Shown piece by piece: positions 1 through 64,000 of a stretch of DNA of 64,000 bases. A program made the translations under genes and the position numbers. Location: positions 17,174,001 through 17,238,000 of the forward strand of contig CATNEN010000001.1 in the NCBI GenBank assembly GCA_950097015.1, written 5' to 3'. The stretch is from Macrostomum hystrix. Its lineage: Eukaryota; Animalia; Platyhelminthes. Below the pieces are notes generated by a model. It saw nothing but the letters and a program-made list of their open reading frames with translations. It was not told where the DNA came from and ran no database searches. Within the stretch, counting starts at the first letter, position 1, and each line of letters starts with the position of its first letter.

Positions 1-197
1 TGATCCCATGTCTACTATCTTCTCTGATCCCATTTCTACTATCCTCTCGGATCCCATTTCTACTATCCTCTATGATCCCATCTACTATCCCCCCTTAATC
101 GGAGCGACAAGCAACAAATACTAAACATGCTACTCATTTATAAATAGCACAGTAGCAAGTATAGCAAATCGAAGGCAAACAGAAAAAAGCAACTGAC

Positions 198-2260
198 CTT
201 CTCGTTCGGATGGTGCTTCAACGAGCGCTTAATGAATCGCAATAGGTGCTTCTGGTTCATAGCCGAAGCAGCGTGTATATGATTGTCTACCTTGCGTATG
301 TTGTAGAAGTCCCTATGAGGCACCAGTTTCTGTTCGGCACTTTCAGACAGCTCATTTAGCAGGCTGTGCAGTTGGTATTTGGACTGCAGACAAGTCAGCC
401 GCCTGAAGCAGTAGCTCTTCAACGGACCGTTGGATGTCAGCGCAATGAGAATCTTGTGCTCGGTGACAAATGCATCCTTGTCCGAGTATTGCAGCTTGGC
501 GCAGAACTGGGCAGTGTCCTCAGCTAGGGAGGCTAGACGGAATACCCCGGCTTCAACTGATAGTCCGATTTGGAGTCGATTCTTTGGCAGATTGTTCAGA
601 CTGTACTCCGAATGCTGATGGTGGTGGTGGTGCTGCTGCTGCTGCTGCTTAGGCGGCTGTGACTCAGAGAGACTTGGTGCTGCTGCTGCTGCTTCCCCAC
701 CGACTTGACTTGAATTAGAAGTGCCTAAACTACGACTGAGGTATCTGCGGAGCAAGGTAAAGTAAGTTAGAGAGCTAGACACGAATTGAGTGAGTGAGTG
801 AGTGAGTGAGTGAGTGAGTGAGTGAGTGAGTGAGTGAGTGAGTGAGTGAGTGAGTGAGTGAGTGAGTGGATGAATGAGTGAGTGAGTGAGTGAGTGAGTG
901 AGTGAGTGAGTGAGTGAGTGAGTGAGTGAGTGAGTGAGTGAGTGAGTGAGTGAGTGGATGAATGAGTGAGTGAGTGAGTGAGTGAGTGAGTGAGTGAGTG
1001 AGTGAGTGAGTGAGTGAGTGAGTGAGTGAGTGAGTGAGTGAGTGAGTGAGTGAGTGAGTGAGTGAGTGGATGAATGAGTGAGTGAGTGAGTGAGTGAGTG
1101 AGTGAGTGAGTGAGTGAGTGAGTGAGTGAGTGAGTGAGTGAGTGAGTGGATGAATGAGTGAGTGAGTGAGTGAGTGAGTGAGTGAGTGAGTGAGTGAGTG
1201 AGTGAGTGAGTGAGTGAGTGAGTAAGTGGATGAATGAGTGAGTGAGTGAGTGAGTGAGTAAGTGAGTGAGTGGATGAATGAGTGAGTGAGTGAGTGAGTG
1301 AGTGAGTGAGTGAGTGAGTGAGTGAGTGAGTGAGTGAGTGAGTGGATGAATGAGTGAGTGAGTGAGTGAGTGAGGGAGTGAGTGAGTGAGTGAGTGAGTG
1401 AGTAAGTGGATGAATGAGTGAGTGAGTGAGTGAGTGAGTGAGTGAGTGAGTGAGTGGATGAATGAGTGAGTGAGTGAGTGAGTGAGTGAGTGAGTGAGTG
1501 AGTGAGTGAGTGAATGAGTGTGAGTGAGTCAGTCCGGTCCTCACCTAGCAGTGGTGGCGCAGAAGGCTTGGCCAGCCAGTCGCATGTACCTCTGCCTGAG
1601 GTGCATGGCCCACACCAGGTGGCAGCAGGCCTCGGAGACGTCATCGTCAGTTCCGGCGCTGCTAGCCAGATCCGAGTCGCCGGAAATGCTGACCCTCTGG
1701 AAGTTCACAGCGGCTGTGTGACTGTCGATCTCGTCCGAATTGACAGCGCCGGCGTTAGTCGAGACGGAGTACAGTCGACTGATTTCGGATGTGTCCGAGC
1801 TAGAAGGAGCGGCAGCAGCAGCAGCGGCAGCAGCAGCAGCGGCAGCAGCATCTATAGTAGCCTGTCTCTCAAGTCTATGCTGCCGACTTTCGATTCGTTG
1901 TATTGGAAATTTGGACACGTTGAAGTGTCCGGCGCCGCCACCGCCGCCCACACCAATGTCGACGCTGCCGATCGGTTCGTCGTTAATCATCGCGCTGGAG
2001 CCGTAGCCGACATCTTCCATGTCTTCGGCATGTATCGCCGACTCGGCAGCGGCTACGCGACGCATAATGGCAGCGCCCAAGGACTCCAGCGAGGCTGGCG
2101 GCTGCGGCGGAGAAGCCGGAGCTACAAACTGACTCAGCTGGTCGGCTGTCAAACCCGCTGACTGTCCCAAGTCGCAATCCTTGGCAGCATTAGCCCCACT
2201 ATCATTGTCGTCTTCTTCCGTCAAACGCAGACGCTTTGGCGATGGCAGACTGTCTGACAT
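198..2260 (-). CDS. AMPD: AMP deaminase (AMPD2-like), 5' two exons; gene continues off the left edge
   Basis: Exons 2260-1545 and 744-198, joined by a phase-2 GT-AG intron (GCT AG|gtgagg...ccgcag|A TAC). Family motifs RRL..LQSKYQLHSLLNE..E..EQKLVPHRDFYNIRKVDNHIHAASAMNQKHLLRFIK. Donor AAG|gtcagt at 197. Confidence 0.93.
788..1530. repeat. (GAGT)n microsatellite with periodic GGATGAAT interruptions, filling an AMPD intron
   Basis: Directly visible; produces the spurious HSLT ORFs. Confidence 0.97.
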
Positions 2261-2544
2261 GAGCAAGCTACAGCTTATTCCAATGTATCGATCGTGTGAT
2301 TGACTTTTTGGTTTTATTGCTTGATCGGATTCTGGAAAAGTTTGATGTAGAAAGGAATAAGGATCCGCTAGATAAGGCTTGGGGGCTTGTCGCGCAATTT
2401 TTTACCATTAAAAATTCATAACAGATGAGATGAGAAAGTCATAGCAGATGTACACACCTGTGTGAGTGTGCGCCTGTATACAGTACCTGCGTGTATTTTA
2501 AGCAGCCAGCGGGATGGAGGGAATTACCTGTCGCTGGCTGCAAG

Positions 2545-5078
2545 TCTCTCTCCCGCAGTCCTTCAGTGACCCACTATCCTCTCTCCCCCAGTCCTTCAGT
2601 GACCCACTATCCTCTCTCCCGCAGTCCTTCAGTGACCCACTATCCTCTCTCACCCAGTCCTTTAGTGACCCACTATCCTCTCTCCCCCAGTCCTTTAGTG
2701 ACCCACCATCCTCTCTCCCCCAGTCCTTCAGTGACCCACTATCCTCTCTCCCGCAGTCCTTTAGTGACCTACTAACCTCTCTCCCCCAGTCCTTTAGTGA
2801 CCCACTATCCTCTCTCCCGCAGTCCTTTAGTGACCCACTATCCTCTCTCCCCCAGTCCTTCAGTGACCCACTATCCTCTCTCCCCCAGTCCTTCAGTGAC
2901 CCACTATCCTCTCTCCCGCAGTCCTTTAGTGACCTACTATCCTCTCTCCCCCAGTCCTTCAGTGACCCACTATCCTCTCTCCCGCAGTCCTTTAGTGACC
3001 TACTATCCTCTCTCCCCCAGTCCTTTAGTGACCCACTATCCTCTCTCCCGCAGTCCCTTAGTGACCTACTAACCTCTCTCCCGCAGTCCTTCAGTGACCT
3101 ACTATCCTCTCTCCCCCAGTCCTTTAGTGACCCACTATCCTCTCTCCCGCAGTCCTTCAGTGACCCACTATCCTCTCTCCCGCAGTCCTTTAGTGACCTA
3201 CTATCCTCTCTCCCCCAGTCCTTCAGTGACCCACTATCCTCTCTCCCGCAGTCCTTTAGTGACCTACTAACCTCTCTCCCCCAGTCCTTCAGTGACCCAC
3301 TATCCTCTCTCCCGCAGTCCTTTAGTGACCTACTATCCTCTCTCCCCCAGTCCTTTAGTGACCCACTATCCTCTCTCCCGCAGTCCCTTAGTGACCTACT
3401 AACCTCTCTCCCGCAGTCCTTCAGTGACCTACTATCCTCTCTCCCCCAGTCCTTTAGTGACCCACTATCCTCTCTCCCGCAGTCCTTCAGTGACCCACTA
3501 TCCTCTCTCCCGCAGTCCTTTAGTGACCTACTATCCTCTCTCCCCCAGTCCTTCAGTGACCCACTATCCTCTCTCCCGCAGTCCTTTAGTGACCTACTAA
3601 CCTCTCTCCCCCAGTCCTTTAGTGACCCACTATCCTCTCTCCCGCAGTCCTTTAGTGACCCACTATCCTCTCTCCCCCAGTCCTTCAGTGACCCACTATC
3701 CTCTCTCCCCCAGTCCTTCAGTGACCCACTATCCTCTCTCCCGCAGTCCTTTAGTGACCTACTATCCTCTCTCCCCCAGTCCTTCAGTGACCCACTATCC
3801 TCTCTCCCGCAGTCCTTTAGTGACCTACTATCCTCTCTCCCCCAGTCCTTTAGTGACCCACTATCCTCTCTCCCGCAGTCCCTTAGTGACCTACTAACCT
3901 CTCTCCCGCAGTCCTTCAGTGACCTACTATCCTCTCTCCCCCAGTCCTTTAGTGACCCACTATCCTCTCTCCCGCAGTCCTTCAGTGACCCACTATCCTC
4001 TCTCCCGCAGTCCTTTAGTGACCTACTATCCTCTCTCCCCCAGTCCTTTAGTGACCCACCATCCTCTCTCCCCCAGTCCTTCAGTGACCCACTATCCTCT
4101 CTCCCGCAGTCCTTCAGTGACCCACTATCCTCTCTCCCCCAGTCCTTTAGTGACCCACCATCCTCTCTCCCCCAGTCCTTCAGTGACCCACTATCCTCTC
4201 TCCCGCAGTCCTTTAGTGACCTACTAACCTCTCTCCCCCAGTCCTTTAGTGACCCACTATCCTCTCTCCCGCAGTCCTTTAGTGACCCACTATCCTCTCT
4301 CCCCCAGTCCTTCAGTGACCCACTATCCTCTCTCCCCCAGTCCTTCAGTGACCCACTATCCTCTCTCCCCCAGTCCTTCAGTGACCCACTATCCTCTCTC
4401 CCCCAGTCCTTCAGTGACCCACTATCCTCTCTCCCGCAGTCCTTTAGTGACCTACTATCCTCTCTCCCCCAGTCCTTCAGTGACCCACTATCCTCTCTCC
4501 CGCAGTCCTTTAGTGACCTACTATCCTCTCTCCCCCAGTCCTTTAGTGACCCACTATCCTCTCTCCCGCAGTCCCTTAGTGACCTACTAACCTCTCTCCC
4601 GCAGTCCTTCAGTGACCTACTATCCTCTCTCCCCCAGTCCTTTAGTGACCCACTATCCTCTCTCCCCCAGTCCTTTAGTGACCCACTATCCTCTCTCCCG
4701 CAGTCCCTTAGTGACCTACTAACCTCTCTCCCGCAGTCCTTCAGTGACCTACTATCCTCTCTCCCCCAGTCCTTTAGTGACCCACTATCCTCTCTCCCGC
4801 AGTCCTTCAGTGACCCACTATCCTCTCTCCCCCAGTCCTTCAGTGACCTACTATCCTCTCTCCCCCAGTCCTTTAGTGACCCACTATCCTCTCTCCCGCA
4901 GTCCTTTAGTGACCCACCATCCTCTCTCCCCCAGTCCTTCAGTGACCCACTATCCTCTCTCCCCCAGTCCTTTAGTAACCTACTATCCTCTCTCCTAATC
5001 CTTCAGTGACCTACTATCCTCTCACCCAATCCTTCAGTGATCTACTATCCTCTCTCCTAATCCTTCAGTGACCCACTA
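2545..5078. repeat. 33-bp minisatellite (CTCTCTCCCCCAGTCCTTTAGTGACCCACTATC)n
   Basis: About 75 tandem units with a few recurring variants, between SND1 and AMPD. Confidence 0.97.
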
Positions 5079-6621
5079 TTTGAAAAATCCTGTCATAAAA
5101 ACTGGGCAAACAATATAAAAACCTTCTGACAAAGAAGAGACGTCAAGACAGTTGAAGAGAATTTCTTCCAGACAAAAATCACAAGCTAGGCGTCAAGCAG
5201 TCTTATCTTTACCGGCAAATATTTTCTGTTTTTCAGTCTGAATTTGCACAGTAATATTTGCACATTAAACAGGTCCAATCAGGCAATCAACGTTTCACCG
5301 ACAAAATTTAAGTGACAAACTCGAATTTATGAATTATAGATGCACTTTAAATTTTAATAATTAGAAAATGGCATATATGAGGACAATTTTCCCAATAAAC
5401 TCGAGAGCTAGGGATAATTAAGCAAAGAAAAGCTGGGGAAAACTTGTTTTTTTGGGAGAAACAAGAATGACTCATTAATTCCGCATGCACTCAAGACATA
5501 GATAAAAATATAAAAATATTACTTTTATAAGAATTTGGAAACAATCAGTAACAGAACAAGTGATAAACCGACACCCCGCAAAATGACAGCGCACGCAATT
5601 ACACCACTCCGTCTAATGAATAAAGGTATAGTGAGTAAGAGATAACAAATGTACCGGAAGATGACTATACCAAGAAGTAAAACAAAAGCGTCTTTTGATT
5701 GAATGTCGCTAAGATAGTTTCTAGAAGACTATAGGGCGCTTGTCTTCCATCGCTGACTCGAGTAAAACAAAACAGATCAAAAATCTTCAATGACACGATA
5801 AACAACACTTAACAGAGCTTAATTTAGTGAGGCAAACAGTAGCAGCAAAGCAAATTAATTAGTTCCGTTTCATTCTTAGAAACAATTGCAATAAGGAAAA
5901 TTTTGCTTCTCTTTTTCAAAAGTAATCTCAAGTTTGAGTTGGTTCTGAGCTCTTTGGCACTAGTTTAATAATCGACCCAGTTGCTGGCTAATTAAACACC
6001 GAATCCGAAAATTGATTTGAAATAGAAAATCAACTAGCTAATAGTAATCATAGTAGTAATTAATTAATAAATACGAAAAACAAAAAAACAACCGGAGCTA
6101 GACAGAACAAGGGCTACAAATAAAAGAAGAAATTATTTGGTTTTGAATTTAGAATTCATAAAACAAAGAACGACAGATATAAAATAGAAGAACCGATTCT
6201 ACTAATGGAATTGATGCGGCTGCTGGCGAAACTAAATGATTAAGCAGATGAATTTAATTATTATTACTAAAACAGCCAAAAAGTACCTAAAAGTACATTT
6301 TAAGTGTTTAATTTGTACTCAGAAATCGTTAATCCTACCATAGATTAAGCCAATAAATTTGCAATTCAACAAAGGCATAAATAATTTGAAAGAAATTGCT
6401 ACCTTCGCTAACTATAAAATTATGATTTCTAAAAACTGGTTCAACTGTTCTACTTTTACGTGAAATTTTTATTATAAATGTAAAATATGATATTTAAGAA
6501 ACCGCTCAATCAACAATTAAAAATCGTTTAATTACTAATTACTATTCTGCCAATTTCAGACAATTGAGTTAAACAAGCTTCATACTCAGCCGCCAATACC
6601 CAGTTTCTCTTCAACATCTCA

Positions 6622-9600
6622 TCATTCGTCATCGTCGCGGAAGTCGCCGTAGCGCCAGATATTGCGTCGAGCCTTGAACGCCACAGCCTGCTTGGCGACG
6701 TAGCGGGAGTGCAGCTCGCCGCCCGCGCCGGAGCGAGAACCCGCTGGCGGGCGCTTCTCAAGAAACAGCAGGCCAGACTCGAGCAGCAGCTCAGCCAGAT
6801 CCACTCCACTGGCCTTCTCAACTAGTTGCACGCCGGTAATACCGTCGGCTTCGTAAATCTTCTTAACGGTAGCTGGCTTATCGGCGGCTTTGTCTAGGAG
6901 CAGCTGGACAGCCTGTTGAATGTCCTCCTCCTCTGGCGGAGCCTGACAGAAAGCCAGCCGGCAGATCCTGGCTAGAGGAGCTTGAGCTCGAAGCGACTCA
7001 GGCAGTTGAGCAACGTCGGCAACGCTGGTTATGCTCTTCTCTAGGCCCAGATCGACTAGTTGAACAGTGCGACCGGATGAGTCGTTGCGCAGTACCCGAG
7101 CCCGATGCCAGACGCCTTCGAATCTGGCTGCGCACAGGTCGCCTTTGCGCGGCGTGTAGGCGCCAGGGACAGGCGGACGACGCTCGTCGAGTTCTTCGCG
7201 CAGAGCGGCGGTTAGGCGAGACCGACGCTCGGCGTCTGTGGCTAGCTGAACGCAGAAGGTCAGGTCCGGTCGAACCTGCAAGATTTTTTGTTGGGATTAA
7301 TTATGTTCATCATGTATGCCATGATGAACATAATTAATTATACCCATACCCACTTCAGGTATGCCAGGTGATTTCACTGACCACTTCAGGTATGCCAGGT
7401 GATTTCACTGACCTACTTCAGGTATGCCAGGTGATTTCACTGACCTACTTCAGGTATGCCAGGTGATTTCACTGACCTACTTCAGGTATGCCAGGTGATT
7501 TCATTGACCTACTTCAGGTATTCCAGGTGATTTCACTGACCCACTTCAGGTATTCCAGGTGATTTCACTGACCCACTTCAGGTATGCCAGGTGATTTCAC
7601 TAACCCACTTCAGGTATGCCAGGTGATTTCACTGACCCACTTCAGGTATTCCAGGTGATTTCACTGACCCACTTCAGGTATTCCAGGTGATTTCACTGAC
7701 CTACTTCAGGTATGCCAGGTGTTTTCATTGACCCACTTCAGGTATGCCAGGTGATTTCATTGACCTACTTCAGGTATTCCAGGTGATTTCATTGACCTAC
7801 TTCACTTATGCCAGGTGATTTCACTGACCCACTTCAGGTATTCCAGGTGATTTCACTGACCCACTTCAGGTATGCCAGGATTTCATTGATCTACTTCAGG
7901 TATGCCAGGTGTTTTCATGGACCTACTTCAGGTATTCCAGGTGATTTCACTGACCCACTTCAGGTATGCCAGGTGATTTCACTGGCCCACTTCAGGTATT
8001 CCAGGTGATTTAAACGACCTACTTCAGGTGATTTAAACGACCCACTTCAGGTATTTCAGGTGATTTAAACGACCCACTTCAGGTATTTCAGGTGATTTAA
8101 ACGACCCACTTCAGGTATTTCAGGTGATTTAAACGACCTACTTCAGGCATTCCAGAAATCTCTCTAATCCTCACCTCAGTCACGGTGCAATCCACGGGTC
8201 CGCCGTCTTCTCCGGCGTTGTCCTTCCTGTGACTCGGTCCGGTAGCTCCGTCGGCAGACTCCGATCGGCCATTGTCCGTTGACGAAGGCGCGGCAGCGGC
8301 TGCTGCGGCGGCAACGCTCCAAACGTTGAGCTTGTCAGCTTTAGCTTTCTCTTCGGCTTTAGTTAGCGCCGGATAATAATCGGATTTCTCGGCAGTGAAG
8401 TGCACTTTACCGTAGCCGCGCTCAACAAGGGTGACGGCTACATTCTCGCCTTCAACAAACAGGTGGCCAATGAAATTTCCTCCGCGATCGCAGGCCTCAA
8501 TCAGGACTTCAACTTCGCGCTGCAGGCAGAGCTCTTTAACAAATCGGCTGGCCTCTTCACCGAATGGATCTCCGGGCTCCTCGGTGCCATTCGGCAGTCG
8601 CCTAGGAGTTCTGGGACACTCCACCCCAGTCAGTAGCACGGTGATTAGGCAGGTGCTGCGCGGAACGTAGACACGGAATCGATTAGCTGAGGCGACGAAT
8701 TCCACGAGGCCCTCCTGACGGCCAGAGCGTTGCAGCGACGGCAGGAACTGCTTGGCTCGCTTGGGATCGCCAGCCAGGTCGGAGATCTTGTGAGCCGGCG
8801 GCTCCTTCTTGCTGTGTACACCGACCGCCTGCCATTGGGTGCCGTTGGGGATCAGTTTCATACGGAAACTTATATTAACTGATTGCACCTGCCCAGATTG
8901 GGTCTTATGCACAACCGAAAGCCACAGACGCAGCCATCTGAAGGCTGCGTACGGCTGTTCAGTCCATGGACTGTGGAGATGCCACACCACCCACCCTTGA
9001 ATAACCCAGCTAATGCTGGTACCCAATTAGAAAGACCAAATTAGAAAGACTAAATACACACATTACTGACTTGAACTGAACTGACGCAATGCAGAGTTAA
9101 GTGTCTTGCTAAAAGACACAAATTTTCCAGTGGAATCGGGAATCGAACCCCCGACCTTCAAATCGCGGATTTGAGCGCGGATACTTTTTCGAGATTAGTA
9201 AATAGAATATGACGCACCTTCTTCTGGGCCACAGCTTCGGCGGCCAGCAGGGCATCGTAGGCCGATGATCGGTTGACATCGTCGGCCCGATAGCGAACCA
9301 CGTAAGCCAGGCCCTTCTGCACCAGAGCTTCGGCCACATTCACGTCGCCAACTAGCACTGTGGCGCCGACCTTCTCGGGAAATTCTGGCGACTTTGGTTG
9401 GATATAATCAACGCGAGCCGTGACCCGCTTACCAATTAGGCGCTTGCGCAGAAACTCACGGGCTTCGAACATGTAGGGAATGTCGTATAGCGGACGGGAC
9501 ACCCTGCGATGGTGTTATAAAAGTGCAAGCATTACAGTGGGACAATATAACAGACAAGACGCTATTATACACATGAAGATGATACCAGAAAAAATAGCCT

Positions 9601-12600
9601 GATTTAATTTTATCCCTAAAATAAGAACGGAGTAAAAGGGATAAAATTGCAGAGCACTAAAGAAAAGAGAAATTATTCGGCTCAGAGAGGGATAAAATCC
9701 CCGTTGGAAAACGAATGACAGGATCTTATCCATTCATATAAGGTTCTTCGGCACCATGGGTAATGGTCATTCTTACTGTAATTGTCATTACCCTGATAAG
9801 AGGATCTTAACCCCAAATAAATGTATATTATCCCCTGATAAGAGGATATTATTCCCTGATAAGAGGATCTTATCCCTGATAAGAGGATCTTATCCCCTGG
9901 CAAGAGGATCTTATCCCCTGGCAAGAGGATCTTATCCCCTGACAAGAGGATCTTATCCCCTGGCAAGAGGATCTTATCCCCTGACAAGAGGATCTTATCC
10001 CCTGGCAAGAGGATCTTATCCCCTGGCAAGAGGATCTTATCCCCTGGCAAGAGGATATTATCCCTGATAAGAGGATCTTATCCCTGATAAGAGGATTTTA
10101 ACCCCCGATAAGAGGATCTTATCCCTGATAAGAGGATCTTATCCCTGATAAGAGGATCTTATCACTGATAAGAGGATTTTAACCCTGATAAGAGGATCTT
10201 ATCCCTGATAAGAGGATCTTATCCCTGATAAGAGGATCTTATCCCTGATAAGAGGATCTTATCCCTGATAAGAGGATCTTATCCCTGATAAGAGGATCTT
10301 ATCCCTGATAAGAGGATCTTATCCCTGATAAGAGGATCTTATCCCTGATAAGAGGATCTTATCCCTGATAAGAGGATCTTATCCCTGATAAGAGGATCTT
10401 ATCCCTGATAAGAGGATCTTATCCCTGATAAGAGGATCTTATCCCTGATAAGAGGATCTTATCCCTGATAAGAGGATCTTATCCCTGATAAGAGGATCTT
10501 ATCCCTGATAAGAGGATCTTATCCCTGATAAGAGGATCTTATCCCTGATAAGAGGATCTTATCCCTGATAAGAGGATCTTATCCCTGATAAGAGGATCTT
10601 ATCCCTGATAAGAGGATCTTATCCCTGATAAGAGGATCTTATCCCTGATAAGAGGATCTTATCCCTGATAAGAGGATCTTATCCCTGATAAGAGGATCTT
10701 ATCCCTGATAAGAGGATCTTATCCCTGATAAGAGGATCTTATCCCTGATAAGAGGATCTTATCCCTGATAAGAGGATCTTATCCCTGATAAGAGGATCTT
10801 ATCCCTGATAAGAGGATCTTATCCCTGATAAGAGGATCTTATCCCGGATAAGAGGATCTTATCCCCTGACAAGAGGATATTATCCCCTGACAAGAGGATA
10901 TTATCCCTGATAAAGGTGTACGAAATAAAGACAAACCTTGGTCTCTGTCCATCGGCATCCTGAGTGTTGATCCTTGGCGGCCTAATAGAAGCCAGGAACA
11001 GTTTAACAAACTCGCCATTGTCCTGGCGTTTCACCACCAAACTATCGCCATTGCCAACTTCAACAACCTTGCCGTCCAGTGAGTCGCTGGAAGCTAGTCC
11101 CTGTTCGGATTTGTTGTTGCCAACGACGCCGCCGCTGATCCCGCCGCTGGCAGTCTCCACGTAGTCCTGTTGAATGCGAACGTCATAGGTGAAAATTAGG
11201 CTTTAGATCATAATAATAATTACGACACTAGACCAGCAGCCAGCGAGGAGGCAATTCTGTCCATTCCGCTATCTCCTGAGCACACGCACACAGATACCGT
11301 ACGCAAGCACACTCTCACACAGGTGTGTAAATCTGCCTGGACTTTCTCTTCGTCAGGGAGTGTACACCTTACTGTACACCTCGCTTAAGGGCGTAAATTG
11401 CATCCCAAATGAATGTGGCCTCGCCGCGGATTCGAGCTTAGGGACCTTGGTGTGAGAGGCAAACGCGTTAACCGACCCCCCGGCTTTAGACCATAGACTA
11501 AACACCACCCCGAAATCTTACCTTCCACAATCGCCGCCTAGCCTTCTTAGCATCCCGTTCCGCCTGACGCAGTTTGACAGCGGCTCCTGGCTGGCTAACC
11601 ACTCCCATGCTCCAGTCCACACACCTGGCCAGGCCTTCCTGCACCAGGATCTCGGCAATGTTGCCATTGGTGTGCAGGACAGATCCGACAACACTCTGGC
11701 CTGAGACTGTCTCAAGCACTAAGCGGACATTGCGCTGAAGGAGCCGGGCTTCAACAAAGAATTTCGCTTCTTCAGCGTAGGGCTCGGCAATCTGCTGCTG
11801 CTGCTGTTGCTGCGGAGAGGCCAGCGTTGTCGTTTGAGCACCAGACTCGACAGCATCTCCATCGTCCAGCTGTTGCTGCTGCTGTGGCTGCTGCTGCTGC
11901 TGCTGCTGCTGCGGCTGCTTAAAAGTAGGCGACTTGACACCGCTAAGCATGAAAGAGACACTATAGTAAGCGTCGGGCAGGCTAATTAGCACCCGATAAG
12001 TGCACGCGTCTCTAACGTGCTCAATAACAGCCTGCAACGGGCGCTGCTTGTGCGAGTCGACAAACAGGCGAGGATTGTCAACCTTCCAGACCATATTGCG
12101 AACGTGATTGGACCCCATATCAGTCTGGCTCCATTTGCCTTTGCCTTCGGCTTTGGCCTGATCTTCCAAGGCGGCTAGCTGGTTCAGTTGGTCAGAGCCC
12201 GAAGGCCCGCCACCTGAGCGACGAACTTCGGCCAGACCTTCGCGGACCAGAGCCTCGTTCATGTTGACCCGCTCAGCTTCAGGCTCCACTCTGCAAATGG
12301 GATTTATTACAAGAACTATTTGTAATAATCATTATTTCCAGTTAAACGATTCCCTAATCAGCTGTTTGCAGGTGCTTTTTCCTACTCATTTCGCCCAGAA
12401 CTCACCGATCATAGAGCACGCCATAGTACTTCTTGTTGCCAGTGCCGCCAACAACAGTTTCACAGGCGAACAGTACCTCCTTGCCAACTAGACGCCTTAG
12501 ATATTCCCTAGCTTCGTAGGCCCACGGCTCATCTTTGGTGACTTCACCGGAGGCCAGACGACGGCCAAGTCGAGGCGCCTGGATGCTGGTTAGGCCGCAG

Positions 12601-14350
12601 TTCCACTCCTGGGGCGGACCACCGCGCGGTCGGTCTCTAATGATCAGAGAGTCTCCAGATTGGATCTGCAGCAATGGTTGATAGATGGATGGTTCATTTT
12701 GATGGAAATTCTATTCAAGCTACATAAAAATATGTGATCTATACTGTTGTAAGTTGATGAGAATTGCTTTGTCACAATAATAGTTTGGTTTGCTTCTAAT
12801 TTGATTAAAAAACTGATATAGCCTAAAAGCTTAACTTTAGTCCAAATAAGCTTAAACTGTATATACTATTACTCTTTCTTCATAATGGAATGTAAAAATT
12901 CCTGAGTTCCTAGAGTGTCTATAGTGCCTTGTTAATTATCTACTGTATAACAAGCTGTTTACCACCAAAAAGTGTCAGTGACAAATGAATTCAATTCATT
13001 TTATATTAAATTTCTTCAATCAATTCATATTAAATAACTTCTATTCTAGTTTAATTTAATCACTCCAAATGTACTAGCTTTAACTTTCTAGTAAATATCA
13101 ATTTCAGTAATGTTAGTTTCATTCCTTTCTTTTAAATAAACAAAATTTAAATTTTGTAGTAAAAATATAACAAATTTTTAATAAGATAATGTCATTAACA
13201 ATAATGTTTTTTATTCTGTTCTTGTTGGTACAAAAAAATCACTGGTGCAACTAGAGGGATGAGGGGCAACCAAACTTTTCTACAGGAGCACCCAAAAAAT
13301 AAGAAAAGATACCAAGTGTATATTTTACCAAAGGTGGCCATTTATTTAACCTTATCTGCCATATATCTAGAAGAATTCACCTTTTGGAAAATCTTAGTTG
13401 CGCTACTACAAAAATGTACAAAGAATTTGTTTTTATTTAATTGATAATAATAATAATAATTGATTACACCTGCCCTAGTCGGGTCAGATGTGCAGCCAAC
13501 AGCACAGCCGCAGCTATTGCGCGGCACATCTGAAGGCTGCATACAGCTATTCAGTCCATGGACTGGGGGGACGCCATACCCACCTTCATTATCCCAGCTA
13601 ATGCTAGTACCCATTTAACAGCTGGGTGAACTGAAGGAATGCAGAGTTAAGTGTCTTGCTAAAGGACACAAATTGTTTTAAGTGGAGACGGAGACGGGAA
13701 TCGAACCTCCGACCTTTAAGTCGAGAGTCCGATGCCCTAACCACTAGGCTACAACCTCTTGTAGCCTCTTGTTTTTATTTGCAGTATTTGCATAAGAAAT
13801 TAATATATGTACAATGCATACAAAAATAGAATAGGACAAACTTGTTTTTACAAAAAAAAGTTGATAAAATTACAAAAATGTAAAACTTGTTTAATTTGCT
13901 TTTTAGGACTATTTTTTATTATTCATCCAATATTGCTTTTATTTATTTACATTGCAATGACAAATTTTTATTAAAATTGAAAATATACAAAAAATCAGCT
14001 CACTTTAATTGTATTTTTTAGTTTTTAGTGCATTTTTTATAATAACAATATCAAGATAACCTTTCTTGATACTTTAAGTTGTTAAAGTATTAGATAAGTT
14101 AGACATTCAACTATTTTTTATTTGTGAAGTTTAGAACGGATTTTAAAAAATACTTGTACTTAAAAAAATAAATACTTAATACTTAATAAAGTACGCGCAA
14201 TTATAAAGAAAATAACTTTCCAACAAGGTAATCACGTAAGTTTTTTACTTGCGCGTTGCGCGCAATAAAGGTCTTAGTATTCAGTTATGGTTAAAATATT
14301 ACCTGCTTTACAGTGCCTCGTAGCTGCTGGTTCTGACTCGTGGCCGCCAT
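6622..14350 (-). CDS. SND1: Tudor staphylococcal nuclease (Tudor-SN/p100), 7 exons, ~966 aa
   Basis: Exons 14350-14303, 12665-12406, 12290-11522, 11166-10937, 9503-9218, 8828-8175, 7275-6622; all GT-AG and phase-compatible (2901 nt). SN motifs ([48 protein letters not shown]), a Tudor domain, and C-terminal IWRYGDF. Confidence 0.96.
7348..8150. repeat. ~31-32-bp minisatellite (CACTTCAGGTATGCCAGGTGATTTCACTGACC)n in SND1 intron 6
   Basis: Tandem units visible; the unit drifts to ...GATTTAAACGACC at the right end. Confidence 0.95.
8872..9183 (-). mobile_element. tRNA-derived CORE-like SINE, family 1, in SND1 intron 5
   Basis: Homologous to 13439-13759 and 45908-46222; B-box GGTTCGATTCCC on the - strand; CORE-like GCAAGACACTTAAC. 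Confidence 0.85.
9791..10912. repeat. 20/21-bp minisatellite (GATAAGAGGATCTTATCCCT)n in SND1 intron 4
   Basis: Central block of more than 30 identical 20-bp units, with 21-bp variants at the flanks. Confidence 0.97.
11213..11481 (-). mobile_element. tRNA-derived SINE, family 2, with (ATT)n tail and 14-bp TSD, in SND1 intron 3
   Basis: Homologous to 30214-30500; tRNA-like head on the - strand; TSD GGCTTTAGA(T/C)CATA at 11199-11212 and 11482-11495. Confidence 0.82.
13439..13759 (-). mobile_element. tRNA-derived CORE-like SINE, family 1, full length, (ATT)n tail, 12-bp TSD
   Basis: On the - strand: A-box TAGCCTAGTGG, B-box GGTTCGATTCCC, MIR/CORE-like TGTGTCCTTTAGCAAGACACTTAAC...CAGCTGTTAAATGGG. 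TSD TTGTTTTTATTT at 13427-13438 and 13769-13780. Confidence 0.9.
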
Positions 14351-15604
14351 TTGTCGTATGATTTCAGTTTCTTTCGGTTTACAATGCTTTCCACAATAAA
14401 ATCAGCGCCAAATATACACAATTTCGGATAATTTTTGTATGCGAACTCTTAAATTTATGAACGTAAATTGCGCGCGTGTGCCAGCTGTGAATTCAGCCGA
14501 AATTAAAACACGAAGAGTATAATATGTAAAACAAATGCATAGTTAATGAAGACTGAGTATTGATAAATATATATTTGACTAGATTAAAAAGCTGCTAAAA
14601 TATATATTACTTTCCTTGCTCTCAATTTTTTTGCGATGTAATAAGCTCGCGAAAAGTTAAAAAGTATAAACATATCGTTAAAGTGACGTTAAAGTATCGC
14701 AAAGTCACAGTAATTTTTCAAGGACCACTGGGAGTAAACTCCCCTAGAGTAATTTTTGTGTTTCGTATATAAATTTTATTCCGCTAACAGCCGTCAAGTT
14801 ATACGAATTTTCGCAGTCGTTTGATCGTTCCTATATTTATATTTTATCATTGATATATTAAAACTGATGTACTTTCAATACTTTCAATAAAGTAGTGACA
14901 ATCAGAAAATGTTATCGTTAATATTTGATTTTACGAGCAAAAGTAATGTATACTGACGTATTATTGGTTGTAAAAACTATAATATAGAAACTGAGCACAA
15001 ATGTATGCTTTACACAATAGTAGTATATTATAAAATGAGATTAAATGGCTACTATAGTGAAATGGGAATTATTGTGAATAAAAAAATTAAATATTTCGAA
15101 CTAACATAATACAGTTAAGGAACGGATAAAAGTCTAAATCCCATGCGACATCTGAGATCGATACATGCATCTGAGATTCGAATTATTAAATCACAATTTT
15201 GGTTACAATTCCTTGAATATTGCAGCGTAAATGTAAATATAAATGTAAATGTAACCTACCGAAATATTAACTGACACGGCGGTTTTCATGCTTCGATAAA
15301 AAATAAACTAATAAACACAACTATGTTGTGGGTCAAACTGACGCATTGTACGTCTAGTAGTGTCAGATGCTATGCAGCTTATAGGATCGACAATTTTATT
15401 TGCGTAATGCCCATTCAAATGAAATTTTCCGAGCTAGCTCATACTCCCACTCGTGCCACTTTCGTAAGTGGCACGAAAATGGCATCTCAAATGTAATGGT
15501 TCTGTACTTCTAGCTAGCAAGTTACAGCACACTTGGCACGAATGCATATTTACAGTTACCTGACGTAACTGTACGTCAGGTACAGTACGTCAGTACGTCA
15601 GGTA

Positions 15605-17606
15605 CAGGGCTGTCGAGGATGCAGCATCCATTCTCCCAAGACGGAGGGCAAACCATCCCAAGGCGCTGTGGGACAACGATCCTGCAATCAGTCAAGCGCG
15701 ACGACACGTGCAGAGCGTCACCGCCCTCCATGGCGATGATAGCGACCAGGCCAACACTGCCCGGGACCAGCTGCAAGTCATCTATGCCCAGCGAACCGAG
15801 GTGTTTGTTGAAGAGGCAGTGAGCGAGATCCAGCTAGCGACCGACAACTGCCGCCACAGCGCTGCTTGGCGGGCCATCAACCAGCTGACTGGCAGGAAGC
15901 CCAGGCCTAGCGCAGTTGTTGGCGCGGACTCCATCGAGCATCGCAAGACTCAGCTGGTCAACCACTACCGCGATGTGCTTAATGCTCCTGCACAAAATTT
16001 ACTTCTTTTACCAATCCCAGACTTTGTCCCAGCAGAACCTAGCGTCTTCAACGTTGGCCCTATCACAACGAGCGAGGTTGGCCGGGCTCTGAGGACCATG
16101 CGTGCCGACGCCGCTGCTGGGGTGGATACGATTCCTCCCAGGGTCCTGAAGCTACCAGAGCTGACCCCCGCCATCACCGAGGTGCTGAACAAGCACTGCA
16201 GTCTTGGAGGCGACGCGGCCGCCTGCGCGCCCCCACAATGGCGCACCTCCAAGATCGTTTCCATCCCGAAGAAGGGGGCTTCTACAAGCCTGGACAACCA
16301 GCGTGGCATTGCGCTGGAATGTACCACGGCAAAGTTGCTGAATGCTGTGCTGCGCAACCGCCTCCTGCCAGGTCTCAACCCACTGCTGCTGAGTCTCCAG
16401 AGCGGTTTTCGGCCAGGCAGGTCCACCACTGAGCAGGTTGCAACCATCCGCTCAATCATTGAGGCCTGCAAGACCCGCCTGCGCTCCGTGTCGATTGTCT
16501 TCGTGGATTTCCGGAAGGCTTTTGACTCGGTGGCCAGGCTAGCGATTGCATGCTGTCCTACTACGGCGTCCCCCCTGCACTGGTGGCTGCGGTGATGGAT
16601 CTGTACAGCGATTCCAGGGCATTTGTTCAGTCGAGCGACGGCCCCACTGATGAGTTCAGCACAAGCTCTGGCGTCCTTCAGGGCGACACGCTGGCTCCTC
16701 TGCTTTTCATCATGGTCGTGGACTACGTGCTGCGCCGGTCTCTCCATGATGACGACGGCTATGTGCTAGTCCCACGTCGAAGCTCCCGACACCCTGCAGT
16801 CCCGCTGCCGGCTCTTGCGTATGCCGACGACATCGCACTCCTCTGTCGCGATCCAGCTGCTGCCCAACGCGCTCTCATAAGACTCTGCGAGGAGGGCGCT
16901 CGGGTTGGACTGATGATCAACGCACTGAAGACAGAAGTGCTGCACGTGGGCACTGATACCGCCCCGGCACTAGATCTGCCCAACGGAGACGCCATCGCGG
17001 TGTGCGAGGACTTTCGGTACCTCGGCTCCCTGGTGATGAGTCCCGACTCCATCGTCTCCGACAGAAGGAATCAGGCCTGGCGTGCGGCGCACCTTCTCAG
17101 GAACGTCTTCAACTCTGCTGCAAGAGACAGCCTGAAGGTGCGCCTCTTCCGCGCTGCCGTTGAGCCTATCCTTCTGTACGGCATGGAAGCAGTGCCGATG
17201 ACCGCCACGCGAGAGAAAACCCTGGACGCGCTATACAGGTCCCTGCTGCGCCACGCCCTGGGCGTGCACTACCCGGAGAGGCTGCCGTCCAGAGACCTGA
17301 TGGTTCGCGCCGGCGTCCCAGCCCTGAGCGTCACCCTGCGCCGGCGCCGCCAGATGCTGCTGGGCCACTGTCTGAGGAGCCACGGTCGCGGCGAGCGAAA
17401 CCCGCTTGCGCTGGTCCTCCTGCACCAACCGACCGAGCGGCTGCGCCGCGGCCAAGGAAGAACTGTGACGCTAATTACCACTCTGTTGGCTGACTTGCAG
17501 GCTATCGGACTTGATCCCCAGTCCGCCATGGCCTGCCCCTCCCGACTGTTCTGCGAGCGCGTGCGCGCAAAAGCTATCTAACTTTTTGCGTCTATATATA
17601 TATATA
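15605..17606 (+). mobile_element. 5'-truncated non-LTR retrotransposon (RTE-like), reverse transcriptase with one frameshift
   Basis: RT motifs QSGFRPGRST, FVDFRKAFDSV, GVLQGDTLAPLLF, LAYADD, FRYLGS split over ORFs 15708-16595 and 16550-17581 (frameshift near 16550). No endonuclease domain. Very short 3'UTR with a (TA)n tail. TSD TACCTGACGTAA at 15557-15568 and 17605-17616. Confidence 0.93.
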
Positions 17607-18040
17607 CCTGACGTAAGTAAAACAGATGCATGAAATTACCTGGTTTAAAATTTTGTCTGAGTACTTTAAAGGGGCTAAAAAGCGCAATTGGAAGCTCTGA
17701 GTTATAGGATGAAACAAATTACTCAAGAGCTATAATTAGCCCTATATAGAAGTTAGCGTCTTTTCCACCTGCTTTGTCTTCTGTGTTTAGTCTTGTGTAA
17801 TGGATAAAAATAGCTAGATATACGAGTACTGTAAAAAACGAAACCTCAATAGCTTGCAAGCACTTTAGTGACAAATATACTCGTAATTGTTATTGTTTTT
17901 CTGAGTTGTCTGACTCATCGCGAGTATAAATTCCTGTGTCTATTTAAATTATACATTATGGCACAAAAATTTTTCGCGATAATTTAAGACTGAGGTGAGT
18001 GAAAAATATTTTACAAGCATCCTTCATCAAACACTGATTA

Positions 18041-21000
18041 TCCCACATTCAGTCAGCCTTCTCCCACCTTCAGTCAGCCTTCTCCCATATTCAGCAAGCC
18101 TTTTGCCACCTTCAGTCAGCCTTCTGCCACATTCAGTCAGCCTTCTCCAACCTTCAGTCAGCCTTCTCCAACCTTCAGTCAGCCTTCTCCCACATTCAGT
18201 CAGCCTTTTGCCACCTTCAGTCAGCCTTCTGCCACATTCAGTCAGCCTTCTCCAACCTTCAGTCAGCCTTCTCCAACCTTCAGTCAGCCTTCTCCCACCT
18301 TCAGCCAGCCTTCTCCCACCTTCAGCCAGCCTTCTCCCACATTCAGTCAGCCTTCTCCCATATTCAGTCAGCCTTCTCCCACCTTCAGCCAGCCTTCTGC
18401 CACATTCAGTCAGCCTTCTCCCACCTTCAGCCAGCCATCTCCCACCTTCAGTCAGCCTTCTCCCACATTCAGTCAGCCTTCTCCCACCTTCAGCCAGCCT
18501 TCTCCCACATCAGTCAGCCTTCTGCCACCTTCAGTCAGACTTCTCCCACATTAAGTCAGCCTTCTGCCACCTTCAGTCAGACTTCTCCCACATTCAGTCA
18601 GCCTTCTGCCACATTCAGTCAGCCTTCTGCCACATTCAGTCAGCCTTCTGCCACATTCAGTCAGACTTCTCCCACATTAAGTCAGCCTTCTGCCACCTTC
18701 AGTCAGACTTCTCCCACATTCAGTCAGCCTTCTGCCACATTCAGTCAGCCTTCTCCCACATTCAGTCAGCCTTCTGCCACATTCAGTCAGCCTTCTCCCA
18801 CATTCAGTCAGACTTCTCCCACATTCAGTCAGCCTTCTGCCACATTCAGTCAGCCTTCTCCCACCTTCAGTCAGACTTCTCCCACATTCAGTCAGCCTTC
18901 TGCCACATTAAGTCAGCCTTCTGCCACCTTCAGTCAGACTTCTCCCACATTCAGTCAGCCTTCTCCCACATTCAGTCAGCCTTCTCCCACATTCAGTCAG
19001 CCTTCTGCCACATTCAGTCAGCCTTCTCCCACATTCAGTCAGACTTCTCCCACATTCAGTCAGCCTTCTCCCACATTCAGTCAGCCTTCTCCCACATTCA
19101 GCCAGCCTTCTCCAACCTTCAGTCAGCCTTCTCCCACATTCAGTCAGCCTTCTCCAACCTTCAGTCAGCCTTCTCCCACATTCAGTCAGCCTTCTGCCAC
19201 ATTCAGTCAGCCTTCTCCAACCTTCAGTCAGCCTTCTCCAACCTTCAGTCAGCCTTCTCCCACATTCAGTCAGCCTTCTGCCACATTCAGTCAGCCTTCT
19301 GCCACATTCAGTCAGCCTTCTGCCACATTCAGTCAGCCTTCTGCCACCTTCAGTCAGACTTCTCCCACATTCAGTCAGCCTTCTCCCACCTTCAGTCAGA
19401 CTTCTCCCACATTCAGTCAGCCTTCTGCCACATTCAGTCAGCCTTCTCCCACATTCAGTCAGCCTTCTGCCACATTCAGTCAGCCTTCTCCCACATTCAG
19501 TCAGCCTTCTGCCACATTCAGTCAGCCTTCTCCCACATTCAGTCAGACTTCTCCCACATTCAGTCAGCCTTCTCCCACATTCAGTCAGCCTTCTGCCACA
19601 TTCAGTCAGCCTTCTCCCACATTCAGTCAGCCTTCTGCCACATTCAGTCAGCCTTCTCCCACATTCAGTCAGCCTTCTGCCACATTCAGTCAGCCTTCTC
19701 CCACATTCAGTCAGACTTCTCCCACATTCAGTCAGCCTTCTCCAACCTTCAGTCAGCCTTCTCCCACCTTCAGTCAGCCTTCTGCCACATTCAGTCAGCC
19801 TTCTCCCACATTCAGTCAGACTTCTCCCACATTCAGTCAGCCTTCTGCCACATTCAGTCAGCCTTCTCCCACATTCAGTCAGACTTCTCCCACATTCAGT
19901 CAGCCTTCTCCCACATTCAGTCAGCCTTCTCCCACATTCAGTCAGACTTCTCCCACATTCAGTCAGCCTTCTCCCACATTCAGTCAGCCTTCTCCCACAT
20001 TCAGTCAGCCTTCTGCCACATTCAGTCAGCCTTCTCCCACATTCAGTCAGCCTTCTGCCAAATTCAGTCAGCCTTCTCCCACATTCAGTCAGACTTCTCC
20101 CACATTCAGTCAGCCTTCTCCCACATTCAGTCAGCCTTCTCCCATATTCAGCAAGCCTTCTCCAACCTTCAGTCAGCCTTCTCCAACCTTCAGTCAGCCT
20201 TCTCCAACCTTCAGCCAGCCTTCTCCCACATTCAGTCAGCCTTCTCCAACCTTCAGTCAGCCTTCTCCAACCTTCAGTCAGCCTTCTCCAACCTTCAGCC
20301 AGCCTTCTCCCACATTCAGTCAGCCTTCTGCCACCTTCAGTCAGACTTCTCCCACATTCAGTCAGCCTTCTCCCACATTCAGTCAGCCTTCTCCCACATT
20401 CAGTCAGCCTTCTCCCACATTCAGTCAGCCTTCTCCCATATTCAGCAAGCCTTTTGCCACCTTCAGTCAGACTTCTCCCACCTTCAGTCAGCCTTCTCCC
20501 ACCTTCAGTCAGCCTTCTCCCACATTCAGTCAGCCTTCTCCCACATTCAGTCAGCCTTCTCCCATATTCAGCAAGCCTTTTGCCACCTTCAGTCAGACTT
20601 CTCCCACCTTCAGTCAGCCTTCTCCCACCTTCAGTCAGCCTTCTCCAACCTTCAGTCAGCCTTCTCCCACCTTCAGTCAGCCTTCTCCCACATTCAGTCA
20701 GCCTTCTCCCACATTCAGTCAGCCTTCTCCAACCTTCAGTCAGCCTTCTCCCACCTTCAGTCAGCCTTCTCCAACCTTCAGTCAGCCTTCTCCCACATTC
20801 AGTCAGCCTTCTCCCACATTCAGTCAGCCTTCTCCAACCTTCAGTCAGCCTTCTCCAACCTTCAGTCAGCCTTCTCCAACCTTCAGTCAGCCTTCTCCCA
20901 CCTTCAGTCAGCCTTCTCCAACCTTCAGTCAGCCTTCTCCCACATTCAGTCAGCCTTCTCCCACCTTCAGTCAGCCTTCTCCCACCTTCAGTCAGCCTTC

Positions 21001-22690
21001 TCCAACCTTCAGTCAGCCTTCTCCAACCTTCAGTCAGCCTTCTCCCACATTCAGTCAGCCTTCTCCCACCTTCAGTCAGCCTTCTCCCACCTTCAGTCAG
21101 CCTTCTCCCACCTTCAGTCAGCCTTCTCCCACCTTCAGTCAGCCTTCTCCCACCTTCAGTCAGCCTTCTCCAACCTTCAGTCAGCCTTCTCCCACCTTCA
21201 GTCAGCCTTCTGCCACATTCAGCCAGCCTTCTCCCACCTTCAGTCAGCCTTCTCCAACCTTCAGCCAGCCTTCTCCCACATTCAGTCAGCCTTCTCCCAC
21301 CTTCAGTCAGCCTTCTCCCACCTTCAGTCAGCCTTCTCCCACATTCAGCCAGCCTTCTCCAACCTTCAGTCAGCCTTCTCCCACATTCAGTCAGCCTTCT
21401 CCCACCTTCAGTCAGCCTTCTCCCACCTTCAGTCAGCCTTCTCCAACCTTCAGTCAGCCTTCTCCAACCTTCAGTCAGCCTTCTCCCACATTCAGTCAGC
21501 CTTCTCCAACCTTCAGCCAGCCTTCTCCCACCTTCAGTCAGCCTTCTCCCACCTTCAGTCAGCCTTCTCCCACCTTCAGTCAGCCTTCTCCCACCTTCAG
21601 TCAGCCTTCTCCCACCTTCAGTCAGCCTTCTCCAACCTTCAGCCAGCCTTCTCCCACATTCAGTCAGCCTTCTCCAACCTTCAGTCAGCCTTCTCCCACC
21701 TTCAGTCAGCCTTCTCCCACCTTCAGTCAGCCTTCTCCCACCTTCAGTCAGCCTTCTCCCACCTTCAGTCAGCCTTCTCCCACCTTCAGTCAGCCTTCTC
21801 CAACCTTCAGCCAGCCTTCTCCAACCTTCAGTCAGCCTTCTCCCACATTCAGTCAGCCTTCTCCCACCTTCAGTCAGCCTTCTCCCACCTTCAGTCAGCC
21901 TTCTCCCACCTTCAGTCAGCCTTCTCCAACCTTCAGTCAGCCTTCTCCCACATTCAGTCAGCCTTCTCCCACATTCAGTCAGCCTTCTCCCACATTCAGT
22001 CAGCCTTCTCCCACCTTCAGTCAGCCTTCTCCCACCTTCAGTCAGCCTTCTCCCACCTTCAGTCAGCCTTCTCCCACATTCAGTCAGCCTTCTCCCACAT
22101 TCAGTCAGCCTTCTCCCACATTCAGTCAGCCTTCTCCCATATTCAGTCAGCCTTCTCCCACATTCAGTCAGCCTTCTCCCACATTCAGTCAGCCTTCTCC
22201 AACCTTCAGCCAGCCTTCTCCCACATTCAGCCAGCCTTCTCCCACATTCAGTCAGCCTTCTCCCATATTCAGCAAGCCAATTCTGCCACCTTCAGTCAGA
22301 CTTCTCCCACATTCAGTCAGCCTTCTCCCACATTCAGTCAGCCTTCTCCCACATTCAGTCAGCCTTCTCCCATATTCAGTCAGCCTTCTCCCACATTCAG
22401 TCAGCCTTCTCCCACATTCAGTCAGCCTTCTCCAACCTTCAGCCAGCCTTCTCCCACATTCAGCCAGCCTTCTCCCACATTCAGTCAGCCTTCTCCCATA
22501 TTCAGCAAGCCAATTCTGCCACCTTCAGTCAGACTTCTCCCACATTCAGTCAGCCTTCTCCCACATTCAGTCAGCCTTCTGCCACATTCAGTCAGCCTTC
22601 TCCCACATTCAGTCAGCCTTCTCCCACATTCAGTCAGCCTTCTCCCACCTTCAGCCAGCCTTCTCCCACCTTCAGTCAGCCTTCTCCCCT
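18041..22690. repeat. 21-bp minisatellite (CCACATTCAGTCAGCCTTCTC)n, ~4.6 kb
   Basis: About 220 tandem units; source of the 1565-aa and 753-aa repeat ORFs. Confidence 0.97.
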
Positions 22691-22714
22691 AAAAAATCCA
22701 TCCAGAATCAGGTG

Positions 22715-23389
22715 ATGGCGTCAGCATTGAGTTGTCACACCAGGCTGCATTCGGCAGCTATTTTGGTGCTGTTTTTGAGCTGTCATTGTACCGCAATGCC
22801 CATGCCTTTCGTTGATTTCTTCGAGAGCCAGCTGAAGACCGACTGTCCGATACTGGAACAGTTTGAAACTGAATTGTTCATGTGTCTAGATCGCATGCTA
22901 CTGGCCAAAGCGATGAACATCGTAATCATAAAGAACATGACCTTGTCGTGTGCTTTCCACCAGCAGTCAGTCGTGCTGAGTATGTCGTTCAGAAACGAAG
23001 CCGAGATGATTAGCATTCTTTGCAATTACTCAGGGTATGACATTAAGCGACGCGCACCATTGAATCTAGAGATCCAGGCGCATGAGTACCGATTGATGGG
23101 AGATTCCAAGCCTTATCCAGTCCGGGGAGCTGGCGGCAGCGACTCTGATGCGGCAGTGCAGCTCCTGACGCAGAGCTCGGAGAATTTGGTGTACAGCCGG
23201 AACACGGATGGCTCATTTCCAAGGATGATACAATTCCGGCTAACAGACAAGACTCGTTATTTGAAAATCAACTTTGATTATGCGGGCCGGCTGCTGTGCA
23301 ACATGACAATGAGCCTGTCCCGCCGAGAACCAATCAGAACCGAGTGCGGTTATTCGCGGATGCTAAAGACACTTGTCGGTTTGGAATGA
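22715..23389 (+). CDS. Uncharacterised single-exon protein (224 aa) with predicted signal peptide
   Basis: Non-repetitive ORF from ATG 22715; N-terminal AAILVLFLSCHCTA resembles a signal peptide; several Cys and N-x-S/T sites; no family recognised. Confidence 0.55.
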   Translation: MASALSCHTRLHSAAILVLFLSCHCTAMPMPFVDFFESQLKTDCPILEQFETELFMCLDRMLLAKAMNIVIIKNMTLSCAFHQQSVVLSMSFRNEAEMISILCNYSGYDIKRRAPLNLEIQAHEYRLMGDSKPYPVRGAGGSDSDAAVQLLTQSSENLVYSRNTDGSFPRMIQFRLTDKTRYLKINFDYAGRLLCNMTMSLSRREPIRTECGYSRMLKTLVGLE

Positions 23390-24066
23390 TACATTCTGAA
23401 ACGATATTTTCGATGAACAGTCGACTCATATAGAAAGACTCATTTTTTTCTGTATCGCTGAAAATATTCAACCAATCGCCATGCATATCCAGAGCACGAG
23501 CATATATTAATATCGTTATATCGTTATAAAACTCGTTATATTAATATATGAGCTCACATGTTCTGCACTTTCTATTTGAATCATTCACAATACAGTAAGA
23601 TCAATACAGTACTTAAAAGTTACGAGCGACTTCAGTGCAAACAATTTATTCGGGTTCTTGAATAGTTTTGTTAAAACATTCAAACTTTACACATGAGATT
23701 ATTATCATAAGTGCATGCAGAAATTAAACCAAAACACAGGTAAGTTTCCTACAAGCTATACAAAAATGGTTTCTAAAACATGCAGTCTGCTTTATGGTCT
23801 CGACTTTCCAGTCAAAAAACTGAAAAATTGACTGGTTCTAAAAATACCAAGATAAGTAACGGGACTCCATCGTGAAACTCAAAGTGAATGACACGACTAG
23901 AACTATTCTAGCTTAGCGTCAAGCTTGCAGGCCTGAAATAAGGATAAAAATGTAATTAAAAACATAATATTTTTGTGTCTGATAGAAAATAAATACACTA
24001 GGCTATCCATCAACAACGAGCTGCTGGTCATGATTTTTTGTCATGCAGTTTCTGCTTTGATTATCG

Positions 24067-25782
24067 TCATTGAAGTGTCGACACTGACGCGATGCTGATG
24101 CTGAGGTGCTTCGGTGAGCTCTTTTTTGCTTCATTTTCGGCCCCTTGGACGCCGACGTTCTTCGGGGCAATGCGTTGCTGCGAACTGGTCGCCCGCGCTT
24201 TGCTTCTCCCAAACGAAGCGATGTCGAAGGCCAATTCAAGGAGCTCGCACAAGGTCAGCAAGGACATGCCCAGGTAGATGCCCATAATGCCGCCAACGTC
24301 AGAGATGAAGCTCTGCAGATCGTAGTCGATGGAGAAGCTCAGCCGATCGCACAGAACCCGGTGAGGCTTGAAGTGAATCTTCAGCATGTTGCTGCGAATG
24401 TAGGACGCCACGATGGACTCGTTTCCGCTCACCAGCAGGTCCAGCACCGGCACGCTCAGGTTCCGGGCCCTGGCCAGCTGCCAGGCCTTCTTGATGGAGC
24501 TGTTAATGAAGGGAGCCGTGGAGCTCGGGGTGGGCCAGTCCGAGCTGGAGATGCTCACACTGTACTCCAGCGTGCTGCAAGGCCGCCTACTCTCGCAGGC
24601 GGCTTTTGTGAGCCGGTCGAATCGACTGCTTTTCATCTCCAGAGAGGCGTCGCGGAAGAAAATGAAGAATGTCGGGTCGCCTGTCAGGTTCATGACGAAT
24701 CTCTTGCCTCTGAGCGGCCACGGTAGCGGGCCGATGATGCCAGACATGTTGACAAGCTCCTGCGTCTGCCTATGGAACTCGTAGTAAAAGCAGTAGGAGT
24801 AGCTGTACGCGTGGTTGTAGGGCGTCTCGTCGTACGGGTTGACGTATTGAACGTCCGGTGTGTCGCTGAGGCAGCTAAACTGTCCTTCCTTGTACACCTG
24901 CTGCATCATGCCGATTTCAACCGTGTGAAACTTTCCCGGGCCGAGAGAGAACGAGCTGACAAAGTCGGTCGGATACTCGCCCGGAGGTGTCAGGAACACT
25001 TTCACCCCGGCCTGCCTATCTGGCCCATTGTAGTCTGCAACATTGAGCGACCAATCCGACACTGGAATCTGAACCTGCCTGGCGTACACCATTTTCTCAA
25101 TGTTATTTCCACTCGAGGCTAGACCAGGAAATGCCGAGTCTGTGACCAGTGTGACAACCAGGCCAGCTGAAGAGCCTGTTTGAATAATTCTTTTCTGCCA
25201 AGTGCTGTTTAGAGTCCACTTCAGACAGCGCAGGTACATTGGATGGTAGAAGCTTTCAGCAACAATGGGCTGGTACTCCGGCATGCCGTAGTCGGTGTTG
25301 TAAGTGACGTCACTCGTAATCACATTCTGCTCGTTTCTGTGGGCCAGCGCGTCAACCATCAGGCGATAGGACAGCGACTGCGGATAGGCCAGCGAGAAGC
25401 CGATCTCGCCAGCGAGCAGCATGCTGGCATAGCCGGACATTGCCAGCTCGCGTCGCATTGTGGCCTGCGACACATTCAGCTGAGCATTGATGGCGGCTGC
25501 CGATTGAGCGTCGATAGTGGCTGCATAGCTACCGGAAATGGGATTCTCATAGCAGGCGTACACATCCGGAAACTGGAAGTTCAAGCTGTTGCCCTCGAAT
25601 GTGCTGGTGACCTGGCGGGCCTGCAGCTTCACTCCAAACTGGTAAAGTCCCCTGAGGAAGAGGCCCATCATCAGCAGAAATATCAGCAGCCAGGCGAGCC
25701 GCACCGTCAGCGGCTTGCTGGTGACCATCCTCGGCAGTCCGTGCGATGTTGAGGACTCCATGGCGCTCTTGAGTTGCAGCAT
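24067..25782 (-). CDS. DEG/ENaC family sodium channel subunit, intronless, 571 aa
   Basis: Pre-TM1 STSHGLPR (HG motif), TM1, FPDVYAC, and TM2 FISDVGGIMGIYLGMSLLTLCE with a GxS filter. Confidence 0.93.
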   Translation of the reverse strand: MLQLKSAMESSTSHGLPRMVTSKPLTVRLAWLLIFLLMMGLFLRGLYQFGVKLQARQVTSTFEGNSLNFQFPDVYACYENPISGSYAATIDAQSAAAINAQLNVSQATMRRELAMSGYASMLLAGEIGFSLAYPQSLSYRLMVDALAHRNEQNVITSDVTYNTDYGMPEYQPIVAESFYHPMYLRCLKWTLNSTWQKRIIQTGSSAGLVVTLVTDSAFPGLASSGNNIEKMVYARQVQIPVSDWSLNVADYNGPDRQAGVKVFLTPPGEYPTDFVSSFSLGPGKFHTVEIGMMQQVYKEGQFSCLSDTPDVQYVNPYDETPYNHAYSYSYCFYYEFHRQTQELVNMSGIIGPLPWPLRGKRFVMNLTGDPTFFIFFRDASLEMKSSRFDRLTKAACESRRPCSTLEYSVSISSSDWPTPSSTAPFINSSIKKAWQLARARNLSVPVLDLLVSGNESIVASYIRSNMLKIHFKPHRVLCDRLSFSIDYDLQSFISDVGGIMGIYLGMSLLTLCELLELAFDIASFGRSKARATSSQQRIAPKNVGVQGAENEAKKSSPKHLSISIASVSTLQ

Positions 25783-26704
25783 TCTTTTGCAGTCTGTCTA
25801 TTTCCCAGAGTGCTCTGATAGTGTTCTCAGCAAAAATCTCAGGCGAGGGTCTAGTCACTTCTTTTAGTCTCTCACGTTTGTTACAGCATTTAATATGTGC
25901 GATGACCACTCAGGTAGATTGGCTGGAGTCTCCACCCCAACCCCAGACTGACCAACGGTGCTCCGCTGTTAACAACAAAGCCCTGCAGCCGGCAACAGAA
26001 GCTGCGGACTTTCTCTCAGCACTGAAGCCAGCCAGACCCAGTTAAGCCCGCTTTTTCCCGCCTCCTGCACAGCCCCTTCATAGACTTGACTTTGCGTGGC
26101 TATTGTGTAAACTGGAACAACCCAAATCACTCGTTGGGGTATTGGCTACTGGGATTCATTATGCAGCCCCAATCGCCGACACTCCGAAGCCACTGCTGAC
26201 TGGCAGTTTGCTAAAGCTGTGGGTGAAATAAATTTCTGAATGCCAAACTGGGCGCGGAGAATTTTCTAGACCCGTATATTTTGATTTCCTCGAGCACCTT
26301 TGTCTACAGTTTCTGCTTAGTGACTGACCCCACTAGGCTAGCTAGTGGCAAAATCAATCACCGTTGTCATGGCGACGCATTGGGAATTGCTAGCTTTGGT
26401 TTCATTGTTTGCTTTAAATCCCTTTCCACCGCATGATTGTTCAATCGACCAAGCCGCGACAGGCCTCTAAAACATTATTTTGATTGGCACAGAAGGCTAA
26501 AAATACTTAGCTAGCTGGAACTGATGCCGTTTGAGAGCCTGTAAAATGGAAAAGCACTTCGCATAATTAATCAATAACAAGAATTCTCGCTCAAACTGGT
26601 CATCAGAGGGACGGCGAGACCCTTTTTGTTTATTTGGGAACAAGAAGGCTGACTTTGATATTTGATTGTGTTTATTGGCAGTCACTTTTTAATGGAGTGA
26701 TAGG

Positions 26705-27395
26705 TTATGGATTATGGTGGACAGGTGGATGGTGGATAGGTAATGGAGTATGGTGGATTGGTAATGGATTATGGTGGATTGGTAATGGATTATAGTGGAT
26801 TGGTAATGGATTATGATGGATTGGTAATGGAGCATGGTGGATTGGTAATTGATTATGGTGGATCGGTAATGGATTATGGTGGATCGGTAATGGATTATGG
26901 TGGATTGGTAATGGATTATAGTGGATTGGTAATGGATTATGGTGGATAGGTAATGGATTATGGTGGATTGGTAATGGATTATAGTGGATTGGTAATGGAG
27001 CATGTTGGATAGGTAATGGATTATGGTGGATTGGCAATGGATTATAGTGGATTGGTAATGGATTATGATGGATTGGTAATGGAGCATGGTGGATTGGTAA
27101 TGGATTATGGTGGATTGGTAATGGATTATAGTGGATTGGTAATGGATTATGGTGGATTGGTAATGGAGCATGTTGGATAGGTAATGGATTATGGTGGATC
27201 GGTAATGGATTATAGTGGATTGGTAATGGATTATAGTGGATTGGTAATGGATTATGGTGGATTGGTAATGGAGCATGTTGGATAGGTAATGGATTATGGT
27301 GGATTGGTAATGGATTATAGTGGATTGGTAATGGATTATGGTGGATTGGTAATGGAGCATGTTGGATAGGTAATGGATTATGGTGGATTGGTAAT
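26705..27395. repeat. 21-bp minisatellite (GATTGGTAATGGATTATGGTG)n between the ENaC genes; short outlier at ~27640-27685
   Basis: Tandem units visible. Confidence 0.95.
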
Positions 27396-28086
27396 TGTGA
27401 GAGATACAATTCAGACTACTGACAACAGTAGAAAAGCAAAGACTTGGCTGCAAAACTCTCACATAACACTAAAAAGTATCGCCATAAAAATGGCAAGGTT
27501 AAAAGAGACTTCTGTGCACACTGAGAGTGGTGGGAGAGGACGGCGTGTGGCTATGGCTGACTGACGAAGGCAAACAAGCCAGAAACCAGTCTCGGTCTGC
27601 CAGCGCGAGGTTCGTTCCCCACTTTTAGTGTGTTACAATAATGGATTATGGTGGATCGGTACTGGAGCATGGTGGATTGGTAATGGTGTCTTGTCTGAGT
27701 TATAATATTCTGATCCAACCAGAATTCAGAAATGCGGCATGCAAACAGGTGAAGATTGTTGAATTCCTCCTGAATTTCATGATGCCAAGTGCAACAAATA
27801 CGGATGTGAATACTGGCAGGCTCAATGGTCTCAGCAAACATTTCTACTAGGGACTCGTTGAGAATTGTCGCTTAAAAGTACTGGGCTGAGTAGTCGCTCT
27901 CCACTAGACTCAAGAAGACTGACTTGGTACCTGCCCGGTGTCTTGTCCTGCAGTCAGACAGCAAACACAAAGATTGTTCGACAAACACTCGTAAAAAGCT
28001 TCTGCAACTACAAGCAACAAGACCAGTTGCAGTCAAATATGCTGTATTTCCCTTTCACCAAGTAGTGAGAACTCCTTCAGACAAAA

Positions 28087-29790
28087 ATGCTGCAGGTAAA
28101 GCAGTGCCTCGAGTCCACGTCTTCGCACGCCTTGCCGAGGCTGGTAAGCCACAGGCCTCTGATTGTAAGGCTTGCCTGGCTGCTGCTGTTCTTGTTAATG
28201 CTTTCCCTGTTCTTAAAGGGGCTAGTTGAGTTCGCGGTGAAGCTGCAGACACGCCAGGTTACTTCGTCATTGGAAGCGAACAAGATCGATTTTACATTTC
28301 CGGACATTTACGCATGCTCTGAGAGCGCCATTTCAAGCAGCTACGCCGCCAACGCTGATCCCACGGCTGCTGGTAGAATGAACGCTGGACTCAACTCGGC
28401 TAATCTGCATTTGCAGCAGAATCTAGACAGGGTTGGACTTGTTGACAGCTTCGCCAGACGCGATTTCAGCTTCATGATTCTGCACACTCTGCAGTACAGA
28501 CTACTTGTGGACACTCTCGCTCAAAGGATTGAGCAGGGCGTCATTGAGGCCAGCATTCTCAGCAAGGATGAGACTGGGCTGCCTCGTCTCAACCTCAAAG
28601 CCAGCCTGGCAGCCTTCTACCACCCTGTGTATCTGCGCTGCTACAAGTGGAGCCAAGCCGGGGTCGACCCCCGCGTCCTCCTGCAGCCTGGCGACTCGGG
28701 TCTGGTTTTAACACTGAATTCGGACAGCGAGTACCCGCCAGCGACCAGCAGCTTAGTGAAATCGCTCGTCTACATCAACGACATTCAGATTCCTGTCTCC
28801 GACTGGTCGTTTTCACCTCAGGACATCAGGAGCTCGGATCGGTGCTCAGGATTCCGAGTGTTCCTCACTCCACCAGGCGAATACCCGTCTGAGTTCGTGC
28901 CGTCCTTTTCCCTCAGTCCGGGAAAATTTCACACTGTCAATATCGACCTGACTCAGTATGAGAGCAGCGAAAGCGACTTCGGATGCTTGAAACAGCCGCA
29001 CAACGTTAAATTCTTGAACCCGTATGACGAAACGCCTTACGAGCATTCATACAGTTATTCCTACTGCTACTACTATGAGTACCACAAGCGAATTCAGCAG
29101 GTCATGAACATGTCAGGCATTGTAAGTCCTCTGCCGTGGCCTCTGAGAGGCTATAGGTTCGGGTTCAACCTGTCCATTGAACAAAACGTTTTCATTGCGC
29201 AAAACGATCCTTCATTAATCAAGCCCCTGCTGCAGCTCAGCAACACGGTTCAAGCGGTGTGCATCTCAAGCAGGCCCTGCTCTGTGCTGGAGTACAGTGC
29301 CAGTATCTCGAGCACAGACTGGCCGACAAGGAGCTCACTTCCCACATTCCTCAACAGCTCGGTGAGGAGAGCGAGAATGCTGGCAATGTCCAAGAACCTG
29401 AGTGTACCTGCTCTTGACTTTCTCGAGTCAGCAAATCAATCAGTTGCTGAGCAATACGTGCAAAGAAACATGCTAAAAGTGTTCTTCAAGCCTAGAAGAG
29501 CACTTTGCGATCGCGTGAAATTTTCGATCGACTACCGAATTCAGAGCTTCATCTCTGACGTTGGCGGAATCATGGGCATCTACCTGGGCATGTCACTGCT
29601 CACACTGTGCGAGCTGTTTGAGTTGATCTTTTACCTGTCAGTGGAACTCAGAGGCAGGCTTCGACGAGTTCATGAGCAGGCAGAGCCGTCTCCTGAGTCA
29701 AACGAAAATGCAATTCGCCAGCAAAAGATGGTCTCAGCAACTCGACAGAATTCAAACAAATGCATTGTGGAAGACTTTGAGGAGAACTAG
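28087..29790 (+). CDS. DEG/ENaC family sodium channel subunit, intronless, 567 aa, paralogue of 24067-25782
   Basis: Colinear with the upstream paralogue (FPDIYAC, QIPVSDWS, VFLTPPGEYP, NPYDETPY, identical TM2). Confidence 0.93.
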   Translation: MLQVKQCLESTSSHALPRLVSHRPLIVRLAWLLLFLLMLSLFLKGLVEFAVKLQTRQVTSSLEANKIDFTFPDIYACSESAISSSYAANADPTAAGRMNAGLNSANLHLQQNLDRVGLVDSFARRDFSFMILHTLQYRLLVDTLAQRIEQGVIEASILSKDETGLPRLNLKASLAAFYHPVYLRCYKWSQAGVDPRVLLQPGDSGLVLTLNSDSEYPPATSSLVKSLVYINDIQIPVSDWSFSPQDIRSSDRCSGFRVFLTPPGEYPSEFVPSFSLSPGKFHTVNIDLTQYESSESDFGCLKQPHNVKFLNPYDETPYEHSYSYSYCYYYEYHKRIQQVMNMSGIVSPLPWPLRGYRFGFNLSIEQNVFIAQNDPSLIKPLLQLSNTVQAVCISSRPCSVLEYSASISSTDWPTRSSLPTFLNSSVRRARMLAMSKNLSVPALDFLESANQSVAEQYVQRNMLKVFFKPRRALCDRVKFSIDYRIQSFISDVGGIMGIYLGMSLLTLCELFELIFYLSVELRGRLRRVHEQAEPSPESNENAIRQQKMVSATRQNSNKCIVEDFEEN

Positions 29791-30213
29791 CTATTTACCT
29801 TCGTGTCAATCAGCAGTTGGTCAGTGAATCTGGTGTCTGGATAGCGACTGCTTGCAGCTGATGCAGGCTTTTAAAACAACCGAGCTGTCCGTTTTAGACA
29901 CTGAAATGACACCAAGCTAACACCTCGTAGAAAGTTGTGTGAACACATAAACGAAACTTCTTTTGTTTATTTTTCACTGAAAGTTTCAGCCCACAGTTAT
30001 TTTTTTAATTGTTCTCGTATGAAGCATTGAAACTTCACTTTGATTTGGAACAGCGTTATATTCCCAACATCCCCTAACTGACTGCTAGCAAAGAACTCTA
30101 GCTTGTGTTGTGAAATCATCTGCAAAAAGTTATATCACCTACTGATAGTGGTATCAACTGATTTAAATATAAGCGCTGCAGAAATGGAGCATCATTTGGT
30201 GACACTGTGTCAC

Positions 30214-30500
30214 GCAGCCAGCGAGGAGGCATTTCTGCCCACTTCGCTGACTCCTGAGCACACACGCACACAGATACCGTACGCACACGCTCACATAGGT
30301 GTGTACATCTGCTCCGACTTTCTCATCGTCAGGCAGTGTACACTCTCACACTGTGCCTTGGAGGTTGGCCCTAAAGTGCGCATATTGCACGACAAGCCCC
30401 CAAGCCTTCTCTCCGCTGCTGCGCCCCAAATGAATGTGCCTCGAGGAATCGAGCTCAGGGACCTTGGTGCGAGTGGCAAATGAGTTAGATCGCTCTGCCA
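30214..30500 (-). mobile_element. tRNA-derived SINE, family 2, second copy
   Basis: Shares GCAGCCAGCGAGGAGGCA...CTCCTGAGCACAC...CAGATACCGTACGCA...CCCAAATGAATGTG...AGGGACCTTGGTG with 11236-11476. Confidence 0.8.
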
Positions 30501-31302
30501 CTCACCGTAAACTTAGCCCCACTAACAATTTCATTCACTCGAGTATGAAATACCCGTTGACGGAAGCCTTAGCACTGGGCTGCCTAAGCATTGGTATAGG
30601 GTTTTTTAGACCCACTACACTACCGTGTCGTTATACAACAGCGGCCTTGGCAGTGTCCGTGAGAAAGACAGTTAATTCCCTGATCGCCCCCCACCCAGTC
30701 CATGGACTTCGTGTAGATGTACATGAACTGCATGTACAAACGCAGTCTTTAGTGGCACTGGCTTTTTATCTGCAATGGCCCAACTTGATTTGTGTAACTT
30801 CTGTTCTATATTTTCCAATTTCCAATATTCCAATCTAGATTTGCCTCGTGCAACTCCGTCATTTATAATAGTGCTTAGTGGCTGGCTTAGACTTGTTAGA
30901 CGAAGTGAAATTCAAGAAAAATGTAAAGAAATATAAATGAAAGGAGATTTGCGAGGCAGAGAGACTGAGCAATGGAGAGATTTCGCAAGGCCATGTGTGC
31001 ATTAGAACCGATTGCATTGGTGCATGCAGCAGCCGCTGGATCTATACTCTGCTGTGGCGTGTTTGTCTGTGTACCCAGGGTCGCAGCCTGCAGAGCGACT
31101 GATAGAGTGAGAGTGAACTCTAAGTCCATATAACTAGTAGCTTGTTGCTGGGGGAAGGCTGCATAACTGCTGCGCATTGCACCCTGCGCGAGTTGATTTC
31201 GTCTCAAGTCTATTTTTTGTTGTTTCCCAAGGCAACCACCATCAGCATTATGGTGTTTATCACGGTTAGACATGGAGGTAAGATTTTGTTTTTTAAGCCC
31301 AT

Positions 31303-32285
31303 AAATCCCCAATCAAACTCCCAAATCCCCGATGGCACTCCCAAATTCCCAATGGCACTCCCAAATCCCCAATTTCAATCCCAAATCTCCAATGACAATC
31401 CCAAATCCCCAATTTCAATCCCAAATCTCCAATGGCAACCTCAAATCCCAAATTGCAATCCTGACAAATCCCCAATCGCGCTCCTAAATCCCCAATGGCA
31501 ATCCTGAGAAATCCCCAATGGCAATCCCAAATCCCCAATGGCAATCCCAAATCCCAAAATGGCAATCCCAAATCCCAAATGGCAATCCCAAATCCCCAAT
31601 CGCAATCCTGACAAATCCCCAATGGCAATCCTGACAAATCCCAAATGGCAATCCCAAATCCCCAATCGCAATCCTGACAAATCCCCAGTGGCGATCCCAA
31701 ATCCCCAATGGCAATCCTGACAAATCCCAAATGGCAATCCCAAATCCCCAATCGCAATCCTGACAAATCCCCAGTGGCGATCCCAAATCCCCAATGGCAA
31801 TCCTGACAAATCCCAAATGGCAATCCCAAATCCCCAATCGCAATCCTGACAAATCCCCAGTGGCGATCCCAAATCCCCAATGGCAATCCTGACAAATCCC
31901 AAATGGCAATCCCAAATCCCCAATCGCAATCCTGACAAATCCCCAATGGCAATCCTGACAAATCCCCAATGGCAATCCTGACAAATCCCCAGTGGCGATC
32001 CCAAATCCCCAATGGCAATCCCGAATCCCCAATGGCAATCCTGACAAATCCCGAATAGCAATCCGAAATCCCGAATGGCAATCCCAAATCCCCAATGGCA
32101 ATCCCGAATCCCCAATGGCAATCCTGACAAATCCCGAATAGCAATCCGAAATCCCGAATGGCAATCCCGAATAATCCCTAGTGGCAATCCGAAATCCCGA
32201 ATGGCAATCCCGAATCCCTAGTGGCAATCCTGACAAATCCCGAATAGCAATCCTGAATCCCGAATGGCAATCCCAAATCCCCAAT
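31303..32285. repeat. Compound minisatellite built from AATCCC(C)AA/TGGC/CTGACA modules
   Basis: Irregular tandem modules with higher-order duplications. Confidence 0.93.
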
Positions 32286-32741
32286 ATGGCGCTACAAAAT
32301 TTGCGGTGGCGCCCCAGCCCGATTTCCCGATAGCAGCGACCTCCAACAAACTGAAAAATCCTGGCTGGTTCGTAAATACTTAGTCATGCTCGTATTCTCA
32401 TAAATGAGTCACCACTTGTTAAACGAGTGGCATCTATACTAAATCTGAAACAATGTGCCATCCAACGAAGAGACACTTTTCAACCAGGACTGCGGAAGCG
32501 CGGCTCTGTTGAGAGCGATTCGAGACAAATGCTGCGAGATCGGATCAAACGGTGCGTTACCCAATAGATTTTTACAGCTTTATGAGACCTGAAATTCACA
32601 AAGACAATATGACTCTTAATTTCCACGTACTTTCTTTCAACTTACGTCCGAACCGAGATTTCAAGCGAACAATTTTTTTCAGCAATCATCGATTTATCCG
32701 ACAAGGACGGAAATGTAAAAGATCTGAGAAAATATCCACAC

Positions 32742-33508
32742 ATGACGGCAAAGGAGGTGCTGTCGGATCGAGAGGACTGCGTGCTACTTAAAGTAGGAGG
32801 TGAGCACTTTTTCTAAGCATATTTCACTTCGAAATTTAACTTTATCTTTAACAGCAGCATCTACGCTGAGTACTGTCCATGGACCTAAATGCCACCAATC
32901 TCACCCGAATTTAGTACTTGGTAAATGAGCTGATGCTGGTACTCCATGATTTTACCGAATCAAGGATGAGGCATTCTAATTGTCTTGCTCAATGACAGAT
33001 TTAGTTTCCCACGGCTGAGATTCGAATTCTGGACCTTCTCGGTTTCGGTGCCAAAAGCTCTGGGTTGAAATTATTATATCAAATTTTAAAATGTGCATGA
33101 GAGCTCAATTAATATTTTACTTGTAGAAAATAAAAAAGGAAAAGTGGTTTTCACGCCTTTGCTGGACAATGAGGAGATCATCACGAAGGCCTTTCTAGGT
33201 AATTGGATCGATAAAAAACCCTTTGAATAAACTGAAATCTGAGCTCTGAGCATTATTGAACTAACTAATTGCCATTGTAATAGTGAGCTGATTGTAAACT
33301 CTACAATCTTAATTGCATGTGTTGACGGGCAGAGAAATTGGCCAAAGGATCCAAGCGAGAGTCGAATAAGGGCCAGAAAACGGCCGGAAGAGGATCCGGT
33401 GGCCCCAGCAGTGGCGGCAGTGCAAGCGCCGCTTCGGCATCACAACAAGTTTCTGGTAGCAAGAAAGCTGGCGCACCGCAGACGCATGGAGCCCACAAGC
33501 GACGCTAA
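32742..33508 (+). CDS. Unannotated small basic protein, 3 exons, 101 aa (absent from ORF track)
   Basis: Exons 32742-32799, 33127-33198, 33333-33508; both introns GT-AG phase 1 (GGAG|gtgagc, ttgtag|AA, CTAG|gtaatt, gggcag|AG). Gives MTAKEVLSDREDCVLLKVGENKKGKVVFTPLLDNEEIITKAFLEKLAKGSKRES...GAHKRR*. Confidence 0.72.
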
Positions 33509-35474
33509 ATTGCACACTGCACTGTGTCATCTTCGATCAATTCCTCTTAATTCAGCTCGAGCAAGTTTACAATAGTCTCCCCAAAAAGTGCACATTTGAA
33601 AACGATATTATGCACGAGTACAATTATTCACTTAAACTACTGTAGTGTCGTACAGTGTAACAAAATTCGCAATCTAAAACGGCCCTTTTAAGGGACGCCA
33701 ACAGTATAATGATGTGTATGGTGGCGTGAAATCTGCAACTGAATGATTGAAGAGTACTGATTTTAACTGAAAAACTCAATGATCTTGATTTCACTTAGAT
33801 AAAAATAAATGGTTACGCCAAGAACCTTTTAAAGGGACACTTAATCAACTGAATGAAGCTGTATTTTACGCGCAAGCAAAACCTCTCCGTGCACTAGCTT
33901 GTTTAACTTATTCTTATAACATGCAAGTAAAAGACATATTTTACATATGTTTTTACTAAACCACGTAACAGAAACTAATAATATTGTAAACAATTCAATC
34001 ATATAACTATTCTTCTGCAAATACGTAAGATTTTGAAAAAGAAACTTAGAATTCAGATTTCTACGACTTGTCTTTAAAAGTGGCTTATTGGATTACAGCT
34101 CAATAAAAACAAAGATTTATTAAAATTTGCACACATGTTTATCTGTAAATGCGACTGTCACTTCAGCCTTTTTTAATTTCAAAACTGAATGTTCTTTTTG
34201 TTAGTGCCAGTTGTTCAAAAGAATTTGGCATCAGTAACCACGTGTGTGTGTATTTACGATGGTCATTTAGTCCACAAGCTAAGATTATTGGTGTGAATTT
34301 TTTCTTTTATATAGACCTAACCTTATTAAAACCTCATTGTTTCTATTGCATCATCGCCTGTTATATTGTAACTTCATACTAAGGTAGCTTAATTTCTGGG
34401 CAATTACTGATTTTTACTATTCACATTTCAGAAATAAACATATTGAAAGTGGAAACTTTTTGTGCGAATTTGGTCCCATGAGCATTTGCTTTTTCGTCTA
34501 TGGTTTTATATCACAGTTTCGCAATTCTTAAAGTGCTGTTTGTATATATACATTTGTTATTAAATTTCCATTTAATAACTTGTAAACGGATTGGACATTG
34601 GTATAGTCTACCTTATAAGCTTCTTAACAATACAATAGGAACTATATAGTAAATTGGAAACTAGAATACAAATTAAAATAATTTTGACAAATATAATGAA
34701 TAAATGATTCATTGAGCTCTTAGCACTTTTATTTCACATGTTTCATGATTTTTGCAGTTCTATTCAAGTTAGGCCTAAAATGATCAGCAATGTATACTTT
34801 AAATAAGGTTTTAAATAAAAAATATCAATTTTAATCTCCAATCAACAGCTCATTTTTTGCAAATAATTTTTGATATTTGGAATGAATTCTAATGCAAGTT
34901 ATATTGTAGAAAGCTAAAAAAACCTTATGTGTTTCATCAATTTGGTGCTTCTATCAACTTTGTTTTTATTTATAAGTTGCATACCTTCATTTCAACGTAT
35001 TAATTTGAGGACAAAATATATATTTCCACCATTTTGAGTATGTCTTAACTTAATGTTAGGCCTACATAAAATTTGTATAATACAATATATAGATTTAAAC
35101 ATTTCTATATTTGTCTTCTTATTAAAAATTCAGCAAGGCCTAGTTTAAGTAAGTGAATACTGAGTGTTCTGATTGCTTTAAATATTAAATATATAAAGTA
35201 TATACATTCCATTAAATTATGAAAAAATACTTGCTTAAGATTTTATATTTTGTTATCTAGAGGTGTCAACAAGAAATATCAGTGGGCAGAGAATGAAATG
35301 ACTAAAGGGACACAAGTATCATTAACAAGTATTATTCACTAATTTACATGCTGGGTGCAGTGTTGTGTTGTGTAGCATTAGCATACAGAATTCAAGCTGA
35401 GTGTGATATTTCCAGAGTTGGGTGCATTAAACTATTTAAGTAACCATTCACCTTTGGAATTACCTTCTTTACAG

Positions 35475-36539
35475 ATGCTTCTAGACCTGTTCGGAGAAAT
35501 CTGTTGGAATTGCAATTTACCATCCTACAAATCCTGCTCAATTCATGCAGGCGGCCTTTATCTGTCAGTATGTTCTGTTGAATCGCCGAATGTGTCAGGA
35601 GTTTGTTTCGTGTGCAGCTCAAACTGCCTCGCCATCGCAATCCAACACACAGCTGGCGATAGGACGTACCTGAGCAGTGTGGATGACTGCGCAGTGACTG
35701 ACAAGAATGTGTTGCTTGTGATACATGAGAAAATCTACTGCACTTCAATGCAGACTGTAGTGGCTGCAATCAGAGACAAGTCTGATCATTTAGTTCTTCA
35801 CCGAGTTCAGTTTGAGTGCTCGTCGGATGAGCTTCAGTTGGGCTCTTTGAATTTCCGAGCTGTTGGCGCCACACTTGGCGACATTTTTGCGGTTAAAACT
35901 GACGGCTGTCTTTGCAAGCTGGGCGCCTCGATCGATTGTGCCAGTTTCTCCATCGAGTACATCGCCTGCGAGTCTCCTGTCAGACAGCTCGCTTGCGGCA
36001 ACGATCACTGCGTTGTTCTGCTCGACAATGGCCGGGTGTGCTCAATGGGCATCGGGTCTCGGGGCCAACTGGGGCATGGCGACTTGGCCGACCTGACAAC
36101 TCCAAAGCAACTGGAGTCTTTAAGTACACTGTCTGTCATGTCGGTGTCTGCTGGCGGATGGCACAGCGCTTTCCTGACTAGTACAGGCGACCTGTATCTT
36201 TGCGGCTGGAACGAGTCGATGCAGTTGGGAATCAGTGACCTGTCTGTGTGGTCCGAGCCCGAGCCGCTTGACCTGCCTCCGCTAATAGACAACAATGGCA
36301 TGGCCGACGAGGCAATATCCGGCGTCTCATGCGGCATGCGGCACACGGTGTTGTGGACTGAGAGAAACACAATCTTCTGCCTCGGCGGCACCACAGAACC
36401 GTTAATAGACAAGCGAAAACTGCCCCTTGATGAAAGCTTCAGTAGAGTGGCCTGCGGACACAAGTCTAGCCTTTATCATGGTCGGGAAAAGATTGTGTGC
36501 AAATCTTACGATTTCGCCTTTTCTGTCGCAGTTTCTTAA
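35475..36539 (+). CDS. RCCD1: RCC1 domain-containing protein (RCCD1-like)
   Basis: RCC1 repeats LACGNDHCVVL...GSRGQLGHG, VSAGGWHSAFLTSTGDLYLCGWNESMQLG, VSCGMRHT. The first in-frame ATG (35475) directly follows the acceptor taccttctttacag; start is uncertain (frame open from 35403). Confidence 0.8.
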   Translation: MLLDLFGEICWNCNLPSYKSCSIHAGGLYLSVCSVESPNVSGVCFVCSSNCLAIAIQHTAGDRTYLSSVDDCAVTDKNVLLVIHEKIYCTSMQTVVAAIRDKSDHLVLHRVQFECSSDELQLGSLNFRAVGATLGDIFAVKTDGCLCKLGASIDCASFSIEYIACESPVRQLACGNDHCVVLLDNGRVCSMGIGSRGQLGHGDLADLTTPKQLESLSTLSVMSVSAGGWHSAFLTSTGDLYLCGWNESMQLGISDLSVWSEPEPLDLPPLIDNNGMADEAISGVSCGMRHTVLWTERNTIFCLGGTTEPLIDKRKLPLDESFSRVACGHKSSLYHGREKIVCKSYDFAFSVAVS

Positions 36540-36799
36540 TTTATTCGTTGTTCTTTCTTAGTGATTTGAAATATAGACATTATGCAAACCAGGCATCATG
36601 CTCAATTTAGTTCTTATTGCAATCCGAAGCATAACAGCTTTTTTGTATGCATATAAGTCGCTTCATATTTCTTCTCTTATTGTTTTCAATGCTATTAAAT
36701 ATATTAATTAGTACAGTGTGTGCATTGCGATTGTAGTGCATATATTTCCAAGCACATCATTAACCATCATAGCTGATTAAAAGCACTCAACATTTTAGT

Positions 36800-36975
36800 C
36801 GCACTCAGAGCGTCGGACTCACGACATAAATGTCAGGTGGTTCAATTCTCGACTCCAGATTAATGGAACCGCTTGTGCCCAATTTAGCACGGCCTTGATT
36901 GTACATTGCTTCAGTTCGTCTAGCTGTTAAATGAGACACAACATTAGTTGGGGTAATCGGGAGTGGCGGCCCTTA
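36800..36975 (+). mobile_element. Degenerate family-1 SINE
   Basis: AGAGCGTCGGACTC...GGTTCAATTCTCGAC...CATTGCTTCAGTTC..CTAGCTGTTAAATG matches the reverse complement of the 45908-46222 copy. Confidence 0.65.
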
Positions 36976-36980
36976 CATTC

Positions 36981-37200
36981 TCACATTACGTCCAAACAAG
37001 ACAAAACAAACATCAATCCTGCAGCTAACCCAAAATGGAAATAGTTTCCAGGCTGCACACAGCGTAGAGAAAGAGTTCGGGGTGTCGACAACAGGCTGCG
37101 GTAGTCCCGAGGAAGTTGTGGAAACCTGCTATTCAGACGCTGCAGCAAGTCATTCACAGATGATGTCAGATTTTGTGACAGTGCCCATGAACGCAGAATG
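36981..37200 (-). pseudogene. Fragment of EnSpm/CACTA-like DNA transposase N-terminal region
   Basis: LRSWAL...LLQRL...LPRDYRSLLSTPR......GNYFHFGL matches the L..WA...LP.D.RTLL.TP...G.Y.HFGL pattern I recall from animal EnSpm-like transposases; isolated and truncated. Confidence 0.6.
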
Positions 37201-38957
37201 CACGGAACATTTTTAACATTTAACATTTATTGCTATTGACTTATAAAAATGCACTTAGCCCAGTTCAGCCAAAAATTCTATTGTTTCTTAATTTTTTGAT
37301 GGATTTAAAAAAAACTGGCAGAATTACTCAAAACGAGCTCCTTAACATTTTAGATTTCGTATCTGTAAAAGCTCATCTTGCTATAATAATAACCTAAAGA
37401 GCCGCGCCAGATAACTGAGCCAGATCACATGCGCTAAGTTGATGTTGCTCTAAGTTTCATTTCCTTGTTTTTGCTACTGAATTGTCTCGAATTGTGGAAG
37501 AGAATTATAATATTTTTAATTTTGTAGTTTAACCTCGTTACTTTCCGTCTACTTAATTGGGAATCGAGTTCACGCACCAATTTAACATAATACAGAGTTC
37601 ATAATTTATTTTTTTATTGAGAATGTGTAGTGTATTTCTTCCGATATGCTTTGATGTCATTTTGTTTTTAATTTTTATTATTGAGGTTCTGATATTATTA
37701 TTTTAGCTAGTCTTGGTATTATCATTTTAGTTTTCATCAATTCAACTGATTAGTTGCAAAAAGTTAATTGTCCTTATGATAGAATTACAACCAGTCTCTA
37801 TAAAATGTATTCATTTAGTGTACTTTTTTAATATAATTTTTTAGGTTAGGCGTACCAAAAAGAGTTTCAGTCAATACTTTACTATGGCCACATAGTAAAG
37901 TACTACCAAATATTAATTGATTTAAAATCGAGACCTCAGTTTTATATAAATGCCTTACTATATAAAGATCAGATTATATTAGAGTAGACTATAGATTAAA
38001 TCTTAGCACTGTCAGCTGTTTGAATTTCAGCCCTTAATGCCCTAAGGTTGTAGTTAAAAGAATATTTCAGCTTTATAGAATAGGTATATAGTCTATCATG
38101 TTTTTTGTGATTTACCAAAGCTTTATTGATTTTTTTGCTAGTAGGCCTAACTTTACTCTTAGTCTTGGCTCTTGGCCTAAAATTGAGGCTTTTAAAGGAT
38201 GAAATAAGGCCTAGAAAATACATTTGTCATAAGTGTGAAAACGAGATATTCTAGACTAGATATGTTAGCCTTGTCAAATTCATTATTTAACTTGATGACT
38301 AACATATCTAGTGTCTGGCACTTTTGCTTGATGTCATGGCACACTCACTAGGTCAGGATGAAAGAACTTGACTCACCATGCACTTACATAAAACAGCCAG
38401 TGCAATCCAAAGCAAGGATATCTAGAAAGCATGTAATCCTATCTTTCTATTCTTTTATTGTCATAAAACAAAAAATTAATCTTTTTAAGACTTAGTAGCT
38501 GAATAGTTTTTAAGGAGCTACCGTATAAACAATTGCTCTTTGTTTAGTTTAACTTAAAATTTTATTTCAAGTTTCTTTTCATTGCTATTAGCAGTAGCTT
38601 TCTTTGACACCTTTGTCTAACTTAGTTTGTGAGTTTAAAGTGTCAAGCTTCAGTGTTATTTACGTATTTACTTTTTGTTTTTTTGTATAGATGCTTATAG
38701 TATTAGTGATTCTAAGGGATTGGCTAAACATTTATAAGCTTCATTGTATAGAAAAACATGTCACAAATAAAAATGCTTAAGAAAAAATCTTTTGCATTTT
38801 ATGAAATCAAGCAGTTTTTAATGGATAGTACAAACTTTAGTAGCTTTATTTTAACTTGAGTATTTAGTTCACTTATAATGTACAGCTCTGATGATCTAAT
38901 GAAAGCATATCTATGATTAAAAAATGCAATTGCAGAAGCACAGGTTCAGTAGTTATC

Positions 38958-41900
38958 ATGGACAGCAGTGAAATAAGTTTCACTAGTGACATGGCTAGTG
39001 TGGCTGTTCAAACAATACCAACTCGCAAGACTGATCAGAGCTCACTGGAACTGGCCAACCCTGCCATGGATCACATGTTCAAAGAGTTGGAGGCCAATGT
39101 AATGGCATCTTTAATTGGCATTGAAGAGATGAATCGACAGCTGAAGGCAGACAAAGAAAGGCAAGAACGCGAACGAGAGACTGAGTTTGTGCCAAAACCT
39201 TTAAAAGGTGATGGCAGCAAAGCTATGGGCGATGCTCTTGATCAGGTGAGTATATGTCGATTCAAAGCATCAATTAATTAGCTTCTGTCTAATAAATCAA
39301 AGTCCGCCTGTCAATCGATCGCCTGTCATCCAGTCAAGACAGTCCCAATCAATCACCTGTCATTCAGTCAAGACAGTCCCAATCAATCACCTGTCATTCA
39401 GTCAAGACAGTCCCAATCAATCACCTGTCATTCAGTCAAGACAGTCCCAATCAATCATCTGTCATTCAGTCAAGACAGTCCCAATCAATCACCTGTCATT
39501 CAGTCAAGACAGTCCCAATCAATCACCTGTCATTCAGTCAAGACAGTCCCAATCAATCACCTATCATTCAGTCAAGACAGTCCAGACATTCCCATCTAAT
39601 TCCACAGCTACAGCGGAGCCTTCTGAGTCGGTTCTCATCTGCGCGCGGCATCGCCGGACCAGCCGTCCCAGCTGCGGCCATCTCGGCTTGGCTGTCCAGC
39701 TGCAGTAGTCGCGCCGCCGTTCAGCAGCTTGGCCGGCGGTCTCGCGTGGAAGTTTCTGATTGGCTGGCAGATTTACTGCTGGGACAGGCGAGTGACTCGG
39801 CTCGCGTGCAATTCCGCTTGCACTGGGGTGACGAATTGGATTCTTTGCGGCTGGCTTGTCGACAAGCTCTTTTGGAGGCCTACAGTGTCGGCCCCAACCA
39901 GTTGGATGACGGCCTGCATCAGGCTATGCTGAAGAGACCGCCAATCGTTTATCTGCATCCGCGCTACTGTTCAGCTAGTCAGGTGGAAGCTCTGGCTGTT
40001 CAATTGTGCCTACCAATGTCGGCCTTCGATTGTCAAGAACTGTCCTCTGATGGTACTGTGTCGCCTGCAACTCTTGCTGAAGCAATGGACTCCATGGCCA
40101 ACTCCAAGAGGCCTCTACTAGTTCAGGCCGTGTGCGGCTCCAGCGGCCTCGGAGAACTGTCCGAATTGTGCCGCAGTCGCGGCGTCTGGCTGCACGCCCA
40201 GGGCGCCAGGCTGGCTGGCGAGGCTTCGACCGTCTTGAAGAATCAAGAGCTCGCGCCAGATTCCGCTTGCTTTGACTTCAGTCACCTGTTTGGCCTATTC
40301 GGCCTGCCCAGGATTACCTGGATAAATCGGTCCGAGTTTTCTGATCAGAATGGACTCGACAATGGCTGCGAAGATGAGGATGCCGAGCTGCTACTGTGGC
40401 TGCCAGCTTGGCTAGCTATGCAGCGAATAGGCCGCGAATCGGCATTGAATCGGCCGGCTCGAGTCAGGGCCTGCCTGCAACAATTCACCCAGCTGTTGCT
40501 GGAGCATCAGGGGCTGCTGATTCAAGTAGCCAGCGCCGATCCTGACGAGCTGCTCTTCGGCTGCTGCGAATCCGCCGACGGTGGCGACTGGCTCAACGCC
40601 GAGACTCGCTGGCTAGTTGAATCACTGTCGGCTGCCGCTGCCACAGCCGAGAATGGCGACTCGTTTCATCTGACTTTAAAGGCCACGCCAGCCAGGGCTG
40701 ACGATCGGGCCAAGCAGTTTGACAGCGTCAGCCCGAGTCCGCGCCTGCTTGGCCGATACCGTCCGCAGGATGAAGCCCAGCTGCCTGGCAAACAGGATTT
40801 TCAAATCCTTGCCGGAGCTCTGAAGGACGGCTTGCAACTCCTAGCCGCTACTAGGGAGCTGAGGCCCGAGTTTCTGAGGCTAGTCGGTGAGTCTGAGCAG
40901 TGTGGCTGTTTCTGAGGCTAGTCGGTGAGTCTGAGCAGTGTGGATGTTTCTGAGGCTAGTCGGTGAGTGAGTCTGAGCAGTGTGGCTGTTTCTAAGGCTA
41001 GTCGATGAGTTTGAGCAGTGTTGGGGTGTTTCTGAGGCTAGTCAGTGAGTTTAGCAGTATGGGTTTTTCTGAGGCTAGTCAGTGAGTTTGAGCAGTGTGT
41101 TTCTGAGGCTAGTCAGTGATTTTGAGCAGTGTGTTTCTAAGGCTAGTCAGTGAGTTTGAGCTGTGTGTTTCTAAGGCTAGTCAGTGAGTTTGAGCAGGGT
41201 GTTTCTGAGGTTAGTCATTGAGTGTGTGTTAGTGTGTGTTGCTGTTGCTGCTAATTTTGAGCAGTGTTGAGCAGTGTTGAGCAGTGGCAGCCGACAGTGA
41301 TTCAACTAGCCAGCGAGTTTAAGCAGTGTGTGTTTCTGAGGCTGTTGAGTTTAAGCAGTGTGTGTTACTGAGGCTGTTGAGTTTAAGCAGTGTGTGTTTC
41401 TGAGGCTGTTGAGTTTAAGCAGTGTGTGTTACTGAGGCTGTTGAGTTTAAGCAGTGTGTGTTTCTGAGGCTGTTGAGTTTAAGCAGTGTGTGTTTCTGAG
41501 GCTGTTGAGTTTAAGCAGTGTGTGTTTCTGAGGCTGTTGAGTTTAAGCAGTGTGTGTTTCTGAGGCTGTTGAGTTCGAGAATTAGTTTTTTAAGGCTCTG
41601 AGAGTTACAATAATTTTCAAAAAATCCGAACTACCGGTTCCCGCAGTTGCCAGCCCAAACCTGCAGCCGGTGCCGCTGACCGATTGGCCCGGTCTGGGCG
41701 CCGTCCGTTACTCAGGCCAGGCCGCGAACTCTGGCGCCTTGAATCGCGCACTCTTCGAAGCTCTGCAGAGCGAGGATGCCGGCTTCACCTGGGGCGCTGA
41801 ACCTGGCGGTGGCGAAGCTGGTGCAAGCGGCTGTCTCAGATTCGGTCTGGTGCCACCCGAAGCCGACATCGCCGGTATGATCGCCGCTGTGCTGCGTGTT

Positions 41901-42185
41901 GGCGCGATATGTGACGAAAAAGTTCTAGCCGAGGAGGCCATTGTGGCCACCCTGCGGCAAGGCATTGAAGCTGTGGAGCAAAGTCTGGCCAATGAGGAGC
42001 GGGAGAGGCTGGAGCAGGAGGGCCTGCTCAGGCAGCTGCCGTTTGTTGACTCGCTGGTCAACTGGTGGTCTCCGCTGCCGCCTCGGCCACCGCTGCCAGG
42101 CGCGGCCCTGAGTCTAAACAGCGGCCAGCTGACTAGCACCGAACTCACCTATCGCTACAAGGTGCAGTTTGCTCAAGGCAAGTGA
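38958..42185 (+). CDS. PDXDC1: Pyridoxal-dependent decarboxylase domain-containing protein 1-like, 3 exons, ~701 aa
   Basis: Exons 38958-39245, 39608-40886, 41647-42185 (phases 0, 1). Motifs GVWLHAQG, WPGLGAVRY, CLRFGLV, RQGIEAVE..L..E..ERL.QEGLLRQLPFVDSLVNWWSP, L..TELTYRY. Start tentative. Confidence 0.88.
39330..39582. repeat. Minisatellite (CAGTCAAGACAGTCCCAATCAATCACCTGTCATT)n in PDXDC1 intron 1
   Basis: About 7 tandem units of ~34 bp. Confidence 0.92.
40870..41575. repeat. 38-bp to ~31-bp minisatellite derived from the PDXDC1 exon2/intron2 junction
   Basis: First unit GTTTCTGAGGCTAGTCG|GTGAGTCTGAGCAGTGTGGCT spans the donor; copies at 40908 and 40946, then progressive drift. Confidence 0.92.
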
Positions 42186-42249
42186 GCTCGACTGGAGACT
42201 TGCATCGCGCTGACCGATTGTCGTCAGCGACTTATCAGATGTACTTGCC

Positions 42250-43233
42250 TAAAGTTTCACTGACCCTGACGTTTTTTGGCTTCCTGAAGTTTCACCCACC
42301 CTGAAGTTTTACTCTCTCTCTGAAGTTTCAGACGTCCTGAAGTTTCAGACTTCCTGAAGTTTCACTCTTCCTGAAGTTTCACTCTTCCTGAAGTTTCGCT
42401 GTTCCTGAAGTTTCATTCTTTCTGAAGTTTCATTCTTTCTGAAGAAGTTTCACTCTTCCTGAAGTTTCATTCTTTCTGAAGTTTCATTTTTTCTGAAGTT
42501 TCACTCTTCCTGAAGTTTCACCCACCCTGAAGTTTCACTCTCTCTCTGAAGTTTCAGACGTCCTGAAGTTTCAGACTTCCTGAAGTTTCAGACTTCCTGA
42601 AGTTTCACTCTTCCTGAAGTTTCACTCTTCCTGAAGTTTCACTCTTCCTGAAGTTTCACTGTTCCTGAAGTTTCATTCTTTATGAAGTTTCATTCTTTAT
42701 GAAGTTTCATTCTTTATGAAGTTTCATTCTTTCTGAAGTTTCAGTATTCCTGAAGTTTCAGTATTCCTGAAGTTTCACTCTTCCTGAAGTTTCATTCTTT
42801 CTGAAGTTTCATTCTTTCTGAAGTTTCATTCTTTCTGAAGTTTCATTCTTTCTGAAGTTTCATTCTTTCTGAAGTTTCATTCTTTCTGAAGTTTCATTCT
42901 TTCTGAAGTTTCATTCTTTCTGAAGTTTCATTCTTTCTGAAGTTTCATTCTTCCTGAAGTTTCATTCTTCCTGAAGTTTCATTATTCCTGAAGTTTCATT
43001 CTTCCTGAAGTTTCATTCTTCCTGAAGTTTCATTTTTTCTGAAGTTTCATTCTTCCTGAAGTTTCATTCTTTCTTAAGTTCACTCTTTCTGAAGTTTCAT
43101 TCTTTCTGAAGTTTCATTCTTTCTGAAGTTTCATTCTTTCTGAAGTTTCATTCTTTCTGAAGTTTCATTCTTTCTGAAGTTTCATTCTTCCTGAAGTTTC
43201 ATTCTTTCTGAAGTTTCACTCTTCCTGAAGTTT
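42250..43233. repeat. 17-bp minisatellite (CTGAAGTTTCATTCTTT / CTGAAGTTTCACTCTTC)n downstream of PDXDC1
   Basis: Tandem units; same family as 46905-47360. Confidence 0.95.
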
Positions 43234-43685
43234 TATGCTTACCGATGTCTTAATTATATATCACACTTTCTCATATTCGTGCTTGCAGTTGTTTTGTTTT
43301 GCTTGTTCTGGTTGTAAATCATTAAATTATGACATGATTAATCATGCTACAAAATCACATGTACTTCCCATTTTTCTAAGCCCTTGCTTTTTTAAAAGCA
43401 GATTTTTACTTTATCGTTTTGTCAATTTTCTTCCATCTTCAAACACTCCAGGTGCTAAAAAACTTTATGACAACAAACGCTATACACACTAGTTTTGCTA
43501 AATTATACTGAGTAGTAGTTAACTTTTACATTCCAATGTGACTTGTCTTAACTTTAATTTCTTGTTTAATCCAACCTATATAATTAGGCGTAAAATCGTT
43601 ATTCCGCCAAGGGATTTTTTGTAAGACTTCATTTTAGGAATATCTAAGATTCGAACTCCCGACTTCTCACTCATAATTTCAGACC

Positions 43686-44881
43686 ATGTTCCTGGCTAGA
43701 AGCGGCTTCGGCGCCACTCTGGCCTCGGTTGCTAGGGGCAATGGATTGCGTCAGTTGTGCTGCGCAGCCGCTGGCAACTATAAAAACATTCTTGTAGAAA
43801 AGAAAGGCGACAAGAATCAGGTCGGCTTTGTCAGGCTGAATAGGCCGAAGGCTCTAAACTCGCTCTGTGACGACCTATTGCGAGAGCTCAACGTCGCTTT
43901 GAAAGCCTTCGATGTCGATCCAACTGTCAAGGTAAGTGGAGCTCCTACTTTTTCTAGAAGGTAAAATGCGAACTAGTCTACTATAAGTAAAAATATTAAC
44001 ATCTTATCACATCTTCGTTAATCAGATTTTTGTACTGAATACTGACGATACCCCTCGATAAATCATGCTACCCCTCGATAAATCATGCTACCCTATCGAT
44101 AAATCATGCTACCCCTCGATAAATCATGCTACCCCTCGATAAATCATGCTACCCCTCGATAAATCATACTACCCCTCGATAAATCATGCTACCCTTCGAT
44201 AATTTTTGCTACCACCTATATTTTTCAGCGATTTATTTTTGCCCATTCCTCTTCCAGGCCATTGTACTGACGGGTAGTACGAAGGCCTTCGCCGCTGGCG
44301 CCGACATCAAGGAGATGCAGCCGAAGACCTATTCCAGCGTGTTCGGCGGCAACTTCATCAACGACTGGACGGACATGCTGCGCATTCGCAAGCCAATCAT
44401 AGCGGCTGTGAATGGCTACGCACTGGGAGGCGGCTGCGAGTTGGCGATGATGTGCGACATTATCTACGCTGGCGAGTCGGCCAAGTTCGGCCAGCCGGAG
44501 ATCCGGTTGGGCACCATCCCTGGCGCTGGCGGTACACAGCGACTGCCCAGAGCTGTTGGCAAGAGCAAAGCCATGGAGCTGTGCCTCACTGGCGACATGA
44601 TCAGCGCCTCGGAGGCGCAGTCAGCCGGTCTGGTTAGCAAAGTGCTGCCAGTCGATAAGCTGGAGTCCGCAGCTATCGACCTGGCCGAACGCATCGGCAA
44701 GATGTCTCTGATGGCAATCTATGCCATTAAGGAGAGCATCAATGCCGCTTACGATTCGCCCCTGTCCCAGGGCCTGCTGCTGGAGCGGCGACTGTTCCAC
44801 GGCACATTCGGCACCAAGGATCGGGCCGAGGGAATGTCGGCCTTCACTGAGAAGCGAGCCGCCGATTTCAAGGACGAGTAG
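43686..44881 (+). CDS. ECHS1: Mitochondrial short-chain enoyl-CoA hydratase, 2 exons, 289 aa
   Basis: Exons 43686-43931 and 44258-44881. Presequence-like N-terminus; [52 protein letters not shown]. Confidence 0.97.
44051..44210. repeat. ~20-bp minisatellite (CCCCTCGATAAATCATGCTA)n in ECHS1 intron
   Basis: About 7 units visible. Confidence 0.92.
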
Positions 44882-45137
44882 AACCGGATTTGTTGACCTT
44901 CGCCATTCATAACTCACCCACTGTTAGCTTTGTTTACACCTATCCATTTTGAATGATAATGGTTATAAAATTTGTTATTTTTCAAATACACGATCGATCG
45001 ATTTAATTCTAGTTGATGTCATATTGTCTACTAGTAATGTGTAGCATGAAAAAAATGGATTTTTTCCTTGAACAGGCCCTCATTATTTCGAAGCGCAACA
45101 TTACATTGTTTCCGGAGGTTCTCTTAAATCTGCACTT

Positions 45138-45263
<126 letters not shown>

Positions 45264-45325
45264 GAGTTCTGTCCAGTTGCTAAAAGTAGAAACATCAACT
45301 TGACGGCAGTCGCTTCTGCCCGCAG

Positions 45326-46774
45326 ACGCAGCCGCGAGTCAGCCTTCCGCCGCTGCGTCCGCTTGCCGACTTTGCGCCGTTATTCGGCGAGGCTGGCAGG
45401 TTCCACCTGCCGGATTTGCTGTCGGAGTGGAGTCGCTGTTTAGAACGAATGCGGCACAATCTGGTGCTGTATCAGACTAACTACCTGCTCTGTCTGGTTA
45501 TTGGTTGGCTGCTGCTGCTGCTAGCCAGACCTGAGGAAGTTCTTGTAGGCCTGGCTGGCATCGGTGCTGTGCTGTGCCTGCTATTTGGCAGGCGCCGGTT
45601 TAGTTCTACTGGACAGGTTAAATCTCCCTTCTCGGGTTCAGTCCAAGGCAGACAATCTGTGTAGACAACCGGGTAGAACGACCACGGGGTATTTCAAAAA
45701 ATTTTCAAATGTGGGCATTTAACGATTCTCGGGTGGCAAAAATCACACAAATAGGCAAAATGGGCGGCTTTGAAAGTTTTTTCATCGTTAAGTGCGGAAA
45801 ATATTGTTCTATGTGGTGGACTTTCACGAAAATCGGTCATTCGGTTAGGGAGCTTTCGGGAAGTTGGCAGCGGGTATCTGAAATACCCCCGTGGAGTTTC
45901 TACTGGTAAATAATAATAATTAATAAATAATTGATTACACCTGTCCGATTGGGCCAGATGTGCAGCCGACGGCACAGCCGCAGCTATTGCGCGGCGCATC
46001 TGAAGGCTGCGTACGGCTGTTCAGTCCATGGACTGGGGGGACGCCACACCCACCTTCAATTATCCCAGCGGATGCTGGTACCCATTTAACAGCTGGGTGA
46101 ACTGAAGCAATGCAGAGTTAAGTGCCTTTGCTAAAGGACACAAATTGTTACGGTAGTCAGGAATCGAACCCCCGACCTTTAAGTCGCGAGTCCGACGCTC
46201 TAACCAGAAGGCTACAAGCTCTCTGTGAAAGCACTTCCCATCACTTCAGTTCACTTAGATGTCAAATTTGATGCAGCATTTGTTGAGTTACAACTTGGAG
46301 TTGGCGAAACTCCACCCCACACCTGTCCACGGACTGAACAGCTGTACACAGCCTTAGGAAGGGACGGCTTTGTTGAGTCTGTGAATGCTTGTGTTCGTCT
46401 ATGAATTAGGAGTTTTGACCCAGTTTCGATCGATTCCTTAATAATCTTATTAAATTATTTGCTATGCAGAGTTTTTAAGAGCCGAGAAATCGAATAGTCT
46501 ATGGTTGAAACCCATAATTTCAACTCAGGCTGCGCGAGCACTACCATTGGCCAGCTGTTCAATATTGCTATTATCCTACCTGCTCAAACCGGTGCTAATT
46601 GTGCTGGGGTCGGCTGTCTCAATGCTGCTCATGTGCCTGTTGCACTCGCTACTTCTTCGTCGGCGTCAGAAAGATTTGGCATTGTTAAGGGTGTCTGCTG
46701 TTGCTAAGGCGGTTGCTAAGGCAGGCGGCGGCTCCCCGACGGTCACGCCCATGGAGCTGCTGCTGGCCGTATGA
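45326..46774 (+). CDS. PRA1 family protein (PRAF2/ARL6IP5-like), 2 exons, no genomic start codon
   Basis: Exons 45326-45616 and 46529-46774 (phase 0). TQPRVSLPPLRPLADF...RFHLPD...RMRHNLVLYQTNY, hydrophobic segments, LLHSLL, TPMELLL; ~179 aa with an added Met. Confidence 0.85.
45671..45905. mobile_element. MITE with imperfect ~25-bp TIRs in PRAF intron
   Basis: GTAGAACGACCACGGGGTATTTCA ... TGAAATACCCCCGTGGAGTTTCTAC; partial inverted copy at ~56397-56545. Confidence 0.75.
45908..46222 (-). mobile_element. tRNA-derived CORE-like SINE, family 1, full length, abutting the MITE
   Basis: Highly similar to 13439-13759, including the (ATT)n tail and B-box. Confidence 0.9.
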
Positions 46775-46904
46775 TCTCAATGGCCCTTATGAATTAAACT
46801 TCGCCAGTCTGAAAGTATCCATCCACTCAACAGATTGGATTGATTCCCAATGTTTGATTCCAAACTTACAATTGTAAGATTTCATAATAATTCTTTCATC
46901 ATCA

Positions 46905-47360
46905 GGTTTCACGGTTCCTGAAACTTCACTGTTCCTGAAGTTTCAGTATTCCTGAAGTTTTACTCTTCCTGAAGTTTCAGTATTCCTGAAGTTTTACTCT
47001 TCCCGAAGTTTCACTGTTCCTGAAGTTTCACTCTTCCTGAAGTTTCACTGTTCCTGAAGTTTCACTCTTCCTGAAGTTTCGCTGTTACTGAAGTTTCGCT
47101 GTTACTGAAGTTTCGCTGTTACTGAAGTTTCGCTGTTACTGAAGTTTCACTATTCCTGAAGTTTCCGGCTTCCTGAAGTTTCCGGCTTCCTGAAGTTTCA
47201 CTGCTCCTGAAGTTTCACTCTCCCTGAAGTTTCAGGCTTCCTGAAGTTTCAGGCTTCTTGAAGTTTCAGGCTTCCTGAAGTTTCACTGTTCCTGAAGTTT
47301 CACTCTCCCTGAAGTTTTCCTTTCAGTATTCCTTTCTGCAACTCCCTGAAGTTTCAGACT
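46905..47360. repeat. 17-bp minisatellite (CCTGAAGTTTCACTGTT)n downstream of PRAF
   Basis: Same core TGAAGTTTC as 42250-43233. Confidence 0.95.
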
Positions 47361-47669
47361 CTATTGATTCCTTTTTCGTAAATTAAAATGTCACTCCAGC
47401 AATTTGGTACTTGTTAAGCAAATATCTATCTAGCCTTTATATAATTTCATAATTTAGATAATTACAGATATATCGCGTAATAATATTACATTTATTTAGA
47501 TTTTTCTTGGCCTTTGCTCCATTAAAAGCACATGTTTTGCTTTTTTGTCAATTTTCTTCCATTTTTAAGCACTTCAGTTGATAGGTGCTAAATAAACTTT
47601 ATGACAACAAAAGCTGGACACACTACTTTTGCTAAATTATACTGTGAGTAGTAGGGAAATAGAATTCTA

Positions 47670-49151
47670 GAATGGGGAAATGGGATTCGATAATTGGGGA
47701 AATGGGATTCAATAATTGGGGAAATGGGATAGGAGGATTGGGGAAATGGGATTAGAGAATTGGGGAAATGGGATAGGAGGATTGGGGAAATGGGATTAGA
47801 GAATTGGGGAAATGGGATAGGAGGATTGGGGAAATGGGATAGGAGGATTGGGGAAATGGGATAGGAGGATTGGGGAAATGGGATAGGAGGATTGGGGAAA
47901 TGGGATAGGAGGATTGGGGAAATGGGATAGGAGGATTGGGGAAATGGGATAGGAGGATTGGGGAAATGGGATAGGAGGATTGTGGAAATGGGATAGGAGG
48001 ATTGGAGAAATGGGATTCAATAATTGGGGAAATGGGATAGGAGGATTGGGGAAATGGGATTAGAGAATTGGGGAAATGGGATAGGAGAATTGGGGAAATG
48101 GGATTAGAGAATTGGGGAAATGGGATAGGAGGATTGGGGAAATGGAATAGGAGGATTGGAGAAATGGGATTAGAGAATTGGGGAAATGGGATAGGAGGAT
48201 TGGGGAAATGGGATTAGAGAATTGGGGAAATGGGATTAGAGAATTGGGGAAATGGGATAGGAGGATTGGGGAAATGGGATTAGAGAATTGAGGAAATGGG
48301 ATTGGAGAATTGGGGAAATGGGATTGGAGAATTGGGGAAATGGGATTGGAGAATTGGGGAAATGGGATTAGAGAATTGAGGAAATGGGATTGGAGAATTG
48401 GGGAAATGGGATTGGAGAATTGGGGAAATGGGATTAGAGAATTGAGGAAATTGGATTAGAGAATTGGGGAAATGGGATTAGAGAATTGGGGAAATGGGAT
48501 TAGAGAATAGGGGAAATGGGATAGGAGGATTGGGGAAATGGGATTAGAGAATTGAGGAAATGGGATTAGAGAATTGGGGAAATGGGATAAGAGAATAGGG
48601 GAAATGGGATAGGAGGATTGGGGAAATGGGATTAGAGAATTGAGGAAATGGGATTGGAGAATTGGGGAAATGGGATTGGAGAATTGGGGAAATGGGATTG
48701 GAGAATTGGGGAAATGGGATTAGAGAATTGAGGAAATGGGATTGGAGAATTGGGGAAATGGGATTGGAGAATTGGGGAAATGGGATTGGAGAATTGGGGA
48801 AATGGGATTAGAGAATTGAGGAAATGGGATTAGAGAATTGGGGAAATGGGATTAGAGAATTGAGGAAATGGGATTGGAGAATTGGGGAAATGGGATTGGA
48901 GAATTGGGGAAATGGGATTGGAGAATTGAGGAAATTGGATTAGAGAATTGGGGAAATGGGATTGGAGAATTGGGGAAATGGGATTGGAGAATTGGGGAAA
49001 TGGGATTGGAGAATTGGGGAAATGGGATTAGAGAATTGAGGAAATGGGATTAGAGAATTGGGGAAATGGGATTAGAGAATTGAGGAAATGGGATTGGAGA
49101 ATTGGGGAAATGGGATTGGAGAATTGGGGAAATGGGATTGGAGAATTGGGA
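47670..49151. repeat. 22-bp G-rich minisatellite (TTGGGGAAATGGGATTAGAGAA)n
   Basis: About 67 tandem units between the convergent PRAF and beta-tubulin 3' ends. Confidence 0.97.
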
Positions 49152-49507
49152 AGTCCGCATATTATTTTCTGTTACCTGCTGTTGCAATGCATTCTAAATA
49201 GCAAAAAGAATAGTTTTAGCTTGCGTAACAAAAATCAAGAAATGAAGAATCACTGACACTGACTAAAAGTAATCTAGTTGCCTTGAAATACAAAAGACAC
49301 TGATTTAATTTTCGCCATCAATAAAATTGGCAATCGATGCATTGCTACCTCTGTTAGTAGGTGTTTTACGAAGCCTATTTAAATGCCGCAGTTAATTACA
49401 GACAGAAATAAAATGCTACTCATGAAAAATTTCACGTCTCTTACGGCTTCTGAGCCAGGAATTGAGCAAATTAGGATTCGCGAATCACGCGAAAATTTGG
49501 AAACTGA

Positions 49508-51517
49508 TCACTCCAGCTCCTCCTCTTCCTCCTCGTACTCGCCCTCATCATCAGCCGTGGCATCCTGGTACTGCTGCATCTCGGACACCAGATCGTTGAC
49601 GTTGGACTCAGCCTCCATAAACTCGTGATCGTCCATGCCTTCGTTTGTGTACCAATGTAAAAAGGCTTTCCGCTTGAACATCGAGTTGAATTGTTCGGAG
49701 ACTCGCTTGAACAGCTCCTGGATGGAGGTGGAGTTGCCGATGAAGGTGACGGACATCTTCAGGCCGCGTGGTGGAATGTCGCACACCGCAGTCTTAATGT
49801 TGTTGGGAATCCACTCCACGAAGTAGGAGCTGTTCTTGTTCTGCAGGTTGAGCATCTGCTCCTCGACCTCCTTGGTGGACATGCGGCCTCGGAAGATCGC
49901 AGCCACGGTCAAGTAGCGGCCGTGCTTGGGGTCGCAGGCGGCCATCATGTTCTTGGCGTCGAACATCTGCATGGTGAGCTCGGCCACGTTCACCTGCTTG
50001 TAGGAGCTGCTGCCGCGAGCCATCAGCGGCGCGAAGCCGGGCATGAAGAAGTGCAGGCGGGGGAAGGGCACCATATTCACGGCCAGCTTGCGCAGGTCGG
50101 CGTTTAGCTGGCCGGGGAAGCGCAGGCAGGTGGTGACGCCGGACATTGCCGCGCTGACGAGGTGGTTCAAGTCGCTGTAGCTCGGTGTGGACAGCTTCAG
50201 AGTGTGGAAGCTGATGTAGTAGAGAGCTTCATTGTCGATGCAGAAGGTCTCGTCAGTGTTATCCACCAGCTGGTGCATTGCCAGCATGCAGTTGTAGGGC
50301 TCCACCACCGTATCTGATACCTGAAACCCGTCATGCCACTTGTAAACAGTATCTCTGTTAATTTCAACAAAGGACTAACTTCACAAACCTTGGGCGATGG
50401 TACCACCGAGAAGGACTCGATGATGCGGTCCGGGTACTCCTCCCGAATCTTGCTGAGCAGCAGGGAGCCAAAACCGGAGCCGGTGCCGCCGCCTAGCGAG
50501 TGACAGAGCTGGAAGCCCTGAAGGCAGTCGCAGCTTTCGCACTCCTTCCTGACGACGTCCGTCACCCTCTCGACAATCTCGGCGCCCTCAGTGTAGTAGC
50601 CCTTGGCCCAGTTGTTGCCGGCGCCGCTCCTACCAAACACAAAGTTATCGGGCTGGAACAGCATGCCGAACGCGCTGGCACGGACGCTTTCCATTGTGCC
50701 GGGCTCCAGGTCAACCAGCACGGCTCTAGGGACGTACTTTCCTCCGGTGGCCTCGGAGAAGTAGACGGAGATGCGCTCGAGCTGCAGATCCGAGTCGCCG
50801 TGATAGGTGCCAGTGGGGTCGATGCCGTGCTCATCGGAAATCACCTCCCAGAACTGTCAGGGACGCGGAGTTGAGACTAGACTGTAGTTCTGGGTGGACG
50901 AACCACCAATTAAGCTCTCACTTATTGATACGAAAATGTCAAACTTAATCCCGGAATTTTCGGCAATCTCTCAACTTAGCCCAACACACTGGGAAATCTT
51001 CCAGTGTCTTTCAAAACGAAGTCCTGGCTATCAGCTCCTGTGCCACGGAACTGAGCCAGAGGAATATTTCCGGCAGGACAATTATCTTTCACTCCGGAAG
51101 GACATCCCGGGCCTCACAATGACCCTACCAGGTCATGGCTGCGATGCCAGGCACTGATTCCTCCAGGAAAGACATTTGAGACGAGCTGTGTCCATACTGT
51201 GCCATACTTAAACAGAGAAAGGCTAAACCACCTTGGACAAAACCCATCCCTGGATGATGTTTGCAGATCCTACAAAATCACACGGCTCGTCCGGTTTCTG
51301 AGGGGTATCATACGAGCATCTTTCTTCCCTAGTGAGGAACACGCTGCAGGATGGCCCGGCCACGGACCTCCTGAAGTCAAGACCCGCCACTCAAGCTCCC
51401 ACTCATTGATACGAAACTGTCAAACTTAATCCCGGAATTTTCTGCAACGTAGTCTCTCACCTTGGCGCCGATTTGATTTCCGCATTGCCCGGCTTGGATG
51501 TGGACTATTTCACGCAT
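49508..51517 (-). CDS. TUBB: Beta-tubulin, divergent isotype, 3 exons, 444 aa
   Basis: Exons 51517-51461 ([19 protein letters not shown]), 50853-50389, 50320-49508; GGGTGSG signature and acidic C-terminal tail. Confidence 0.97.
50962..51392 (+). mobile_element. Degenerate 3' fragment of a non-LTR retrotransposon (R1/LOA/I-like) in beta-tubulin intron 1
   Basis: Translates to [11 protein letters not shown] and [12 protein letters not shown]...LVRFLR, resembling the LTGHG..H..CP...R...LG C-terminus of these ORF2 proteins; flanked by 50-bp direct repeats. Confidence 0.5.
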
Positions 51518-51796
51518 TCTATTTGCCTGCAACTAGCTGCAAAAATATATACTAGCTGAATGCTTTAGCGAATTTGATTTGCCTTATAAAATACTTTCGT
51601 TTTCACTTGCTTTTTCTATTCTAATCTGTACCAGACTGCTGTGTCTATGGGCAAAGGACTTCGTGAATGCTTATTTTTATAGTGGCTAATTGGAAACCAA
51701 TAATTCACTATCTGTTCAACAGTATGTTCGATGCCACAGTTGATCATTATGCTTTGTTTGTTTTTTTTCTCGTCCGTCACCTTTCACCATTCCGAA

Positions 51797-52366
51797 CAAT
51801 CGCTGTCACCCTTCACTATGATCGCTCTCACCCTTCATTATGATCGCTCTCACCCTTCATTATGATCGCTCTCACCCTTCATTATGATCGCTCTCACCCT
51901 TCATTATGATCGCTCTCACCCTTCATTATGATCGCTCTCACCCTTCATTATGATCGCTCTCACCCTTCATTATGATCGCTCTCACCCTTCATTATGATCG
52001 CTCTCACCCTTCATTATGATCGCTCTCACCCTTCATTATGATCGCTCTCACCCTTCAAAACAATCGCTCTCACCCTTCAGAACAATCGCTCTCACCCTTC
52101 AGAACAATCGCTCTCATCCTTCAGAACAATCGCTCTCACCCTTCAGAACAATCGCTCTCACCCTTCAGAGCAATCGCTCTCACCCTTCAGAACAATCGCT
52201 CTCACCCTTCAGAGCAATCGCTCTCACCCTACAGAACAATCGCTCTCATCCTTCAGAACAATCGCTCTCACCCTTCAGAACAATCGCTCTCACCCTTCAG
52301 AGCAATCGCTCTCACCCTACAGAACAATCGCTCTCACCCTTCAGAACAATCGCTCTCACCCTTCAG
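51797..52366. repeat. 22-bp minisatellite (ATCGCTCTCACCCTTC + ATTATG or AGAACA)n upstream of beta-tubulin
   Basis: Two homogeneous variant domains switching at ~52057. Confidence 0.95.
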
Positions 52367-52939
52367 CATTCAGCTTAGTGAGACTTCGAAATGGCATTAG
52401 GCAAGAAAGTAAGGAACAAGAAGCTGAATGGATAAACTAGGAGAAGAGTCCATATGGTATTTGTGTACTAGGGTACTAGGGCATTGGTGTGAATGGGCGC
52501 ACTGATGAGAAGCCTTCACTGCTTGCTTCATATGATGCACCATCATGCATGTGTACCAATAGATGCTTTCATATACTAAATGCGCACAACAGCAGTGTGT
52601 GTGTGAGTTCACGCTTCGATAAGCATACAAAGCTAGCTCATAGTTATTAATCCCTTCGCTGTAGCATATAAGATCCCCGGACATGCTGGCTGGCACATGT
52701 GGATTGTGATTATGGGCATGTGTGTAATCAGGATGCGATAGGAAAACTCGAGAGCGGCATTCTCCCCAGTAAAATTTTGCGCCAATGAGATGGGAGAATA
52801 TCCTCACAGCCGATGACAAGACGGACACGAGCATGGAGGAACCCTAAGGCTAAAATCTAGAACTCCTGCCTGTCTAGTCAATGGACTGGGCGAGTGCGAT
52901 GGCCAGATGAGAACACAGCTGCCATTCAAAGTACTATCG

Positions 52940-54882
52940 TGATCTAGATCCTTAGAGTGATATCTTCTAGATCCTTAGAGTGATATCTTCTAGATCCTTA
53001 GAGTGATCTCTTCTAGATCCTTAGATTGATCTCTTCTAGATCCTTAGAGTGATCTCTTCTAGATCCTTAGAGTGATATCTTCTAGATCCTTAGAGTGATC
53101 TCTTCTAGATCCTTAGAGTGATATCTTCTAGATCCTTAGATTGCTCTCTTCTAGATCCTTAGAGTGATATCTTCTAGATCCTTAGAGTGATCTCTTCTAG
53201 ATCCTTAGAGTGATATCTTCTAGATCCTTAGAGTGATATCTTCTAGATCCTTAGAGTGATCTCTTCTAGATCCTTAGAGTGATCTCTTCTAGATCCTTAG
53301 AGTGATCTCTTCTAGATCCTTAGAGTGATCTCTTCTAGATCCTTAGAGTGATATCTTCTAGATCCTTAGATTGCTCTCTTCTAGATCCTTAGAGTGATAT
53401 CTTCTAGATCCTTAGAGTGATCTCTTCTAGATCCTTAGAGTGATATCTTCTAGATCCTTAGAGTGATATCTTCTAGATCCTTAGAGTGATCTCTTCTAGA
53501 TCCTTAGAGTGATCTCTTCTAGATCCTTAGAGTGATCTCTTCTAGATCCTTAGAGTGATCTCTTCTAGATCCTTAGAGTGATCTCTTCTAGATCCTTAGA
53601 GTGATATCTTCTAGATCCTTAGAGTGATCTCTTCTAGATCCTTAGAGTGATCTCTTCTAGATCCTTAGAGTGATCTCTTCTAGATCCTTAGATTGATCTC
53701 TTCTAGATCCTTAGATTGATCTCTTCTAGATCCTTAGAGTGATCTCTTCTAGATCCTTAGATTGATCTCTTCTAGATCCTTAGAGTGATCTCTTCTAGAT
53801 CCTTAGAGTGATCTCTTCTAGATCCTTAGAGTGATCTCTTCTAGATCCTTAGAGTGATCTCTTCTAGATCCTTAGATTGATCTCTTCTAGATCCTTAGAT
53901 TGATCTCTTCTAGATCCTTAGATTGATCTCTTCTAGATCCTTAGAGTGATCTCTTCTAGATCCTTAGAGTGATATCTTCTAGATCCTTAGAATGATCTCT
54001 TCTAGATCCTTAAAGTGATATCTTCTAGATCCTTAGATTGATCTCTTCTAGATCCTTAGAGTGATATCTTCTAGATCCTTAGAGTGATATCTTCTAGATC
54101 CTTAGATTGATCTCTTCTAGATCCTTAGATTGATCTCTTCCAGATCCTTAGAGTGATCTCTTCTAGATCCTTAGATTGATCTCTTCTAGATCCTTAGAGT
54201 GATCTCTTCTAGATCCTTAGAGTGATCTCTTCTAGATCCTTAGAGTGATCTCTTCTAGATCCTTAGAGTGATCTCTTCTAGATCCTTAGAGTGATCTCTT
54301 CTAGATCCTTAGAGTGATCTCTTCTAGATCCTTAGATTGATCTCTTCTAGATCCTTAGAGTGATCTCTTCCAGATCCTTAGAGTGATCTCTTCTAGATCC
54401 TTAGATTGATCTCTTCTAGATCCTTAGAGTGATCTCTTCTAGATCCTTAGATTGATCTCTTCTAGATCCTTAGATTGATCTCTTCTAGATCCTTAGAGTG
54501 ATCTCTTCTAGATCCTTAGAGTGATATCTTCTAGATCCTTAGAGTGATCTCTTCTAGATCCTTAGAGTGATCTCTTCTAGATCCTTAGACTGATCTCTTC
54601 TAGATCCTTAGAGTGATCTCTTCTAGATCCTTAGAGTGATCTCTTCTAGATCCTTAGAGTGATCTCTTCTAGATCCTTAGAGTGATCTCTTCTAGATCCT
54701 TAGAGTGATCTCTCTTAGATCCTTAGAGTGATCTCTTCTAGATCCTTAGAGTGATATCTTCTAGATCCTTAGAGTGATCTCTTCTAGATCCTTAGAGTGA
54801 TCTCTCTTAGATCCTTAGAGTGATCTCTTCTAGATCCTTAGAGTGATCTCTTCTAGATCCTTAGAGTGATCTCTTCTAGATC
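52940..54882 (+). repeat. 23-bp minisatellite (TAGATCCTTAGAGTGATCTCTTC)n, array 1
   Basis: About 84 units. Confidence 0.97.
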
Positions 54883-55510
54883 TCAGAATGATATTGCCAA
54901 ACCCTATGTATTTTTAGTTACTGTACTCAGAGAAAAGTAGCTCAACTTTCTCTATATTTCAAAATCGCATCGCTCCATTCACTAAACGAACTTCCTTGTT
55001 CTGCAGATCAGCCTCATTTCCGAAGGCATTGCCTGGATCCTATACTGTGCAGACTTCCTCCATTTTCGCGTTTAATTCCTTCCCCTATCTGATTCTCAAT
55101 TTCTTAACTCGTTTCCCCTGCGGCTCCATCAGTCTTAACTAGAATGACGTTTTCTGCCGGCATGGATTGGACTTGGCTTGATTTGATGGCCAAGGGATTA
55201 GATGGCACTGAGGAAGTGAGCGCAGATGTGTCCTAATCTGGATTTCTGGACGTTGATTTCAGTCGAAATTTAGTTTAGTCAACTTTGTATCCTCAAGCAG
55301 CTGGGTAAGGGCTTTCATATATTTATAAAGATAAACAAATTGCAGCATCCTGATATTATATAGATTTTCCTAAATAAAAGCGTACACTAGTCGGTTGCTT
55401 CTGTTCGTTTATTTTGAAAACTCAAATTAAAATTCAATGCTGCACGTTGAACTTAAGCGAAGTTTGCATCGTACAAAGCAACAAGCAAAATAAACTACTG
55501 CAGATTTTGA

Positions 55511-55822
55511 GTCACCCTCCAGGCTCAATGTACACTCAGCCCCCACTGTCACCCCTCTCCAGGCTCAATGTACACTCAGCCCCCACTGTCACCCCTCTCC
55601 AGGCTCAATGTACACTCAGCCCCCACTGTCACCCCTCTCAAGGCGGCTCAATGTACACTCAGCCTATACTGTCACCCCCCAGGCTCAATGTACACTCAGC
55701 CCCCACTGTCACCCCTCTCAAGGCTCAATGTACACTCAGCCTATACTGTCACCCCCCAGGCTCAATGTACACTCAGCCCTCACTGTGACCCCTCTCCATG
55801 CTCAATGTACACTCAATGTACA
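55511..55822. repeat. ~40-bp minisatellite (AGGCTCAATGTACACTCAGCCCCCACTGTCACCCCTCTCC)n
   Basis: About 8 units. Confidence 0.93.
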
Positions 55823-56166
55823 CCCCTTGAGTGATGACAGCTCACGTTATAATTGTATGAGCTAAAAAAGAACGCAAGTATACAGAGTTATTTGGTCTGC
55901 TTAGAAGATTACGCTTGTATTTATACATCGTTGATTTTTAGATGGCGCCTTATACTCGTAGTTACAAAACAATCCAATATAATTAATAGCATAATTAATC
56001 ACATAAAGTACTCGTAGGTAACTTACAGATGAAAAACACACGTTAGCACAACATATACTCGAATAAAAAGTGAAGAGTTCATTGGGTATTAAGGGCAATA
56101 ATAGACTCACAAACAGCAAAAAGCGAGTTAATATCAAATTTAAATTGGAGCTATCCGTATGGCGAT

Positions 56167-59100
56167 TTAAACAAAGTTCTGCGTGACGAAATGCGGCGAA
56201 ATTTGAATCAGCTGGACGATGACAGCAAAACCGATCATCGCTGCTAGGCCTACTGACGACGTCGCCGGAACTGACAAACTGCCATCGTTGGCTGCAAACT
56301 GTTCCGAGCCGCTTGAGTCACCAGCCACTAGCTGGTCCGCTTGCATCGACACAACGTACTTCTGGGAAATGATTAACAGGGACAACTCAACCTAAACAGT
56401 AGAAAAACCACGGGGCTATTTCAAATTCCGAATGCCTACTTCACGATTGCTTCGAAATCAAATGACCGATTTTTCGTGAAATTCTACCATGTGGATAAAC
56501 ATTTTCCGCCCTTAACGATGAACTAACTTTTGAAGCCGTCCGACATCAGCATCGTCCAGATATTCAGTGATTCTTGTCGAAGACCCTGGTCAAAAGGACA
56601 ACTCACAATGCACTGTATAAACCAATATGACGAATCTATATTGTTTCAATAAAGTTTTTCCTTTGTTAAACAAGTTCTGCGTTATGCCAAACTGAGGCGG
56701 AAAAGTCTTCCTTAGGGCAGAGATTAGAACTCCTGAACTCCAAATCGGAAGCAAAGTCTCAGGCACCAATTCCTAGAAAGCGCTCACCATGAACTTGTCG
56801 CTGGTGCAGAAGGCAGAAGTGGGCACGGATATTCCTAGCAACGGTTCAACCAGCTTCACCGCTTCGGGGCCGCATAACTTCCTGATCTCCTGAGAGACAC
56901 AGTCGATGAGGCTGCTGTAGAGCCTGCGTCATGAGGGTGGGTGACAGCCAATGTGTACCTCTGAAAAACAGCCAGGATCTAGAAGACATCACTCTAAGGA
57001 TCTAGAAGAGATCACTCTATAAGGATCTAGAAGAGATCAATCTAAGGATCTAGAAGAGATCACTCTAAGGATCTAGAAGAGATCACTCTAAGGATCTAGA
57101 AGAGATCACTCTAAGGATCTAGAAGAGATCAATCTAAGGATCTAGAAGAGATCACTCTAAGGATCTAGAAGAGATCACTCTAAGGATCTAGAAGAGATCA
57201 CTCTAAGGATCTAGAAGAGATCACTCTAAGGATCTAAAAGAGATCACTCTAAGGATCTAGAAGAGATCACTCTAAGGATCTAAAAGAGATCATTCTAAGG
57301 ATCTAGAAGAGATCACTCTAAGGATCTAGAAGAGATCACTCTAAGGATCTAAGAGAGATCACTCTAAGGATCTAGAAGAGATCACTCTAAGGATCTAGAA
57401 GAGATCACTCTATAAGGATCTAGAAGAGATCAATCTAAGGATCTAGAAGAGATCACTCTAAGGATCTAGAAGAGATCACTCTAAGGATCTAGAAGAGATC
57501 ACTCTAAGGATCTAGAAGAGATCAATCTAAGGATCTAGAAGAGATCACTCTAAGGATCTAGAAGAGATCACTCTAAGGATCTAGAAGAGATCACTCTAAG
57601 GATCTAGAAGAGATCACTCTAAGGATCTAAAAGAGATCACTCTAAGGATCTAGAAGAGATCACTCTAAGGATCTAAAAGAGATCATTCTAAGGATCTAGA
57701 AGAGATCACTCTAAGGATCTAGAAGAGATCACTCTAAGGATCTAGAAGAGATCACTCTAAGGATCTAGAAGAGATCACTCTAAGGATCTAGAAGAGATCA
57801 ATCTAAGGATCTAGAAGAGATCACTCTAAGGATCTAGAAGAGATCACTCTAAGGATCTAGAAGAGATCACTCTAAGGATCTAGAAGAGATCACTCTAAGG
57901 ATCTAGAAGAGATCACTCTAAGGATCTAGAAGAGATCACTCTAAGGATCTAGAAGAGATCACTCTAAGGATCTAGAAGAGATCACTCTAAGGATCTAGAA
58001 GAGATCACTCTAAGGATCTAGAAGAGATCACTCTAAGGATCTAGAAGAAGTCACTCTAGTCATACGAAAGAAATCAGTCTAGCCTAGTTCAATTATATCA
58101 AGGTTTCATCCTGGTTATGTGCCTATTATGGGAGTCGAAGCTGTTTCTTTAAAATTGCAAGGTAATCCAATCTTTCATTTAGAAGCCTGTATTTCTTTTC
58201 CTTGATATTTTCTTTTCTAAAGACATTTTCAAAACTAAAAACAACAACTTTCGCATTAAGGTGTAGAGATATTTTCACTTTTCAGTTCGGGATTACTTCA
58301 ATCTTCGTGTTGTTCTTCCACCAGCTAGGACAGGACTAAGAGGGCCAAGACAAATCTGTTTTTCTTGCACGGCTGTTCTCGCGCGACACAAATTCTAGAC
58401 ACGAAGCGTCTCCAGAGGAGAGAATTGAAAACTGCTTTGTCTCCTAGCTGGTGCAGATAGCGGGCCTGTTATGCCGCTTCTGCGTTATAACGTTCATTCA
58501 TAACGTTGCTGCAGCAGCTGACAGGGGCAAAGTAGTTGATCCGTGTTTTTCTCTGCTTTTTTCCAAGCAATAAATAAATATTCTTGAATATCTCTTGTGC
58601 GCATATTTTGCTATTTTCTGACAGGAGATCTTTTTCAGGTGCAAGATAGTTTTTTAGAATTATTTCTTCTAAAAATAGTATTCTTAACACCGTATGACTA
58701 AATTAATGATAAAAAACAATGACACATTAAATGATTCAACGAACTAAAAAGCGAATAAACAAATATATGGTTCAATTAATGGCTTTTATAAGTAGAAACT
58801 TAATTAATCAGTCAATTTACCTGCAGGATGACTTACTTATTAATTTATGACACACATTTAAACCTGCGTATGACACTGACGGGATTACTGAATGACCCCC
58901 ACGATCAAACCACCGCAGTTACTCGCATAGTGCGACTCGGAACGAGATGGGAAAGGAAGGCTTTCTCCAACAGGGGTCACCAGCTGAAGGGATGCCGTTG
59001 GCAGTTAAACCGACTTCATTCTTTCCCCTAAAAGGTTGACCCGCCAGGTCCTATCGTTGCCCAATGAAGTCGTGTTAGATACTAGGCGTAGAACTTGTAT

Positions 59101-62081
59101 ACAGTGTAGAAAATTCCACACGAATCAGCAGCAGCAGCAGCAGCAGCCTCCTAACACCTCTAGCGAAGAAAGGTATTCGATATGGTATCGCTTCTTAGCG
59201 GATCCTGTGTCGCAAGAATTGACAGTTTCGAAGTGAAGCAGCAACTGTGCCGAAGACTATCGTTCATTCAGTTTTCATGCACACTTTTTCCCGACTTTCT
59301 ACTAAATTGTAGATTGACGCATGCCTTTTAACTGCGCACTGATAACAGCCAATTATTAGGAATACCAGGCAACTAGAGGTTCACTCGGCAACGGAGAATA
59401 GACCAACTCTTGGATCTAGAAGACATCACTCTAAGGATCTAGAAGAGATCACTCTAAGGATCTAGAAGAGATCACTCTAAGGATCTAGAAGAGATCAATC
59501 TAAGGATCTAGAAGAGATCAATCTAAGGATCTAGAAGAGATCACTCTAAGGATCTAGAAGAGATCAGTCTAAGGATCTAGAAGAGATCACTCTAAGGATC
59601 TAGAAGAGATCACTCTAAGGATCTAGAAGAGATCACTCTAAGGATCTAGAAGAAGTCACTCTAGGCATGACTCCAGGGTTTTAGAAAGGTATGTTAAATT
59701 GACGAAGATAGAAGTACTGTCTCACCTGCAGTATCGATCCCTGCTTACTGCTCGGCTGCTGCTAGTCTGAAAACTTGCATAGCAACTGGATGTCTGCCGA
59801 CTTGCCGACTGGTAGCACAGGAACATTGTGGGGTAGTCTGCGGTGTGTGTGTGTGTGTGTTTAGCTTATTCGCATCGTTTCAGTTTGCAAGACTGCATGC
59901 CTTAAGCAGACAGGTTGATTAATCCCACACCAAGTCTCACCATTAAAAGCTCCATTGTAGCAGAAGTTGGCCAGAGACATAAAAAAATAGTCTGTTGGTG
60001 GCGGTGTGGGTCGTACCCTCCTGCAGAAGCCCAGATCGCTAGTGCCGCAGGCAAAATAGTGAGTTATAATCCTTGACAAAAATTAGACATCGGGTTTCGC
60101 TGCATGAGGTTAAACAGCAACTGTGACAATGGTGAAATATTTTGCTGTTTTAATTGGCAATAAATTATTTATGCATCTTGCCTACTGTTGGCTTTTGAGT
60201 ACACTTGCAATTAGAAGCATCCTGCTTACTTGCTCCAGAATGAATTTTTGTTTCAGCGAAAAATGTTTCTCAGTATTTTTGTTGTCATTGAAGTGATTAG
60301 TTATCTTGTATCTTGAGTTGATGAATTGAAATCAGGGTTGGGTTAAGACATCAGGGGTAGGCAAACTTATTACCGTGCGGGCCGCTGAGAGAACCTTAAA
60401 GACGACAGCGGGCCGCATTAACTGTAGAAATATGAGAAAGGGAAGGGATGAGACAGGAGAGATGAGACATGGGAGAGATGAGACAGGGAAGAGATGAGAT
60501 AAGGGAGAGATAAGACAGGGGAGAGATGAGACAGGGGAGAGATAAGACAGGGGAGAGATGAGACAGAGGGGAGATGAGACAGGGGCGATTCTCCATCTCC
60601 ATATGAGAGATGAGACGGGGAAATATGAAACAGGATACTGTAGGTGTTGGAAGGGGCAACGGGCCGGATTAGGGAGCTTCGAGGGCCGCATCTGGCCAAC
60701 GGGCCGGAGTTTGCCGACCCCTGGACCGTTGATTTCTCGGTTAGACTATCGATTGGACTACAAACATGCTCCCGGAACCACAAACCTCGATGGCACTAAG
60801 GTCCTGAGTTCGAATTCACAACAAGGCCCCATAGCAAGCAACAATGCTCGATAAACCAGGGCTTGCCTGCTCGATAACCATTTATAACTCCATTACAAGA
60901 GCTTTGTGTTCAAGCTAATTAGTTCCGATATAAGATCCTTTATCTTACTAAAGGCCTCCCAATTTGACTCATTGGTTGGAGCTAATGATAAGTACTCGCT
61001 CCATCGCATAGATTGCTATAATTGTGACGGTAATTATATTAATTGTGGCCTAATTCAGCATTTTATGATTGCATTTATCGCAGCCTAAATGGACAAATAA
61101 ATGTCGCAAATTATATCGCAAATCATACGCAAACGAAGGAATGTTAATGCTGCCTTATCAGTATACAAGTTAGAATTGTATGAAAAAATTGCACATACTC
61201 GTATTAGCTTGGATTCTAAAAAGCCGAACAAAAGCGTATTAAAAGCTTTTATACTATTGAATTTTATCTCATTTAAGAAATTTGATGAATTTTTAAGAAA
61301 CTAATTTATGATGATAGCTTTCAAGAAATCAGGAATTACAAACGATAATTTCATGGAAACTACATGTAGAAAAAACTGGGAGGGAATATATTAAACTTTT
61401 TTCTGAGAAACATGGCAGCTTCCTGGAAACTAGGATGGCAGTTTCCTGGAAACTTGGATGGCAGTTTCCTGGAAACTTGGATGGCAGTTTCCTGGAAACT
61501 AGGATGGCAGTTTCCTGGAAACTAGGATGACAGTTACCTGGAAACTAGGATGGCAGTTTCCTGGAAACTAGGATGACTGTTACCTGGAAACTAGGTCGGA
61601 GGCAATTTCAAGTAGTCCGAACAAAGTAATTTTAGAAATAAAGCTCAGATTTCCTAGAAAAATTCCGACCTCGAAATTACAATATTTTTTTTCCAAGAAT
61701 TTCAATTTTACATTTTTCATTAATTTTAAACGAGGAGCTCTATTTCCAAGATAAAAAAAACTATTTTCCCGGAATTCTTAGAAAGAAAAAGCTTTCTAGG
61801 TGCCTTATCCTGAAAATGTGCCCGGAATTTAAAACGGTTGCTGAACATATTTTGTTATACGCTTAATTTGTTTATTTATTCAATGTTAAGTATACCTGAA
61901 GCACTCTTGTGCTATACTCACTCGCACACTCGGCTCAGGTGTGTTGCTTGCATCACTCCCGTGAAGAAGGCACGACCCTCGGGCAGGCTGCTCACCAATG
62001 ATGAATTCAGGCGCCTCTGACACTCCAGCACCTTTAGCTCCTCCTCTTCCGGGCACACTGGCAGTGTGGGAGGAATTTTGC
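56167..62081 (-). CDS. Unannotated Cys-rich extracellular protein with hydrophobic (GPI-signal-like) C-terminus; 5' exon(s) not located
   Basis: Exons 62081-61922, 60071-59941, 59837-59726, 56923-56788 and 56361 (or 56391)-56167; all GT-AG with consistent intron phases 2, 1, 2, 0; 12 Cys in a stop-free frame. Confidence 0.72.
56975..58058 (-). repeat. 23-bp minisatellite array 2 (inverse orientation of array 1), intronic
   Basis: (GGATCTAGAAGAGATCACTCTAA)n; internal ~390-bp higher-order duplication marked by CTCTATAAGG. Confidence 0.97.
59412..59663 (-). repeat. 23-bp minisatellite array 3, same intron
   Basis: About 11 units with the same terminal variants as array 2. Confidence 0.96.
60352..60723. 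mobile_element. Non-autonomous hAT (Charlie-like) element carrying an internal GA-rich minisatellite
   Basis: 16-bp TIRs CAGGGGTAGGCAAACT / AGTTTGCCGACCCCTG (1 mismatch); multiple subterminal GGGCCG motifs; no 8-bp TSD retained. Confidence 0.75.
61412..61595. repeat. 23-bp minisatellite (ATGGCAGTTTCCTGGAAACTAGG)n
   Basis: About 8 units, each with the dyad AGTTTCC-T-GGAAACT. Confidence 0.93.
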
Positions 62082-62229
62082 CTGCGAAACGAAATAACAG
62101 TGGCAGCTAGCATTTCCTAATTAATCCGTTAACTTTTACGAACGGATTAAAGATTTTCCTCATTGTATTTATTTTTTAGTCTCTTTATCGTCAATGTTTC
62201 ACCATAGATCCCTATCATTTTGCATTCAT

Positions 62230-62678
62230 CCCAATCCTTCTCTATCCTTCCCTATCCTTCCCTATCATTCCCCATCCATCCCTATCCTTCTCTATTCTTG
62301 TCTATCCTTCCATATCTTTCCCTATCCTTCACAATCCTTCTCTACCCTTCCCTTCCCTTCCTTATCATTCTCTACCCTTCCCTATCCTTCTCTACCCTCC
62401 CTATCCTTCCCTATCCTTCCCTATCCTTCTCTACCCTCCCTATCCTTCCCTATCCTTCTCTACCCTTCCCTATCCTTCTCTACCCTTCCATATCCTTCTC
62501 TACCCTCCATATCCTTCTCTACCCTTCCCTATCCTTCTCTACCCTTCCCTATCCTTCTCTACCCTCCCTATCCTTCTCTACCCTTCCCTATCCTTCTCTA
62601 CCCTCCCTATCCTTCCCTATCCTTCTCTACCTTCCCTATCCTTCCCTATCCTTCCTTATCACTCCCTATCCTTCTCAC
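62230..62678. repeat. CT-rich compound repeat (CCCTATCCTTCTCTACCCTT)
   Basis: Directly visible. Confidence 0.9.
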
Positions 62679-63292
62679 TACTTCACTAATCAAGCCTCAC
62701 TATCTCACTGAAATTTACACTGTGGAGATTAGAAACAATGATCAAACTTAACCCACGAAAGCCTAATAGTAACACACCCCAGAGTCAATAGGATGATGTA
62801 CTTCAACTCATGCCTAATAAGAAAAAAAATTATACTAGTAACCTAAGCTTTCTAAATTCCAAAAATATTATATTTCTTTCTGAATTAGTTATTCACATTG
62901 GCATTGTGTTCGACATTCTTAATTGTGTTTCTACTACGCTCGTAATTTTATAAGCACTCTCTCAGACGAAGGCCCTAGTAACTTACACAGTTGAGAAACT
63001 CGCGTTGCTAAAGGTCGAGTGGCCCCACATCAGAGGGAATGCCTGATTGCAGACCCACTGAGCAAAGCTCAGCAGTTTGTGTGCGGCACCACTCTCAGTG
63101 AGCACTTTGATGGCTTCGATTGCGCGTGTGCTGAGAAGGGAGTTTCATACTGGCGCCATCAACAGCTTTTGCTACGGGACAAACTGCTTGCTGCCTTTCA
63201 CTTTTTAGACGCGAGCATTATTAACTTTTTTTCCTGAGAGTATCGGCAGCCATTAGAGACATTTTACATTGCAGGTAGTGTAAGGACAGGGC

Positions 63293-64000
63293 GGAATGGA
63301 CAGGATGGAATGGACAGGATGGAATGGACAGGATGGAATGGACAACATGGAATGGACACAATTGAATGGACACGATGGAATGGACACGATGGAATGGACA
63401 CGATGGAATGGACACGATGGAATGGACAGGATGGAATGGACAGGATGGAATGGACACGATGGAATGGACACAATGGAATGGACACGATGGAATGGACACG
63501 ATGGAATGGATGCAATCTTCTCAGGATGGAATGAACAGGATGGAATGGACACGATGGAATGGACACGATGGAATGGACACGATGGAATGGACAGGATGGA
63601 ATGGACAGGATGGAATGGACACGATGGAATGGACACAATGGAATGGACACGATGGAATGGACACGATGGAATGGATGCAATCTTCTCAGGATGGAATGAA
63701 CAGGATGGAATGGACACGATGGAATGGACACGATGGAATGGACAGGATGGAATGGACAGGATGGAATGGACAGGATGAAATGGACAGGATGGAATGGACA
63801 CGATGGAATGGACAGGATGGAATGGACAGGATGGAATGGACACGATGGAATGGACAGGATGGAATGGACAGGATGGAATGGACAGGATGGAATGGACAGG
63901 ATGGAATGGACAGGATGGAATGGACAGGATGGAATGGACAGGATGGAATGGACAGGATGGAATAGACAGGATGGAATGGACACGATGGAATGGACTTGGA
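63293..64000. repeat. 14-bp minisatellite (ATGGAATGGACAGG / ATGGAATGGACACG)n running to the right edge
   Basis: Tandem units with a duplicated interruption (TGCAATCTTCTCAGG). Confidence 0.96.

Follow-up and report, generated by a model that had tools for sequence, protein, structure and literature searches.

A PRA1-family gene of Macrostomum hystrix that probably takes its start codon from a trans-spliced leader

Results

Gene content of the locus

The window analysed here is a stretch of 64,000 nucleotides of the flatworm Macrostomum hystrix (contig CATNEN010000001.1, positions 17,174,001 to 17,238,000 of the forward strand), and coordinates without a contig name are counted from its first letter. 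The locus under study holds the end of one gene and, in the same orientation, a second gene without a start codon at its conserved N-terminus. Its features are the following:

44186 to 44882, plus strand: last exon and stop (TAG 44880-82) of an ECHS1-like gene, upstream and co-oriented
44883 to 45325, plus strand: spacer, presumed outron, 443 nt
45281 to 45289, plus strand: in-frame stops TAA 45281-83 and TAG 45287-89, which close the frame upstream of exon 1
45310 to 45325, plus strand: pyrimidine-rich tract and 3' acceptor CGCTTCTGCCCGCAG, the proposed trans-splice acceptor
45326 to 45616, plus strand: exon 1, 97 codons, phase 0, no ATG of its own at the 5' end
45449 to 45451, plus strand: first in-frame genomic ATG, codon 42 of exon 1, inside the conserved domain
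45617 to 46528, plus strand: intron, GT..AG, 912 nt, cDNA-confirmed
46529 to 46774, plus strand: exon 2, 81 codons to 46771, stop TGA 46772-74

Judged by its sequence, the gene with exon 1 at 45326 is a small gene of the membrane-traffic family PRA1 (PRAF-like). Of its two pairs of hydrophobic segments, the first is encoded in exon 1, together with the PRA1 N-terminal motif, and the second in exon 2, together with the TPMELLL tail; the hydrophobic stretches of both exons are visible on reading the sequence. The two exons were searched separately, never as the joined two-exon protein. Exon 1 matched the Pfam family PRA1 (PF03208) with 45.9 bits against a cut-off of 30.1 (E 5e-12), covering profile positions 2-78 of 143, and since the match begins at profile position 2, the N-terminus of the protein coincides with the start of exon 1. 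Exon 2 alone gave no Pfam PRA1 match; it is collinear in alignment with a Macrostomum lignano PRA1 protein and with a paralogue from the M. hystrix genome, including the TPMELLL tail. The gene thus shares with the PRAF2/PRAF3-like, four-pass ER/Golgi membrane proteins of this family the N-terminal motif L-x-P-L-R-x-L-x-D-F ... R-F-x-L-P, the NLLxYQTNY block, two putative hydrophobic hairpins and the TPMxxLL tail, while it differs from them in an exon 2 below Pfam significance, a short inter-hairpin loop and DNA without a start codon. A comparison of exon 1 and of the 112-codon open frame 45326-45661 with the protein collection returned no match and is uninformative, the M. hystrix protein being evidently absent there at those lengths.

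The upstream neighbour has its own ATG at 43686 and appears to encode an enoyl-CoA hydratase (ECHS1-like), recognised by eye from a crotonase motif in its open frame. The original prediction had described an ECHS1 stop close upstream and a (CAGA)n repeat in the gap, and both are present: the stop codon at 44880-82 lies 443 nt before the end of the acceptor, and (CAGA)32 occupies 45138-45263. The rest of the spacer is AT-rich (GC 0.35 over 44883-45137), and neither a tRNA nor an Rfam family was found in the spacer or in the intron. The distance from the ECHS1 stop to the PRA1 acceptor, 317 nt when the microsatellite is subtracted, falls within the repeat-adjusted criterion of 1 kb given for M. 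lignano operons (PMC8629364). The PRA1 gene may be the downstream cistron of a polycistron with ECHS1.

The acceptor claimed at 45324-25 and the conserved start in phase 0 at 45326 can both be read from the DNA, where ACG CAG CCG... begins at codon position 1 of the PRA1 frame directly behind the acceptor. Translation from 45287 gives a stop followed by KHQLDGSRFCPQ and then TQPRVSLPPLRPLADFAPLFGEAGRFHLPDL...; the TAG reported at this position is therefore present, and the TAA at 45281-83 is a second in-frame stop besides it. No ATG occurs in any frame over 45056-45448, and the statement that none lies between the TAG and the domain holds, with the first in-frame ATG at codon 42. A start at that codon would drop the conserved LPPLRPLADF...RFHLPDL part, and within exon 1 there is no genomic in-frame AUG able to give the conserved N-terminus. 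The absence of ATG over such short stretches is in itself not unusual (dinucleotide shuffles, P 0.4-0.7), and we rejected it as a statistical signal; the missing start codon goes beyond chance because RNA confirms the exon boundary and the N-termini of homologues align there.

Transcript evidence at the boundary of exon 1

The search for sequencing runs yielded four small runs of 2020, all from one study, which hold 33-39% of the sampled words, approximately the share made up by the two exons, and one run of 2024 that matches the intron repeat only. Contigs of the runs X1-X4 were aligned to 45263-46900. X2, X3 and X4 each have one contig with the joint 45613>46526 (cut +3, GT..AG), and as these contigs carry the 45616/46529 splice, they represent cDNA and confirm the intron together with its atypical donor CAG/GTTAAA (here and below the stroke marks the splice junction). 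The 3' UTR of the gene reaches at least 46900.

At the 5' side, contig 9 of X2 (671 nt) and contig 16 of X3 (379 nt) are free of mismatches from 45325 to the donor and carry, 5' of 45325, a further 6 (X2) and 23 (X3) letters that do not match the aligned stretch. None of the runs gives any depth over 45263-45317, although some unspliced signal is visible where the intron begins. Because the contigs begin at the acceptor with foreign letters, the first genomic exon does start directly behind the acceptor, and because the match starts at 45325 and not at 45326, the mRNA base before ACG is a G, as in ...ATG. A foreign sequence ending in G is thus joined to the acceptor in the mRNA. The RNA boundary that the original prediction had placed at 45326 was recovered in the cDNA contigs of three runs, which match from 45325 and carry short foreign 5' sequence. 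We take the foreign letters to be the spliced leader (SL). With an alignment that starts at 45263, any cis exon located farther upstream would likewise appear as foreign letters. In any contig of the three runs the leader-side letters number at most 24, a limit that would be expected where an assembly graph with k=31 meets a leader common to thousands of mRNAs.

Over 45588-45702, low-depth contigs of X2-X4 read through the donor and continue from exon 1 for ~90 nt into the intron. They indicate some unspliced or intron-retaining RNA, and there are none on the outron side over 45263-45317.

Spliced leader RNA genes

The SL of M. hystrix, as given in the leader description of Wiberg et al. 2023 (PMC10468722), is 43 nt long and ends in ...AATTTATTGCATG (...CTCAATTTATTGCATG), and the same description calls its terminal ATG a likely translation start codon. 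We found SL RNA genes as at least 19 exact copies of ...GAAGACTCAATTTATTGCATG/GTAAGACACCG (...TTGCATG/GTAAG) in the assembly of 220,453,370 bases in 42 contigs, with hairpins and a U-rich Sm-like site downstream of each leader copy. The assumption that this organism possesses an AUG-terminated leader is borne out both by these genomic copies and by the ATG at the end of the published SL. The leader holds a single ATG, which is its last three bases. A trans-spliced PRA1 mRNA would read ...TTATTGCATG 5' of 45326, i.e. ...CAATTTATTGCAT(G), and the junction would give ...UGC AUG ACG CAG CCG, with this AUG as the first of the mRNA and in frame. As read from the sequence, its Kozak context is poor, with T at -3 and A at +4.

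There is no SL copy within the 64-kb window; one exact SL RNA gene copy lies on the same contig at C1:16047927, ~1.1 Mb upstream. Canonical copies on contigs C15, C17 and C42 are spaced ~11.7 kb apart in a long tandem repeat (e.g. C15:8225-11250), where a U1 snRNA gene (Rfam 151.7 bits) adjoins them. Another arrangement is found at C39:12667898-12753120 (locus C39:12667700-12669800), where a 927-bp unit is repeated in tandem at least 70 times. Every unit combines a 5S rRNA gene (Rfam 117.9 bits) with an SL-RNA-like gene whose Sm site, AUUUUUG, is canonical and whose leader is a variant, ...GAAGACTCTCTTTTTTGCATG/GTAAG. The variant leader differs from the SL published for M. hystrix, its end before G being ...CTCTTTTTTGCAT(G).

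Relatives of the protein

A full HMMER search with exon 1 collected 33 relatives. In their alignment (A1), the Met of five of them, P0006, P0011, P0018, P0019 and P0031, shares a column with the first residue of exon 1, so that a Met added before the T would stand where the family starts, the SL AUG lying one codon ahead. Residues F16, R25, F26, P29 and R41 are invariant in the family, and a start at 45449 would remove these columns. The best match is a PRA1 family protein of M. lignano with 62% identity from residue 2. All five records of the M. lignano cluster lack an initial Met (QPSASKKPQIRLP..., SASKK..., ASKK...), and three NCBI loci of this species, Mlig025373.g1, Mlig027101.g1 and Mlig008806.g1, are flagged 'partial'; the comparison with a related species, suggested along with the original prediction, therefore revealed orthologues that are likewise Met-less. 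According to the annotation procedure outlined in PMC5730564, M. lignano transcripts are trimmed at mapped trans-splice sites before ORFs are called, and a CDS open at the 5' end is what an SL-donated start would leave.

The M. hystrix genome contains a paralogue at C26:813031-813582 on the minus strand, which is intronless, 183 aa long and 42% identical. It begins MRLAKLRSLDEF with its own ATG, four columns later in A1, and may represent either an old retrocopy or a second member of the family (PRAF3-like). A short tandem repeat of GGTGGGAATGTAGCTCTAGTCCA-like units lies upstream of it.

Discussion

The missing ATG could be supplied by an exon in the spacer between ECHS1 and PRA1 that is spliced in cis, an explanation that we regard as unlikely. 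We enumerated all ATG-to-GT open frames of the spacer that join 45326 in phase. Exons ending at 45270 or 45285 are ruled out by the zero cDNA depth, and exons with a final A or T (45033, 44973) because the contigs call for a G before 45326. The best remaining candidate extends from an ATG at 45016, 45037, 45046 or 45055 to 45117, with the donor GAG/GTTCTC and a 208-nt intron containing (CAGA)n, and would add ~21-34 residues before TQPRV; the other is a trivial ATG/GTTATA at 44961. The exon to 45117 has an open frame in the right phase and its last base is the G demanded by the contigs (...TTTCCGGAG, i.e. ...TTTCCGGA(G)), both candidates lie upstream of the aligned stretch (45263-46900), some PRA1 homologues (P0003, P0005) have longer N-termini, and the confirmed donor CAG/GTTAAA shows that weak-looking donors are used in this gene. 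However, neither candidate donor fits the GT[A/G]AG reported in the splice-site description of PMC8629364, and both exons would lie in AT-rich sequence, the one to 45117 having a GC content of 0.375 versus 0.58 for exon 1. Moreover, no contig in three runs extends more than 24 letters past the junction, and three transcript-based models of M. lignano lack such an exon and were left partial.

It is considerably less probable that the main product is an N-truncated protein of ~137 aa started at 45449, with the upstream open frame serving as 5' UTR. This ATG is the first genomic one in frame, no out-of-frame ATG lies between 45326 and 45448, and it could be reached by leaky scanning if ribosomes miss a poorly placed SL AUG; such a start nevertheless deletes PRA1 profile positions 2 to ~40 together with the five invariant residues, and the stretch before 45449 is conserved as protein with M. 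lignano, unlike a UTR. Least probable of all, by a small step, is that an mRNA without trans-splicing is translated from a non-AUG codon, or that the gene is a decaying pseudogene. ACG is a near-cognate start codon and the one at 45326 could be used as such, but the cDNA contigs leave the genomic sequence upstream of 45325 uncovered, so that the mRNA does not pass through it, and a pseudogene is at odds with a gene that is expressed, correctly spliced, intact in frame and conserved.

The reading that we prefer, with a probability of about 0.84, is that the PRA1 gene takes its start codon from the AUG that ends the trans-spliced leader. It brings together the observed gene model, cDNA boundary, foreign 5' letters, SL RNA genes and reading frame, and the original prediction is supported in its core by the AUG-ending leader, the coincidence of the acceptor with the 5' boundary of the cDNA, the AUG in frame and the Met-less M. 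lignano orthologues. The pre-mRNA would be made either from its own promoter or as the downstream gene of a polycistron with ECHS1, and would be trans-spliced at the acceptor ending at 45325, whereby the SL would be joined directly to the ACG at 45326. The only AUG of the leader would become the first AUG of the mRNA, in frame, and ribosomes presumably start there. Translation would then yield M+TQPRVSLPPLRPLADF..., a protein with the predicted N-terminus (Ac-)MTQPRVSLPPLR and the full length of ~179 aa that had been foreseen (97 + 81 residues and the donated Met). The stronger claim that the gene is obligately dependent on trans-splicing would hold for the full-length protein and does not extend beyond it.

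An AUG is found at the 3' end of all flatworm leaders (PMC12582326). Its use as an initiator was shown in Schistosoma by Cheng et al. 2006 (J Biol Chem 281:733; cited in PMC9851317 and PMC12582326), whose work, as summarised in PMC9851317, counts more than 40 Schistosoma cDNAs that need the SL AUG. The mRNAs of this kind ('slORFs', PMC9851317) and the PRA1 gene have in common a leader AUG directly before the donor GU, a phase-0 acceptor directly before the conserved second codon, no genomic in-frame ATG and a stop upstream. Unlike in the slORFs, the host is a free-living macrostomorph and not Schistosoma, and both the SL on the PRA1 mRNA and its translation are here deduced. The leader sequence is the same as in the SL descriptions for Macrostomum (M. 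lignano PMC8629364, PMC5730564; M. hystrix and M. cliftonense PMC10468722), which likewise include an SL RNA gene with a GTAAG donor and an Sm-like site, whereas the PRA1 acceptor CCGCAG fits the Macrostomum motif [T/C]TNCAG in part only. The trans-splicing sections of these three papers count trans-spliced genes, note the terminal ATG and contain no list of genes that depend on it.

A PRA1 gene started from the SL is a further example of a mechanism known in flatworms since 2006 and introduces no new principle. Its main value lies in annotation, for gene finders truncate PRA1 at Met42 or mark it as partial, as has happened at three M. lignano loci, and a rule that adds a Met wherever an SL acceptor stands in phase 0 would repair such Macrostomum models. 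The gene adds a conserved housekeeping member to the set that needs the leader AUG for a full-length product, and the case speaks for a functional role of the AUG conserved at the end of flatworm leaders. We also raise, as a doubtful extension, that the Met-less start common to M. hystrix and M. lignano reflects a dependence on trans-splicing older than the split of the two species, and that the arrangement works as a switch in which the SL mRNA gives the complete protein and leaky scanning gives the codon-42 form without the conserved motif.

Repeats around the gene

The intron of the PRA1 gene harbours a high-copy dispersed repeat at ~45813-46360, represented in all four runs, including one of another organism label, by hundreds of contigs with a depth in the thousands, many variants and rearranged joints. 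Within this repeat, the minus strand at ~46140-46215 resembles a tRNA that is recognised by neither ARAGORN nor Rfam. The repeat probably represents a SINE or MITE family, either transcribed itself or carried within many transcripts. Downstream of the gene, at 46906-47317, lies a minisatellite with the 17-bp unit GTTTCACTGTTCCTGAA in 24 copies with 87% matches. Its start, ~130 nt past the PRA1 stop, coincides with or closely follows the end of the 3' UTR contigs.
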